Source: Candidatus Paenibacillus intestinavium | Lineage (GTDB): Bacteria; Bacillota; Bacilli; Paenibacillales; Paenibacillaceae | Direction: 5' to 3' | DNA length: 50,389 nucleotides | Assembly: GCA_019113605.1 (NCBI GenBank) | Contig: DXHF01000327.1 | Coordinates: 1 to 50,389 of the forward strand | Shown here: positions 1 through 50,389 of the stretch, piece by piece | Layout of the letters: each line of letters starts with the position of its first letter | Position numbering within the stretch: position 1 is the stretch's first letter | The notes under the pieces: generated by a model | Database searches by the model: none | The model's input: only the letters and a program-made list of their open reading frames with translations | Told to the model about the DNA's origin: nothing | Program-made: the position numbers and the translations under genes

Positions 1-312
1 TTCTTCATACACTTTCTTTTCCGCAACCGATTCGCTCGATGCTTCTACAGTATGCGTTTGGTTTTCTACCCTCGTTCTGATTCCATCGTACAAGTGTACA
101 AATGCTTTAAGTTCATATGTTTTCTGCTCTCTTGTTAGTTCATTCATCCCCTGTACCTCCTTATTACTTGGGTTGATCCTAGTAAACTCTCTGATAGCTT
201 CCTGGACACTTGAACAATGTCCTGATGATCGCAAACATGAGATACAGCGTAAATCTCCGCATCCGTCACTTCCTGCGATATATTTCAATGATTCACCACA
301 TACACATTTCAT
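1..312 (-). CDS. Partial ORF with a Cys-rich N-terminus, in frame with an internal RBS and ATG at 147
   Basis: Manual translation MKCVCGESLKYIAGSDGCGDLRCISCLRSSGHCSSVQEAIREFTR...GMNELTREQK; start overlaps the yopX stop; AAGGAGG precedes ATG 147. Confidence 0.55.
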   Translation of the reverse strand, partial: MKCVCGESLKYIAGSDGCGDLRCISCLRSSGHCSSVQEAIREFTRINPSNKEVQGMNELTREQKTYELKAFVHLYDGIRTRVENQTHTVEASSESVAEKKVYEE

Positions 313-773
313 TGTTGCAGCAGCTCCTTGTTGTCGTGTATGTTGCCTATGATTTCGATCTCATGTGAAACTAGGAATGATGATTGAATTGCGGTTCCAG
401 ATTCATACCCTTCAAAACAAAGACAGTAACCTCCATTGTAATATCTCACAATAACCTTACTGGTTGCGCCTCTTTGGTTGTGATCGTTTAACAAAGCGAC
501 TGTTTTCACTACATCTCCTTCGTATATGTCAACACCATTATTATCCCTTAAGCCTGTGTATTGACCTACTGTTGATCCATCAACTTCATGCAGATGGTCA
601 TGCGAACAATCAAAATGAGAATAAACTTGGATATAATCTTTGGTTATATCTTTGGTTATATCAAAAAAATCTTCAGCACACTGTTCACTTTCTGTTTCAT
701 CGTACTTTAAGTAGTACCCTTCCACCCACTCACCATTGTCCAATCGCTTACCTCTAAACTTGTATCTATCCAT
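309..773 (-). CDS. YopX family phage protein
   Basis: KFRGK...W.EG, GQYTGLRD.NG..IYEGD, EIIGNIHDN.ELL motifs. Confidence 0.92.
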   Translation of the reverse strand: MDRYKFRGKRLDNGEWVEGYYLKYDETESEQCAEDFFDITKDITKDYIQVYSHFDCSHDHLHEVDGSTVGQYTGLRDNNGVDIYEGDVVKTVALLNDHNQRGATSKVIVRYYNGGYCLCFEGYESGTAIQSSFLVSHEIEIIGNIHDNKELLQQ

Positions 774-979
774 TAACTTTCATCCTCCCTTACCGTTTGA
801 TGAACTAAGTGGAAATCAACCCATATATCTACGATAAGAACACATAGACCATCTTCATTCATGATTACATCGCTTATAACTTCATAAGGAATGTCTGCTT
901 GAAAAATTACCTTGTCATGCTCATCGATCATATTGTCTTGCAATAGCACCACTCGCTTACGTCTATGTGCTTGTCCCAT
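773..979 (-). CDS. Hypothetical phage protein
   Basis: GGAGG RBS before ATG 979; coupled to its neighbours. Confidence 0.6.
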   Translation of the reverse strand: MGQAHRRKRVVLLQDNMIDEHDKVIFQADIPYEVISDVIMNEDGLCVLIVDIWVDFHLVHQTVREDES

Positions 980-1340
980 GCTGTACCTCCTGTAAAACAT
1001 TTCTAGAGATCCTTTGTTTTGTGAAAAACCCATCTAGACCTCCGTCAATCTTTAGGGTTGTTAATGCGAGTATCTGATTGTGTGCTTCAATCAACTTCTG
1101 ATTCTGTTCACGTAGATGCTCAATCAGTCCTTCGCGCGTCCAATACGTTCGTACATGCTCTGCTTCTTTCAAACGGTTAACTTCCAGCTGTGCTTGCTCT
1201 AGTTGCTCCTCTAGCTCTACGATCCTTTGTGCTGCATATAAGTCAATTGGACTATCACTAATTCGTAAATATTCAACGATTTTCCCATTCATTTCGGGAT
1301 AGGTCTTACAATGTTTGTTTTGTTCACTCACTAGATTCAC
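963..1340 (-). CDS. Hypothetical phage protein, coiled-coil
   Basis: ORF track; overlaps neighbours in the operon. Confidence 0.65.
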   Translation of the reverse strand: MNLVSEQNKHCKTYPEMNGKIVEYLRISDSPIDLYAAQRIVELEEQLEQAQLEVNRLKEAEHVRTYWTREGLIEHLREQNQKLIEAHNQILALTTLKIDGGLDGFFTKQRISRNVLQEVQHGTST

Positions 1341-1668
1341 CTACCTTCCACTCAAAATCCTTTAGATCACCAGACAATAAATTAAGTCGTAACGCTTCAG
1401 CAATTAGATTCGCATCGCCTTTAAGAGTTCTTAGCCACTCTGTTTGATTTTTCTTTTTGCGGTACAATACGAATACTTTACTCACTACTGCACGATCTTT
1501 TCCAATACATTTGATGCACTTAAAATCATGTGGCGGTAATTCTGTAAAATCACGATGCACTGCCGCCCCACCACAGGCGCACCAAAACCTTGATAGATTA
1601 TCTCTTAATTGGACTGATCCATCTTCATTCTGATGCAATATAATTTCGCCATGTCTATTGTCACTCAC
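1324..1668 (-). CDS. Hypothetical phage protein with a possible Zn ribbon (CACG...CIKC)
   Basis: ORF track; Cys pairs. Confidence 0.6.
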   Translation of the reverse strand: MSDNRHGEIILHQNEDGSVQLRDNLSRFWCACGGAAVHRDFTELPPHDFKCIKCIGKDRAVVSKVFVLYRKKKNQTEWLRTLKGDANLIAEALRLNLLSGDLKDFEWKVGESSE

Positions 1669-2071
1669 TAGATTTCCCTCCTTTAATCCTTAAATCGATA
1701 TCTGGTAAAATGGCTTCCGGCTTAAACGTAACACGGTAATGATAGGTGCTGACATTTGCTGTCTCCAATTGTTCTGCGATGTAAGTTACGTTATCCGATA
1801 ACCCTAGAAAATGCTTCTTGAATTCGTTTTCTCCTATTTTACAGGTCACCGTCACTTGCGCTGAGCGATCATCTGCATTGCCTAATGCACAACGTCCCTC
1901 GATGGTTAATAGGTATGTGTCTGTGATTCCGTTGTAAAATACAATCCGTCTATCAATCTCAAAATTGTCAGCAGCTTTGGATAGGTTGCTAGATGCAATG
2001 TCAGCATCTGTACAAGCGGTTAATATAAGTGCCAAAGTTAGTAAAATTGTTAAAAGCGAATTCTTTTTCAC
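1661..2071 (-). CDS. Phage lipoprotein
   Basis: Basic N-terminus, hydrophobic stretch and lipobox LTAC; body ADNFEI.RRIVFYNGITD resembles a common phage lipoprotein family. Confidence 0.8.
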   Translation of the reverse strand: MKKNSLLTILLTLALILTACTDADIASSNLSKAADNFEIDRRIVFYNGITDTYLLTIEGRCALGNADDRSAQVTVTCKIGENEFKKHFLGLSDNVTYIAEQLETANVSTYHYRVTFKPEAILPDIDLRIKGGKSSE

Positions 2072-2072
2072 G

Positions 2073-2294
2073 CTATACACCCCTTTGTCTTTTCTCTAAT
2101 TCATTTACCTTATCGGTAAGTTCGTTTACCTTTGCAATCAGTTGATTACAAACTTTTGCCAAAGCATTACAGTCTGACCTTGAATCATGAAATATTCCAT
2201 TTCCAACCGAAGTCTTAAGTTTTAACTTAAGTTTTTTGATCACTAGATTCACCCTTTCATAGATATAGTTAGTGTCGTCGTACTGCGACATCAC
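2073..2294 (-). CDS. Hypothetical phage protein
   Basis: ORF track; operon context. Confidence 0.55.
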   Translation of the reverse strand: MMSQYDDTNYIYERVNLVIKKLKLKLKTSVGNGIFHDSRSDCNALAKVCNQLIAKVNELTDKVNELEKRQRGV

Positions 2295-2560
2295 TCAATA
2301 TCAACGTACCAAACAGGAAATGCACCTTTTCCTTCTTTACAAAACGAATAACAGCCACCATCAAGATCAATGCCTTCTGGAGCATTAGGATACCATCGGC
2401 AATATCCTTCCTTTACTTCTCCAAGTTCGTGATAACCATCTGACTCTTTTACACAAGTATCAAAAAAATCTTCTTTTTTATAATCTGATTTTGGAGCAAC
2501 ATAACAAACAATCACTCCATCTCCTCCCTCATAAAATGAGGAAAACCCCATATTGCTCAT
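2291..2560 (-). CDS. Hypothetical phage protein
   Basis: AAGGAGTG RBS; ORF track. Confidence 0.65.
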   Translation of the reverse strand: MSNMGFSSFYEGGDGVIVCYVAPKSDYKKEDFFDTCVKESDGYHELGEVKEGYCRWYPNAPEGIDLDGGCYSFCKEGKGAFPVWYVDIE

Positions 2561-2618
2561 TTCGATTCACTCCTTCATAGTTTGTGTCATGCTCGTAATC
2601 GTCGTACTGTTCAACAGA

Positions 2619-2765
2619 TTAACAAATAATATGTTCGCCATAAAAATGAAGAAAATCTAAAATCGCCGTCAAGTCTCTTTCATTTCTACTAACAAACACT
2701 TCGATTGCTTGCACTTCTGATAATCCTTGGCTCATTAATTTTTCAACTACTTGTTCTTGGTTCAT
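2619..2765 (-). CDS. Small hypothetical phage protein (48 aa, not in the ORF track)
   Basis: AAGGAGG RBS; MNQEQVVEKLMSQGLSEVQAIEVFVSRNERDLTAILDFLHFYGEHIIC. Confidence 0.6.
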   Translation of the reverse strand: MNQEQVVEKLMSQGLSEVQAIEVFVSRNERDLTAILDFLHFYGEHIIC

Positions 2766-2801
2766 AGGTAAAACCTCCTTTCTTTGCCGTTGTATGTGTC
2801 C

Positions 2802-3080
2802 TCAATGCCAACTTGCGTTGTAAATCTCACCAGTTTCAACATTTTGCAAATATCGGTGCTTCTCATGATCGATAACTCTGATTCCGTACTTTTCAAGCAT
2901 TTCTGAATTTTCTTCATTATCTAATTGACCATTAAAAATCATGTTTCTTTCTTGCTCATCAACTTCATAAACAACAAATTCATAATTCCATGCCCAATAT
3001 ATAGCTTCCACAACGTTATCCGTAGGGATTTGTACATACTCAGCACCATCCCAATCCCAAGCTACAAATTTACATTTCAT
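2802..3080 (-). CDS. Hypothetical phage protein
   Basis: GGAAGGAG RBS; ORF track. Confidence 0.65.
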   Translation of the reverse strand: MKCKFVAWDWDGAEYVQIPTDNVVEAIYWAWNYEFVVYEVDEQERNMIFNGQLDNEENSEMLEKYGIRVIDHEKHRYLQNVETGEIYNASWH

Positions 3081-3121
3081 TTTCACAAGCTCCTTCCTGT
3101 ACAATATGTGTCAAATCCCCA

Positions 3122-3709
3122 CTAGATAACCTTGCCACCATGCTTATAACCTCTTGTGCGGTTGTAAGCTAGTTTCTCTTGTATAGTTTGTTCTAGGTTG
3201 ATGTTGTTAGTTTCGCAGATATATTCGATCTCTTGAATGGCACAATCTAGGTAATCAACATCGGGATCAGTAAAAGTATCTTGTTCATCATCATAAGAAT
3301 TTGACAACGACTTATGAATTGAAGCTAAATGTGAAGCAAATCTCCTTTGTTTAAGTGGTATTTTTTTATTGTGTGAACTTTCTATATCCCACTCATACAG
3401 CCCACAAATGTCTAGGATGCGGATAACAACGTCTGCCAGCTCACTAGGTATGCCGCATGGTTTGCCTAGAACAGGAGTCCAATTGTCGTCAATATAAAAC
3501 TCGGCCGAAGGTGTATCGCGCTTAAAACCATCTTTATACTCATACCAAACTTTGTTCACTGCATGGCCAGCACGATAATCCTCTAATGCTTCTGATACCT
3601 CGCTGTGGACCAATGCAATAAGTTCCCCAAATGAACGTTTTTCCTCATGCCAGCCGTTACCCTTATTGATTGCAAATACCTCATCACGTAGTGCGTTTAA
3701 GTTTTTTAT
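3122..3709 (-). CDS. MazG-like NTP pyrophosphohydrolase; the apparent start codon is ATA (non-canonical start or lost start)
   Basis: The frame extends 32 codons upstream of the track ORF (KNLNALRDEVFAINKGNGWHEEKRSFGELIAL); HSEVSEALE, ELADVVIRILD and KLAYNRTRGYKHGGK motifs; GAGGAG RBS 8 nt before ATA. Confidence 0.8.
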   Translation of the reverse strand: MKNLNALRDEVFAINKGNGWHEEKRSFGELIALVHSEVSEALEDYRAGHAVNKVWYEYKDGFKRDTPSAEFYIDDNWTPVLGKPCGIPSELADVVIRILDICGLYEWDIESSHNKKIPLKQRRFASHLASIHKSLSNSYDDEQDTFTDPDVDYLDCAIQEIEYICETNNINLEQTIQEKLAYNRTRGYKHGGKVI

Positions 3710-3714
3710 TGTTA

Positions 3715-4047
3715 TTACTCCTCTCCCTCAACACGTTTTTGATCAATTTCCCTTCGATATGCTTCTTTCCAACATTTTTCACACACTAAGTCATGCTCTA
3801 TAATTTTGGGATATGGGAACACTCGACCTCTTTTATACGGATCTCGCGTACTCTCACCGCATGACTGACAATCTTCATATTCAATTTCGCTAGCACTGTA
3901 ACTCGGATCAAACTCTACTTCTACTTCAAACTCCCTTCCGCAACCATCACATTCATGATCAAATTTATTATCTCTAGGCAAATCGACCGTTCCCTCTGAC
4001 ATATCGTTATCACAATGACAATAAGGACATTCAACAGTATCAAACAT
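3715..4047 (-). CDS. Cys-rich Zn-ribbon phage protein
   Basis: CPYC, CDGC, CQSC and CEKC pairs. Confidence 0.75.
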   Translation of the reverse strand: MFDTVECPYCHCDNDMSEGTVDLPRDNKFDHECDGCGREFEVEVEFDPSYSASEIEYEDCQSCGESTRDPYKRGRVFPYPKIIEHDLVCEKCWKEAYRREIDQKRVEGEE

Positions 4048-4052
4048 TGTTA

Positions 4053-4283
4053 TCAATCCTCTCCCTCATCAATTTCACAAAAACATTCATCCTCAACACT
4101 TCCGCATTCATCGCAAATCTTTTGTGTTTCAAATCCTAAAAACTTATAGTGAGCCGTCACATGGTATTCCTTGTCGCAAAAGCTACAATTAACTGTTGTA
4201 GAATCGTTATCCCAGTGAGAGCGATAATCTTCTTCTACACGATCACAATAAGGACAAACTTGTTCATCTATTAATTCAGCCAT
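4053..4283 (-). CDS. Cys-rich Zn-ribbon phage protein
   Basis: CPYC, CSFC, CDEC and CFC motifs. Confidence 0.75.
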   Translation of the reverse strand: MAELIDEQVCPYCDRVEEDYRSHWDNDSTTVNCSFCDKEYHVTAHYKFLGFETQKICDECGSVEDECFCEIDEGED

Positions 4284-4298
4284 TGTTATTACTCCTCT

Positions 4299-4532
4299 CT
4301 AAACCGATTTTTTAGCTATATTCCGCTTACGCACTCCCGTTTTTATACTCTGTATCTGATGATTCATTTCAAGGACTTTTGCACGGATAAGCTTGGCTGA
4401 ATCTTCAAAACCCATGCCAGCTGCCGATAGATCATTTTGCACTGTCTCGATAAAATGATCTAAGTTTTCCAATCGCGAGAAAAGTAGGTGCTCCCACGAT
4501 TCCCATGCGTCTTTGATTAGCTTTGTTTTCAT
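4299..4532 (-). CDS. Hypothetical phage protein
   Basis: AGGTGA RBS; ORF track. Confidence 0.6.
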   Translation of the reverse strand: MKTKLIKDAWESWEHLLFSRLENLDHFIETVQNDLSAAGMGFEDSAKLIRAKVLEMNHQIQSIKTGVRKRNIAKKSV

Positions 4533-4546
4533 GGTTCACCTACTTT

Positions 4547-5353
4547 CTAAAACAGAACCAATTGATTTTTGTCGTTGAAGTTTTCAACATTTAACATACT
4601 TTCTTTCGCTTTAGCATAAAATTCTTTTTCAATCTCGAACCCAAAACTCTGACGATTAAGTTCGTATGCAGCTCTTAGAGTAGAACCACTTCCTGCGCAT
4701 GGGTCGATTACAACGTCACCTTCGTCCGTAAATATCTCTATGAGCTGCTTCAAAACGTTTACAGGCTTTTGGGTTGGATGTATTCGCGGATATTCTTTTG
4801 CGCTATCACGACTCCACTCAAACCAATTTTTAATCATTCGACCTTTAACTTCGTCCGTTTTCCCGTTTCTGAATTTTGGAAGCTTATCGCGGTACAACAC
4901 CACTGCATGTTCTGTTGCTCCGACTATTTTCATATTCGCTTTTAATACTTGCGAACTTGTATTTTTCACGAAAAACAAAGGGTATGAATTCATAAAACCA
5001 TACTTCTTTCCTAACTCTTCAATCATGGGCATTTGTTGATATGAACAAAATACAATCATTGCAGGTGCATCATTCTTTTCTTTTGGTTCTTTTTTAAGCA
5101 ACTTGCTGCAAAAGTGCATATATTCCGCAAGGTTGAAGTTTTCATCTGTCTTAAAAAATGATTTATTCGCTAGCGCGCTTTCGCCGTTCTTGTTATCTCC
5201 GTCGATATACCACTGGTTACTTGATGCATAAGCGTTATTTCCAAGGTTGTAAGGAATATCGGCAATTACTAACTGGGCCCGCGGTATGTTGTATCTTTTG
5301 AAATTTTGAAAATGATCATGGTATAATTCCATCTTTACTTTGTTACTCATCAC
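4547..5353 (-). CDS. Orphan N6-adenine/N4-cytosine DNA methyltransferase (beta-type motif order)
   Basis: Motif IV variant DIPY near the N-terminus, HPTQKP, motif I DPCAGSGST. Confidence 0.92.
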   Translation of the reverse strand: MMSNKVKMELYHDHFQNFKRYNIPRAQLVIADIPYNLGNNAYASSNQWYIDGDNKNGESALANKSFFKTDENFNLAEYMHFCSKLLKKEPKEKNDAPAMIVFCSYQQMPMIEELGKKYGFMNSYPLFFVKNTSSQVLKANMKIVGATEHAVVLYRDKLPKFRNGKTDEVKGRMIKNWFEWSRDSAKEYPRIHPTQKPVNVLKQLIEIFTDEGDVVIDPCAGSGSTLRAAYELNRQSFGFEIEKEFYAKAKESMLNVENFNDKNQLVLF

Positions 5354-5499
5354 ATTACCTCCAACAATTCGTATATATCTATCTGCCTATGCATTAACTG
5401 ACAAATAGCTAGTTCTTTATCAATAACATTTGCATAGTCATCCTCGTAAGCAACTACATCTAGCTCCTCAATTGTTGCCTTGCTAAAATCTACGTTCAT
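5350..5499 (-). CDS. Small hypothetical phage protein (49 aa, not in the ORF track)
   Basis: MNVDFSKATIEELDVVAYEDDY...; start and stop overlap both neighbours. Confidence 0.55.
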   Translation of the reverse strand: MNVDFSKATIEELDVVAYEDDYANVIDKELAICQLMHRQIDIYELLEVM

Positions 5500-5780
5500 A
5501 CTTCCACGACCTCGAATCTAGACCAATACATTTGTCGATAATGCTCCACTAGTCCCTGACTTTTCAAAAGGCAATACTTTGTTGCTATTGCAGTCTCTAC
5601 CTTGCCCAGCGCAAATGATAGACTCCTAGTTGTATCTACTCCGTAATACACACATAGATACTCTAAATCTGACTGTGTAAAAGGCTTCCGATGGCTAAAA
5701 TGAAAGTCAGGATGATATTTCATTCTTCCAATTTCGTCATACTTGATGCCATCAATATCGTTATTAGTCCAATCCTTCAT
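5496..5780 (-). CDS. Conserved phage protein (YD..GRM.YHPDFH family)
   Basis: Motif recalled from Bacillales prophage early regions; function not established. Confidence 0.65.
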   Translation of the reverse strand: MKDWTNNDIDGIKYDEIGRMKYHPDFHFSHRKPFTQSDLEYLCVYYGVDTTRSLSFALGKVETAIATKYCLLKSQGLVEHYRQMYWSRFEVVEV

Positions 5781-5784
5781 ATCA

Positions 5785-5958
5785 CTACCTCACTTTCTTT
5801 TTAACCTTCCCCTCTAAATTTTGACTGGCAGGCAGTACGTACACTTCGCCTACTACTTGTCCACGATGGTTTTTGATGATATCCCAAGCAATCATGTTAA
5901 AGTACGGATCAACCCATTCTTTCCTGCCCCGTGCAACAAAATCTGAATATTCAGTCAT
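5785..5958 (-). CDS. Hypothetical phage protein
   Basis: ATG 5958 overlaps the end of the upstream ORF. Confidence 0.5.
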   Translation of the reverse strand: MTEYSDFVARGRKEWVDPYFNMIAWDIIKNHRGQVVGEVYVLPASQNLEGKVKKKVR

Positions 5959-6220
5959 TGTTTTCCGTCCGTTTGTTCCGCGGCGGTCGATCTGGTAATA
6001 TTTTAGCCTTTGACCTAAAGCTATTAAGTGCTGGATCAACAAGCTTTGGCTTACTGGGTTTGGATGTAGGGGTAAGCCCGTACTTTATTGGGTCCCAACC
6101 TCGTTCGATGCATTCTTGGTAAGTGATCATGCGACTGTAACAGGCGTTAGATACTGACGATGATCTTTCAACGTTGGCATCCGGTCTAGCTGCGTTAGTT
6201 CGGATTTGCTTCATTTGCAA
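5951..6220 (-). CDS. Hypothetical phage protein
   Basis: AAAGGGTGG RBS; ORF track. Confidence 0.55.
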   Translation of the reverse strand: MQMKQIRTNAARPDANVERSSSVSNACYSRMITYQECIERGWDPIKYGLTPTSKPSKPKLVDPALNSFRSKAKILPDRPPRNKRTENND

Positions 6221-6262
6221 CCACCCTTTCTTTTAACATCACTAATGTTAGAGTTAGATGTA

Positions 6263-6934
6263 CTAATCATTGAAATGACCATACCCAAATGAAATGTTTA
6301 CCTGCTGCTCATTTACAGCACCAACTGCTAGAATGTCTGACATCATATTTGCAAATACAGACATTTCTTTATCATCCATTCCATCAATTAATCTAATCTC
6401 CGCTGCTTTCAATTTTCTACCTGAAGCTGCGGTCAATAAATCGATAATAGGATCAATTCGTTCCAATCGCTGTTTCTTCTCAGATTCGAGTTGTTCAGTT
6501 CTTGTTTGCTTCTGATAGAATTCATCCCAATCCTTTTCGTCATACCAAAAGCGTTCACCATGAAGCTCTGTGTAGACTGCTATCCATTGTTTTAACGCTT
6601 CGTCAGATGTTTGAATGAGGTCATGACATATTCCATTCAAACGCATCCCATTAGTCTTAACGCCACGTCCACCGCGTCCTCTAGGGAACACATGGTGAGT
6701 AGTATTAGCTTCTTGACCACAACCGCATTGGCAACGACCACCTGTTTCTTCAATCAATTCCTTCACAACGCTTGCAGGAAACTCAGCTCGATCTGCTTTG
6801 CTTGGATTAGATTTGTGGTGTGCCAAGATGTTCTGTTTCCATTCAGGAACGACTTTCTTTTCCTTTTTTCGATTTTGAAGGCTGCTATATGCTTTTTTCT
6901 CTTTTACTTGCTTCACTGGCTTTGGAAACATCAT
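6263..6934 (-). CDS. HNH endonuclease domain protein
   Basis: CQCGC...HHVFPRGRGGRG..TNGMRLNGICHDLI; AAAGGTGG RBS. Confidence 0.85.
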   Translation of the reverse strand: MMFPKPVKQVKEKKAYSSLQNRKKEKKVVPEWKQNILAHHKSNPSKADRAEFPASVVKELIEETGGRCQCGCGQEANTTHHVFPRGRGGRGVKTNGMRLNGICHDLIQTSDEALKQWIAVYTELHGERFWYDEKDWDEFYQKQTRTEQLESEKKQRLERIDPIIDLLTAASGRKLKAAEIRLIDGMDDKEMSVFANMMSDILAVGAVNEQQVNISFGYGHFND

Positions 6935-7027
6935 CTTTACACACCACCTTTCTAATGTTTTGTTACTTTTATTGTCGTTCACTATCACTACTAAGGCACT
7001 ACGGATTTCGGGAGCTATTTCTTTGCC

Positions 7028-7046
7028 AAGGAAAATTTTCCTGAGC
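7028..7046. promoter_or_regulatory. parS-like palindrome AGGAAAATTTTCCT, copy 1
   Basis: Perfect 14-bp palindrome at 7029-7042; the 19 bp match the reverse complement of 18739-18757 inside parB exactly. Confidence 0.55.
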
Positions 7047-7078
7047 TATTTAATTTACAAAGAACAATATATGTAAAG

Positions 7079-7097
7079 GGGAATGTGCGCTATTCCC
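7079..7097 (-). terminator. Hairpin downstream of the ribozyme, possible weak terminator
   Basis: GGGAAT-AGCGCAC-ATTCCC followed by CTTTA; the U tract is short. Confidence 0.45.
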
Positions 7098-7104
7098 TCG
7101 TGGC

Positions 7105-7171
7105 GGATATCCGCGACCATCGCCCTTGAGGGCTAGGTTTCGTTCGCTATCCTTACGAACTCATCAGGCGG
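7105..7171 (-). ncRNA. Type I hammerhead ribozyme with a loop II pseudoknot
   Basis: Minus strand CCGC-CUGAUGA-GUUCG(UAAGGAUAG)CGAAC-GAA-ACC(UA GCCC UCAA GGGC GAU)GGU-C^GCGG-A-UAUCC; all core residues are present; GGAUA in loop II pairs with UAUCC. Confidence 0.92.
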
Positions 7172-7314
7172 TCAATCTCATTCAGTGCATCATAAGGATT
7201 GAATCTTCTTGTCTCTGGACTGAATATTGGATCGTTTACCCTACAACTTCTCGCATCATATAAAAATTGAATCTCAAACCCTTTATGTGTCGTTAAGGTT
7301 GTCCATTCTTTCAT
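7153..7314 (-). CDS. Small protein (53 aa, not in the ORF track) whose 3' end overlaps the hammerhead
   Basis: AAGGAGTG RBS; MKEWTTLTTHKGFEIQFLYDARSCRVNDPIFSPETRRFNPYDALNEIDRLMSS*. Confidence 0.7.
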   Translation of the reverse strand: MKEWTTLTTHKGFEIQFLYDARSCRVNDPIFSPETRRFNPYDALNEIDRLMSS

Positions 7315-7376
7315 TTCAACCACTCCTTGTTTTTAATTTGGATTAACGCAACCCTAGTAGTTGCCCTCAATCATTA

Positions 7377-7574
7377 TCAAATTGAGAATCCAAGAATTCC
7401 TCTTTCATATGTGACGATAGTGATGCAATCGCTATCGTCGTTCTTGTGAGTGATATTTCCAAGCATCACCTCGTGACGTGCAGCTAGCTTATCGATGTTT
7501 TTCGTGTTGTGCTCCAAATCGACTACCTTTACCAAGTTCATATTCCCATCTACAATCTTAATGCATCCAAACAT
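7377..7574 (-). CDS. Small hypothetical protein (65 aa)
   Basis: AAGGAGG RBS before ATG 7574 (MFGCIKIVDG...); the longer track ORF runs through the promoter region. Confidence 0.7.
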   Translation of the reverse strand: MFGCIKIVDGNMNLVKVVDLEHNTKNIDKLAARHEVMLGNITHKNDDSDCITIVTYERGILGFSI

Positions 7575-7597
7575 TTTCAACGCCTCCTTCGATTTGT

Positions 7598-7699
7598 TAT
7601 ACGATAATCTATGTCGTATATAAGTTGTTACCTTAATAATATACGACTTCGTATATTTAGTCAATGGGTATTGAAAATTAATATACAACATCGTATAAT
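7598..7699. promoter_or_regulatory. Divergent sigma-A promoters with palindromic operators
   Basis: Minus strand TTGACT(7664-7659)-17-TATTAT(7641-7636); plus strand TTGAAA(7671-7676)-17-TATAAT(7694-7699); operators ATATACGA-CT-TCGTATAT 7639-7656 and ATATACAA-CA-TCGTATAA 7681-7698; extra half-sites at 7598-7604 and 7614-7620. Confidence 0.85.
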
Positions 7700-7722
7700 C
7701 TATTTTATAGAGGTGATTAATA

Positions 7723-7941
7723 ATGACCAAAACCGTTAAAGTAAGACCTAATCTCACAGCACTCTTGAAATCTAGAGGCATTACTCAAATGGAGTTATCC
7801 GAGATGACTGGAGTTCCACAAGGATCAATTAGTCGTTTTGATAAAAATGAACGTCATGAAGCAAATATTTTATTTTCAATATCGCAAGCATTAAATATTA
7901 GCATTGAGGATTTATTTGTCATTGAGGAGCAAGAAGGGTAA
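7723..7941 (+). CDS. XRE/Cro-C1 family HTH regulator
   Basis: LLKSRGITQMELSEMTGVPQGSISRF...ALNISIEDLF; GAGGTG RBS. Confidence 0.9.
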   Translation: MTKTVKVRPNLTALLKSRGITQMELSEMTGVPQGSISRFDKNERHEANILFSISQALNISIEDLFVIEEQEG

Positions 7942-7961
7942 AACCTCCTATGCTCCTTTTT
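7925..7961 (+). terminator. Intrinsic terminator of the XRE gene
   Basis: AGGAGCA...TGCTCCT stem followed by TTTT. Confidence 0.65.
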
Positions 7962-7988
7962 CATGACCATTGATTCAAGAATCCTTAA

Positions 7989-8297
7989 CTAATCGCCCAT
8001 CTCATACACTGGTATTTGAAGTTGGTCATCAGCTATAATTGCTTCGAGTTGGTTAGGATCGTTAATAACGCTCCAGTGACCGTTAGTTTTCATAAGAGCA
8101 ACTACATCAGGTGCATATGGCTCATCGATATTTACAACCAAATATGCATTAACCGATTTGTTATCTTTGATTCGTAATTCGTTCATCTTCCAAATGATTC
8201 GAGATAATTCACTGCGATCACGTTCGTCAAGATATTTTTCAACATCCTCATCCTTCAAAGCGGTAAACTTACGATTGTATCCACTAAATATTCCCAT
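7989..8297 (-). CDS. Hypothetical phage protein
   Basis: ORF track; coupled to DUF1064. Confidence 0.7.
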   Translation of the reverse strand: MGIFSGYNRKFTALKDEDVEKYLDERDRSELSRIIWKMNELRIKDNKSVNAYLVVNIDEPYAPDVVALMKTNGHWSVINDPNQLEAIIADDQLQIPVYEMGD

Positions 8298-8773
8298 TAC
8301 AATCTCCCTTTCTGTGCTGCAGCTCTCTTCAATAACTGTCTTTCAATTTTCTTTTGCGCTGCCTTTTTTTTCTTGATCTCAGATGTTTCCATCCATTCTC
8401 CCCGATGCTTAGTTAAAATTTGAATTTTCTTATCTGGAAACAAATTTGTGAATAATTTAAGTTTAAGCTTGAACGTTGGTGTTTCGACTCCCTTTACATC
8501 AACGATGATCTCCGATCCATCAGCAAACTTTAATAAAAAATCAGCAATGTAAGTAATCTTTGGAGCGTCCTGCAGAATGTAAGAAGGCTGACATATTACC
8601 TCGCTAAGCGTACCGTCTTGTACCATTGGTAGTAATTCTTGATAATACTCACCTTCTTTTTTGCTTGCGAAGCGAATGCCATTTATGTCTAGCTTGTACT
8701 GCTTCACTAACGCTTCTTCAAACAATGTTCCATCTGCGGTTACTATGACTGGCTTTGCATTATATTTATTCAT
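8297..8773 (-). CDS. DUF1064 family PD-(D/E)xK nuclease (putative resolvase)
   Basis: NKYNA, GIRF.SKKE..YY, YIADF, DVKG..T..FKLK. Confidence 0.88.
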   Translation of the reverse strand: MNKYNAKPVIVTADGTLFEEALVKQYKLDINGIRFASKKEGEYYQELLPMVQDGTLSEVICQPSYILQDAPKITYIADFLLKFADGSEIIVDVKGVETPTFKLKLKLFTNLFPDKKIQILTKHRGEWMETSEIKKKKAAQKKIERQLLKRAAAQKGRL

Positions 8774-9876
8774 TAGTCCTCCCTAACCCGGTACGGAAGC
8801 ACTAAGTAAATGCTATTTTCACCTTCACTTGTGATGTATATAGGCTTCATACTGCTGTTAACATTAATTGTTGCTTGTTCCGTATCTAGCGCTTTGAGAG
8901 CTTCAATGACAAACATCAAATTGAAATTCATTACTATTCCTTCACCGCTATAATCATCCAACCCCACTGAAACTGCTGCATCTCCACCAGAAGTATTAGA
9001 CTCTATCAATATTTCATTAGATAAAGTCATTTTCGCTTTTCTAACCTTTTCTTCCCTTGCTATAATTTCTACGTTTTCCAAAGCTGATAACATCTCACTC
9101 GTCTTAAAAGTTGCGCTATTGGAGAATGAAGTCTCTATTATTCTATCGATATTAGGGAAAGTACCTTCCAACACCCTAGAGTAAAATACAATCCCTTTCA
9201 TACGGGCTATAAATCCATCATCACCAAACTGAAATTCAATTTTGGCATTAGGTACAATTTTCATTAAAATATTTAATGTTTCACGACTCACAACAGTTGA
9301 AAATTCATTTTCCATATCAATAGTTAATTCAGTTCTCGCCATACGAGTGCGATCTGTTGCGGTTGCCCTTACTCTTCCTTCGAAAAACTCAAAATTTACT
9401 CCCATCAATATTACTGTTTCGGTCTTTTCATTTGCTGTGGCGAAAACAGTTTTCCGTACCATTTTTTTGAAATCTGTACCTTCCAGTATTACTGGTTCGG
9501 CTTTAACAGTCGGTATAGGAGGATATTCTTCAGGATCATTACCCATTAATTTGAATTTGTTTGAACTGCTTTTTATTGTGATTTCTAAACCTTTAGCTTC
9601 GAAAGTGAGGTCAGAACTTGCTTTCTGCACAATTTCCAGTACTCTGTTTCCCGGTATAACAATTATGCCAGGCTTGGTTACTTCGAAATCATCTGGACCA
9701 ATAGTTGCACTAATAAATACATGTGAATTTCCTGCTGTCATAGTTAATCCGTTCTGATCAACGACGAATAAGATGCCTGATAATATCGGAATAATATCTT
9801 TGCTTGGTAATGCACTAGCAACTTGTTTAAGCGGCTCAATAATAATATGCCTGTCTATACTAAATTTCATTTTCAC
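8773..9876 (-). CDS. dnaN: Phage-encoded DNA polymerase III beta sliding clamp
   Basis: 367 aa; IPILSGI, EEYP, ATDRTRMA, SRVLEGTFP and terminal YLVLPYR. Confidence 0.9.
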   Translation of the reverse strand: MKMKFSIDRHIIIEPLKQVASALPSKDIIPILSGILFVVDQNGLTMTAGNSHVFISATIGPDDFEVTKPGIIVIPGNRVLEIVQKASSDLTFEAKGLEITIKSSSNKFKLMGNDPEEYPPIPTVKAEPVILEGTDFKKMVRKTVFATANEKTETVILMGVNFEFFEGRVRATATDRTRMARTELTIDMENEFSTVVSRETLNILMKIVPNAKIEFQFGDDGFIARMKGIVFYSRVLEGTFPNIDRIIETSFSNSATFKTSEMLSALENVEIIAREEKVRKAKMTLSNEILIESNTSGGDAAVSVGLDDYSGEGIVMNFNLMFVIEALKALDTEQATINVNSSMKPIYITSEGENSIYLVLPYRVRED

Positions 9877-10072
9877 TACCTCCAGTCTCTTTCAATGCTT
9901 CAAGAACTATGGCTTCAAGTTCTTCCTCGTATCCTTTTTGAACATTGTATTTATGAATAAATGACCTGACGAATGCTTTGGCATCCTTTGGTTTGTATAT
10001 CTTCGCTAAATCTCGAATACTAGTACGTACATCGCTGTATTCAACGCTCGGTCGTTTTTTAATCTTGGCCAT
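9860..10072 (-). CDS. Hypothetical phage protein
   Basis: GGAGG RBS; overlaps its neighbours. Confidence 0.6.
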   Translation of the reverse strand: MAKIKKRPSVEYSDVRTSIRDLAKIYKPKDAKAFVRSFIHKYNVQKGYEEELEAIVLEALKETGGSENEI

Positions 10073-10934
10073 GTTCATTACCTCCCTCATCTAAACTTCT
10101 AGCGAGCTTCTTGAGTTCTTCCAACTCTTCTGCACTGATAGGCTTTGATTCATGATCCTTTGAATCAACTGTTGGTATAACCTTCTTACCGCTATATCCA
10201 CCTTTAGACTTCGTTTGCGGAGCTGAAGGAGATACTTCAAGATAATCCTTCCATCGTTCCTTTCGTAAAAACGTTGCTGGAAGCTTAATATATTCCTGTT
10301 CAGTGCCTTTACACGAAGTAGCATAATTTGTTGTTGCTTTCATAATGTCTGATAAAGGTATCTTCGTTCTGATTAATGCTTTGAATGCACTCTCTGCATC
10401 TTTCTTAGCTGCCTTTCTAGGATATATCTTCCAAAAAGAATCAAACGTTGCCGAAGGCGAACTATTCTTTAATTCTTTTTCTTCTTCTCTTTCTTGTTCT
10501 TCTTCTTTTTCTTCTTCTTCCCCCAAGTCTATGGATACCGTATCTAGTTCATATTGATACTGTTTGCATAGTTTATAAAAATCTATTACAAACTCTTTGT
10601 TTTTCACCGTTTCTAGCTCTTTTACTATGCACAGCTTCACTTTTGGACTATTTATTTTGTTGTATTTCAACCAATTCGGAAGCATAAGTTCTTGTGTTTT
10701 TTCGCTATAAACTATCTTTTCGTACTCTTCAAATCTATTCAATAATTTATCCACCGTATCGCGGTTATATCCAGTTTCCATCTCAATTACACGTTTTGGT
10801 AGTTCGTATATACCGCATTGAGTAGTTTTGCTATTCGTCATTAGATAGATATAGAAGTATTTTTCCTCAGGAGTAAGTCCTAAAACAAAGCCATCCTGCC
10901 AAAAGCTAGTCTGAACTTGTCTATAAGTTGCCAT
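10059..10934 (-). CDS. Phage replication initiator / replisome organizer
   Basis: ATYRQVQTSFWQD...EEKYFYIYLMTN..T.QCGIYE N-domain, E/K-rich linker, FDSFWKIYPRK C-domain. Confidence 0.88.
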   Translation of the reverse strand: MATYRQVQTSFWQDGFVLGLTPEEKYFYIYLMTNSKTTQCGIYELPKRVIEMETGYNRDTVDKLLNRFEEYEKIVYSEKTQELMLPNWLKYNKINSPKVKLCIVKELETVKNKEFVIDFYKLCKQYQYELDTVSIDLGEEEEKEEEQEREEEKELKNSSPSATFDSFWKIYPRKAAKKDAESAFKALIRTKIPLSDIMKATTNYATSCKGTEQEYIKLPATFLRKERWKDYLEVSPSAPQTKSKGGYSGKKVIPTVDSKDHESKPISAEELEELKKLARSLDEGGNEHGQD

Positions 10935-11154
10935 GAATACCATCCTTTCTGTCCAAATCCACAATCTGAATAGTTCGTGATGCATCTTTTCTTCGAGTAA
11001 TCAATCCATCTTTCTCCAATCTATCTACATGACCTTGCACCGTAGATGAAGATTTCAATCCAACACCTGCTGCTATCTCTCTAATTGTTGGAGCATAACC
11101 TTTAGATGAGATATGGTCCTCGATGAATTTCAATATTTGATCTCTTGTTTTCAT
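10921..11154 (-). CDS. Protein consisting only of a LexA-type DNA-binding domain
   Basis: QILKFI...GYAPTIREIA..VGLKSSSTVQGHVDRLEKDGLI.R...SRTI; 77 aa with no S24 peptidase domain. Confidence 0.88.
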   Translation of the reverse strand: MKTRDQILKFIEDHISSKGYAPTIREIAAGVGLKSSSTVQGHVDRLEKDGLITRRKDASRTIQIVDLDRKDGIHGNL

Positions 11155-11158
11155 GTCA

Positions 11159-11557
11159 TCACCTTGTCGCATTAGCTGTATTTGAATACTCAGCCAACAA
11201 CACTTTCAAACTATATTTAAGGGCATTAATTAATTCTCCATTTGATACAAAAGCGTTATTCCATCTGACTTTATCAGCTTCAAGTTCGGCTTCTTCTAGC
11301 CTTAGATTGGCTACAGCCAACTCCGCATTTTGTGCCTTATCCTTTGTAAAGGACAAGTATGTTTCTGCATAAACTCGTTTACGTTCAGCGTATTTCCTTT
11401 TGTAGTCACGTACTGCGTCTGCTGCTTTACGACCTAGTAGTATTTGTATCTCAGTCAAGTATTCAATCTTCTGAGACAGTGTAACAGGGTAGTCATGGCT
11501 ACATTGATCTGCCATGCTATATAACTCTCCAATCGTGTACTGTCGCTGTAACGTCAA
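11159..11557 (-). CDS. Hypothetical phage protein, helical
   Basis: AAGGAGG RBS; ORF track. Confidence 0.7.
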   Translation of the reverse strand: MTLQRQYTIGELYSMADQCSHDYPVTLSQKIEYLTEIQILLGRKAADAVRDYKRKYAERKRVYAETYLSFTKDKAQNAELAVANLRLEEAELEADKVRWNNAFVSNGELINALKYSLKVLLAEYSNTANATR

Positions 11558-11578
11558 TGTAGCCGACCTCCTTTAGCT

Positions 11579-12043
11579 CTAAAATGGCAATTCATCATCC
11601 GATATATCAATAGGTTGTCCACTGTCTTTGAAAGGATCTTTATATCCTGTGTTTGAATGGTCCGTTTGATAATTTGAATCACCAGGATGATTGGCTTGCG
11701 AACTATCTTTTTTATTACTGTCACGATTAGATTCCAAGAATCGAACATTATCAGCAATTACTTCCGTAACATATACACGTTTCCCCTCGCTGTTTTCGTA
11801 ATTCCGCACTTGAATTCGACCTTCAACCGCCGTCAACCGACCCTTGCGCAAGTAGTTAGCGCATGTTTCTGCTAATTGGCGCCAAGTTACCACTGGAATG
11901 AAATCCGCTTCACGCTCTCCACCAGCAGATGAAAATGGTCTATCTACTGCCATGATGAATTTTGCTGTAGCTACTCCAGATGGTGTATAAGTAAGTTCTG
12001 GATCTTTCGTTAATCTTCCAATCAATATCACACGGTTCAGCAA
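11579..12043 (-). CDS. ssb: Single-stranded DNA-binding protein
   Basis: NRVILIGRLTKDPEL...EADFI; C-terminal ISDDELPF. Confidence 0.97.
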   Translation of the reverse strand: MLNRVILIGRLTKDPELTYTPSGVATAKFIMAVDRPFSSAGGEREADFIPVVTWRQLAETCANYLRKGRLTAVEGRIQVRNYENSEGKRVYVTEVIADNVRFLESNRDSNKKDSSQANHPGDSNYQTDHSNTGYKDPFKDSGQPIDISDDELPF

Positions 12044-13860
12044 TTTATTCCCTCCTTCATTTCACCTATAAATCTACTTGGAGCAACAAACTCTTCTTTA
12101 CCCCACTTGGAAGTTGATCTAATTGATGAGACTATCAAACTATCTTTTGCCCTAGTAACACCAACAAATGCTAGACGTCTTTCTTCTTCCATATTGGTTG
12201 TATTTCGATGTGGGAATACTCCTTCATTCATTCCGATAAGGAACACAGCAGGAAACTCCAATCCTTTACTGCCGTGAATGGTCATTACCTTTACAGCATC
12301 CCGATCTTCTAACAATTTCTCCTGGATATCTCTAATCTTTACCCATTTCAGAAAGGCAGTAGGTGTACATTCTTCGCCAGCTTTTTGTTGTCGTTCTGTC
12401 CAGTAAAGAATGTAAGTAATCGCTCGTTCAATTTCTTCTATCCGATTGTTCAATGATCGTTCTGAATAAAATCCCTTAAGCTCTAAGCGTCCTACGAGAG
12501 TAGCAAAAGCGTCTGAAGCAAAGTAACTACCTCTAATCCCTTCTGCCAGATCATGTAGATCACTTACGTGCTGAAATACGGACTGCTCTTGTGATCCTAT
12601 CAGCGCTCTCCAAAGCTCAATTGATTTATCAATTGCGACCTGCTCAGCTTGTTGTAACTGAGTATCTGTCAACTTTCTTTCAGGGAATTGAAGCACTCGC
12701 TTAAAACTCATTTCATCTGATGGATTAATTGCCCAATCCATATATGCTAGTAATGACTTAACATCTGGGCGCTTTAGAGGATCATCCGAGCCGCTTAATA
12801 TCATTGAAGGAATCTTTGCTTCTTTTAGTGCTCGATGTACTAGCTCAACTTGTGAGTTAGTTCTAGCCAAGACAGCAAAATTAGAAAAAGGAATCTCTTC
12901 ATTTTTATTAGAAATTTGACTCACTATTGATAAGGCTTCTTCTAGCGAATCATCGTAGTTCAAGATATTTATTTCTTGCCCACTCTTATTTGCAAAGAGT
13001 TCCTTTTTGGTTTGATTCACATTAAAAGAAATCAAATTATTAGCGGCATTAATTATCTGTACTGTTGAACGGTAATTTTGTTCTAGCTTGATAACTTCAG
13101 TGCCGGGGAAATCATTTGGAAACTCTAAAATATTCTCAACTCTAGCTCCGTTAAAAGAATATATTGTTTGAAAATCGTCACCAATTCCGAATAGATTTAC
13201 TGGATTAAGAATCTTAATTAATTGCAATTGTTCAATGTTTGTATCCTGAAACTCATCCACAAACACGTATTTCCAAAGCTTCCTATAACGCTCGACAATG
13301 TCTGAGTGCTTCGTAAATAGTTCAATGACCTTTGTTATCAGATTGTCCAAATCAACCGCATTGAAGCGCTTAAGCTGCCATTGATACTCTTTCCAAACGG
13401 CATCCTCTGGACTGTTCTTAGTAAATGACCACTTAGCCTTTTCCATCTTTCCGTATGTTGTTTTGTATTCTGAGGTTTCGATAATTGATTTAATAACTTC
13501 CGCTCGATCCTCTTGGCTGTAAATGGTGAAGCTTCGATCTAATCCGATTCGGTGACCCCACTCTTGCAGTATGCGAACTGCAAGAGCGTGGAACGTACAA
13601 CAGATTAATTTCTTTGTTTCTTCACCGATCAATGGTTCGAGTCTATCTTTCATTTCTTTGGCTGCGGCTCTAGTAAATGTGATTGCTATAATAGAAGAAG
13701 TGCCTACACGACAATTTTTGTTAAGATGGGCCAGTCTGTGAGTTAACGTCCTTGTTTTTCCTGTGCCAGCTCCTGCAAGCATCAGTATTTTGTTCGACTC
13801 AGACAAAACCGCCCTAGCCTGTTCCGCGTTAAGTCCTTTAGTTAAGTCCAAGCCAATCAC
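12037..13860 (-). CDS. UvrD/PcrA-like SF1A helicase (phage-encoded)
   Basis: AGAGTGKT, VDEFQD, GDDFQTIYSF, LEQNYRS, TIHGSKGLEF and EEERRLAFVGVTRA motifs are all intact. Confidence 0.93.
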   Translation of the reverse strand: MIGLDLTKGLNAEQARAVLSESNKILMLAGAGTGKTRTLTHRLAHLNKNCRVGTSSIIAITFTRAAAKEMKDRLEPLIGEETKKLICCTFHALAVRILQEWGHRIGLDRSFTIYSQEDRAEVIKSIIETSEYKTTYGKMEKAKWSFTKNSPEDAVWKEYQWQLKRFNAVDLDNLITKVIELFTKHSDIVERYRKLWKYVFVDEFQDTNIEQLQLIKILNPVNLFGIGDDFQTIYSFNGARVENILEFPNDFPGTEVIKLEQNYRSTVQIINAANNLISFNVNQTKKELFANKSGQEINILNYDDSLEEALSIVSQISNKNEEIPFSNFAVLARTNSQVELVHRALKEAKIPSMILSGSDDPLKRPDVKSLLAYMDWAINPSDEMSFKRVLQFPERKLTDTQLQQAEQVAIDKSIELWRALIGSQEQSVFQHVSDLHDLAEGIRGSYFASDAFATLVGRLELKGFYSERSLNNRIEEIERAITYILYWTERQQKAGEECTPTAFLKWVKIRDIQEKLLEDRDAVKVMTIHGSKGLEFPAVFLIGMNEGVFPHRNTTNMEEERRLAFVGVTRAKDSLIVSSIRSTSKWGKEEFVAPSRFIGEMKEGINC

Positions 13861-15982
13861 CGTCCGACTGTGGCGTTAAATCCCAATATGTCCAACCCTC
13901 TAGCGGAATATTTTCTACTACTCCAGCAATAATGATGTTGTCCAGTTTGTGAGATAGAGCATTTAGACCATTCAGAACATTTCGTAAATTTGTTTTATCG
14001 AGATTCTGAATTTCATCAAGCGCCAAAACTTTCAACTTTGGATTAGCTCTTTCAATCAAAGTGACCAAGAAAGCTGACAAGAACATTAGCTTTTCTCCTT
14101 TAGATAGAGCGTTGAATTTCATACGACGTTCATTCTTAATCCAACCGAATTGGAATACTTCTTTTCCAGTTTCTGATTCGGTAGAAAAGAAGCAAGGAAG
14201 ATTAATCCCCATCAAACGTAAATTCACATTTACAGCTTCTTCGATCGGACCAAGAATTGATTTTACTAACTCCCCTTGAACGCCCTTTGCTCCTAAAGCT
14301 AATGAAATCTTTTGACAAGCTTTGAAGTAGTATTGAGCCTTACTAGCGCTCATCATGGCTTGCTGTTTATTTGAAAGTGTAGTCTTTGCTTTCTCTTTTT
14401 CTTCGATTACTCGTTCAGCTTCTGCTATCTGATTGGTTAGAGCTTCTAACTGTGGTTCTAATATATCTAATGGTGCAAAGGCAGGCATTGGCTCGCCAAT
14501 TAATCGATTTAATTCTCCTTGCAGCATGATTTGACGATTAAGATTGTTCTGGTGTAATTGTTGCGCGTTTCTTTCTTCCTGCCTGAACGTTTCAATTTCA
14601 TTTCGAAGCTTATCGTTATTTTGAGATTCACTCATAAATTGTTCATGCAATTTCATCTTTCTCTGTTCGATATCATTGGATTGTGAGTTGAAATCTCTCC
14701 ATCCAACTTTCAAGCTATCTTTATCACCGTTAAGATCAGAAATTTTCGATCTTATCTTTGAACCATTATCATTTGCAAAATTTATAAATCCAGAAAAATC
14801 CTTGTCACAAGCTATCGCATTATTTAACACACATACACTTGCACCCTTTTCTTGAATATTCCGAATCACTGTGTCATAGGTGTGAAGCTCAGCTTCTAAC
14901 TTGCTAATTTCAGAGTTGATTTGAGCAACTTTTTCTTCTGTTTCCATTTTGTTGAATTGAAGAGCATTCATTTGTTTCTGCAAACCTTCCGACTCAACAG
15001 AAATGTCGGTTTGTTGTATTTGTTCTTTAATCGTTTGAATCTTGGATTCATAATCTATATTTTCAACGTTAGTTAATTTAACAGATAGAAAAGCTATTTC
15101 ATTTTTGTAATCAGAAATTCTTTGCTGATTCGCATCCCATTGACGCTTAAGCTCTCTTCCAGCAGTAATCTGTCCATGAACATCCGTATGATCTATACGA
15201 AGTCGAACTAACTCCTCTTTCTTCAATGAAATACCTCTGTCCGTTTCTTCAAGCTCATTTTTCATATCATTTAATTCACGTACAGCACCTACAGCATCGC
15301 TCTTTTTCTTATTCCATTCCTTTTGCTGACCATCGATCCAAGATATAACCGCTTGTAAACCTGATGTAAGCTCATAATCTTGCGGCCAATGAGACAGCGC
15401 TTCTCCAATTAATTCATTAGCAGCTTCATACACTTCAGGTGAATTTACCTTTAACACTTCTGTCAGTATGTGTTCTCGCAAATGAGTTTCAACACGTTCC
15501 CTTGTCCACGAGTCGTTAGTAATCGGAGAAAGCGAGTACATGTAATCACGCTTTTTAGCATCAGATAATTCCGTAAATACTGAAAAGTCGAATACAACAG
15601 GGAAACTACCAATTTCCGATGTGACTCTAGCTTCTAATTGAGCATTTGTTTTTTCTCCAAGATTAGGGGAAACGGTTAACGATTCGCTGTATTTGATATC
15701 CGTTTTACCATCACCATTCAGTTTTTCAGACCGCTTAATCGTGCGATCGAATGAAAATGAACCCGTTTGAAGACCAGCAGACATTACATCTCCACTGCTT
15801 AACTCAAATGTATCTTGAATCTTCTTACCCTCACCAGGTACATAACCTAGCATTGCATAGCCTACCATTTGCTGTATGGCAGACTTACCAGAGCCGTTAG
15901 GACCAATAAATATATCCATACCTGTTAATGGCTGCGTAAGTGTCTTTCCTTTTGCGTTGTGAATACGAATTGAATTAATCAT
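13838..15982 (-). CDS. Rad50/SMC-like ABC ATPase with a long coiled coil
   Basis: Walker A GPNGSGKS, central CVLNNAIAC, signature LSKGEK, Walker B LALDE. Confidence 0.85.
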   Translation of the reverse strand: MINSIRIHNAKGKTLTQPLTGMDIFIGPNGSGKSAIQQMVGYAMLGYVPGEGKKIQDTFELSSGDVMSAGLQTGSFSFDRTIKRSEKLNGDGKTDIKYSESLTVSPNLGEKTNAQLEARVTSEIGSFPVVFDFSVFTELSDAKKRDYMYSLSPITNDSWTRERVETHLREHILTEVLKVNSPEVYEAANELIGEALSHWPQDYELTSGLQAVISWIDGQQKEWNKKKSDAVGAVRELNDMKNELEETDRGISLKKEELVRLRIDHTDVHGQITAGRELKRQWDANQQRISDYKNEIAFLSVKLTNVENIDYESKIQTIKEQIQQTDISVESEGLQKQMNALQFNKMETEEKVAQINSEISKLEAELHTYDTVIRNIQEKGASVCVLNNAIACDKDFSGFINFANDNGSKIRSKISDLNGDKDSLKVGWRDFNSQSNDIEQRKMKLHEQFMSESQNNDKLRNEIETFRQEERNAQQLHQNNLNRQIMLQGELNRLIGEPMPAFAPLDILEPQLEALTNQIAEAERVIEEKEKAKTTLSNKQQAMMSASKAQYYFKACQKISLALGAKGVQGELVKSILGPIEEAVNVNLRLMGINLPCFFSTESETGKEVFQFGWIKNERRMKFNALSKGEKLMFLSAFLVTLIERANPKLKVLALDEIQNLDKTNLRNVLNGLNALSHKLDNIIIAGVVENIPLEGWTYWDLTPQSDGDWLGLN

Positions 15983-16842
15983 TAGAATCGTGTACCTCCT
16001 TCAGATAAGAACGTAAAATCTTCAGTTGCTTCTTCTTTTGAAATATCCACGGATGTTTCATCCACTTCTCCACCAGTTACTTTTCCAGTTGCAGTGTATT
16101 CACGCAATATTTCAGCTATTTCCTTGTCGCCATATTCATTTCTATATGAACCTACAAGCACATCAGCGATACCGTTCAACGCTTTTGTTTTAGTTGGTGG
16201 CATACAAGGTTGACGCTGTAGCGAAGCTTTGTATGCCATCGTCCAAGCCTTCTTGTCGCCATACCGCTTGTTGTTGATGAAGTTTTGTACTGCAGCTGAG
16301 ACTTCTGGATAAACACGATCACCATATATCCCTATATCTCCATCAAATAGCATACAGATGCCATTTTTCAAATCATCATCTGTCAAAGTGCCAGCCATGT
16401 AATACTTACCTACATCTTTATTTTTTTCGATTGCTTTTGAAAGTTCATCAGCAAATGCAATTTTTGCATCAAGTACAATTGTTGCAGAGCTTACATAAGG
16501 CTTTCCTAGTGTATTTTTACCAATGGCAATATGCTTTGCCCAAAATTTATGAGCTGTACCTGTGGTTGGATCAAATTCTATATAAGGATTCCCAACAGTT
16601 CGGCCATCGGGAAGTAAGATTGAATCAGGAGATATACAATGTACTCCGGCTACTTTATTACAAGCCTTGTAACCGTCGGTCGTAATCAACCATTCACCAG
16701 TATCTAATTGATAGATTTCATTTTCTGAATTGCTTAGTCGTACAACAGCAGCTACTTGATCAAGGCTGATAAATAGTTGTCCACCCTGAACGTTTGCTGG
16801 TATCCAATTGTGTGGATCGATGATTGGACTGACATTAACCAT
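15982..16842 (-). CDS. Hypothetical protein at the position where a recombinase usually sits
   Basis: GAGGGAG RBS; first gene of the ATPase-helicase-SSB run; no recognised motif. Confidence 0.75.
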   Translation of the reverse strand: MVNVSPIIDPHNWIPANVQGGQLFISLDQVAAVVRLSNSENEIYQLDTGEWLITTDGYKACNKVAGVHCISPDSILLPDGRTVGNPYIEFDPTTGTAHKFWAKHIAIGKNTLGKPYVSSATIVLDAKIAFADELSKAIEKNKDVGKYYMAGTLTDDDLKNGICMLFDGDIGIYGDRVYPEVSAAVQNFINNKRYGDKKAWTMAYKASLQRQPCMPPTKTKALNGIADVLVGSYRNEYGDKEIAEILREYTATGKVTGGEVDETSVDISKEEATEDFTFLSEGGTRF

Positions 16843-16870
16843 TCACAAATCTCTCCCTCGTTGTTATAAT
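16842..16870 (+). promoter_or_regulatory. Sigma-A promoter antisense to the early operon
   Basis: TTCACA(16842-16847)-17-TATAAT(16865-16870) with an extended -10 TG. Confidence 0.6.
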
Positions 16871-16901
16871 GAGGATAATATCAAGTGTCGAAACAAGATA
16901 T

Positions 16902-17345
16902 TTACCCAAGTTGAGCCTTCTTGCAGGAGGGCTCTTCTTCTTTTAAAGCATACTTTTTAGCGAATGCAGCATAATGTTTGGCGTGAAATTCTTCTCTAGC
17001 ATTCCTTACCTTTAACGCTAGATTTAATAGACGTTCACCTTCATATGGATCTCCATTGCTTATTTTAAGATTTGCTTTCTCCGCTAACGCTGTAGATATA
17101 GTGATCAAATCTTGACCATCCAGGTTCAATTGTGCAGTTGATGGTAATTCAGACAACTGCTGTGACTTTTGAATGACAGGCTTGACCGTTCTACCCATCA
17201 ACCAATTTTCAATGTCAAAGATTTCTTTATCAATCCAATCAGATGCCCCTTCAATTATGCTTTTGCTTCTGCGAAAACGATTAAGAGCATGTAACCTCTT
17301 CCAACCTTCCAAGCGTTTAGGACATCGTTTACGTTCAATTCTCAC
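16902..17345 (-). CDS. Hypothetical phage protein
   Basis: GAGGTG RBS; ORF track. Confidence 0.7.
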   Translation of the reverse strand: MRIERKRCPKRLEGWKRLHALNRFRRSKSIIEGASDWIDKEIFDIENWLMGRTVKPVIQKSQQLSELPSTAQLNLDGQDLITISTALAEKANLKISNGDPYEGERLLNLALKVRNAREEFHAKHYAAFAKKYALKEEEPSCKKAQLG

Positions 17346-17568
17346 AATCTCTCACCTCGCTTTGATAGACTTTCTTTATATGACGCGCGTAGAAGCTACC
17401 AATCGAATCCGCTACCATCATTAATTGATATGTTTCGACTGGAACTCCTTGGTAAACATAAATTGTTTGCTTACCTTTGAATTGGACTGATAGGACATTT
17501 TGGATGCTATCATATCCGACTGCAGCAATGTTGCTAGAAACAACGGGAATCAGGTTTGTATTTTCCAT
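17335..17568 (-). CDS. KTSC domain protein
   Basis: VVSSNIAAVGYD....L.VQF...IY.YQGVP..Y..MM.ADSIGSFY..HIK. Confidence 0.92.
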   Translation of the reverse strand: MENTNLIPVVSSNIAAVGYDSIQNVLSVQFKGKQTIYVYQGVPVETYQLMMVADSIGSFYARHIKKVYQSEVRDCEN

Positions 17569-17987
17569 TAGATATAATCCTCCGGTCGAAAGTCCTCCAC
17601 AAAAGATATTGCATCTTCAAAATCAATTCTTCTTATGTGGGAATATTTAGCTACCTCAAACTGCTGTTTCAACTTGCTCCAAATCATACGCCGATACTTT
17701 CCGACAAGAGCCTTAAATTCACCGTCAGACTCTTTGTAGCGATCCTTAGTCAACTTGTTAGAACGAATCCTTACAGCATTTTGTAATTGATATCCTTCGA
17801 CATCGTTGATCGTTACGCTATCACGGACCTCTTGAACCATAATTTGGACTTCTTCAAACTTCTCAGATACATCATCCTGCATTTGCTTCATACCATTGAA
17901 TAATGTTCTTAATGCTAGACCCTGATGCTCTGTCATTTGCAATTGTTTTTCAACAACGCCCATTACGCTAATTAATTCCATACTCAT
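17568..17987 (-). CDS. ORF6C-like (antirepressor C-terminal-like) domain protein
   Basis: IWSKLKQQFEVAKYSHIRRIDFEDAISFVEDFRP. Confidence 0.7.
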   Translation of the reverse strand: MSMELISVMGVVEKQLQMTEHQGLALRTLFNGMKQMQDDVSEKFEEVQIMVQEVRDSVTINDVEGYQLQNAVRIRSNKLTKDRYKESDGEFKALVGKYRRMIWSKLKQQFEVAKYSHIRRIDFEDAISFVEDFRPEDYI

Positions 17988-19105
17988 TCCTTACCTACCA
18001 CCTTTCTACTATTAATAGCTGGACGAACTTGTTCAATAAACGCTTCAAGCATGTCCAGACTTTCGGATAAACGTTTCTTTTCGCTAGTGCTTGCTGCTGA
18101 GATTGCACCAAGATTAAAAGATGTAATGCCAACCTTTTGTAGAAACTGCTTTACATGAATGCTAAATTGAACCGTATTAATATCAGCTTCATATTTCAAC
18201 TTCTTTAATCTAGCTGCTTCATGCTGATCATCAACTTCATCTGGTTGTTGAAGTTCAAGTTCTTTCACTTTTTCTTGAGCTTCCTTCAATCCTTCACGAA
18301 GGTTTTTAAGTACAAATTCGCTATTCTCCATTTCCTGCTTATGTTTAGCTTTTAGTTCGTCCTCTTTTTGCTTGATAAGCATCTGCTTCTCTTTTTCTTT
18401 TTGAGTGAGCAAAACGCTTGTCTCTTCATGATGCTTTTCGACTGCCGATGATATCGCATCATCTAACTGGTGAGATGGGATAGCATCTTTATATTGCTGT
18501 TTGATCTCCCAAAGTTCAGTTTCAGCTTGCTCAGCTCGTTCCTCAGCTTCTTGTCGCTCACGATCTAAACGATCTTTAGTTTCGATAAACGCTTTGTGTG
18601 TGCTGATTAACCCTTCATCAAGTTGTTGGACAATCTCTGGAGTAGCGTTCTCCACGATGTATTTCGCTTTTTCGTACTGCTTACCTGAGCCAAATCCAAC
18701 TTCGTCAGCTACGATATCTCTAACTTGACCAGTTTCTTGCTCAGGAAAATTTTCCTTACCTAACATTCGTTCTTTTGCTTTGATCTTCTCGATCTGTTCA
18801 AGACGTTTTCCCCACTCCACTCGCTCAGAGAAACTGAACTCTTTACGATGCTCATTCTCGCTTATCTCAAGCCTTAGTTGATGCTCTGCATCGTTTATAT
18901 CCATAATGCGAACCAACACTCGATCTGCTTCATTAAAGAAGTGAGCTCGCAGTCTACGCTCTCCTGCAATCAATTGAAAGTCTGGTGTAACAACAATAGG
19001 ATTGATAAGTCCATTGGATTTAATGTCTGCTGCTAACTCTTCAATGTTTCCGAAATCTTTTCGGATACGGTCACTAACTTTGATTTGGTTAATATCTATT
19101 AGCAA
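17984..19105 (-). CDS. Protein with a ParB N-terminal domain, HTH and coiled coil
   Basis: IEELAADIKSNGLINPI, LIAGERRLRA (GxxRxxA motif), ENEHRK. Confidence 0.88.
   Translation of the reverse strand: MLIDINQIKVSDRIRKDFGNIEELAADIKSNGLINPIVVTPDFQLIAGERRLRAHFFNEADRVLVRIMDINDAEHQLRLEISENEHRKEFSFSERVEWGKRLEQIEKIKAKERMLGKENFPEQETGQVRDIVADEVGFGSGKQYEKAKYIVENATPEIVQQLDEGLISTHKAFIETKDRLDRERQEAEERAEQAETELWEIKQQYKDAIPSHQLDDAISSAVEKHHEETSVLLTQKEKEKQMLIKQKEDELKAKHKQEMENSEFVLKNLREGLKEAQEKVKELELQQPDEVDDQHEAARLKKLKYEADINTVQFSIHVKQFLQKVGITSFNLGAISAASTSEKKRLSESLDMLEAFIEQVRPAINSRKVVGKE
18739..18757. promoter_or_regulatory. parS-like palindrome, copy 2, inside the parB-like gene
   Basis: GCTCAGGAAAATTTTCCTT, encoding KENFPE. 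Confidence 0.55.
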
Positions 19106-19204
19106 ATTAATTCTCCTTTCTATATATTGAAGGTTTTCTGTTCCTTTCTGTCGAATAATGGATTTAGACTAGACTATCCATATATTGAGAAAGGAATAAA
19201 ATCT

Positions 19205-19693
19205 ATGAACTTTGGCTACAGTCCTCCTACACCTACATACAAGCTAGCTACAATTTGCATGAACGGACACATAGTTTCTTCTGAACAGGCTAATTACCAT
19301 AAATATTGTATGGATTGCGGTGAAGGTACAACTTCGGAATGTTTACATTGTAAAGCTAATATTAAAGGTGACTTGGAACATGATTATACATTCAGTATTC
19401 TCGATAGAGTTCAAGCGTACTGTTATGAATGTGGCGAACCTCATCCGTGGACAGTAAGACTATTGGAACATGCAGTTGAGATAATTGGTCTAGATGAAAA
19501 GCTTTCTACTGAAGATAAGGAAATAGTTAAATTAGCAATACCTGGTTTGATTGTTGATATACCTTCTTCGCCAGTTTCAGTTGCAAAGTACAAGAAATTC
19601 ATGCCCAAGGCATCCGACTTTGTCCAAGAGGGTATCCAGAACTTATTAATCGATGTAGTCACCGACAAAATTAAAACCGCTATTTGGGGTTAG
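19205..19693 (+). CDS. DUF2321-like Zn-ribbon protein, oriented against the operon (moron)
   Basis: ICMNGH, CMDCGE, CLHC, CYECGEPHPWT; AAAGGA RBS. Confidence 0.8.
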   Translation: MNFGYSPPTPTYKLATICMNGHIVSSEQANYHKYCMDCGEGTTSECLHCKANIKGDLEHDYTFSILDRVQAYCYECGEPHPWTVRLLEHAVEIIGLDEKLSTEDKEIVKLAIPGLIVDIPSSPVSVAKYKKFMPKASDFVQEGIQNLLIDVVTDKIKTAIWG

Positions 19694-19973
19694 AAATGCC
19701 GCATTTACCACAGAAGTTATGAGTCATCTGAACTAAATTAAGGCATTGACCACAAAGCTTATGTGAACCTTGTTCTATCAACTCCTTCTGTAGCTGAATC
19801 TGTTCAGAAGGAGTTTTTTGCTTGATTACGACTACAGTTGCAGGACCGATAGTTGTAAAACTAACCTCGCCTAAATCAAATGTGACTGTGCGCCCTTCCT
19901 TCAGTTCTGTAACCTCTAGTTCTTTATCTGCTAAGAATAAATCCATTTCCTTGCAATCGATCAATTTATTCAT
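19680..19973 (-). CDS. Hypothetical protein with a C-terminal Zn ribbon
   Basis: CGQC...NFCGKCG; GAGGT RBS. Confidence 0.6.
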   Translation of the reverse strand: MNKLIDCKEMDLFLADKELEVTELKEGRTVTFDLGEVSFTTIGPATVVVIKQKTPSEQIQLQKELIEQGSHKLCGQCLNLVQMTHNFCGKCGISNPK

Positions 19974-19988
19974 TTGATTACCTCTCTT

Positions 19989-20249
19989 TCATTGTTCGTT
20001 AATCCATACATTCAAAAACTCTTGTGCTTCACGAGACGGGAAGTACCATTTAGCACCAATTTTCTTCTTAGGAAACCGTTTATCAAAGAAAAATTGTTGT
20101 TGTATAAAATTCCAACTCATACATGTTCTACGCATTAATTCTTTGGCGTCCCAAAAAATAAGTTCGGAATCCATATCTGAAATGACTCGTTTAATTTCTA
20201 CACGAGTCATTTCCTGTACTTCTGCCTCGTTAATTGATACGGTGATCAT
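19989..20249 (-). CDS. Putative excisionase-like DNA-binding protein
   Basis: WDAKEL..RTCMS...FPKKKIGAKWYFP; position directly after cro. Confidence 0.6.
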   Translation of the reverse strand: MITVSINEAEVQEMTRVEIKRVISDMDSELIFWDAKELMRRTCMSWNFIQQQFFFDKRFPKKKIGAKWYFPSREAQEFLNVWINEQ

Positions 20250-20272
20250 TTTATCTTCACCTTACCTTTTAT

Positions 20273-20527
20273 TTAGATTCCAATACACTGATTAGTTGAG
20301 TCGCATAAATGCGACTTAGTATCCAAAAAAATTTCAATCGCATCATCTTGGGTTAGATTGATGGCATTTGCAATCTTGTGGATCTCGCCAATAGTAAATG
20401 ATAATCCTTCAGACTTTACCTTGCGGTAAAACGTGGTTCTATTCATTCCTACTTGATCTGCCACAGCTTCTTGTGTTGTTCCTGCTTCTATAATTTTAGC
20501 TCGAAGCTTTAACATGTTTGTTTTCAT
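20273..20527 (-). CDS. Cro-like HTH regulator
   Basis: TQEAVADQVGMNRTTFYRK; divergent from cI; AAGGAGGTG RBS. Confidence 0.9.
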   Translation of the reverse strand: MKTNMLKLRAKIIEAGTTQEAVADQVGMNRTTFYRKVKSEGLSFTIGEIHKIANAINLTQDDAIEIFLDTKSHLCDSTNQCIGI

Positions 20528-20678
20528 TTGTCGCTCACCTCCTTCCGTTGCAATGCCGTTAGTAGCGTTAATGCGACTTTATGAATCAATATTACAACTC
20601 TATGATGCAGTAGTCAATAGAAAAAGTCGCATAAATGAAATATATTATGTTGCAATTATGCATCATTTATAATAAAAT
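20299..20678. promoter_or_regulatory. Genetic switch: divergent promoters and operators (consensus GTCGCAT-N2-ATGCGAC)
   Basis: Operators at 20299-20316 (perfect), 20561-20578, 20625-20642 and 20648-20665; minus strand TTGACT(20617-20612)-17-TAATAT; plus strand TTGCAA(20650-20655)-17-TAAAAT. Confidence 0.8.
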
Positions 20679-20703
20679 ATGGTTTAAGAAGGAGGCTGGT
20701 GAT

Positions 20704-21129
20704 TTGAATACTGGCGAAAGAATGAAAAAGAGAAGGAAAGAACTTGGGTTTTCAGCCGAATACATAGCATCGAAACTAAGCGTATCACGATCTACAATTT
20801 TTAGATACGAAGCAGGAGACATCGAAAAAATGCCTGTCGACATCTTGATACCTTTAAGCGAGGTCCTCCAGACTACACCTGCTTACTTTATGGGTTGGGA
20901 TGAACAAGATGAGCAAAAAGAAAATACATCACTTATTACTAAGCACGAGCAAACTCTTTTATCACAGTATAGGAAGTTAGATTCTAAGGGTAAACATACC
21001 GTTAATACCGTTCTTGAAATGGAATACAACCGTTGCACTACCTCAGCGCAAGAATTAAGAGCAGCACACATCGATGATACCTCAGACGAACAAATGGATT
21101 TATTAAAACAAGATCTAGACGAACTATAA
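20704..21129 (+). CDS. CI/ImmR-like repressor
   Basis: GERMKKRRKELG...IASKLSVSRSTIFRYE.G...TTPAYFMGW; TTG start 8 nt after GGAGG. Confidence 0.92.
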   Translation: MNTGERMKKRRKELGFSAEYIASKLSVSRSTIFRYEAGDIEKMPVDILIPLSEVLQTTPAYFMGWDEQDEQKENTSLITKHEQTLLSQYRKLDSKGKHTVNTVLEMEYNRCTTSAQELRAAHIDDTSDEQMDLLKQDLDEL

Positions 21130-21142
21130 GAGGAGGGTAGCG

Positions 21143-21598
21143 ATGAGCCACTACTATTCATTGCTACGAGAAGCTACCGCGTGCGGGCTTACCGTAATTG
21201 AAAAGAGGTTAAAATCTAAAGCTAAAGGTATTATAAAAGGTACTAAGATTGGCTTACAGCACGAACTACTCAAAGTCGAAAAAATATGTGTCCTTGCTGA
21301 AGAGGTCGGACATCACCACACTGCAGTGGGTGATTTTACAGACCAGTCAAAACTTGAAAATCGAAAAAAAGAACGACTTGGACGAGTATGGAGTTACGAG
21401 TACCTCATTCCCCTATCCTTAATAGTCGCAGCTGGACAAGCAGGTATCCAAGGCAGACATGCCGTTGCGGAATACCTAGAGGTAACCGAAGAATTCCTAC
21501 TCCACTCCATTGAGCACTATCAACGTAAATACGGACTATATACATCATTCAATAACTACTTAATTTATTTTGATCCATTATCCATAACAAAAATGTAA
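21143..21598 (+). CDS. ImmA/IrrE family metallopeptidase
   Basis: LAEEVGHH motif; lies between repressor and integrase. Confidence 0.85.
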   Translation: MSHYYSLLREATACGLTVIEKRLKSKAKGIIKGTKIGLQHELLKVEKICVLAEEVGHHHTAVGDFTDQSKLENRKKERLGRVWSYEYLIPLSLIVAAGQAGIQGRHAVAEYLEVTEEFLLHSIEHYQRKYGLYTSFNNYLIYFDPLSITKM

Positions 21599-21643
21599 AC
21601 TTGCAAATTCCCGTCGCAAGGCGGTTCATTATAGATATAAATG

Positions 21644-21657
21644 AGAACAAGAGTTCT
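21644..21657. promoter_or_regulatory. LexA (DinR) SOS box upstream of the integrase
   Basis: AGAAC-AAGA-GTTCT matches GAAC-N4-GTTC, just upstream of the RBS. Confidence 0.65.
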
Positions 21658-21670
21658 GTTTGGAGGAAAG

Positions 21671-22813
21671 ATGATGGCTACATTTCGAAAACGTGGCACT
21701 AAGTGGGAATATCGAATACGTTATACCGATCGCCAATCTGGTAAGCGTAAAGAAAAAGCAAAAGGTGGATTCACAACAAAGAAAGAGGCTCAAGTATCAG
21801 CTATCGAAGAAGAATCAAAGATCAATCAGTTCGGTTTTGCGGAAAATGGTGATGAGTTTGTAGAGAAATACTTTGAAGAATGGCTTGAAGTCTTTAAGCG
21901 TCCTAATGTAAAACCCATCACTTATTCAGTACAAGAAAGAAACGTACGGTTGAATATTTTGCCACGTTGGGGAAACTATCGATTGAAAGACATAACAAGA
22001 GTAGAGTATCAGAAATGGATTAATAGTCTGATAGAAAAATATAGTGAGGGAACAATTCGAAGAATACAAAGTATTTTTTCTAGCGCAATGCATGATGCTG
22101 TTCATGAGTTCAGAATTATTCGTGATAATCCTATACAAAGAATCTCAATCCCAAGAGATGTAAAGACGAAAGAAATTTCCTTTTTTAATAAAGATGAGCT
22201 AGTTGTATTTTTGGAATCATTAACGATCACACAGAAAAATGCAAAGTATCAATTGTCAAAGCAATATTTTTACTTGTTCACTTTAATGGCACGTACAGGA
22301 TTGCGTATTGGCGAAGCTCTCGCTTTGAATTGGTCTGATCTACATGAAGATAAATTAATTGTAAATAAGACACTCGTCTATCCTACTAACACAACAGCTT
22401 ACATCTCCACTCCCAAGACTAAGAAAAGTAAGCGTGAAATCAAACTAGATGAATACACAGTAAAAATTCTTAAGCAGCATTCTCTGAATCAAAAACAAGT
22501 CATTTTGCGATATGCGAATTATCAATCATCCAAGAATGGATACATGTTCCACCAGCATGATGGTAGATGGCTGCGTACAAACGTAGTAAGAGATTATTTC
22601 AAGGTCGCATGTGAACGCGCTAGTGTACCTATACTATCTCCCCACGCTCTAAGACATACTCATGCTGTCCATCTTCTTGAAGCAGGAGCGAATATAAAAT
22701 ACGTATCCGAGCGACTAGGACACGCGAGCATCGTCGTTACTGCAGATACGTATTTACACATTACTGACAAAATAGAAGATGATAATCTTTCACTCTATTC
22801 TGCCTATATTTAA
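21671..22813 (+). CDS. int: Tyrosine integrase
   Basis: Arm-binding N-domain (GGFTTKKEA), TGLRIGEALAL, HALRHTHA, RLGH...T.DTY. Confidence 0.96.
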   Translation: MMATFRKRGTKWEYRIRYTDRQSGKRKEKAKGGFTTKKEAQVSAIEEESKINQFGFAENGDEFVEKYFEEWLEVFKRPNVKPITYSVQERNVRLNILPRWGNYRLKDITRVEYQKWINSLIEKYSEGTIRRIQSIFSSAMHDAVHEFRIIRDNPIQRISIPRDVKTKEISFFNKDELVVFLESLTITQKNAKYQLSKQYFYLFTLMARTGLRIGEALALNWSDLHEDKLIVNKTLVYPTNTTAYISTPKTKKSKREIKLDEYTVKILKQHSLNQKQVILRYANYQSSKNGYMFHQHDGRWLRTNVVRDYFKVACERASVPILSPHALRHTHAVHLLEAGANIKYVSERLGHASIVVTADTYLHITDKIEDDNLSLYSAYI

Positions 22814-22818
22814 TTTTT

Positions 22819-22930
22819 GGGGGCAAAACGGGGGCAACCGTCTTGCTCCCTCAAAATTAAAACCTCTTAAACCCAGGTACAGCAAGGATCTTTGGCTATT
22901 AACCAATGGACCCTTCCATTTCGAATTTTA
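22819..22930. other. Prophage att junction at the sufB 3' end, with arm-type repeats
   Basis: GGGGGCAA twice at 22819-22826 and 22830-22837 (11-bp period); sufB stop at 22899; the core cannot be fixed because the second att site is outside the window. Confidence 0.7.
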
Positions 22931-24296
22931 TAAGTCTATTCATCTCAACCGCATACTCCATTGGAAGTTCTCTCGTGAACGGCTCGATAAAGCCCATTAC
23001 GATCATTTGTGTCGCTTCGACTTCACTTAGACCACGACTCATTAGGTAGAACAATTGCTCATCGGAAACTTTCGAAACTGTTGCTTCATGCTCAAGTGTG
23101 ATGTTATCATTCAAGATTTCATTGTAAGGAATCGTATCCGAAGTGGATAGATTATCCAAGATCAATGTATCACACTCAATTGTAGATTTCGCACCGTCAG
23201 AATTGCGTCCAAAGTGAGTAAGACCACGATAAGATACTTTACCACCGTGCTTAGAGATTGATTTCGAAATAATCGTAGAACTTGTATCAGGTGCTAAATG
23301 AGTCATTTTCGCACCAGCATCTTGAAGCTGACCTTTACCTGCAACAGCGATAGAAAGAACAGTACCTCTAGCGCCACGACCACGAAGAATAACTGCAGGA
23401 TATTTCATCGTCAATTTAGAACCGATATTACCATCGACCCATTCCATAGAAGCATTTTCATCAGCTACAGCACGCTTCGTAACCAGGTTGTAGATGTTCG
23501 AAGACCAGTTCTGAATCGTAGTATAGCGTACACGAGAATCCTTCAGGCAGATGATTTCTACTACAGCAGAGTGTAGAGAGTTTGTGCCATATACTGGAGC
23601 TGTACATCCTTCAACATAGTGAACAGATGAGCCTTCATCAGCAATAATTAGCGTACGTTCGAATTGTCCCATATTTTCAGAGTTAATACGGAAGTAAGCT
23701 TGTAGTGGAACATCACATTGTACACCTTTTGGTATATAGATGAAGCTACCACCAGACCATACCGCACTGTTCAACGCAGCGAATTTATTATCTTCTGGAG
23801 GAATAATTGTAGCAAAATACTCCTTCATAAGTTCTGGATATTCACGAAGTGCAGTATCTGTATCTGTAAAAATTACACCCTGCTTCTCTAAATCTTCTTG
23901 CATGCTGTGGTATACAACCTCAGATTCATACTGAGCAGATACACCAGCAAGGAACTTTTGTTCAGCTTCTGGAATGCCTAGCTTATCGAACGTTTCTTTA
24001 ATTTCTTGTGGAACTTCTTCCCATGTTTTACCTTGCTTTTCAGAGGCTTTAACATAGTATTGAATGTCATTGAAATCAAGATCGCTCATATCGCCACCCC
24101 AAGTAGGCATTGGCATTTTGAAAAATGTCTCCAAAGATTTTAAGCGGAATTCAAGCATCCATTCCGGTTCATTTTTCATAGAAGAAATCGTACGGACAAC
24201 TTCTTCTGTTAGACCTTTACCTGATTGAAAGATTGATTTATGCTCATCGCGGAAACCATATTTATACTCTTCCATTTCTGGCATTGACTTAGCCAT
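22899..24296 (-). CDS. sufB: Fe-S cluster assembly protein SufB
   Basis: [35 protein letters not shown]. Confidence 0.98.
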
Positions 24297-24321
24297 GTTC
24301 CGTCACGCTCCTTATATCAAT

Positions 24322-27261
<2,940 letters not shown>

Positions 27262-27287
27262 TGCAAATGCCTCCTTGTCCGGTCCGA

Positions 27288-28067
27288 TTAGGCCTGGCCA
27301 ACCGTTTCATCAGTAATGCCAAGTTCTTCTTTAATCCAATCATATCCATCTTTTTCAAGACGTTGTGCAAGTTCAGGTCCACCGGATTTCACGATGCGAC
27401 CTTGCATCATTACGTGTACATAGTCAGGAGTAACATAGTCAAGCAGACGTTGATAATGCGTAATAATTAGGAAACCACGATCCTCAGAACGCATAGCGTT
27501 AACGCCAGTTGCCACGATACGAAGTGCATCAATATCAAGACCTGAGTCAATTTCATCAAGAATAACTAATTTGGGGTCAAGCAGCATCATTTGCAGAATT
27601 TCGTTACGTTTCTTCTCACCACCAGAGAAGCCTTCGTTCAAGTAACGGTGAGCGAACTCAGGGTTCATCTCAAGTTCTTTCATTTTTGCTTCCATTTGAC
27701 GGATAAATCTAATAAGTGAAATTTCACTTCCTTCTTCACGACGAGAATTAATTGCACTACGTAGGAAGTCGGAGTTTGTTACTCCAGAAATTTCTGATGG
27801 ATATTGCATTCCAAGAAACATACCTGCACGAGCGCGCTCATCAACAGCCATTTCAAGTACGTCTTCACCATCAAATGAAACTGAACCACCAGTTACTTCA
27901 TATTTCGGATGTCCCATCAAAGCAGAAGCTAACGTTGATTTACCAGTACCGTTAGGTCCCATTATTGCATGGATTTCTCCACCTTTAATTTCAAGGTTGA
28001 TTCCTTTAAGAATTTCTTTTCCTTCGATCTCTGCTTTAAGACCATCGATGACAAAATGCGTCGACAT
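27288..28067 (-). CDS. sufC: Fe-S cluster assembly ATPase SufC
   Basis: GPNGTGKST, FSGGEKKRNE, LDEIDSGLD. Confidence 0.98.
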   Translation of the reverse strand: MSTHFVIDGLKAEIEGKEILKGINLEIKGGEIHAIMGPNGTGKSTLASALMGHPKYEVTGGSVSFDGEDVLEMAVDERARAGMFLGMQYPSEISGVTNSDFLRSAINSRREEGSEISLIRFIRQMEAKMKELEMNPEFAHRYLNEGFSGGEKKRNEILQMMLLDPKLVILDEIDSGLDIDALRIVATGVNAMRSEDRGFLIITHYQRLLDYVTPDYVHVMMQGRIVKSGGPELAQRLEKDGYDWIKEELGITDETVGQA

Positions 28068-28110
28068 AATATTCTATCCCTCCAAAGGTTATTAGTATAA
28101 TAAAAGTTTA

Positions 28111-28143
28111 TTGATTCTCATTGATTCTCAATAATCATTATAA
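28111..28143 (-). promoter_or_regulatory. Fur/PerR-like operator region upstream of suf
   Basis: TTGATTCTCA tandem repeat, plus minus-strand TTATAATGATTATTG (close to the Per box TTATAATnATTATAA). Confidence 0.45.
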
Positions 28144-28242
28144 TGTAGTTTTAGTTATAAATCAATGAGTCATCGTTCTTATGCCTATTTATACCTCTAT
28201 TCGACGAAACCAATCATCTTTATCAGATGCGACTGTTTTGAA

Positions 28243-28827
28243 CTATACATTATTAAGCGCTGCTTTAATTTCATTGTACTTCTGCTCAAACTTCTCGTCC
28301 GTCAGAACTGGCTCTAAATTACTTGCCTTTAGCTCATCTTCAATCTTCACCCATGATTTACAGCCCATATAAGGCGTACGCATTGGCGGCAGTGCTGGTT
28401 TTTCCAATCGATACACCCGCATAATTAGTAGATGCAGCGGATTTTTCTTCTTCCATTTTAGTCGTTCTGTTGTAAATTCGTCAGTCCATATATGTAAATC
28501 GCGCAGTGCTTGAAGCTGCTCTTCACTCGTAATTTCAATATCTTCAACAACTTTAGCATATCCCTCAAGCTTCATATATGATTGCGTAGGCGACCACTGG
28601 GTCATCGTAGCCGCTATTCTCCCTTGAAAGGCTTCCTTAAGCAGATGCTCCTTTTGATGCTCATAAGCAGGCATTAAGTAGAATTGTGGAGAAATAAGTT
28701 CAAAATCTCGCGTCTCTTCGACAATTCCACCTTTTCGCATTACAAATATTAACTCTCCTTGCAATAAGGCTCCCACCGTAACCGCCCATTCCTTTAAAGC
28801 AACAGATGTATTGGCTGTTGTACTCAT
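28243..28827 (-). CDS. DUF1802 family protein
   Basis: ALKEWA....L..G....RKGGI.E, GCKSWV. Confidence 0.88.
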   Translation of the reverse strand: MSTTANTSVALKEWAVTVGALLQGELIFVMRKGGIVEETRDFELISPQFYLMPAYEHQKEHLLKEAFQGRIAATMTQWSPTQSYMKLEGYAKVVEDIEITSEEQLQALRDLHIWTDEFTTERLKWKKKNPLHLLIMRVYRLEKPALPPMRTPYMGCKSWVKIEDELKASNLEPVLTDEKFEQKYNEIKAALNNV

Positions 28828-28981
28828 TAATATTGCCCCCTTTAATTTCTCATGCTGCAAAAACGATTAAAAATCATATAAATTCACTGGGAATTATTAA
28901 TTACTTATTCCACGCAGTAGCAATATCTATTATACTATAAGTTATGATGTATGAACGATATTGATAATGGAGGTGGACGGT

Positions 28982-30199
28982 ATGTCAACATATCATCCTT
29001 TAACAGAGCATGAAGCCATTGAAATTGCTCGCAGTATTGAACAATTTTTCCCTGCGGATGCTGCTTTGAATTGTAAAGAAATTGGCGATGGAAACTTAAA
29101 CCTCGTTTTTCATATTACAGATGACGTAAGTGGCAAGGGCTTAATTATGAAACAAGCACTTCCATATGCTAAAGTCGTTGGCGAATCTTGGCCGCTGTCA
29201 CTTGACCGTGCCCGTATCGAAAGTGAAAAATTAATCCTTGAAGGGAAGCTTGCTACTGGATTAGTACCTCAAGTATATCAATACGATGCAGAGCTATCGC
29301 TTACCATTATGGAGGATTTGAGTGATCATGTTATTATGCGTCAAGGATTAATTGACGGTAATCAATATCCATTGTTCGCAGATCATATTTCAACATTTAT
29401 GGCTAATACTCTTTTCCTTACATCAGATCTTGGTATGAATCAGCAGGACAAAAAGCTTCAAGTAAAAAACTTTATTAATCCTGATCTATGCAAAATTACG
29501 GAAGATTTAATTTTTGATGATCCGTACACAGTATCCTCTAACAATAACTACGAGGATGCTATTGAAGACGCGGCAGCAGCATTACGCAGCAATGATCAGC
29601 TTCATCTTGAAGTTGCTATTCTAAGGGAGAAATTCCTTACGAAGGCAGAAGCATTACTTCACGGTGATCTTCATACCGGTAGTATCTTCATTAAGCAAGA
29701 TTCTACTAAAGTTATCGACCCTGAATTCGCATATTATGGTCCAATGGGCTTTGATATCGGTGCACTGTTCGCTAACTTAATATTGAATTATGCTGGACAA
29801 GAACATTGGATTGCTGATGAAAATAAACGTGATGCTTTCCGCAAAAATTTACTTGATACGCTTGTTTCCATTTGGAATCAATTCCAAGATAAATTTTTAA
29901 CACTTTGGAATGAGCATGGTGTTGACCGTATCGCTAATGAAGCTAATGGATACAAGGCATACTATATGCAACATTTACTTCAAGATACTGTAGGCTTTGC
30001 CGGTGCGAAAATAGTACGTCGCATTGTTGGACTTGCTCATGTCGCTGACATTGATCGTATTCCAGAAGATGCTACGCGTAACATTGCACAACGTAAAGCT
30101 TTAGCAATTGGTACAGAATTGATTTTGCGTAATCGCCAGATACAATCAATTGATGAGCTCGTTCAAATCGTTAATAGAGGTAGTTCAAAAAGCAACTAG
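28982..30199 (+). CDS. mtnK: S-methyl-5-thioribose kinase
   Basis: EIGDGNLNLVF, KQALPYAKVVGESWPL, LLHGDLHTGS, IDPEF. Confidence 0.97.
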   Translation: MSTYHPLTEHEAIEIARSIEQFFPADAALNCKEIGDGNLNLVFHITDDVSGKGLIMKQALPYAKVVGESWPLSLDRARIESEKLILEGKLATGLVPQVYQYDAELSLTIMEDLSDHVIMRQGLIDGNQYPLFADHISTFMANTLFLTSDLGMNQQDKKLQVKNFINPDLCKITEDLIFDDPYTVSSNNNYEDAIEDAAAALRSNDQLHLEVAILREKFLTKAEALLHGDLHTGSIFIKQDSTKVIDPEFAYYGPMGFDIGALFANLILNYAGQEHWIADENKRDAFRKNLLDTLVSIWNQFQDKFLTLWNEHGVDRIANEANGYKAYYMQHLLQDTVGFAGAKIVRRIVGLAHVADIDRIPEDATRNIAQRKALAIGTELILRNRQIQSIDELVQIVNRGSSKSN

Positions 30200-30238
30200 A
30201 GATATAGAACAGAACATAAGTAGAGAGGAATTATAATA

Positions 30239-31294
30239 ATGACTGAAAAATATGTTGGACTACAATCTGTAATTTGGAAAGATGGAGCGATTGATCTACT
30301 TGATCAACGTCTACTTCCTGAAGAAATTGTTTACTTATTACTAACGACACAAGAGAGTGTTTGGGAATCCATTCAATCTATGCAAGTTCGTGGTGCTCCG
30401 GCGATCGGTATCGCTGCAGCATATGGCGTTGTAATTGCAAGTCAGCATGCCGATACTTCCGAACAGTGGATTACAGCAGTACACGAATCAGCAAAATATT
30501 TGGCAACTTCACGCCCAACTGCGGTTAATTTATTTTGGGCATTAGACCGTATGACAGCAGCAGCCGATCAATATATCGCACAAGGCTTCTCGCTTGCAGA
30601 TTGCAAAACTGCACTTGAAACAGAAGCAATTGCGATTCAAACGCAAGATGAAGAGACGAATCGTCAAATTGGTGAATATGCACTATCTCTATTCAAAGAA
30701 GATATGGGTGTACTTACACACTGTAATGCTGGTGGACTAGCTACTGCAAAATACGGTACAGCACTAGCTCCTTTCTACCTTGCCAAAGAGCGTGGCATGA
30801 ACCTTCGCGTATTCGCTGATGAAACTCGTCCAGTACTGCAAGGCGCTCGCTTAACAGCATTTGAATTGCATGAAGCTGGTATTGACGTAACACTTATTTG
30901 CGACAATATGGCTGGTATGGTGATGTCTAAAGGCTGGGTTGATGCTGTAATCGTAGGTACTGACCGCGTAGCCGCTAACGGAGACGTAGCTAACAAAATT
31001 GGTACGTATAGTGTAGCAGTTCTAGCTAAGGCACATGGCATTCCTTTCTATGTCGCTTGCCCACTTTCTACAATCGACTTAAACACACCTACTGGTAGTG
31101 AAATTCCGATTGAAGAACGTCCAGCTGAAGAGGTTACAGAAGGCTTCGGTAAGCGTACTGCGCCTAAAGGAGTCAAAGTATTCAATCCTGCATTCGATAT
31201 TACTCCTAATGAGTATGTAACGGGTATTATTACTGAAAAAGGTATTATAACTGCACCTTATGAAGAAAATCTTCGTAAACTATTCAGTAACTAA
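30239..31294 (+). CDS. mtnA: S-methyl-5-thioribose-1-phosphate isomerase
   Basis: [33 protein letters not shown]. Confidence 0.97.
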
Positions 31295-31311
31295 TATTAG
31301 GTTCCAATAGA

Positions 31312-31399
31312 AAAGGGGCTATCCAATAAGCCCATAAAATGAAAGTTGGACGGAAAACGTGATGTTTTCCGTCCAACTTTTTTTGTTCGTCTGTTTTTG
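31312..31399. repeat. ~88-bp repeat copy 1 with a 17-bp hairpin (IS-end-like; probable mtnA terminator)
   Basis: AAAGTTGGACGGAAAAC-N5-GTTTTCCGTCCAACTTT at 31342-31380; near-identical to 35355-35442. Confidence 0.85.
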
Positions 31400-31480
31400 C
31401 TGTACTACTTCACGCCTACACAAACATAAATGATCCAGAATAAATAAGGAAAGAAATGCTGAGTCTATATGCAAATTGAA

Positions 31481-31511
31481 AATGACCTTGAGGAATATTC
31501 ACAAGGTCATT
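31481..31511 (-). terminator. Intrinsic terminator
   Basis: AATGACCTTG...CAAGGTCATT stem ending in a T run on the minus strand. Confidence 0.65.
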
Positions 31512-31567
31512 AACAGACTTTATATTAAGCTGCTTTGCCTAACTATAATAGAGCTACGCGTTTTGAA

Positions 31568-32734
31568 CTATTCAGGAAACTTAACTTCCACCTTAGCCAA
31601 ATAATGATGACCGAATGGGTTGTCAAATGTAATCGTGATCCGCTCTTTATATTCCTCAGGATCGCGAAGACTGACGAGCAATGGAACGCTCTTATAGCCT
31701 TTCGGCTTCCATACAGCAGTTACCTCATAGGTGCCAACTGGTATCTCCATTAGACGAACACCATCTTGATGGATTGGAAAATTTGTTATCGTGCGACCTG
31801 TGCTACCATCCACTAATTTACCAACAGGTTTTAAAGTAAGCTCCACATCTTCAATATCAAGCCATGGTGCATTTTCATCTTCTGGGAAGACACTATCCCA
31901 GCTATGCAGCTCAATCTCCCCTTTATTTATATCAAGTACGAAATCTCGCACCGCACCATCGCTTCCTATGAACGGATGATTCGGGACTGGCTCCATGTAG
32001 AAGTAAGTCGTTTTCCCACCATAATTCGTCTCTAGCTTCGCTCCCATTCGGTATGAAAAATTGAGTTCTGGTATTCTCAGACGATAATACCCTTTTTCAT
32101 CTGTAACTCCGAGAATATGGCTATCGTATAGAAATGTATTGTCAGCATACACCTCCACGTACGGAAGTGGCTCACCTTGCGCATTGACGATGCGTCCTTT
32201 AACTATATAAGATTCAACTTTACCAGTAGATGGAGATGGGGCAGGCGTTGTTTCTTTCACACCTGGATTTGCCAATTGCTCCGTACTGCCAATACCGACA
32301 ATATAGCTGCTACCGCCACTGGAAAAGTATACATGGTATCCACTATTTTCTGATAAAAATCGCAATGGAACAAGTGTTCTTCCTTGATGCAGCTGTGCGG
32401 GCACATCCAATTCAATCGTTTTTCCATTGACGACAGCTTTATTGCTATTAATCGTTAGCTCTATCGTTAAACCTGCTTTTTTACCGATAGCCTTTTGCGT
32501 TTTTCCACCAATCCATTCAACATCAAAGCCAAGTGTTTCAAATATTTTGCGGAATGGAACCATCGTACGGGAATCTATCATCATCGGATCAGTATCATCA
32601 AAGGTAAGCTGCTTGCCTTCAAAGTACACATGAATCTCCTTTGCAGCAGAAGAAGTATACTCTCCATTTAAACTAAATGCGGTTAAACCAATAATAAATG
32701 CGAATACAGTATATACTATCCGTTTCATCGGCAT
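31568..32734 (-). CDS. Secreted protein with a copper-amine-oxidase N-terminal (stalk) domain and a carboxypeptidase-regulatory-like domain
   Basis: Signal peptide; RTMVPFRKIFE.LG, GRTLVPLRFLSE; KGRIVNAQGEPL. Confidence 0.85.
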   Translation of the reverse strand: MPMKRIVYTVFAFIIGLTAFSLNGEYTSSAAKEIHVYFEGKQLTFDDTDPMMIDSRTMVPFRKIFETLGFDVEWIGGKTQKAIGKKAGLTIELTINSNKAVVNGKTIELDVPAQLHQGRTLVPLRFLSENSGYHVYFSSGGSSYIVGIGSTEQLANPGVKETTPAPSPSTGKVESYIVKGRIVNAQGEPLPYVEVYADNTFLYDSHILGVTDEKGYYRLRIPELNFSYRMGAKLETNYGGKTTYFYMEPVPNHPFIGSDGAVRDFVLDINKGEIELHSWDSVFPEDENAPWLDIEDVELTLKPVGKLVDGSTGRTITNFPIHQDGVRLMEIPVGTYEVTAVWKPKGYKSVPLLVSLRDPEEYKERITITFDNPFGHHYLAKVEVKFPE

Positions 32735-32779
32735 TAACAGTCCTTTCTAAATTATATACTAAAACATTGTTATAACACC

Positions 32780-33157
32780 TTATTTAAGCTGTTTTTCTGC
32801 CATATCACCTATAATCGGTAGCTTAAACCATTGACCTTGATAAGCCTTCACTAGCAGAACAATCCATAATACTAGGGAAGCTAGACTTATAATAGAGTCC
32901 AATAATACACCTAGTACGGGAATCAGATTCAATAAAATATTCAAAATAACAATAGCTACAGATAAAAATATCGATTGCAGCGCATGGAAGCGTACGAAAC
33001 GATTATTCTTTTCAAGCAGCAAAAATATAATCCCTGTAATAAAACCTAGCACATAACATAATAACCCAGCTATATTTTGATCCAATCCCGTTTCCGTTTT
33101 CCCTTTCGTTCCTGTCGGCCCCTCATGTCTTTCAAAACTCTCACCCTCTCCCATCAT
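32780..33157 (-). CDS. DUF4870 family membrane protein (start uncertain)
   Basis: TGLDQNIAGLLCY, FVRFHALQS, FKLPIIG. Confidence 0.85.
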   Translation of the reverse strand: MMGEGESFERHEGPTGTKGKTETGLDQNIAGLLCYVLGFITGIIFLLLEKNNRFVRFHALQSIFLSVAIVILNILLNLIPVLGVLLDSIISLASLVLWIVLLVKAYQGQWFKLPIIGDMAEKQLK

Positions 33158-33378
33158 AAATTATGTTCTCGCAACCGCTTTAATAAAAGACACCGAGCTT
33201 GTTGTTTGTCACATTCAACTTCACCCACTATAATTGCTGTTATCGTACGTTATTTCTACTCTCAAATAATATGCCAAAACGCTCTCAATTTTCACTCAAA
33301 GGTCGCGTTGACGAACACAATGATTATGATATAATCTTCAAAAAGAAAAGATTCGGTCATTAATTCCCCATTGTTGTA

Positions 33379-33838
33379 ATGAGCATTGAAAAATTAGGAG
33401 GTGTGAGACCTTTGAATATTGGCAGCCTTTTGTTTGACCAGCAGAAAGCATTGTTTGTTGGACGGGAAAAAGAAGTTGAAATCATCACACAGTCCACGCT
33501 GAATCCGAAGTGGAAGCTTCTTCATGTTCACGGACCTGCCACTTTGTCCGGACATTGTTAATACGCTGCAGCCATTATTACAACAATCCACATCAAATAT
33601 GGAAGTAGCAGCTATCGCTCAGCTCATTCAACATAATATAAGTCTTAGTTTACAAGTCTTTCGCGAAGGAAGTGTGGAGGAACGACGTTACTATCTCATT
33701 TTACAGCATGCCTATATTAAGAAGATGGGTACACATGAAGTTGTGTCAGAACATTTGAACATACCGATCAAAAGCTATTATCGATATCTAAAGTCTGCTG
33801 TACAGTCATTAGCCTATGAAATGATAAAGACTACTTAG
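33379..33838 (+). pseudogene. Internally deleted ATPase-HTH transcriptional regulator
   Basis: FVGREKE...LLHVHGP stops just before the rest of Walker A; a C-terminal HTH-like piece (THEVVSEHLNIPIKSYYRYLK) follows in another frame. Confidence 0.7.
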
Positions 33839-33900
33839 TGGAACCAAGCGCGGTAAATAATGAGGAGTGGCCAATTTAAAGAATAAGAAATGGAAGAATG

Positions 33901-33926
33901 TGCAACTAAAGTTTTCTTTTACCGTC
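33901..33926 (+). promoter_or_regulatory. ECF sigma-like promoter upstream of the serpin
   Basis: TGCAAC-N16-CGTC. Confidence 0.5.
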
Positions 33927-34022
33927 TGTAGATATTATAGTGACAATTGTTGTTGATCAGCCTGCGTTCCAAGTTCGTTGGTTTCTTATAAGACAATGTC
34001 ATGATATCAGAAGTAAAAGGGG

Positions 34023-35312
34023 ATGTTTTTCATGAAAAAATTAATAGTAATAGGATGTTTGGTCGTATTTGTGCTCATGTCAGCCTGTGGCAACCCAAAA
34101 TATAGACCAGATAAAGAACAGGACGACCATATTGAACATTCAAGCCAAGAGCTTAGTGAGATTTTAGAAATGTTAGATCAACAGCTCATTACCGCTAATC
34201 AACAATTTGCATTGAATATATACCAAGCACTTGGAAATCATGCGAGTGAAGAAAATGTGTTCATTTCGCCGCTTAGTATTAGTCTAGCTTTAGCGATGAC
34301 CTACAATGGAGCAGATGGCGAGACTAAGGAAAATATGGCTAACATTCTTCAACTTGATGGCATGACAGTGGAGGAAGTAAATAAGGGTTATGCTACTTTA
34401 GAAAAAATCATTAATGCCTCTGATCCAAATGTAGAGCTTTCAATCGCAAATTCTCTGTGGTCTCGGAAAGGTTTGGAATTCAACGAGGATTTTATGCAAA
34501 GAAATAAAAATTTTTATAATGCAGAAGCAAACATTTTGGATTTTAGTAATTCTAATGCAGCCAATACGATTAATAAATGGGTTGATCAAAATACGAAAGG
34601 GAAAATAAAGGAAATCATCAAGGGACCAATAAGTGAGGATACGATTCTTTTTCTAATAAATGCGATTTATTTTAAAGGAGATTGGACTCAGTCCTTCAAC
34701 GAAAAATTAACTTCAGATCAAGAATTTCATCTAAGCGATGGGACGACGATACAGCATCCATTGATGTCGCAATCAGGGAGTTATGATTATTTAGAAAACG
34801 AACTATTTCAGGCGATTCGCCTTCCTTATGGGAAAGAGGAACATTTGAGTATGCTTATCTTTTTACCTGCTGAAGACAGTGACTTAACTAAGTTTCACAG
34901 TATGCTTACAATGGATAATTGGAATAGCTGGATGGCTCAATTCAAAATGTCTAAAGGATCATTCCAAATGCCTCGCTTTAAGTTAGAATATGAAGCAACG
35001 TTAAATGATGCCTTGAAATCACTCGGCATGACCGCTCCATTCGAATCATCAAAAGCAGATTTTAATAATATGATTACAGGTCCGTTCAAAGTTTATATTG
35101 ATTCAGTCAAACATAAATCGTTTATTGAAGTGAACGAAATCGGTACAGAAGCTGCTGCAGTGACAAGCGTAGAAGCAGCAATAACATCAGCGAGAACGGA
35201 GCCCGATAACTTTTTCAACATGACCGTCAACCGCCCCTTCTTCTTTACAATCATGAATGAGCCAAGTGATACGATCCTGTTCATGGGTGCGATTGAGATA
35301 CCGAAACAGTAA
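34023..35312 (+). CDS. Serpin family lipoprotein
   Basis: Lipobox MSAC; NVFISPLSI, NAIYFKGDW, hinge EIGTEAAAVT, VNRPFFF. Confidence 0.95.
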   Translation: MFFMKKLIVIGCLVVFVLMSACGNPKYRPDKEQDDHIEHSSQELSEILEMLDQQLITANQQFALNIYQALGNHASEENVFISPLSISLALAMTYNGADGETKENMANILQLDGMTVEEVNKGYATLEKIINASDPNVELSIANSLWSRKGLEFNEDFMQRNKNFYNAEANILDFSNSNAANTINKWVDQNTKGKIKEIIKGPISEDTILFLINAIYFKGDWTQSFNEKLTSDQEFHLSDGTTIQHPLMSQSGSYDYLENELFQAIRLPYGKEEHLSMLIFLPAEDSDLTKFHSMLTMDNWNSWMAQFKMSKGSFQMPRFKLEYEATLNDALKSLGMTAPFESSKADFNNMITGPFKVYIDSVKHKSFIEVNEIGTEAAAVTSVEAAITSARTEPDNFFNMTVNRPFFFTIMNEPSDTILFMGAIEIPKQ

Positions 35313-35354
35313 TGATTAGCAGAGAACTAAGCGTGACTGAAATTTTGTAAAAAC

Positions 35355-35442
35355 AAAGGGGCTATCCAATCAACCCCTAAAATGAAAGTTGGACGGAAAA
35401 CGCGATGTTTTCCGTCCAACTTTTTTTGTTCATCTGTTTTTG
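35355..35442. repeat. ~88-bp repeat copy 2, in direct orientation to copy 1
   Basis: Same 17-bp hairpin at 35385-35423 and matching flanks. Confidence 0.85.
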
Positions 35443-35500
35443 TAGGAGAGTAGCGAGGCGGATGCTTTAAAGCGATCATCGCGTTCTTCATACGAAAGAA

Positions 35501-38500
35501 TTATTTCATTGCTTGTAATAGCTTCTGCATCAGCTTGGCAGCTTCAGCACGTGTTCCTAACCCTTTTGGATCAAATTGGGTGGCAGATTTGCCATTAATG
35601 AATCCTGAGCCATACACTGCATTAATCGATGCGACTGCCCACCCTGCGGCTTTATCCATATCCGCGAATGGAGCTTCTACACCCGTTAATAATTGACCTT
35701 GAGCATATTGATAAGCTCTAGCAATCATAACTGCCATTTCTTGACGCTCGATATTATCATTAGGTGCAAACATTGAGCTTGATTTTCCATTTACAATGCC
35801 CGCTTCAACTGCTGCTGAGATTGCAGTTGCATACCAGCTATTGTCCACTATATCATCGAAGGTAGTTGCGCCACTAGCTTCAAGACCAAGCATACGTGCA
35901 AGCATCGTTGTAAATTCTGCACGAGTTACTTCTTGCTGAGGTGCAAATTTGTCTAATGAAATTCCTTGAATAATTCCTTTTGCCACTAATTCTTTAATAT
36001 ATTCATTTGCCCAATAATCAGTCGCTACATCATCAAACTGTTTATCAAAGTTTACAATAATATATTGAGTATTCGCTTGTACTTCTGCTTGCAGTTTATT
36101 ATCTACAATTGTACTTGAAACGTACATTAATGTACCATCCGCTTGAACCTCATACAGCGCTACAGTTGCAGTTTGCTGCTCTATAGCTAGCGGAATAGCA
36201 AGAGTTACCTTATTAGATTGATCGCTCACTAGTTTGTTTGCGGCATCCATTACTTTAACTTCAAATACATTACTTATTGCCGTGACTTGTGCATTCGCTC
36301 TATTTCCAGCTACAGCTGCAAGTTGCTGCCCCTGTTCAGTCTCATTTACTACTTGTACTTGAATAGTAGAAGTTGATTGGCTCCAAGTTGAATATACGTC
36401 ACTTGGAATGCCTATTGTCCAAAGATCAGTGTTCACTTGAAGGCTTTTGCCATTAAGTAACGCCGCTGCACTCGCAGGTAATACTATCGCTGTTACTTTA
36501 TCCCTCGTAGTAATAACAATCTGTTCATTATCAGTTGAAGTTAATTGTTCAGCTGTAATTATTAATATACCTACTTCACCAGCTTCCGGAACTTCAATCG
36601 TGCCGGTGTCAGTACCTGTACCTGGATTCGGAGTAGGTTTTGGATCAGGTTTAGGTGCTGGTTTTTTATCACTGGATAACATAAACTCATCTAATACTTC
36701 CCCTGCAACGTTTTTCACAACGACTTGAATACCTTCAGCATCAGACAATACTTCTGTATAAATTTGTGTATTCTCCTCATATACAACATCTTGCCAATAA
36801 TAAGGAGTCAAGCCATAGAACTTAGGACCCGAAGAACCACCAATCAAATACATCGTTCCTTGTTCATTGTTGTCGACGATCTCGCCACCATTCATATTAT
36901 AAGTACGAAGATAAATATGATCATGCCCATTCATAACAAGATCAACACCGTATTGATCAAAAATCGGAACCCAATATTTTTGTACATCATTGTTCTGATA
37001 CGTACTTCCATAGGGTCCTTGATGGAAGAAGACAATTGTCGATGTTGCATCACTTTTCGCCAAATCTTTATCTAACCATGCTGCTTGTTCAATAATCCCT
37101 TCCGTTCCCATCTCTGTATTCAACACTACAAAGTGAGAATCGGCAATATCATAAGAGAATGAAGTGCCGTTTGTTAATGTAAGCTCGCTATCTGGATTAT
37201 TGAATTGGGCCAAATAATCGCCAGAGCCATTATCCCCATATACTTCGTGGTTTCCGATAATCGGAACTAAAGTTGTGCTCATTAGCTCGCTTTGTACAGC
37301 ATTGAACCACCAGTCCCATTGCTCAAGCTCGTAGCCGCTATCGACCATATCACCAGCATGAACGATCATATCTACATCTGCTAGCGGAGTACCCGTTACT
37401 GCTTTATCTACTACTGCACCCCAAAGATCGAACCCAGCGGCATTAGCAGCTTGTGAATCACCAAAGAATAAAAACTTAGCTGAATCCTGCTCCACTCCAG
37501 TTGTTTTGAATTGACCAGAGCTACTTACATGATCAGCTCCATCGCCTACACGATATACATATTCAGTACCTGGTTTTAGTCCAGTTAATTCTGCTTGGTG
37601 AATTCGTACTGTGCCATCATTAGCAGTTGTATATAAATAATTCGTACCTTCTACTTTTAATACATTATCTGCTGTAAAGTCTGTAAACTCTAATTGTTCC
37701 ACAAGCTCTACTACAGTAGATTTCGCATCTGCACTTGTTTTCCAAGATATATTGCGATCAGTTGTCGCTTCATTACCGAATGTCACATTGATATGCATTG
37801 GAGCAGCTGTTCCTGCAGATGGTGCTACGACGAATGACATCATTGGACTATAGTTATTATCCTTCATCGCTTGTATATTGTACGTACCTGACGCCGTAGT
37901 TACTTCATTAGATACAAGTTGACCATTAACATCTGAAGTGGCAGCAACAAGTGTGCCATTGAACAGCATCTGTACGCCCTCTATCGGCTCTTGACTCACT
38001 TTATCTACAATTGTAAATACCGCAGGCTCGCCTTTTGAAGTTGCATAATGATCCCAAGTTAGCTCATATTTACTTTGCACATCCAGATTAAATGTGTCAC
38101 CTTTATAATTAATATCCGATTTCGTTGCCGTTTCAACGATCCCATTAACCACTTTTAGCTGTATTGATTTTTTCGGATTAGCACGTAATTCTGCTAACGT
38201 ATAAGGACCCAAATAATCTGAATTGATGCGATAAGATATACTACCGATTGTATCTGTAGCCGAAAGCTTAGCAGCTGCAAGATCGCTTAATGTCAATGTC
38301 AGCAGTCCATTTATCTCATCAACAGTGAAATCTACCATACTACTTGCTAGTTTACTATTTGGAAGAAATTTAATATTGTCCATTGCGTTTGGCTTATAGC
38401 TAAACTCCAACTGACCAGCTGCTAGTTCATCTGCTTCCTTAGCATTAATATCCAATGAATACGTTTGACCTGTATATACAGCATCTTCTGTCGTATATTC

Positions 38501-41065
38501 GTAGTACGGAGATCCTAGATTAACTTTGAAGCTCCATTCTTTGATCGTTTGATTACCCGTCAAATCACGAACAGCAACTTTCACCGTATGATTACCTTCG
38601 CTTAATGGCTCTGTCGGTACATAACTAATTTCACCTTTAGGTGGATAGAAGCCATGTGTTACTAGAACGCCATCCACATATAGACGAGTCTTTTCAGGAT
38701 CTATCAATGTAGTTCCTGGATGAGTTGCTGCATCATAACCGGCATCCTGTGCTGTAATTTTAATGGCTGGCGTAGCTGTATTAACCATTGCAGCTTCTGC
38801 TGGAGAGAACGATACAATTTCTGGCTCGTCATAATCAATACCTTCAACTGGGCCATACGTAACTGTAATATCATCGATATAAATAGCACCGGCATCTTTC
38901 TTCGCAGAACTTGTCTCCATATATCGAACGGGTTTCTCAATTGACAACGGTAACGCACGTCCTGCCGGAACTGGCGCTTCAACATACTTCCAGCCAATCC
39001 AGTCAACACCCTTTGTCCCATCTGTAAAGTCTATTTGAAAGGCAGCATTGCTACCATCGCGCAGCTGAGCTCGTAGCCAATGTCCTTTACCATCACCATA
39101 GACCCACATTCCAATTTTTTCATGATAGCCAGGTATTGCAATTCTAGTATCGACATCTTTTGATTGTAGATAAGCACCTGAAGTAGACTCTCTGCCTGTA
39201 AAATCATAAGATAACTTTACTGCTGCATCCCCATTTCGCACGAAATCTTGATCTGTAATCAAATCAATTGCATATGAATTTGCACGATCTGCTGCAGCTA
39301 CATAATTACCAATGCCATTCTCAAAACCTTCTAAAATGACCGGTGGAATTCCGACATTAACTACGAATGAATCTGTTACATCTCCGAAGCTAACTTGGAT
39401 TGATCCAGCTTGACCTGTTTCAGATGTTGCAGTGAATATGCCATTGTCATCTACTGTACCTATATTTCCTGTAACGCTCCATAATAGATCATCATTACTC
39501 GCGGCCACCACTTGACCATCGCGTGTTGCTTTAACATTTAGCTGAACCATTTCACCTGAAGAATATGTTTTCTCGTCATCCGGGAAATGTAACGCTGTTA
39601 ATGTATCTATAACTTCGACTGTCGCTTCGCCAGTAATATCAGCATCTGCTACATGAATCGTTGCTTCCCCTGCTTGCTGACTCGCAGTAAATTGACCAGC
39701 ATTATTAATCGTTCCGAAAGCTTCATCTACTGACCATTCTAGTCCTGTAGCAAGACTAGCTGAATGATAGTTCGCATCAAGTCCTGCTCCTGCAAATGTA
39801 ATAGTAGAGCCTACAAGAACACGTTCCACGCTAGGTGTAACTGCAATTGAAGACGCAGTTTCTAATTCAGGAGCAGTATTGACTAGTAAGAGACCATTAC
39901 CAATACTACGCTCATATCCATCTGAGCCTGAGTTAATCATAGTCGCTTGTTGTTGACCGGGAAGCTTCGCAATAATTGTTGAGGAACCACCGCCGTCCAA
40001 ATTCATCGCTTGAACAACACCCATCTCAATCATCAAGTTAGCAACCTGCATCATTTCAAGACCTTCACTTAATCCAGGCTGACGACCATCCACCTCGAAA
40101 AACACGATCGTTCCATCTTCTTTCGTACCAATTGCAGTACGCGGATGAACTCCTTCAGGACCTACATTTTGTGCAATTCCATTATCTACAAGTGGTCCAT
40201 TGCCTCCAATTGCAGTCGTTACATCCGCAAAATTGCTTGATAATTCAAAAGTTGCTGTTACCTCTTGTCCTACTTGCAAAGCTTCAATAATTGAAGTTTT
40301 ATCGCCAGACGCCGATAATACAACTTGATCATCAGATAATTTCGTATTACCTTGACCTATTTTCACTTCAGATACTGTCATAACCAGATCTGATCCACTC
40401 GCTACTTCACCCGAAACAATATCAAGCACAACTTCAACACCTTGGGTAGATGCACCCGTTGAAGCGCCATATCTGTTTGTAAACATTACTAGTTGATTCG
40501 TATCACGATAGCGATTCAAACTAGTTAATTCTGTATCTGTCCCATTTATCGTAATTGATCTATTTAATGAAACAGTGCCATACACTGATTCTCCAGCAGC
40601 AGTCATACCAAATGCATAGCTGCTTTGAGGACTGATCAATATTTCACCATCTGCCATAAAAATACCTGAGGGCACTCCCGTTGCCTTACCTGAGATTTCA
40701 TAGAAGTCACCATTAATACCTGCAATAACACGACTACCTTCAGCATCAACATAATTAGCCATTTCTGAAAGTCGCTTCATACCTGACACATGACCATTTT
40801 TTGTAGCACTAACTAATTTAAGATTAGAATTCGTTGGATCAAACTCTACCGTATGTACTTTCTGTACTGAATCCTCAACATCCATATCCATCCAAGTATA
40901 TGTAGCTCCAAATCCGAGATCACTTTGTCTCATATCAACAACTTCACCATAGCTCCAACTAGGAGTGACTGGCATTGCCGCATTTACGTTAATAGCGGGT
41001 TGTAGCATTGATAGTGCAATTACGACTACCATTAAACTAGAAATAAAATTGTATATCTTCTTCAA
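35501..41065 (-). CDS. SLH-anchored multidomain protein: phosphodiester glycosidase, Ig-like domains and purple-acid-phosphatase-type metallophosphoesterase
   Basis: GINGDF, HPRTAIG, NLDGGGSS; GDSQ, GDMVD, GNHE, GHDH; three C-terminal SLH repeats. Confidence 0.92.
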   Translation of the reverse strand: MKKIYNFISSLMVVVIALSMLQPAINVNAAMPVTPSWSYGEVVDMRQSDLGFGATYTWMDMDVEDSVQKVHTVEFDPTNSNLKLVSATKNGHVSGMKRLSEMANYVDAEGSRVIAGINGDFYEISGKATGVPSGIFMADGEILISPQSSYAFGMTAAGESVYGTVSLNRSITINGTDTELTSLNRYRDTNQLVMFTNRYGASTGASTQGVEVVLDIVSGEVASGSDLVMTVSEVKIGQGNTKLSDDQVVLSASGDKTSIIEALQVGQEVTATFELSSNFADVTTAIGGNGPLVDNGIAQNVGPEGVHPRTAIGTKEDGTIVFFEVDGRQPGLSEGLEMMQVANLMIEMGVVQAMNLDGGGSSTIIAKLPGQQQATMINSGSDGYERSIGNGLLLVNTAPELETASSIAVTPSVERVLVGSTITFAGAGLDANYHSASLATGLEWSVDEAFGTINNAGQFTASQQAGEATIHVADADITGEATVEVIDTLTALHFPDDEKTYSSGEMVQLNVKATRDGQVVAASNDDLLWSVTGNIGTVDDNGIFTATSETGQAGSIQVSFGDVTDSFVVNVGIPPVILEGFENGIGNYVAAADRANSYAIDLITDQDFVRNGDAAVKLSYDFTGRESTSGAYLQSKDVDTRIAIPGYHEKIGMWVYGDGKGHWLRAQLRDGSNAAFQIDFTDGTKGVDWIGWKYVEAPVPAGRALPLSIEKPVRYMETSSAKKDAGAIYIDDITVTYGPVEGIDYDEPEIVSFSPAEAAMVNTATPAIKITAQDAGYDAATHPGTTLIDPEKTRLYVDGVLVTHGFYPPKGEISYVPTEPLSEGNHTVKVAVRDLTGNQTIKEWSFKVNLGSPYYEYTTEDAVYTGQTYSLDINAKEADELAAGQLEFSYKPNAMDNIKFLPNSKLASSMVDFTVDEINGLLTLTLSDLAAAKLSATDTIGSISYRINSDYLGPYTLAELRANPKKSIQLKVVNGIVETATKSDINYKGDTFNLDVQSKYELTWDHYATSKGEPAVFTIVDKVSQEPIEGVQMLFNGTLVAATSDVNGQLVSNEVTTASGTYNIQAMKDNNYSPMMSFVVAPSAGTAAPMHINVTFGNEATTDRNISWKTSADAKSTVVELVEQLEFTDFTADNVLKVEGTNYLYTTANDGTVRIHQAELTGLKPGTEYVYRVGDGADHVSSSGQFKTTGVEQDSAKFLFFGDSQAANAAGFDLWGAVVDKAVTGTPLADVDMIVHAGDMVDSGYELEQWDWWFNAVQSELMSTTLVPIIGNHEVYGDNGSGDYLAQFNNPDSELTLTNGTSFSYDIADSHFVVLNTEMGTEGIIEQAAWLDKDLAKSDATSTIVFFHQGPYGSTYQNNDVQKYWVPIFDQYGVDLVMNGHDHIYLRTYNMNGGEIVDNNEQGTMYLIGGSSGPKFYGLTPYYWQDVVYEENTQIYTEVLSDAEGIQVVVKNVAGEVLDEFMLSSDKKPAPKPDPKPTPNPGTGTDTGTIEVPEAGEVGILIITAEQLTSTDNEQIVITTRDKVTAIVLPASAAALLNGKSLQVNTDLWTIGIPSDVYSTWSQSTSTIQVQVVNETEQGQQLAAVAGNRANAQVTAISNVFEVKVMDAANKLVSDQSNKVTLAIPLAIEQQTATVALYEVQADGTLMYVSSTIVDNKLQAEVQANTQYIIVNFDKQFDDVATDYWANEYIKELVAKGIIQGISLDKFAPQQEVTRAEFTTMLARMLGLEASGATTFDDIVDNSWYATAISAAVEAGIVNGKSSSMFAPNDNIERQEMAVMIARAYQYAQGQLLTGVEAPFADMDKAAGWAVASINAVYGSGFINGKSATQFDPKGLGTRAEAAKLMQKLLQAMK

Positions 41066-41259
41066 TCTTCTCAGCTCCTAATATGTATGATTCTAGTTAA
41101 GTATAATCAACAATAATTAAGAGATTGTTTTCACTATATTAATAAATTATATATATTACTGTAACAATCTATGAAAGCAATATTATTACATGGAAGCGAT
41201 TGGTTATTTCTTCTAATTACCAATTTTGATCATATGATTAGATATTAATCCATTACCCT

Positions 41260-41302
41260 AATAGCACGACATGACTATGTTTCGTAATCATGTCGTGCTA
41301 TT
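41260..41302 (-). terminator. Terminator-like hairpin after yunC
   Basis: 15-bp stem AATAGCACGACATGA/TCATGTCGTGCTATT. Confidence 0.65.
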
Positions 41303-41312
41303 GTATTTGCTA

Positions 41313-41618
41313 CTATAACATCTTTTCCAGCGCATCTTTCCCTTTCATTCCTACTGTTATTCCTAGTGCTCCTGCTGCATCCGTTATCGATTCTAAAGGG
41401 GCTTCCATAAGTTCATCCAAGGTCCGCACGCCTACAGCACGTCCTGCAATAATTGCTCGATCTTTAAGCTTATTATTCAGTAAACTCACATCAAGTGCTC
41501 CACACATTATATAGCCTTTATCTGTAGAAACGGATAATAACGTCGTTTTTGGTAACTTTACTTCCGTACCAATAACTGTCGCACCACTACGCAATTGAAA
41601 CGGTATCATCTTCATCAT
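41313..41618 (-). CDS. yunC: YunC/DUF1805 family protein
   Basis: GYIMCGALDV, AGRAVGVRT, GM.GKDAL. Confidence 0.9.
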   Translation of the reverse strand: MMKMIPFQLRSGATVIGTEVKLPKTTLLSVSTDKGYIMCGALDVSLLNNKLKDRAIIAGRAVGVRTLDELMEAPLESITDAAGALGITVGMKGKDALEKML

Positions 41619-41900
41619 CTCGAATGCACCTCTCGTAGTTTATTGGATTTGTTAATGTATGTTACTATATGCATCATTTGCTTGTAAGTGAACAACCTAT
41701 ATAGCATATGCCTAATAAACATATATTATTTCCTGTAATACTGCATAAACTATTACTAGAGGTTCATTTATTAACAAAATAACTTTGAAAACAAGGACTT
41801 TTTACTCAACACTTTTTTATTGATACCATTTAAGTTAGACTATAGAAATACATTAAATCATGATATAGTAGAACAATCACGTGACGCGGAGGGAGTTAAT

Positions 41901-42335
41901 ATGACATTAAATAAACAAAATTCATTTCTATATAATGTTGAAATTTTAATTGAGAATGAGCATCATGCAATCGCGTTACAACAATTGATCGAACAATTGA
42001 ACAAAGCTAATTTTTTAGATTATAAAATCACTTCTGGCATTGAGCTAGGTGACGTAATAGCAGCGCGAAAAGCAAAAGCAAAAACAACGAAACCAATTGC
42101 TGTCACTGTTGAATCCAATGAATACGAATTAGGACTCGAAGCATTTAGACAATGCAAAGATCACAATAAACTAGTACGACTTATCGTAAATCGCGGACTA
42201 GGTATAAAGTTAAGCATCCCTTGTCGAGTTATCAATATCGATGAAACCGATCAAATCGTTACCATATACCATGTCGATGAAAAACAAGTGTATACTTTCC
42301 GGTTGAATGAAATTGAAGACTTCATAGAAGTTTAA
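41901..42335 (+). CDS. Hypothetical protein
   Basis: GGAGG RBS before ATG 41901. Confidence 0.75.
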   Translation: MTLNKQNSFLYNVEILIENEHHAIALQQLIEQLNKANFLDYKITSGIELGDVIAARKAKAKTTKPIAVTVESNEYELGLEAFRQCKDHNKLVRLIVNRGLGIKLSIPCRVINIDETDQIVTIYHVDEKQVYTFRLNEIEDFIEV

Positions 42336-42342
42336 TAGAGGT

Positions 42343-42557
42343 AGTTCAAAAAGAAGAATTTGATAACGATGATTATACTGACGTAGCATAGTCCACATCG
42401 AATATGAAGCGAACTTGGAAAGTATAGGGTAAGCTTCCGATGTATGTTTCTTGCAGAAACATTGTAGGTTCGCGTGTACCAAACACGTACACTTGCGCTT
42501 CCGCCTTTCTCAAGTAGCACTCCATCTTCTCGGTTCTGAAAGTCCGCTTTTTGAACT
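42343..42557. mobile_element. MITE-like repeat (~215 bp)
   Basis: Terminal inverted repeats AGTTCAAAAAG/CTTTTTGAACT, internal palindromes, no credible ORF, lies between convergent genes. Confidence 0.7.
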
Positions 42558-42580
42558 TTAAATTAGAAGAGGTAATTCAA

Positions 42581-42624
42581 AAACAGCCTATTAAGTAGCG
42601 TATTTGCTACTCGATAGGCTGTTT
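42581..42624. terminator. Hairpin terminator, probably bidirectional
   Basis: AAACAGCCTAT..AGTAGC/GCTACT..ATAGGCTGTTT. Confidence 0.7.
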
Positions 42625-42633
42625 CTATAATAA

Positions 42634-44499
42634 CTATACAGCAACTAATAAGTCTTTGAAGAATTGTCCCGGCACAGGTGGGCTTTTCAAATAACCTTGC
42701 ATCTCATCACATTGCAGTGTGCGAAGAAAATCTAGCTGTTCAGTCGTTTCTACCCCTTCTGCGATCACTTGCAAATTCAATTTATGTGCCATTGCAATGA
42801 TTGCCGATACAATTTCCGCATGACTTTGTTCATTCAAAATGTCAGTAACAAACGAACGATCAATTTTCAAACGAGTAATTGGAAATGACTTCAAATAATG
42901 AAATGAGCTATAGCCCGTACCAAAATCATCAACACTAATGCCAACACCTAGTTCGCTTATCGCAATTAACTTACGATTCATCTCGTTCATATCAATGCTC
43001 ATTGATTCCGTAATTTCTATGTCCAGATATTGAGATGGTAATTGTGTTTCCTCAAGAATTTTCTTAATCTGTAAATCCATCTCGTTTCGCACAAATTGTC
43101 TTATCGATAAATTCACGGCAACTGGAACGATTGGTAATCCAGCGTCCAGCCATTCTTTATTTTGACGACAAGCTTCTCTAATAACCCATTCACCAATCGG
43201 AACTATCAATCCACTTTCTTCCGCTAGCGGTATAAAGTGGATCGGGGATAGCAATCCTTTAGTCGGATGATTCCAACGAATTAAAGCTTCCCCTCCGACA
43301 ATACGACCATGAATAACATCATATTGAGGCTGATAATATAGCTCGAACTCATTACGCTGTAAGGCGCGATGAATTTCATGCTGTAATTTTAATCGTTCAT
43401 ATGAGGAATTATTCCACTCTTCGGAGTAAATAAGAATATGACCTCCCGAAGATTCCTTAACCTTAACTAATGCCATATCAGCTTTTTTGAAAATTGAAAA
43501 ACCATCATCGCTCGGATCAAGATTCAAGGCAATTCCCATACTTGCGCCCATATGTACAGGTACACCCTTCAAATCATACGGTTCACTAATAGTATCTAGA
43601 ATATGCTGTGATCTTACTATTAATTGATCGATACTATCAATTTCATTTAGAAGCAATGCAAAAGCATCACCTTCTAATCTTGCTACAACGTCATTAGGAG
43701 TTAATAATCGATTCAATCGATCCGCCATTTGTAGCAGCATCAGATCAGCATACTCTCTTCCAAATGAAGCATTTACAAGTTTGAAATTATCAAGATCTAT
43801 GTAACACACACTTAGCATCTGCTGATCTTCTTTTGCTCGCATTAGCCATTCATCTAATTTAATTTGAAATAATGTACGATTCGGTAGACCAGTCATATCA
43901 TCGTAATAAGCCATATAGCGAATACGTTCTAAATTCCGTTTATGATCACTCAGATCATGACTAACAATTAAGGAACCAATAACTTTCCTATGTTGGATAA
44001 CAGGCTCACAGCTAATTTGAATTTCTAAAGGGAATGACGATCGATGCAAAACATGAATATTAAGTTTTTCTATTTGTCCTTCTTTAACCTTTTCTAATGC
44101 TTCCATTACGGATTCTTGGCTGGATTGCTCAATAACATCCATAATTGGTTTCCCAATTAATTCTTCAATTCGTTCATAACCAAGCATATGTGCGGAAGTA
44201 TCGTTCAATTCAATAATATTTCCGTCATGATTAATTAAAGTTAATGCAACGGCATTAGATTGAAACAGTGTACTTACAATTGATTCATGAAAGTTTCTAG
44301 TTGATGTTATTCTTCTAGAGCGAAGCAGCAGTACAATCGCAGTCGTAATTAGAACTGCTCCGACTGTGCCAAGTATAACTTGATATTTCAGCGTATTTAC
44401 ACCAAACATCGCGATGACTATCCAAGCAAAGGAAAGAACAATGAGATAGCCTGAAACTAGCGAAGGCTCCAACCAATTAAACTGTTTTCGCTTCAACAA
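42634..44499 (-). CDS. Membrane PAS-GGDEF-EAL protein, likely a c-di-GMP phosphodiesterase
   Basis: Two TM segments, PAS, degenerate EGDAF, intact EALIRW and DDFGTGYSS. Confidence 0.93.
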   Translation of the reverse strand: MLKRKQFNWLEPSLVSGYLIVLSFAWIVIAMFGVNTLKYQVILGTVGAVLITTAIVLLLRSRRITSTRNFHESIVSTLFQSNAVALTLINHDGNIIELNDTSAHMLGYERIEELIGKPIMDVIEQSSQESVMEALEKVKEGQIEKLNIHVLHRSSFPLEIQISCEPVIQHRKVIGSLIVSHDLSDHKRNLERIRYMAYYDDMTGLPNRTLFQIKLDEWLMRAKEDQQMLSVCYIDLDNFKLVNASFGREYADLMLLQMADRLNRLLTPNDVVARLEGDAFALLLNEIDSIDQLIVRSQHILDTISEPYDLKGVPVHMGASMGIALNLDPSDDGFSIFKKADMALVKVKESSGGHILIYSEEWNNSSYERLKLQHEIHRALQRNEFELYYQPQYDVIHGRIVGGEALIRWNHPTKGLLSPIHFIPLAEESGLIVPIGEWVIREACRQNKEWLDAGLPIVPVAVNLSIRQFVRNEMDLQIKKILEETQLPSQYLDIEITESMSIDMNEMNRKLIAISELGVGISVDDFGTGYSSFHYLKSFPITRLKIDRSFVTDILNEQSHAEIVSAIIAMAHKLNLQVIAEGVETTEQLDFLRTLQCDEMQGYLKSPPVPGQFFKDLLVAV

Positions 44500-44597
44500 C
44501 TGTAATCCCTCAATTCATCTTGCTGTGGATTTATATTAATAAGCACACTACATACATCATTATAATCGAAATATGTCAAATAACCTAGAAAAAATTG

Positions 44598-44996
44598 TTA
44601 GTCTGCCTTATTTACTACAATTCCCCATACGACAAAACTCCATCCCGCTATAAGTAACACACCACCAATTGGTGTAATTGCGCCAAGTTTCGTCGCACCA
44701 GTTAAAGCCATTATATACAAACTACCACTGAATATAATCATTCCAACGACAATTAACATTGCCCCGGTAGCAAGCTTCTTATAATCTTTTACTACTGTAG
44801 ATGCGAGTGCAATAAGCATTAGCCCTAAAGCACCATACATTTGATAACGAACACCTGTCTCAAAATTTTGCAGCATCCTTTCAGACACAATTTCCTTTAA
44901 TCCATGTGCGCCAAATGCCCCGAGTGCTATTGCAATTGCTGCAAATATTGCCCCAATTAAAAAGTACTTTCTAAACATTATCATCATCCTGTTCAT
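44598..44996 (-). CDS. DUF423 family membrane protein
   Basis: GAFGAHGL, FSGSLY, GAITPIGG. Confidence 0.92.
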   Translation of the reverse strand: MNRMMIMFRKYFLIGAIFAAIAIALGAFGAHGLKEIVSERMLQNFETGVRYQMYGALGLMLIALASTVVKDYKKLATGAMLIVVGMIIFSGSLYIMALTGATKLGAITPIGGVLLIAGWSFVVWGIVVNKAD

Positions 44997-45107
44997 TTTT
45001 ATTGTATAATAGTAAAAACTAGTTTAAAGCTTATGCTTTCGATGCTACTTTTTATTTACGAGAAGTTTCGTTAACAGAAGAAAATAAAAAAGTTTAAGGA
45101 GTTTGTT

Positions 45108-45815
45108 ATGGAAGACAATAACCAATCAAAATCTAATCCCACTCCGAGTAACGACAATCAACCCTCTCAATCAGCTGAGAAAAATTCGGAACAAGTAACA
45201 CCGCCACAAGGGAAGTCGTTCAAAGCATTTGGAACGTTCAATCCGAACCTTTCACAAGAGCTTCAACATGCAGGGGCACAAAATGCCGCTCCTACAGCGT
45301 ATCCAACTGGTGATCAACCACAGTATTCACAAACATATGATCCAGCCGCTGGAAATCCTGCTTCTGGGCAGTATAATCATTCGCAGTATCCGAATGGAGC
45401 GCCACCATCTGGTCCCATTCAACCTTTGAAACATTCTGGTCTTGGTATTACGAGCTTTATCTTCTCATTAGTTTCAATACTCGTAATCGTTATCGGGCTT
45501 ATAGTTATGTTCTCTGGTATATCATCATTAAGCTTAACAGATCTTGAACTAATGAGTGATCCAACCTATATCGAAAATCTAATTTTGAATAGTGACGGTG
45601 GGTTCCCTCCATCCTTTGTCGGGATCATTGTTGGTGTATTGCTAATGTTCAGTTCAGGATTCTTCGGCTTCATTGGACTAATCTTTGGAGTTATTAGTTT
45701 ATTTATGAAAAACCGCCGTAAAATTTTCGGTATTTTAGGTACCATTTTCAATGGTCTATTAGTAGTCGGTGGATTTATATTTTTCGTCTTTTCAATCGTT
45801 GTATCAGGATTATAA
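45108..45815 (+). CDS. Membrane protein with a Pro/Gln-rich N-terminus
   Basis: KHSGLGITSF followed by three TM segments. Confidence 0.75.
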   Translation: MEDNNQSKSNPTPSNDNQPSQSAEKNSEQVTPPQGKSFKAFGTFNPNLSQELQHAGAQNAAPTAYPTGDQPQYSQTYDPAAGNPASGQYNHSQYPNGAPPSGPIQPLKHSGLGITSFIFSLVSILVIVIGLIVMFSGISSLSLTDLELMSDPTYIENLILNSDGGFPPSFVGIIVGVLLMFSSGFFGFIGLIFGVISLFMKNRRKIFGILGTIFNGLLVVGGFIFFVFSIVVSGL

Positions 45816-45832
45816 GTAGCGACGGTATCGTT

Positions 45833-45870
45833 AGACTCATCGATTCTCCTTGTGAGAGATTGATGAGTCT
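45833..45870. terminator. Bidirectional terminator between convergent genes
   Basis: AGACTCATC...GATGAGTCT stem. Confidence 0.65.
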
Positions 45871-45874
45871 TCCT

Positions 45875-48800
45875 TTATTTCACGATAAATCTAGTTTGAG
45901 AATGTCCGTCGCGATTTTTCGATACTTCTAAACATGCAGGTAATGCATCCTTCAATTCTTGAACATGTGAAATGACTCCTATCATTCGACCTGCTCGCTG
46001 TAAATCAATTAAAGTAGCAATCGCCTTCTGCAAAGACTCCTCATCTAGTGAACCGAATCCTTCATCGATAAACATCATTTCAATCGATACTCCACCCTGA
46101 TGAGATTGAATTACATCGGTCATTCCTAAAGCAAGACATAATGCAGCATTAAATTTCTCTCCACCAGATAATGTTTTGACATCACGATTTTGACCAGTAT
46201 AGGCATCGTACACATCAAGCCCAAGTCCGCTTTGCTTACCGTGCGTTTCTAGTCGATCACTACGCCTAAGTTCGAACTGCCCATTGGATAGCGAAGCTAG
46301 ACGGATATTCGCCATCTCGATAATTTGTTCTAAATAATCAATAAGAATATATCGTTCGAAAGATAGCTTCAGCGGGTTATCGCCCTTTATTGTCGTATAA
46401 AGATCAGCAGTAATCGCCAACGACTGTTCAAGCTCCTGTAATTGTCCATTATTACTTTGCAGCTTAATGATATACTGCTTAATTTCATGTAAATAGTGAA
46501 CGGTTTGACTATCCATTGTAATGAGTACTTCAAATTGCTGCTGTAGCTGTTCTAGCTTCGCTTGTAATGGAATACAGTCGACAATTTGCTTGCCTGCAAT
46601 CGTTTGCTCTAGCCACTCTAATTGCGTAGCTAGTCTAGTAAGCTGATCACGATATGCCGTATAGGATGAAGTCATTAGTTCTAGCTCATCTCTCGATAGC
46701 TTTGCAGCACTATATTGATGCTGGCTTGCGAAGCCCGCTTCCACTAATTTCTGCTTGAATTCCGCATCACTACTAGTTAGCTCTTGCTCGTCGCCAGCTA
46801 AGCTTTGCATAGTATGCTCCATTTGAGCTGTAGCTGCAGCCAATAGCCGTTCTACTTTAGCCTTTTCCTCTACTACCAGTTTCCACTCATTCTCAAGTGT
46901 TGCGAGTAATTTCTGTTTTTCTACTAATTGCAGTTGTAAGCTGTTAACGTTCCGCAGATCTTCCGGTACACGCAATTCTAACTGCTCAAGCTTTGTACTT
47001 AGCGTCGCCTTATGAACAACTGCTTGCTGAAGTTTATCTTGATATTGAACTCTCTGTTGCTCCTTGCGCTCAAGCTCCTGTTCTAATAGCTGCGATTGCT
47101 GCTTCTGCTGCTCTGCAAGTTCTAGTTTACTGCGTAATTGATCATGTTGGTCTTTGAATTGCTTCCAGCTTACACGCAGTTGCTGCTGCTCATTCTCTAA
47201 TCGTTGTTGCAGTTGTAATTCAACTGGTGCATCCCCCTTCAGCAATGCCTTCAGCTCCTGCTGCAAGGAAGATTCCAAACCAGTTAGCTGCTGTTCTAAT
47301 AGCTCATACTTTGCAGAGCGCTGCGCCTGCCATAATAATAGCTCTTGTTCACGCTTCAATTGATTCGCTTTACATACGTCGATTTGAGCTCGAGTTGGCA
47401 TCTCCACTGATGGTTTCGCTTTATGCGGATGATCTTCACTACCACATACTGGGCAAGGAAGACCGTCATGAAGATGACGAGCAAGCTCACTAGCTTGACC
47501 TTCAATCCATAATTGCTCCTGCTGCTGCAACTCCTGTAAAGCTAGTTGTGCATATTCACGAATCGCGATTTTTTTCCCTTCCAGCTGTTGTAATTCGTTA
47601 GTATATTCCAACATTTTACTTACTATTTTTCCTTGTTGCTCAACTTCACTCATCGTTGACTGCAACTGAAGTGATAGTTGCCCATAATCATCAACATGTT
47701 GCAATAATTGCTGTAATTGAAGCCTTTGTTCTTTCCCTTGAAGAACAAACACGTCTAGCTCTTGAAGTGTTTGACTGCTCCGCTTTTCTTCCTGCTGCGC
47801 TTCTATTAGTTGCTGCTGAGATTGACCGTATTGCTGAACAATCGGTAATAGCTGCTGCAATTCATGTATCTCTAATTCTACTTGCTTTCTTACCAGCTGT
47901 TTCTGTTCCTGCTTTGCATAACGCAGCTGCACATCTGCTGCCCGCTGCTCTATCTCGACGAGCTGCTTCTTTTGCTGTACACAATGTAATTGACGCTCTT
48001 GAAGCTGCTTACAAGCTCGATCATAGCGCGCTTCATATGCCGATACAAATAATGCTTGCTCGCCACGTCGAATTTGTATTTGAACCGCCTCATAATGCGT
48101 CTGCTGCTCAAGCAGGCTAAGCTGCTCCTGCTGCTTCTGCATATGTTCATGTAGCTTACTGTTCGTTTGCTCAGCTTCTTGTAGCTCGCGTCTTGCTCCA
48201 GAAAGATGCTCAGCTTGGATAATCTTCTGCGCCTCCAGACGCTGCTGCTCAGCCTCGTAATAGAGTTGCTCTTCTAGCAATCCTTCTAACACTTGGAACA
48301 CATTATGTTGCTCCTGTGCGAACGTAGCTGCTAGCATTGAGTCTTCGCGTAATGGCAGCTGCTCCGCAATATGCAAGATCGTATTGATCTGTGACCCTTG
48401 CTGCTGCCTAAATTTCTCCTGCATCGCCTTATATTGATTACCAACAATTTGTTCCAGCTGATCGAATCTTTCCGTGCGGAATATTTTCCGCAATATATCT
48501 TCCTTGTTATCCGTACTAGATGTTAATAATTTACGAAATTCTCCTTGCGGCAACATTACAATTTGACTAAATTGATCCTTCGTTAGTCCCATAATGCTAG
48601 CAAGCTTCATATCGACATCACGAATTATGAAGCGGTCTACAGCTGGTACTTCTCCTTGAGCCGTTAATTCATATAACTCAATCTTTTCCCCTGTCTCACC
48701 TTTATTGTTACCTTTACGATGCTTCATTTGCCGTAATACGCGATAATGCTTATCTTTTACCATAAAACTTAATTCTACGGAGGTATGTATTGCATCATCG

Positions 48801-49015
48801 GCAAATTGACTTCGCAGCATCCGGATCTCCGCACGATCTTCTCCACTAGCAGTGCCATACAACGCAAAGCAGATCGCATCGAATATCGTTGTTTTCCCCG
48901 CTCCAGTATTACCGGATATTACGAAGAGGCGATGATCCTGTAATTCTAGAAAATCAATAACCTCACGTTCACGATAAGGCCCGAATGCCGTTAATATTAA
49001 TTTTAATGGTCTCAT
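45875..49015 (-). CDS. sbcC: Nuclease SbcCD subunit C
   Basis: GNTGAGKTT, Zn hook CPVCGS, LSGGE, FIDEGFGSLD. Confidence 0.96.
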   Translation of the reverse strand: MRPLKLILTAFGPYREREVIDFLELQDHRLFVISGNTGAGKTTIFDAICFALYGTASGEDRAEIRMLRSQFADDAIHTSVELSFMVKDKHYRVLRQMKHRKGNNKGETGEKIELYELTAQGEVPAVDRFIIRDVDMKLASIMGLTKDQFSQIVMLPQGEFRKLLTSSTDNKEDILRKIFRTERFDQLEQIVGNQYKAMQEKFRQQQGSQINTILHIAEQLPLREDSMLAATFAQEQHNVFQVLEGLLEEQLYYEAEQQRLEAQKIIQAEHLSGARRELQEAEQTNSKLHEHMQKQQEQLSLLEQQTHYEAVQIQIRRGEQALFVSAYEARYDRACKQLQERQLHCVQQKKQLVEIEQRAADVQLRYAKQEQKQLVRKQVELEIHELQQLLPIVQQYGQSQQQLIEAQQEEKRSSQTLQELDVFVLQGKEQRLQLQQLLQHVDDYGQLSLQLQSTMSEVEQQGKIVSKMLEYTNELQQLEGKKIAIREYAQLALQELQQQEQLWIEGQASELARHLHDGLPCPVCGSEDHPHKAKPSVEMPTRAQIDVCKANQLKREQELLLWQAQRSAKYELLEQQLTGLESSLQQELKALLKGDAPVELQLQQRLENEQQQLRVSWKQFKDQHDQLRSKLELAEQQKQQSQLLEQELERKEQQRVQYQDKLQQAVVHKATLSTKLEQLELRVPEDLRNVNSLQLQLVEKQKLLATLENEWKLVVEEKAKVERLLAAATAQMEHTMQSLAGDEQELTSSDAEFKQKLVEAGFASQHQYSAAKLSRDELELMTSSYTAYRDQLTRLATQLEWLEQTIAGKQIVDCIPLQAKLEQLQQQFEVLITMDSQTVHYLHEIKQYIIKLQSNNGQLQELEQSLAITADLYTTIKGDNPLKLSFERYILIDYLEQIIEMANIRLASLSNGQFELRRSDRLETHGKQSGLGLDVYDAYTGQNRDVKTLSGGEKFNAALCLALGMTDVIQSHQGGVSIEMMFIDEGFGSLDEESLQKAIATLIDLQRAGRMIGVISHVQELKDALPACLEVSKNRDGHSQTRFIVK

Positions 49016-49018
49016 TCG

Positions 49019-50176
49019 TTATTGCTCACTCCCCTGCATCATCTGTTCATACGCCTGGGCAAATCGTTCCCGCTTCTCAGCAGTTAATTCTGTACCTCTC
49101 ACCTCTTCATAGAAGGCTGCAAATAGCTCCAGAGGCTTCAGCTCTTGTTTCATAACGCTCGTCGTCCGTACTTGATTGTCCCCTGAATTACGGCGCTGGG
49201 AGGCCATACGCTCGACATGCATCGCATTCGGATAGACCGCTCGAATTTTTTCCATCGGAAACAGTACGGGATTTTCATCGGTTAATGTCACATAGACGTA
49301 ATCATCATTAATCGAATGCCGTTCAATATCAGCAATAGCTCCAACAACACGGCGCATATTTCGTCTTGGTTCAAGTAATATTTTTTCTGTCGTTACCTCT
49401 TGACCAGCTAGATTAACGACGATATAACCTTTATAGTGATTCTCCTCAGAGATTGAATATTTCAGCAGCGATCCAGCATATCGAATATGTGGGGTACCAA
49501 CATGATGTGCTTGATGCAAATGACCAAGTGCGACATAGTCAAAATCTTGTAATAGCTGTGCGTTTACATACTCCGCACCACCAATAGCTAAGGGGCGCTC
49601 GGAGTCGCTTGTATTATGCTCTTGTTCGCCATAAGGAGTAACAAAGGCATGTCCAATAAGTATATGTCTTGCAGATGGATCCCAATTACTTTTAATATGA
49701 CTTACGATTGCTGCCATCGCATCATTATGCGAACGAATCGATTCATCACCGATGAGATGACGAATAATGGCAGGATCAGCATACGGAATAAGGTAAAAAT
49801 GTACTTCCCCATATTCATCACGCATAACAATTGGCTCGATCGGGTAACGTAGCTGTCCAGTCATATACAATCCGTTACGCTCCATTAATTTTACAGCAAA
49901 ATCAATACGGTCAGGACTATCATGATTACCTGCGATCGCAAGTACCGGAATTTCCAGTTTGAGTACTAACTGTTCCAATATATCATTCAGTAAATCTACT
50001 GCCTCTGTTGGTGGAACTGCTCGATCGTATAGATCACCTGCAATAATAATGACATCAGGCTCCTGTTCTTCCACTTCCTTAACAAATTGATCAAGCACAT
50101 ACGCTTGATCCTCCGTCATATAAACACCTTGTACTATTTTGCCGAGATGCCAGTCCGCTGTATGAAAAATTTTCAA
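49019..50176 (-). CDS. sbcD: Nuclease SbcCD subunit D
   Basis: HTADWHLG, AGDLYD, GNHD, LGHLH; TTG start after GAAAGGA. Confidence 0.96.
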   Translation of the reverse strand: MKIFHTADWHLGKIVQGVYMTEDQAYVLDQFVKEVEEQEPDVIIIAGDLYDRAVPPTEAVDLLNDILEQLVLKLEIPVLAIAGNHDSPDRIDFAVKLMERNGLYMTGQLRYPIEPIVMRDEYGEVHFYLIPYADPAIIRHLIGDESIRSHNDAMAAIVSHIKSNWDPSARHILIGHAFVTPYGEQEHNTSDSERPLAIGGAEYVNAQLLQDFDYVALGHLHQAHHVGTPHIRYAGSLLKYSISEENHYKGYIVVNLAGQEVTTEKILLEPRRNMRRVVGAIADIERHSINDDYVYVTLTDENPVLFPMEKIRAVYPNAMHVERMASQRRNSGDNQVRTTSVMKQELKPLELFAAFYEEVRGTELTAEKRERFAQAYEQMMQGSEQ

Positions 50177-50303
50177 TGCCGTCATCCTTTCATACATTTT
50201 ATTCTAATAAAGGTTCAAATTATTCGCTTGTCAGCATCAAGAAGATGACCTCCAGCGAAAACGAGTAGCACAGCGTACGTCCCTCTGGTTACTAAGGGTT
50301 TTC

Positions 50304-50389
50304 TCACACATGCTCACGCATTCGCAAGATTTCTCTCTCTTTTATATCAAGGTGAATCTGGATTAGAGTGATGTCATAGCGTTCGCCAT
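50304..50389 (-). CDS. 3' end of a CDS cut by the window edge
   Basis: Open frame GERYDITLIQIHLDIKEREILRMREHV*. Confidence 0.4.
   Translation of the reverse strand, partial: GERYDITLIQIHLDIKEREILRMREHV

Follow-up and report, generated by a model that had tools for sequence, protein, structure and literature searches.

Introduction

Anti-CRISPR operons are controlled by Aca repressors, amongst which Aca11 and Aca13 are described as bidirectional autorepressors (PMC12282945) and the RHH-type Aca14 represses two operons (PMC13551039). Self-cleaving ribozymes form a separate strand of phage biology. Hammerheads in prophages flank genes that include the anti-restriction gene ardA, and a role in mRNA processing has been proposed for them (Perreault et al., 2011, PMC3088659). 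The pistol ribozyme (Rfam RF02679) is phage-linked, and cleavage in vitro has been recorded for a P. polymyxa construct (Harris et al., 2015, PMC4604425). Unrelated ribozyme classes share gene contexts, the purpose of which was called unknown (Weinberg et al., 2019, PMC6765202). That prophage hammerheads occur at gene boundaries and that classes share gene contexts is already published (PMC3088659, PMC6765202, PMC8782182, PMC4604425), and why bacteria and phages carry most of their self-cleaving ribozymes remains an open question (PMC6765202). A Bacillus consensus is available for boxA, and B. subtilis NusB binds such a motif (PMC13753749).

The prophage cassette described here resembles the Aca systems in combining a small HTH or RHH repressor with inverted repeats in strong promoters, variable small cargo and bidirectional control, and, like Aca14, members of its family (loci L108 and L130) are predicted from operator position to control a second promoter. 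It differs in that its cargo is without known acr genes, that the repressor is divergent in the window and its relatives whereas aca genes are usually co-transcribed downstream of acr, and that a predicted self-cleaving ribozyme closes the cargo, the word ribozyme being absent from PMC13551039. By analogy, the cassette appears to operate in the manner of an Aca-controlled accessory operon, yet it cannot be classified with these. Its hammerhead shares with those of PMC3088659 the type I architecture, a predicted stem I/II pseudoknot, the prophage setting and the position at a gene boundary; unlike them it is a single ribozyme under a dedicated divergent repressor, lies over a stop codon and precedes a boxA-like motif, and a link to a regulator does not appear in the available part of that paper. 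Compared with the shared contexts of PMC6765202, the class swap seen here takes place in one orthologous slot with sister repressors and includes ribozyme-free alleles. As in rrn-type boxA/NusB-S10 antitermination (PMC13753749), a hairpin precedes the boxA-like motif and the host has NusB, but here the motif belongs to a prophage mRNA and directly follows a ribozyme cut site, and antitermination in Bacillus is itself no more than inferred in PMC13753749. In contrast to type I toxin-antitoxin systems with their small hydrophobic toxins, the two cargo ORFs of the window are soluble, the cargo of some relatives being hydrophobic, and in contrast to type II systems the layout is divergent, HipB and PezA scores are far below cut-off and there is no toxin match. 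Each part of the cassette has a precedent; the combination of repressor and ribozyme, and the operator, were not met in the literature surveyed, which consisted mainly of abstracts; the pistol discovery paper of 2015 and gene-association supplements on ribozymes may list HTH genes close to ribozymes.

Results

A divergent XRE cassette in a prophage early operon

Judging by its named relatives, the host likely belongs to the Paenibacillaceae. The window, by which we mean the whole 50,389-nt stretch of DNA analysed, holds one arm of an integrated prophage that encodes an integrase, an ImmA-like protease, CI and Cro at 20.3-22.8 kb, next to which lies a minus-strand early operon of ParB-like, anti-repressor, replication, clamp, resolvase and HNH genes. 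The cassette is flanked by a phrog_5992 gene and the HNH gene (Table 1), and the HNH neighbour recurs in loci L001-L005, L009, L087, L090 and L092. All of the parts listed in a first-pass annotation of this DNA, namely the XRE gene, divergent promoters, operators, two ORFs and a hammerhead, are found in the window.

Table 1. Coordinates of features in and around the cassette (positions in the window)
Feature	Position	Strand	Remarks
HNH gene	6263-6934	-	first gene downstream of the slot; PHROG HNH matches
AGGAAA-N2-TTTCCT palindrome	7029-7042		downstream edge of cargo slot; candidate phage parS
boxA-like motif, predicted	7054-7066	-	11/12 bases as in boxA of one host rRNA leader
Weak hairpin, then short U/A run	7079-7097	-	z -0.9; weak terminator or boxB-like
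Type I hammerhead, predicted	7103-7171	-	stem I 7171-7168/7114-7111; core 7167-7161; stem II 7160-7142
ORF53, orphan	7153-7314	-	has RBS; last seven codons within hammerhead
Hairpin between ORF65 and ORF53	7341-7372	-	-11.2 kcal/mol, z -2.75
ORF65	7377-7574	-	soluble alpha/beta protein, small conserved family; RBS 7588-7583
Third, degenerate operator (7604-7621) and extra half-site	7597-7621		3 mismatches; just downstream of PL
PL, sigma-A-type promoter for cargo	7636-7664	-	10/12, 17-nt spacer
Operator in PL spacer	7639-7656		perfect palindrome; sole strict copy in host assembly
PR, sigma-A-type promoter for XRE	7671-7699	+	11/12, 17-nt spacer
Operator in PR spacer	7681-7698		2 mismatches
XRE/HTH_26 protein, 72 aa	7723-7941	+	Pfam HTH_26, HTH_3 above cut-off; RBS 7710-7715
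XRE terminator hairpin and U-run	7924-7961	+	-20.6 kcal/mol, z -3.7; similar hairpin in L001

The 72-residue XRE protein scores 37.5 bits against Pfam HTH_26 (cut-off 22), which places it amongst the XRE/Cro-C1 HTH proteins, and its profile matched none of the solved structures at 1e-5. The gene ends, as annotated, in a stable terminator hairpin. Since no U-run follows this hairpin on the minus strand, RNA of the early operon likely reads through it. The near-consensus sigma-A promoters PR and PL reported by the annotation lie back to back and are the two best of 12 promoter-like sites between 6000 and 9000; as shuffled sequences contain 8.9 such sites, only the quality and position of this pair stand out. 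Each promoter carries a palindromic operator between its -35 and -10 elements, again as annotated, and we found a third, degenerate site that the annotation had not described and that has counterparts in L001, L009 and L013. The operator pattern has three matches in the whole window, all inside the 150-nt gap between the divergent genes, a number reached in 0 of 100 shuffles. It is distinct from the CI/Cro motif, which sits at 20300, 20562 and 20626. The proposal of a second regulator independent of CI/Cro gains support from the cassette having its own operator, which is conserved across the family and changes with the recognition helix. The Bacillus SOS box was tried as the identity of the operator and did not match.

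Conservation of promoters and operators in the XRE family

A search with the XRE protein recovered 86 homologues at E<=1e-12. Members of the family are carried by prophages and genomes of Paenibacillus, Bacillus and related genera; at 90% identity they fall into 55 clusters, 51 of them with at least 1 kb of upstream sequence. The operator is present in 45 of these 51. Repressor, promoters and operators form the constant part of this prophage slot, and the family extends widely through the Bacillales. A PL of at least 10/12 was found in 44/55 family loci and a PR of the same quality in 35/55. Two or more TATHCG-type half-sites accompany 37 of the 47 loci with Gly in the recognition helix and 2 of the 8 without it, against 4/55 in downstream control DNA; the non-Gly group consists of only these eight loci, some of them related to one another. 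Where the helix reads QSA instead of QGS (L008 and L137), a TATGCA palindrome occupies the same place. Adjacency was also seen from the other direction: amongst 80 viral loci picked by operator alone, an XRE start lies within 150 nt in 19, and of the 55 operator-picked loci with no XRE match only one has a second operator nearby. Covariation of operator and helix, together with operator-XRE adjacency, supports the prediction that XRE binds the spacer palindromes.

L108 and L130 stand for two types of Bacillus phage. Each has a second promoter 2.7 kb from the first (positions 261 and 2945) with the operator again in its spacer, and the XRE of these loci likely controls a small regulon. Two large genes lie between XRE and the peptide cargo in both. 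Members of the XRE family are also found in slots unrelated to this one, such as next to lysis and YolD-like genes, where the genes downstream are unrelated as well.

The cargo is small, variable and mostly unique

The two micro-ORFs of 65 and 53 aa are present with RBSs as annotated (Table 1). ORF65 belongs to a family of 11 co-linear members (two long repetitive matches were left out), from which AlphaFold2 returned a model with a pLDDT of 91, an earlier model from three sequences having been poor; ORF65 is a real folded protein family. Fold searches with this model gave no match of Z>=5 and nothing informative, the rows for AcrIE2 (Z 3.8) and an Acr-bound Cas9 entry (Z 3.5) being background, and no relatives were found in viral contigs, phage records or about 400 family genomes. 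The homologue search for ORF53 returned only itself, and its best Atlas score of 0.88 is under the reliable range. Neither protein is hydrophobic (best 19-residue hydropathy 0.95 and -0.03), and neither matches a toxin family in Pfam, PHROGs or NCBIfam. The toxin role suggested in the first-pass annotation thus finds no backing in these two soluble products. A known anti-CRISPR was likewise not found amongst the cargo ORFs by family searches of Pfam, PHROGs and NCBIfam or by fold search.

The annotation had asked whether the cargo varies between loci, and it does. Collecting the three leading ORFs behind PL from 54 representative loci yielded 118 ORFs in 78 families, 67 of which are singletons. 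The median first ORF is 53 aa long; 42/49 first ORFs are of at most 100 aa and 15/49 contain a hydrophobic stretch of membrane-like character, in many cases together with a basic tail. Few of the 68 scanned could be named: Mom-like, GNAT, AimR-like, WYL, LytTR, DUF2786 and DUF3961.

A predicted type I hammerhead overlaps the end of ORF53

The hammerhead noted in the first-pass annotation, a predicted self-cleaving ribozyme, is borne out at the sequence level by a full core and three intact stems, with the correction that it overlaps the end of ORF53, the last seven codons of which form its 5' half. All core positions (C3-U4-G5-A6-N7-G8-A9, G12-A13-A14-A15 and U16-H17; described in PMC3088659) are present, with intact pairs beside the core and stem I open. 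Cleavage is predicted between 7115 and 7114, 38 nt past the ORF53 stop codon. Loop II is predicted to form a 5-bp pseudoknot with the tail at 7109-7105; a pseudoknot of at least 4 bp can form in 35/58 hammerheads, compared with 13 in shuffled pairings (maximum 23). Rfam gave no match at gathering score anywhere in the window, and the hammerhead scored only 14.1 bits to HH9 against a threshold of 52.

A pattern scan of viral contigs gave 120 hammerhead matches, 46 of them distinct with a 3' half, and 38 of these 46 were aligned with the window copy and the copies of phage Pd_22F. In this alignment 95% of cells are paired and 67 double changes occur against 21 in shuffles; because stems I and III are fixed by the search pattern, only the covariation of stem II counts. 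By its predicted structure, the hammerhead of the window is a member of a large phage type I family with a covarying stem II. In 17/21 family loci, whatever the context, the stop codon of the upstream gene lies within -20 to +40 nt of the ribozyme start.

After cleavage, the 3' product can begin with a 4-bp hairpin (7114-7103). This hairpin competes for stem I, which is why the minimum-energy fold is not the active ribozyme. In 33/58 family members the tail can likewise re-pair with the 3' strand of stem I into a hairpin at the 5' end of the 3' product, in competition with the active fold. The use of self-cleavage for turnover or processing in this cassette, as put forward in the first-pass annotation, is a plausible prediction. 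In four viral contigs (L208, L256, L216 and L264) we also observed dense arrays of three to six hammerheads in which each hammerhead stands between single small genes.

Hammerhead, pistol and ribozyme-free alleles occur in one slot

Co-occurrence of the XRE gene with a self-cleaving ribozyme in other genomes, which had been proposed as a check, was found and extends even to a different class, the pistol. A hand-written hammerhead descriptor detected the window copy alone amongst XRE-family loci, together with one chance-looking match in a control locus, and a hand-written pistol pattern missed known pistols, so a covariance model and nhmmer were used in its place. Pistols scoring 63-75 bits are present in L001, L003-L005, L008-L011, L013, L086 and L089, and nhmmer added L002. 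In L001-L005, which represent the same slot, a sister XRE drives an unrelated 53-aa ORF whose 3' half is formed by the pistol, and the arrangement in L009-L011, L013, L086 and L089 is similar. The window XRE is sister to the pistol-bearing L001 XRE (support 94/87 in a rough tree), and the 53-aa ORFs of the two loci gave no alignment with each other. Other hammerheads of the XRE family were found in L114, in L016/L096 (stem II imperfect) and in L095 (truncated); these, and the pistol of L008, lie in other slots.

All XRE-locus ribozymes share the strand of the cargo and lie at a distance of about 250-950 nt from the start of XRE, and none was found elsewhere in the +/-3 kb flanks. Control loci with distant XRE proteins gave none (80 of 100 control loci; nhmmer over all of L001-L201), and Rfam detected no twister, hatchet or HDV-type ribozymes in 60 further XRE-family loci (86 loci scanned in all). 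As background, the hammerhead model was positive in 26/151 family genomes and the pistol in 3/151, amounting to about 40 matches in genomes of about 6 Mb; matches in so few genomes make the background sparse, on the scale of whole genomes as opposed to prophage DNA alone.

Counted by cluster, a ribozyme accompanies 8/51 XRE genes and is absent from 43/51; the ribozyme is therefore an optional component of the XRE cassette. Close kin that are ribozyme-free comprise L012, L018, L087, L090 and L092. L018 carries a membrane ORF instead, and in L083-type loci the ORF and the pistol were lost together, so that a series from hammerhead through pistol to none exists within one slot. The loci L012, L087, L090 and L092 have no cargo at all, and their PL faces the conserved downstream genes. 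The presence of the same XRE and promoter pair in this slot without cargo or ribozyme is at odds with the 'self-contained' unit of the first-pass annotation, and it suggests that PL likely also reads the downstream genes.

A boxA-like motif lies downstream of the ribozyme

The hairpin said to end the unit is present; it is weak and was not predicted as a terminator. A hairpin and run follow the hammerheads of L114, L322, L328, L331, L341, L344 and L354 in a similar way. Beyond the hairpin, 44 nt past hammerhead stem I, lies a match to the boxA consensus in a host that encodes NusB, which we predict to be a boxA-like antitermination motif. Such a motif was found downstream of 7/27 family hammerheads and upstream of 0/27 (shuffle maximum 1); 5 of the 7 cases share one inherited downstream element, and several relatives carry this element without boxA. 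The general viral hammerhead set contained none (0/69). As a -35 box, the motif was rejected since no -10 element follows at 16-18 nt.

Other divergent repressors near hammerheads

We also examined 29 ribozyme-centred loci from the taxonomic family of the host, leaving out the window, one likely false match and two short contigs. A divergent HTH_26, HTH_3 or RHH gene lies upstream of the hammerhead in 10/29 and downstream in 0/29, and the ten positive loci show the same back-to-back promoters with repeats; about seven of the ten are independent, since two of them duplicate another locus of the same genome and one (L339) probably represents an ordinary CI. Phage Pd_22F provides an annotated example of this layout. 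The XRE family of the window is absent from all 29 loci, other members of its hammerhead family stand in ordinary early operons (L327, L329, L330, L336, L342 and L343), and 0/36 general viral hammerhead loci have a divergent Pfam HTH gene within 1.5 kb (104/115 ORFs scanned, the other 11 being left out as L208 repeats judged by coordinates). For these reasons the link between repressor and ribozyme is a Paenibacillaceae-centred tendency and not a rule.

Discussion

As read from the sequences compared, the locus presents a divergent layout, conserved operators and promoters, exchange of cargo and a hammerhead-pistol-none series. The best single account of these features, in which we place about even confidence, is a burst cassette under Aca-like autorepression, with a ribozyme that likely severs the cargo mRNA from the HNH operon downstream. 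XRE would bind the operators in the PL and PR spacers and repress both promoters, as the joint change of helix and operator suggests. On entry of repressor-free phage DNA into a cell, PL would fire until accumulating XRE turned both promoters off, and this negative feedback would give a short pulse of cargo proteins, as with the Aca repressors of anti-CRISPR operons. The cut downstream of the ORF53 stop would separate cargo mRNA from RNA running into the HNH operon, and the cargo mRNA would decay sooner because the cut removes its 3' hairpin. The downstream RNA would have a 5'-OH end, a small starting hairpin and a boxA-like site that could load NusB/S10. Ribosomes finishing ORF53 would sit on the 5' half of the ribozyme, so that cutting may be delayed and tied to translation. 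The cargo might then act on the host or its defences early in infection, the weakest step of the scheme. Transcripts reading through from the Cro promoter would likewise cross the slot once the prophage is induced.

Three other accounts, which are not fully exclusive of this one or of each other, have to be weighed against it. XRE and PL might be the prophage's own second-tier switch, setting the timing of HNH and later early genes, with the ORFs and ribozyme as passengers behind a strong promoter. The empty-slot loci L012, L087, L090 and L092 fit this well, keeping XRE, operators and a PL that faces a conserved gene of 51-70 aa, with HNH present in three of them, as do the lack of a strong terminator closing the cargo and a boxA-like motif that points to read-through. 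However, the same XRE family occurs in unrelated slots with unrelated downstream genes, and two ribozyme classes have been gained behind cargo in several lineages; we consider this account rather unlikely. We regard as improbable a lysogen-side toxin or defence module, in which XRE would silence the cargo, loss of a short-lived repressor through superinfection or prophage loss would release it, and the ribozyme would limit leaky toxin mRNA. A hydrophobic stretch with a basic tail recalls type I toxins, and the frequency of such stretches amongst first cargo ORFs of the family, along with three operators suggestive of tight repression, argues for this account; the window ORFs, however, are not hydrophobic, the three family databases hold no toxin match for them, and cargo can be missing altogether.

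The ribozyme itself may have no partnership with the repressor. If the hammerhead is a mobile RNA element, close to neutral, that settles where small phage ORFs end in any slot prone to recombination, its link with XRE would reflect shared location only. Copies of the same family behind ORFs of ordinary early operons, the usual closeness to an upstream stop codon whatever the context and damaged copies (L016, L095) are all as this predicts. Against it, the XRE-locus matches lie on one strand within one 700-nt zone, two unrelated ribozyme classes occupy the same slot and the whole-genome background is sparse, and we give it as small a chance as the toxin module.

The preferred reading can be extended, doubtfully, to a modular device of Bacillales prophages in which any small divergent autorepressor (XRE, HTH_26 or RHH) would be combined with a strong promoter, swappable micro-ORFs of anti-defence or host-modulating function and any fast self-cleaving ribozyme, a ribosome-gated cut ending the pulse and handing a protected, NusB-loaded RNA downstream. 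If true, this would assign a defined task to hammerhead and pistol ribozymes in bacteria and would offer a new marker by which anti-defence proteins could be found through guilt by association. The slot offers a natural allelic series (hammerhead, pistol, deleted and never present) behind one promoter and repressor in culturable Paenibacillus prophages, which makes the purpose of the ribozyme testable by swaps and dead mutants. XRE and its operator also mark the 78 micro-ORF families as candidate anti-defence or host-takeover proteins, as Aca genes mark anti-CRISPRs.

Additional observations on cargo, prophage and host

The commonest cargo is a recurring pair of tiny hydrophobic peptides, one of about 40 aa with a basic tail and one of 26-30 aa, found in L014, L015, L022, L023, L098, L099, L102, L106, L107, L114, L135, L322 and L346. 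The pair occurs behind XRE, HTH_26 and RHH repressors alike, those scanned had no Pfam, PHROG or NCBIfam match, and they are candidate membrane toxins or exclusion peptides. In L145 (53-1153) the genes that the XRE promoter faces encode a GNAT and a Mom-like DNA-modification protein, and no other cargo found is as clearly of an anti-restriction type.

At the downstream edge of the cargo slot, the AGGAAA-N2-TTTCCT palindrome is kept in 23 other loci of the same slot (among L001-L201). A second 14-bp copy at 18743-18756 lies inside the ParB-like gene, and the palindrome occurs in just two other places in the host assembly; it is a candidate phage parS site. The early operon contains a second insertion just after Cro, a 188-aa phrog_16447 gene with cysteine pairs (19127-19693, plus strand) that opposes the direction of the operon.

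The host assembly also contains 126 palindromes similar to the cassette operator, which raised the idea that a host factor reads it. This was set aside because these palindromes belong to a repeat of about 190 bp and differ from the operator by one base per half-site, the strict phage form occurring once. The repeat is dispersed, intergenic and often tandem, is found on many host contigs and has one copy near position 42388 of the window; its palindrome is present in 126 loose and 55 strict copies. By appearance a MITE or REP-like element, the repeat could act as a sink that titrates proteins of the XRE family.

Follow-up and report, generated by a model that had tools for sequence, protein, structure and literature searches.

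Read from the minus strand, positions 7171–7105 of the analysed window (one whole contig of Candidatus Paenibacillus intestinavium, 50,389 nucleotides) form a complete type I hammerhead ribozyme with a pseudoknot between loop II and the 3′ tail. The predicted 3′ cleavage product opens with the palindrome GCGGAUAUCCGC (7114–7103), which can fold into a 4-bp hairpin using the 3′ strand of stem I, and this hairpin is mutually exclusive with both stem I and the pseudoknot. We propose with fair confidence that the ribozyme cuts a phage transcript and that the 3′ piece then refolds, which would make the cut one-way and perhaps hinder RNase J1. The likely role would be to divide the transcript into separately end-protected pieces. 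The elements of the ribozyme and of the RNA behind it are as follows.

7105–7171, minus strand: pseudoknotted type I hammerhead ribozyme (sequence; sole strict descriptor match in the genome; minimum free energy (MFE) fold of 7175–7105).
7168–7171, minus strand: stem I 5′ strand CCGC, with its partner GCGG at 7114–7111 (sequence; alignment A1).
7161–7167, minus strand: core C3–A9, CUGAUGA (sequence; invariant except N7 in A1).
7142–7160, minus strand: stem II (6 bp) and loop II, with the pseudoknot strand GGAUA at 7152–7148 (sequence; covariation; cross-tail permutation).
7115–7141, minus strand: GAAA, stem III and the GUC triplet (sequence; folding snapshots).
7105–7109, minus strand: pseudoknot 3′ strand UAUCC (sequence; descriptor; cross-tail permutation).
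7103–7114, minus strand: predicted 5′-terminal hairpin of the 3′ product, GCGG-AUAU-CCGC, −5.8 kcal/mol (folding; relatives).
7079–7097, minus strand: second hairpin GGGAAU-AGCGCAC-AUUCCC, at a conserved place in subfamily members (5/6 pairs with two-sided change, 89% of A1 cells paired).
7054–7065, minus strand: boxA-like site GUUCUUUGUAAA (one mismatch to a 12-mer in one host 16S leader).

The consensus given in PMC3088659 is matched at all 13 positions of the core and in the three pairs adjoining it. C3 U4 G5 A6 N7 G8 A9, G12 A13 A14 A15 and U16 H17 (U7116, C7115) are unchanged, and pairs 1.1–2.1 (G7114–C7168), 10.1–11.1 (G7160–C7142) and A15.1–U16.1 (A7138–U7116) are intact. The three stems comprise 4, 6 and 3+4 bp without multiple mispairs; both ends lie in stem I and loops close stems II and III, which is the type I topology. 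Stem III pairs A7138–C7136 with G7118–U7116 (3 bp), followed by a 2×3 internal loop and the GCCC-UCAA-GGGC cap (7133–7122), and the GAAA (7141–7138) shares A7138 with this stem. C17 is 7115 and the predicted cleavage site lies between 7115 and 7114. GGAUA and UAUCC are complementary over 5 bp; pseudoknot-stabilised hammerheads are taken to have 4 bp or more joining loop II to the stem I extension. As far as sequence can tell, the motif conforms to the three acceptance criteria in the methods of PMC3088659.

This anatomy bears out the preliminary description, which had called a complete pseudoknotted type I hammerhead on the minus strand and had correctly placed stem I, the core, the stem III cap, the GUC, the predicted cleavage position and the loop II/tail complement. 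Its stem II, given as GUUCG/CGAAC, was right in position but one pair short: GUUCG(U) at 7160–7155 pairs with (G)CGAAC at 7147–7142 to give 6 bp with a closing U-G and a 7-nt loop.

A structure descriptor found one loose and one strict match in the window, and two loose and one strict in the 4.57-Mb genome (577 contigs, both strands), the strict match being 7171–7105. Over 300 dinucleotide-frequency resamples of the window it found two loose and no strict matches in total. The subfamily model likewise picked out 7171–7105 as the only copy across the genome. The folding energy of the locus is not unusual (z −0.56). A search with the Rfam hammerhead models, which the preliminary description had put forward as a check, came back negative: at the gathering score the window gave no match and no CL00010 family threshold was reached, Hammerhead_HH9 matching 7111–7171 (minus strand) with 14.1 bits (E 1.8), far short of its gathering score of 52. 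By its consensus the motif is a hammerhead, yet it is filed in no Rfam family. An Rfam scan of 1–23000 with E up to 5 returned no other credible RNA; thus no second Rfam-detectable ribozyme partners 7171–7105 on the contig.

Hundreds of bacterial hammerheads were described in 2011, many of them near prophage genes (PMC3088659), and the preliminary description was right to cite such occurrences. The locus shares with those prophage hammerheads (Rfam clan CL00010) an identical core consensus, an open stem I and a location between small prophage genes, and its stem I/II pseudoknot is common to about 40% of the hammerheads in that study. On these sequence features, the ribozyme itself is an ordinary example of the pseudoknotted type I class that PMC3088659 describes for prophages. 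Unlike the clustered hammerheads there, it is single, with one match in the genome.

Relatives were gathered by pattern scans of viral contigs and GTDB genomes together with genome searches, giving at least 614 loci; at least 384 distinct type I hammerheads were kept after requiring four Watson–Crick pairs in stem I and removing duplicates. Since they comprise the matches listed, and stem I was fixed in most patterns, they are a biased sample of related sequences, and those with names come mostly from Paenibacillus-type Bacillota. Loop II paired with its own tail over at least 4 bp in 138 of 272 relatives, compared with a mean of 48.5 (maximum 64) in 500 cross-tail permutations, and over at least 5 bp in 67 of 272 compared with 14.7 (both among the matches listed, which are not independent). 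Because own tails pair far more often than permuted ones, the pseudoknot, judged by sequence statistics, is real at the family level.

We also aligned 11 close relatives with MAFFT (alignment A1), several of which had been picked by their tail motif. Overall, 86.5% of cells were paired and 11 of 21 pairs had changed on both sides, a level reached by 0 of 500 shuffles; six of the 21 pairs belong to the downstream hairpin. Stem I is paired in 97.7% of cells with a single pair showing two-sided change, stem II has such change in three of its four counted pairs, and the pairs of stem III never vary, nor does the core apart from N7. The pseudoknot shifts register, and 59% of its cells pair. Of the 74 genomes of the genus, 11 were matched by a model built on the closest subfamily, and three of these 11 had supplied training sequences. 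Two relatives, L071:4005-4125 (phage Pd_22F) and L622, carry two extra bases between CUGAUGA and stem II (CUGAUGA-UG-GUCC...).

We compared the start of the predicted 3′ product across these relatives. Among long-stem-II hammerheads a 5′-terminal hairpin is predicted in 202 of 278, against about 105 in 60 tail shuffles (among the matches listed, which are not independent), while short-stem-II hammerheads show no enrichment (27 of 106 versus 24.1 shuffled, among the matches listed). Split by stem I strand, the observed and shuffled counts among the matches listed were 103/121 and 54.7 for CCGC, 30/36 and 15.0 for CCAC, 7/8 and 0.9 for CUAC, 11/16 and 2.9 for CCGU, and 48/83 and 29.3 for CCCG. 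The downstream arm copies stem I in many CCGC (76/121), CCAC (17/36) and CUAC (5/8) members but rarely in CCGU (1/16) and CCCG (11/83) members, which use shifted registers instead (all among the matches listed). In 102 of 198 hairpin-bearing relatives listed, the 3′ arm of the hairpin lies outside the pseudoknot strand. Shuffling nt 12–26 only left 84 of 106 far-arm hairpins (maximum 97 in 100 shuffles), and swapping GCGG for GUGG barely lowered the hairpin count (98 versus 103), again among the matches listed. Since most far-arm hairpins survive shuffling in these C-rich tails, the hairpin signal is, in sequence terms, partly compositional. A target-site duplication as the source of the downstream CCGC was judged unlikely by reasoning only, because the internal GCGG strand would also need to match the target.

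Next, we considered the setting of the ribozyme. The first 22.8 kb of the window are the integrase end of a prophage, with genes for a repressor, helicase, SSB, replication initiator, beta-clamp-like protein, resolvase, HNH protein and methylase, nearly all on the minus strand. The integrase gene (21641–22813) borders the host suf genes, and late genes are absent from the window because the contig start cuts the prophage. The prophage location claimed beforehand is supported by phage replication, regulatory and HNH genes around the ribozyme and by the integrase beside the host suf genes. The integrase gene abuts the 3′ end of sufB (22899–24296), and the prophage encodes its own beta-clamp-like protein, UvrD-like helicase and SbcC-like ATPase (8773–9876 and 12037–15982, minus strand). 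The features nearest to the ribozyme are listed below.

7723–7941, plus strand: divergent Cro/C1-type HTH gene (HTH_26, by domain match), with a promoter-like site at 7671–7699 (plus strand).
7636–7664, minus strand: promoter-like site TTGACT-17-TATTAT, which would drive two small genes and the ribozyme (consensus match only).
7377–7574, minus strand: 65-aa open reading frame (ORF) with the ribosome-binding site (RBS) GGAGG at 7587 (ORF and RBS).
7153–7314, minus strand: 53-aa ORF with the RBS AAGGAG at 7328 and the stop UAA at 7155–7153 (ORF and RBS; homologue P0006).
6263–6934, minus strand: HNH-endonuclease-like gene, the first downstream of the predicted cut, with a leader of about 180 nt and an RBS at 6952–6944 (PHROG HNH families, best E 8e-10).

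The promoter-like sites come from a scan that found 8 where 5.2 were expected by chance. The 53-aa ORF runs through stem I, the core and stem II of the ribozyme and stops inside stem/loop II. It matched no Pfam or PHROG family, and a word-index homologue search returned only the query itself. A full HMMER search gave seven matches, of which P0006 (52 aa) is like-sized and 42% identical over its full length; the remaining six, being long or repetitive, were set aside. Given the RBS and this full-length homologue, the ORF is probably a real gene. A partial homologue (38% over 29 aa) lies at L058:2792-2965 (minus strand), downstream of a near-identical hammerhead, which suggests from sequence that cargo genes shuffle around hammerheads. 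The HNH-like gene is nearly absent from the genus, occurring in 2 of 74 genomes with this one included. Its leader contains a perfect 14-bp palindrome, AGGAAAATTTTCCT, at window positions 7029–7042, a possible operator or small hairpin.

Behind the product hairpin, the 11 close relatives of A1 share the second hairpin followed by CUUUACAUAUAUUGUUCUUUG, several of the 11 having been chosen by this tail motif. The end of the tail is one mismatch from a 12-mer (C32 motif) in one of the three assembled 16S leaders of the host, which we take to be boxA; 53 such sites occur genome-wide. The 12-mer is found within two mismatches in 9 of 14 hand-listed subfamily members, which were partly chosen by tail (L620, a fifteenth, was left out). 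The arrangement resembles the rrn nut-like site, where boxB precedes boxA (PMC8632103), in that a hairpin is followed by a 12-mer one mismatch from the host 16S-leader motif, and differs from it in that the boxA-like candidate follows a ribozyme within a prophage mRNA. The idea that boxA generally accompanies hammerheads was rejected: 6 of 383 carried it against 8 in antisense, among the matches listed and with a pattern that missed some subfamily variants. Not being enriched over all hammerheads, the boxA-like motif can at most mark the subfamily, where common descent by itself might account for it. The conserved tail was also considered as a sigma-70 promoter (TTTACA plus 17 nt), and showed no acceptable −10 box by eye and none in the promoter scan. 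In phage Pd_22F (L071) the tail has the variant TGCTCTTTAAAA, presumably close to the enterobacterial boxA.

Upstream, 11 of 13 hand-picked antisense ORFs preceding subfamily-like hammerheads encode HTH_26 proteins, and phage Pd_22F has an annotated Cro/C1 gene at the equivalent place. The small genes between regulator and ribozyme vary by locus. In sequence, this is a Paenibacillus-type subfamily module composed of a divergent Cro/C1 regulator, variable small genes, the hammerhead, a covarying hairpin and a boxA-like site. With its conserved HTH_26 regulator and small genes that differ by locus, the unit has the look of a movable module whose cargo varies. The first cargo genes of many subfamily modules encode hydrophobic peptides of 34–45 aa that have a basic tail or head and belong to no Pfam family (L615:2145-2267, L616:1843-1965, L618:2115-2252, L619:1862-1981, L003:975-1085, L509:3069-3410, L510:2267-2398 and L622:2544-2669), and which may be akin to type I toxin or holin-like peptides. 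A YolD-like gene lies downstream of the module in L618 and L054.

We propose that the ribozyme takes up its fold while it is being transcribed, or between one round of 53-aa gene translation and the next, and that the minus-strand transcript would then be cleaved between 7115 and 7114, which would split the small-gene message from the HNH-gene message. The 5′ piece would end in stem III with a 2′,3′-cyclic phosphate, while in the 3′ piece the GCGG-AUAU-CCGC hairpin would take the place of stem I and the pseudoknot. This hairpin would drive product release and block re-ligation, and it would probably hinder attack by RNase J1 on the new 5′-OH end. A 5′ hairpin may block RNase J1, and one of 4 bp is a weak barrier. 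Further downstream, the hairpin and boxA-like tail may load Nus factors and lead to read-through, a step that we regard as only just probable.

Synthetic RiboJ-type insulators consist of a hammerhead followed by a hairpin, and their cut gives a defined 5′ end and a hairpin before the gene. They are engineered, with the hairpin added downstream, whereas the hairpin at this locus would be made from the ribozyme's own stem I strand and thus competes with the active fold. Among natural systems, the glmS ribozyme of Bacillota (PMC3997798, PMC6765202) is similar in its self-cleavage within a Gram-positive mRNA, predicted here, and in its 5′-OH downstream product. It has another fold and depends on a metabolite, and RNase J1 degrades its 5′-OH product (PMC3997798), whereas at the present locus a hairpin is predicted at the start of the product. 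Clustered prophage hammerheads cut themselves while being transcribed in vitro, those of A. tumefaciens also in E. coli, and activity was seen in 14 of the 18 consensus hammerheads assayed; a part in processing long phage transcripts was proposed, with tandem examples shown to cleave (Perreault 2011, PMC3088659). The available text of that paper makes no mention of a product hairpin, a stop-codon overlap or a hairpin-boxA tail like those of the locus, and our motif terms had no match in the gapped alignments of its Dataset S1, where near relatives may stand. Titles and abstract openings, with most subscription papers outside the scope, yielded no paper on a product-refolding hairpin or on boxA behind a phage hammerhead, and the accessible parts of PMC10085705 and PMC8782182 held nothing specific to this locus. 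The competing product hairpin (7114–7103), the upstream stop-codon overlap and the conserved 3′ tail had likewise escaped the preliminary description.

The roles of bacterial self-cleaving ribozymes are largely elusive (PMC6765202). The locus offers a compact test of the role of a bacterial hammerhead in a Gram-positive host, where RNase J1 attacks bare 5′-OH ends. Taking the idea further, we tentatively suggest a natural plug-in processing cassette of Bacillota prophages, with a regulated promoter, swappable small genes, a stem I strand recycled as a 5′ cap hairpin, ribosome gating and an rRNA-style antitermination site, although we hold this broader view with low confidence. If true, it would constitute a one-way, translation-coupled RNA insulator, through which a phage cuts its mRNA in an RNase J1 host and the downstream message is spared.

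The hairpin and the stop codons may also be read in a different way. The product hairpin and an upstream helix could form an off-state that folds before cleavage, with ribosome traffic on the 53-aa gene gating the hammerhead, such that only a regulated fraction is cut and downstream expression changes. We consider this unlikely, and it stays alive because longer RNAs are predicted to prefer inactive folds. In nearest-neighbour calculations, which carry no pseudoknot or tertiary terms, the hammerhead is the MFE fold only for 7175–7105; with the pseudoknot not counted, inactive folds are favoured by 3.5–5.5 kcal/mol in longer RNAs and by 4.5 kcal/mol in the 7190–7090 RNA. The energy gap of 5.1 here lies above the third quartile of relatives (median 2.1, third quartile 4.2, among the matches listed). 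In folding snapshots from 7200 the probability of stem I is about 0, and that of the stem III pair is mostly about 0.9 with a minimum of 0.56. The inactive folds use the product hairpin, which outweighs stem I by 1.4 kcal/mol when the pseudoknot is left out and is already present in the precursor MFE fold, as the gated model would have it. From 7200 they also use a 10-bp helix (7199–7190 with 7158–7149) that is specific to the window, sets 53-aa coding sequence against stem II/loop II and can sequester loop II. In RNA that is not being translated, the prediction is that this helix keeps the ribozyme inactive. Holding 7170–7141 single-stranded raised the hairpin probability from 0.10 to 0.79 at the 7104 length, which also favours gating. 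As a free duplex the pseudoknot contributes −3.5 kcal/mol, and the fold deficit would have to be paid by the pseudoknot, core tertiary contacts, Mg2+ and transcription order, which is plausible. Transcription yields stem I and the pseudoknot while the competing strand is still incomplete, which speaks against an off-state preceding cleavage.

Stop codons cluster sharply at the 5′ edge of the ribozyme in relatives, which counts for the preferred reading as well as for gating. Of 264 long-stem-II relatives, 225 have an ORF of 40 codons or more that ends no further than 60 nt from C3, and in 187 the longest nearby ORF stops between −12 and +18 of C3, against 12 of 265 in antisense (both among the matches listed, which are not independent). 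The peaks, among the matches listed, are at −5/−4 (70 of 225) and +4 (58); at +4 the stop is the UGA of the core itself, which is present by construction and accounts for 58 of the 187 stop matches. A ribosome terminating on the 53-aa gene would cover the 5′ half of the ribozyme, core included. The stop of this gene is at +15, a rare position among the relatives listed and unlike that of most of them. Compact phage genomes would place any intergenic element right behind a stop, and cargo genes differ between relatives, so that no common gating signal is evident. The product hairpin and the stop overlap are separable, mutable predictions, which set 'cut to protect' against 'cut to destroy' and 'regulated cut'.

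A further alternative, which we regard as improbable, is that the ribozyme sets the 3′ end of the regulator-controlled small-gene mRNA, with the second hairpin and CUUUACAU acting as a weak terminator and the 3′ piece being a short RNA or waste. Several members have no same-strand gene with an RBS for 400–600 nt (L615 +619, L618 +525, L509 +400; none listed for L512 and L619), and a U/A-rich tail follows the second hairpin. However, a terminator scan of 6200–8100 gave 0 sites, no promoter-like site separates the ribozyme from the co-oriented HNH gene downstream, and the conserved 12-mer resembles the host 16S-leader motif. It is very improbable that the ribozyme is a relic, inherited from an active ancestor and now trapped in competing folds or not transcribed: such folds are predicted in longer RNAs and 4 of 18 consensus hammerheads were inactive in the data given in PMC3088659, but none of the core, the stems, the pseudoknot, the product hairpin, the second hairpin or the tail is broken, though their sequences differ from those of relatives, and a decaying element should have lost some of these parts.

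We retain cutting followed by refolding of the 3′ piece as the preferred reading. Some relatives carry more than one hammerhead. Phages at L010, L036 and L069 have five within 2–3.5 kb, placed between successive small genes, and most of these have a predicted product hairpin despite differing stem I sequences. On a Paenibacillus ferrarius contig (L494 and L026), two hammerheads flank a single gene of 317 aa, integrase-like by eye, and the second hammerhead starts right behind its stop.

What the first reader, a model, noticed from the sequence alone, without database searches (positions are those of the whole stretch)
7115..7314. Ribozyme core doubles as coding sequence, with the stop codon in loop II
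Seen: the last codons of the 53-aa ORF (GAC CGC CTG ATG AGT TCG TAA) form the stem I 5' arm, the CUGAUGA core and stem II. The stop codon is the first three bases of loop II, and the cut is 38 nt downstream. Inference: a translating or terminating ribosome must unfold the ribozyme, so cleavage would favour untranslated mRNA. That could make it a sensor of translation shut-off or a way to limit protein output.
Basis: partly seen in the sequence, partly recalled or inferred. Interest (0 to 1): 0.75.

Follow-up and report, generated by a model that had tools for sequence, protein, structure and literature searches.

The report
Prophage hammerhead overlapping a gene's end
A predicted self-cutting RNA (hammerhead ribozyme) in a bacterial prophage does overlap the last codons and the stop of a small gene, but relatives show that phage genes usually end flush against such ribozymes, so this overlap is most likely tight genome packing and not a purpose-built translation sensor.

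Summary
On the minus strand a type I hammerhead (core 7167-7161, predicted cut 7115|7114) is built from the last codons of a 53-aa ORF; the stop is 38 nt before the cut. The ORF is a real small phage protein family, but none of its 14 homologous loci with a visible stop has a hammerhead behind it. The ribozyme is common in prophages of this family (64 of 401 genomes). In 143 homologues with a called upstream gene, the stop lies just before stem I in 63, is the core's own UGA in 44, and lies in stem II/loop II in only 3. So the loop II phase is not conserved, whereas 'stop flush with the ribozyme and before the cut' is the rule. Ordinary junctions in the same phages are packed almost as tightly. 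Best reading: a known mRNA-punctuating prophage hammerhead whose overlap comes from packing, filtered by the need to stop before the cut. Ribosome gating is untested and not excluded. The scan noted the same layout before on other phages.

The parts
7153..7314 (-). 53-aa ORF (P0001), small phage protein family of unknown function; last five residues (RLMSS) and stop are encoded by the ribozyme
   Evidence: homologues; no Pfam or PHROG family
7323..7328 (-). Shine-Dalgarno site, 8 nt before the ATG at 7314
   Evidence: sequence; pairing energy -8.9 kcal/mol
7168..7171 (-). Hammerhead stem I, 5' strand
   Evidence: similarity to relatives begins here (query position about 160)
7161..7167 (-). 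Catalytic core CUGAUGA
7142..7160 (-). Stem II (5-6 bp) and loop II; UAA stop at 7155-7153; pseudoknot strand at 7152-7148
   Evidence: family pseudoknot test
7115..7141 (-). GAAA, stem III with internal loop, GUC triplet; predicted cut between 7115 and 7114
7111..7114 (-). Stem I, 3' strand (5' end of the downstream cleavage product)
7103..7110 (-). 3' tail: pseudoknot partner 7109-7105 overlapping a second copy of the stem I 5' strand at 7106-7103 ('decoy'), which can close a hairpin on the 5' end of the downstream product
7079..7097 (-). Covarying 6-bp hairpin of the window's subfamily
   Evidence: 5 of 6 pairs change on both sides
7054..7077 (-). Conserved A/T-rich motif (7077-7068) followed by a boxA-like sequence (7065-7054); could instead be part of a promoter
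   Evidence: boxA consensus from PMC13753749
6263..6934 (-). Downstream gene, HNH endonuclease-like
   Evidence: PHROG hits; start and SD
7377..7574 (-). 65-aa ORF upstream, probably on the same transcript
   Evidence: no family
7636..7664 (-). Sigma-70/A-type promoter-like site (10 of 12) that would drive orf65, orf53 and the ribozyme; overlaps a 9-bp perfect inverted repeat at 7638-7657
7723..7941 (+). Divergent HTH regulator (72 aa) with promoter-like site 7671-7699

Best explanation
This is a pseudoknotted type I hammerhead that is predicted to cut the prophage transcript once, 38 nt behind the 53-aa gene, and its overlap with the gene most likely arose by tight packing and not by selection for a translation sensor. 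Shown: the fold, the family, the gene family, the optional presence of the ribozyme in this prophage slot, and the spread of stop positions. Inferred steps: (1) an accessory block (regulator, orf65, orf53, ribozyme) was assembled at a junction inside the last codons of orf53, so that the ribozyme supplies a five-residue tail where homologues have their own tails of 2-12 residues; (2) the junction survived because this frame meets a UAA in loop II before the cut, whereas a gene running past the cut would be left without a stop; (3) the ribozyme folds through stem I plus the loop II pseudoknot whenever no ribosome covers it, and since the cut is a single irreversible event, translation would slow it but not forbid it; (4) the cut separates the accessory genes from the downstream operon, and the downstream product likely folds a 5'-terminal hairpin with the decoy strand, which would release it and shield its 5'-OH end from RNase J.
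For: Loop II phase rare: 3 of 143, 8 of 120 in hammerheads with other stems, 1 of 22 called in titled Bacillota genomes. Stops beyond the cut are rare: 2 of 143, 3 of 120. Offsets vary among homologous genes: 11 of 17 clusters, e.g. one family with stops at +1 and +11, another at -8 and -67. ORF homologues lack the ribozyme (0 of 14). Of 24 other loci with the downstream HNH-like gene, none encodes orf53 or orf65 and 2 show a plausible hammerhead within about 1.5 kb upstream. Plain junctions in the same phage loci are packed flush: next SD overlaps or lies within 5 nt of the stop in 155 of 272, and in 23 of 34 junctions of this prophage. In this host 106 of 364 predicted terminators start within 12 nt of a stop, so RNA structure under the terminating ribosome is tolerated; B. 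subtilis is reported to do the same (PMC7858274 passages). Prophage hammerheads flanking genes, with pseudoknots and shown to cleave, are described in PMC3088659.
Against: Ribozymes are closer to stops than the controls: 115 of 143 (80%) overlap or lie within 5 nt, against 57% for plain junctions and 46 of 364 (13%) for host terminators. Among genes that enter the ribozyme, the core UGA is used more often than 'random frame plus stop before the cut' predicts (0.86 against 0.66, p about 0.008 on rounded cluster weights), so depth of overlap is under some further selection. The decoy strand is conserved (130 of 178; control windows 5-20) and is just what an attenuator-like switch would need. In nested folding the decoy hairpin beats stem I (-26.3 against -24.9 kcal/mol, pseudoknot not scored). 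No cleavage, expression or translation data exist for this locus.
Confidence: 0.65

Rival explanations
1. Family-wide ribosome gating: phage hammerheads are selected to lie under the terminating ribosome; while it covers the stem I 5' strand, the 3' strand is caught by the downstream decoy and the ribozyme is latched off, so that cutting, and the fate of the downstream mRNA, report on translation of the upstream gene. The window would be a deep-overlap case of this general design.
For: Stops at -14..+1 in 107 of 143 (shifted anchors give 1-8 of 62-97) across 100 protein clusters, and in 101 of 120 hammerheads with other stem I sequences (in a subset 93 of 111 against 2-7 of 43-76 at shifted anchors); TAA itself forms stem I in 35 of 244. 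Decoy in 130 of 178, in all 18 aligned subfamily members, and in 35 of 203 with other stems against a partner-swap mean of 12.7, maximum 22. With the ribosome footprint blocked in silico the decoy hairpin dominates.
Against: 27 of 143 have the stop 15-90 nt upstream and 40 of 183 have no called gene; homologous genes tolerate -8 or -67; the decoy also dominates without a ribosome in nested folding, so the model does not discriminate; the decoy is equally explained by product release and 5'-end protection; most hammerheads with other stems lack it (168 of 203) yet are just as flush with stops.
Confidence: 0.2
2. One reading: this ORF and its loop II stop form a dedicated leader-like device that senses translation shut-off or caps the output of the 53-aa protein.
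For: The overlap is real and deep (stem I, core, stem II); good SD; the stop abuts the pseudoknot strand.
Against: Phase not conserved from either side; the ORF is an ordinary folded-looking phage protein family found without the ribozyme; the cut does not damage the ORF.
Confidence: 0.07
3. The copy is a mostly inactive passenger: the decoy hairpin and an upstream mispairing with the cleavage triplet trap it, and the overlap is tolerated because the ribozyme no longer matters.
For: Minimum-energy folds do not give the hammerhead (z-score -0.56); the ribozyme is optional in this slot.
Against: All core residues are intact, the pseudoknot is a perfect 5 bp (duplex -5.7 kcal/mol), nested folding programs cannot score it, and the decoy is family-wide, not a lesion.
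Confidence: 0.08

Closest known systems
Prophage hammerhead ribozymes flanking single genes or short gene blocks, with a stem I-loop II pseudoknot (Perreault et al. 2011, PMC3088659; read parts 1-4 of 8 plus passages; supplements not seen)
   Same: Consensus core, type I topology, pseudoknot as tertiary contact, prophage setting among variable small genes, proposed processing of polycistronic RNA.
   Different: Single copy here. The paper's main text has no hit for 'ribosome' or 'translation' and no passage on stop codons at ribozymes; it does not describe the decoy strand, the 3' hairpin or the boxA-like motif in the parts read. Its Dataset S1 may hold members of this family.
Rfam hammerhead clan CL00010 (HH9, RF02275)
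   Same: Core and stems align.
   Different: 14.1 bits against a gathering score of 52; no Rfam family reaches threshold, so this abundant phage family is not captured at this locus.
glmS ribozyme and RNase J1 in Bacillus subtilis (PMC3997798, passages)
   Same: Self-cleavage leaves a 5'-OH downstream product in a host group that has a 5' exonuclease (RNase J in this host was not checked).
   Different: glmS is ligand-gated, lies in a 5' UTR and triggers decay; here no ligand site is apparent and the product begins with a predicted hairpin.
Intrinsic terminators next to stop codons in bacteria with runaway transcription (Johnson et al. 2020, recalled, not held; seen only as cited in PMC7858274 passages)
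   Same: RNA structure placed under the terminating ribosome's footprint; 106 of 364 predicted terminators in this host.
   Different: The ribozyme has no narrow time window and overlaps more deeply; the flush layout also occurs in phage hammerheads with other stems whose hosts are unknown, so runaway transcription is not required to explain it.
Ribosome-mediated attenuation (leader peptide with alternative 1:2 / 2:3 pairing; from general knowledge)
   Same: Stem I 5' strand : 3' strand : decoy form a mutually exclusive 1:2 / 2:3 set with segment 1 under the ribosome.
   Different: No regulatory codons or stalling motif, upstream genes are unrelated full proteins, output would be cleavage and not termination; no functional evidence.

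Membership tests
Type I hammerhead ribozyme | Core C3-U4-G5-A6-N7-G8-A9, G12-A13-A14, A15.1-U16.1, H17 | tested here: met
   invariant in 18 relatives apart from N7 (partly fixed by the search pattern)
Type I hammerhead ribozyme | Stems II and III closed by loops, stem I open; stems supported by covariation | tested here: met
   stems II and III vary on both sides; stem I invariant and so uninformative in that set; other stem I pairs seen in related phage hammerheads
Type I hammerhead ribozyme | [quoted passage not shown] | tested here: met
   5-bp pairing in the window; mean 3.77 bp in 178 homologues against 2.89 +/- 0.06 with partners swapped, maximum 3.05 in 300 swaps
Type I hammerhead ribozyme | Self-cleavage after H17 | not testable with these tools
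   no RNA holder listed; predicted only
Rfam HH9 (RF02275) | Score at or above gathering threshold | tested here: not met
   14.1 against 52 bits
Prophage hammerheads that punctuate gene blocks (Perreault 2011) | Prophage context next to variable small genes | tested here: met
   integrase, repressor, replication genes; 100 upstream protein clusters in 143 homologues
Prophage hammerheads that punctuate gene blocks (Perreault 2011) | Several copies flanking single genes | tested here: not met
   one copy in the assembly, which is 84% complete; relatives do have clusters
Translation-coupled attenuator-like switch | Conserved phase between ORF and RNA element | tested here: not met
Translation-coupled attenuator-like switch | Mutually exclusive pairings with one segment under the ribosome | tested here: inconclusive
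   decoy conserved but folding does not discriminate states
Translation-coupled attenuator-like switch | Output depends on translation | not testable with these tools
   needs experiment

The most novel reading that the evidence does not exclude
Phage type I hammerheads are natural ribosome-gated ribozymes: about four in five of those with a called upstream gene sit under the terminating ribosome, often using the core's own UGA or a stem I TAA as the stop, and in this Firmicutes family a conserved decoy strand latches the ribozyme off while the gene is translated, so that cleavage couples downstream mRNA fate to upstream translation.
Probability: 0.2. Interest if true: 0.72.

Novelty: new member of a known kind. 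Interest (0 to 1): 0.3.

Why it matters
As it stands: one more prophage hammerhead, with a rare but explainable overlap. The purpose of phage self-cleaving ribozymes is still open (PMC6765202, passages). The family counts give a cheap, precise experiment: natural variants with the stop at -67, -8, +1, +11, +12 and +44 exist, and this locus is the deep-overlap end of that series. If translation does gate cleavage it would be a natural protein-free link between translation and mRNA processing; if not, the counts still show how coding sequence and a ribozyme can share bases, and that genes almost never run past the cut.

Tried and rejected
Rfam at gathering score: nothing in the window. Exact-subfamily pattern in IMG/VR: 0 hits. 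Word-based protein search found only the ORF itself, which first suggested an orphan; profile and exhaustive searches overturned this. Of the 7 hits only P0006 was taken as a homologue; P0002-P0005 and P0007 are long, mostly repetitive matches and were dropped (only P0006 and P0007 were read). DNA loci for ORF relatives in IMG/VR and metagenomes: none confirmed, so P0006 has no genomic context. ESM Atlas: nearest clusters unnamed, scores under 0.9, a lead only. Pfam and PHROG name almost none of the upstream proteins (1 of 39 and 4 of 37; only classes at or inside the core were submitted), so completeness of those genes could not be tested that way. Sequencing runs: no RNA holder listed; two DNA runs cover only the downstream gene, one diverging at 7008 on a single 151-nt contig; no weight given. 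Nested folding cannot score the pseudoknot. A taxonomic test of runaway transcription failed for lack of Proteobacterial true hits in the GTDB scan; cyanobacterial copies mostly had no called gene (9 of 12), possibly because my caller needs an SD. A target-site-duplication reading of the repeated stem I strand was considered and set aside because the sequence is fixed and part of the fold. Literature searches listed no paper on ribosome control of a natural phage hammerhead; only open-licence papers are searched. A 2026 preprint (10.64898/2026.03.05.709948, passages) notes the two UGA triplets in the core but not their use as stops of phage genes.

Full report
Setting. The window is contig C189 of a 4.57-Mb, 84% complete assembly. 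Bases 1-22800 are a prophage: integrase, repressor, metalloprotease, ParB-like, helicase, SSB, replication initiator, clamp, resolvase. The host is inferred to be Paenibacillaceae-like from a match to Paenibacillus phage Pd_22F and from named Paenibacillus and Cohnella records with the same ribozyme pattern. The finding lies in a small block between a 102-aa gene and an HNH-like gene: a divergent HTH regulator, a promoter-like site with a palindrome, a 65-aa ORF, the 53-aa ORF and the ribozyme.

Observation. A descriptor search finds this one site in the whole assembly. Two features were missed: a 5-bp pseudoknot between loop II and the tail 3' of stem I, and a second copy of the stem I 5' strand at 7106-7103 that overlaps the pseudoknot strand and can pair with the stem I 3' strand instead.

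The ribozyme family. BLAST of the ORF plus ribozyme against 301 family genomes gave matches in 35; the strong ones begin at the first base of stem I and do not include the ORF. From 221 loci a structure filter kept 186 unique hammerheads. The pseudoknot is supported family-wide (3.77 bp against 2.89 with partners swapped, 178 sequences). Twenty of 258 share the window's 3' motif; 18 of these 20 were aligned and show covariation in stems II, III and a downstream hairpin.

Is the ORF real? Probably. It has an SD at good spacing. One homologue came from 1.84 billion representatives (P0006, 45% identity over the full length), two from family genomes, and a four-sequence profile matched 13 of 400 other genomes. 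The short homologues end 2-12 residues after the conserved last helix; the window has five, all read from ribozyme bases. Of the 15 loci, one is cut at a contig end and one is a weak match in a long frame; none of the 14 with a visible stop has a hammerhead core from 30 nt before to 250 nt after it, and one (L377) has a hammerhead about 215 nt upstream of the gene instead. Among 24 other loci holding the downstream HNH-like gene (three pairs are near duplicates), none encodes orf53 or orf65, seven carry the regulator without a recognisable hammerhead in the 1.5 kb seen, and two carry a plausible hammerhead, judged by eye from pattern hits. The ORF, the ribozyme and the slot are therefore independent modules.

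Phase in homologues. I called upstream genes with a home-made rule (SD pairing at or below -8 kcal/mol, at least 35 codons; no trained gene caller was available). Of 183 hammerheads with enough upstream DNA, 40 had no call; of 143 called, the stop began at -90..-31 in 13, -30..-15 in 14, -14..-1 in 63, at the core UGA in 44, in stem II/loop II in 3 (the window is one), in stem III in 4 and beyond the cut in 2 (offsets from C3). The proteins fall into 100 clusters and the weighted shares are similar. With the anchor shifted by 300-750 nt only 1-8 of 62-97 calls fall in the same window, against 105 of 139. The window's reading frame is used in 2 of 143. Independent sets agree: among IMG/VR type I hammerheads found without fixing stem I (244 in all), 195 with other stems had enough DNA, 120 had a call at -6 kcal/mol, and of these 77 stop at -14..-1, 24 at the core UGA, 8 in stem II/loop II, 3 beyond the cut and 8 further upstream. 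The titled Bacillota genomes are looser: 11 of 22 called at -14..+1, 9 further upstream, 1 in loop II, 1 beyond. In the window's own subfamily 11 of 18 called stop at -14..-1, 3 at the core UGA, 2 in stem III, 1 at -67, and only the window in loop II. Within protein clusters the offset drifts in 11 of 17. These samples are related and capped, so p-values overstate.

Packing or design? At ribozyme-free junctions in the same loci, the next SD overlaps or lies within 5 nt of the stop in 155 of 272 (gaps over 150 nt left out), and in 23 of 34 junctions of this prophage. For ribozymes the figure is 115 of 143. Host terminators are looser (46 of 364 within 5 nt, 106 within 12 nt). So ribozymes are packed like gene starts, somewhat tighter. 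If a gene loses its stop and runs into the ribozyme, one frame meets the core UGA at once, and the other two meet a stop before the cut in only 48 and 38 of 183 sequences; this alone predicts a core-UGA share of 0.66, against 0.86 seen. Most of the pattern is thus 'flush, and stop before the cut'; a residue of selection against deep overlap remains, which makes the window's layout a tolerated exception and not the favoured design.

Mechanism. Shown: anatomy and distributions. Inferred: the hammerhead folds and cuts when free of ribosomes. A pseudoknotted natural hammerhead cut at over 1.2 per min in 0.5 mM Mg2+ in PMC3088659, and tandem prophage copies cut during transcription and in E. coli; a single irreversible cut needs only gaps between ribosomes, and in B. 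subtilis-like hosts RNA polymerase is reported to outrun the first ribosome (PMC7858274 passages). The 5' product keeps the ORF and its stop. The 3' product starts with 5'-OH, a substrate for RNase J1 in the glmS case (PMC3997798 passages), and is predicted to begin with the decoy hairpin. The decoy is conserved (130 of 178, controls 5-20; 35 of 203 with other stems against 12.7 by swapping). It fits product release and end protection, and it equally fits an off-latch when a ribosome holds the 5' strand. Folding cannot separate these, since the decoy wins with or without a blocked footprint when the pseudoknot is not scored. That is the open door for the gating model, which I put at 0.2.

Comparison and novelty. 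Prophage hammerheads with pseudoknots between small variable genes are known since 2011 (PMC3088659: parts 1-4 of 8 and passages read; supplements not seen and may list family members); their purpose is called unresolved in PMC6765202 (passages) and activity in vivo was shown for type II copies in PMC8782182 (passages). Seven literature searches listed nothing on ribosome control of such ribozymes or on their base-level fit to stop codons. Earlier notes of this scan describe the same overlap in other phages and mostly call it packing; I read them after logging a similar view, and they prompted the controls.

Noticed in passing
window 7097-7054 (-), and L004, L006, L008, L010, L070, L081, L152, L154, L167, L181, L194, L197, L213-L215, L226, L345: A subfamily of 20 hammerheads carries a covarying hairpin, a conserved A/T-rich motif and, in 17 of 20, a boxA-like sequence about 50 nt behind the cut (13 of 238 in the rest; 0 in two control windows). 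The same kind of sequence stands in the three contigs of this genome with a 16S motif. It may recruit NusB/S10 antitermination to the downstream operon, or be part of a promoter; unresolved.
   Followed up: partly
window 7604-7697: Three related imperfect palindromes (one a perfect 9-bp inverted repeat at 7638-7657) overlap the two divergent promoter-like sites: likely operators of the 72-aa HTH protein, which would control the orf65-orf53-ribozyme transcript.
   Followed up: partly
IMG/VR loci L387-L648: In 35 of 244 phage type I hammerheads the three innermost stem I pairs are TAA with TTA, i.e. a stop triplet is itself the 5' strand of stem I.
   Followed up: partly
L237-L241, L254-L258, L261-L266 (Clostridia MAG contigs); L091, L057, L097: Runs of three to seven hammerheads, each between small genes, within a few kb.
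   Followed up: no
L223, L224, L227, L234, L236, L244, L245, L251, L267, L274, L281, L282, L295: Cyanobacterial genomes hold a related type I hammerhead with a different, longer pseudoknot tail, almost never the decoy (1 of 13) and mostly no SD-led upstream gene.
   Followed up: no
L377:1268-1338: A hammerhead with an A at core position 7 and a wobble in stem I stands upstream of an orf53 homologue, flush with the stop of the gene before it, and keeps the decoy.
   Followed up: partly
L070, L186, L194, L197: One upstream protein family looks HicB-antitoxin-like (label recalled from the sequence, not from a call) and sits at -8 or about -68 from the ribozyme.
   Followed up: no
L021:3835-4119 (Paenibacillus phage Pd_22F): An annotated hypothetical CDS ends at the start of the matching ribozyme region in a cultured phage, a possible experimental host for the test.
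   Followed up: no
window 7171-7175 with 7116-7121 (-): The Asp-Arg codons can pair with the strand that holds the cleavage triplet, an alternative inactive fold that a passing ribosome would undo (minimum-energy fold).
   Followed up: no
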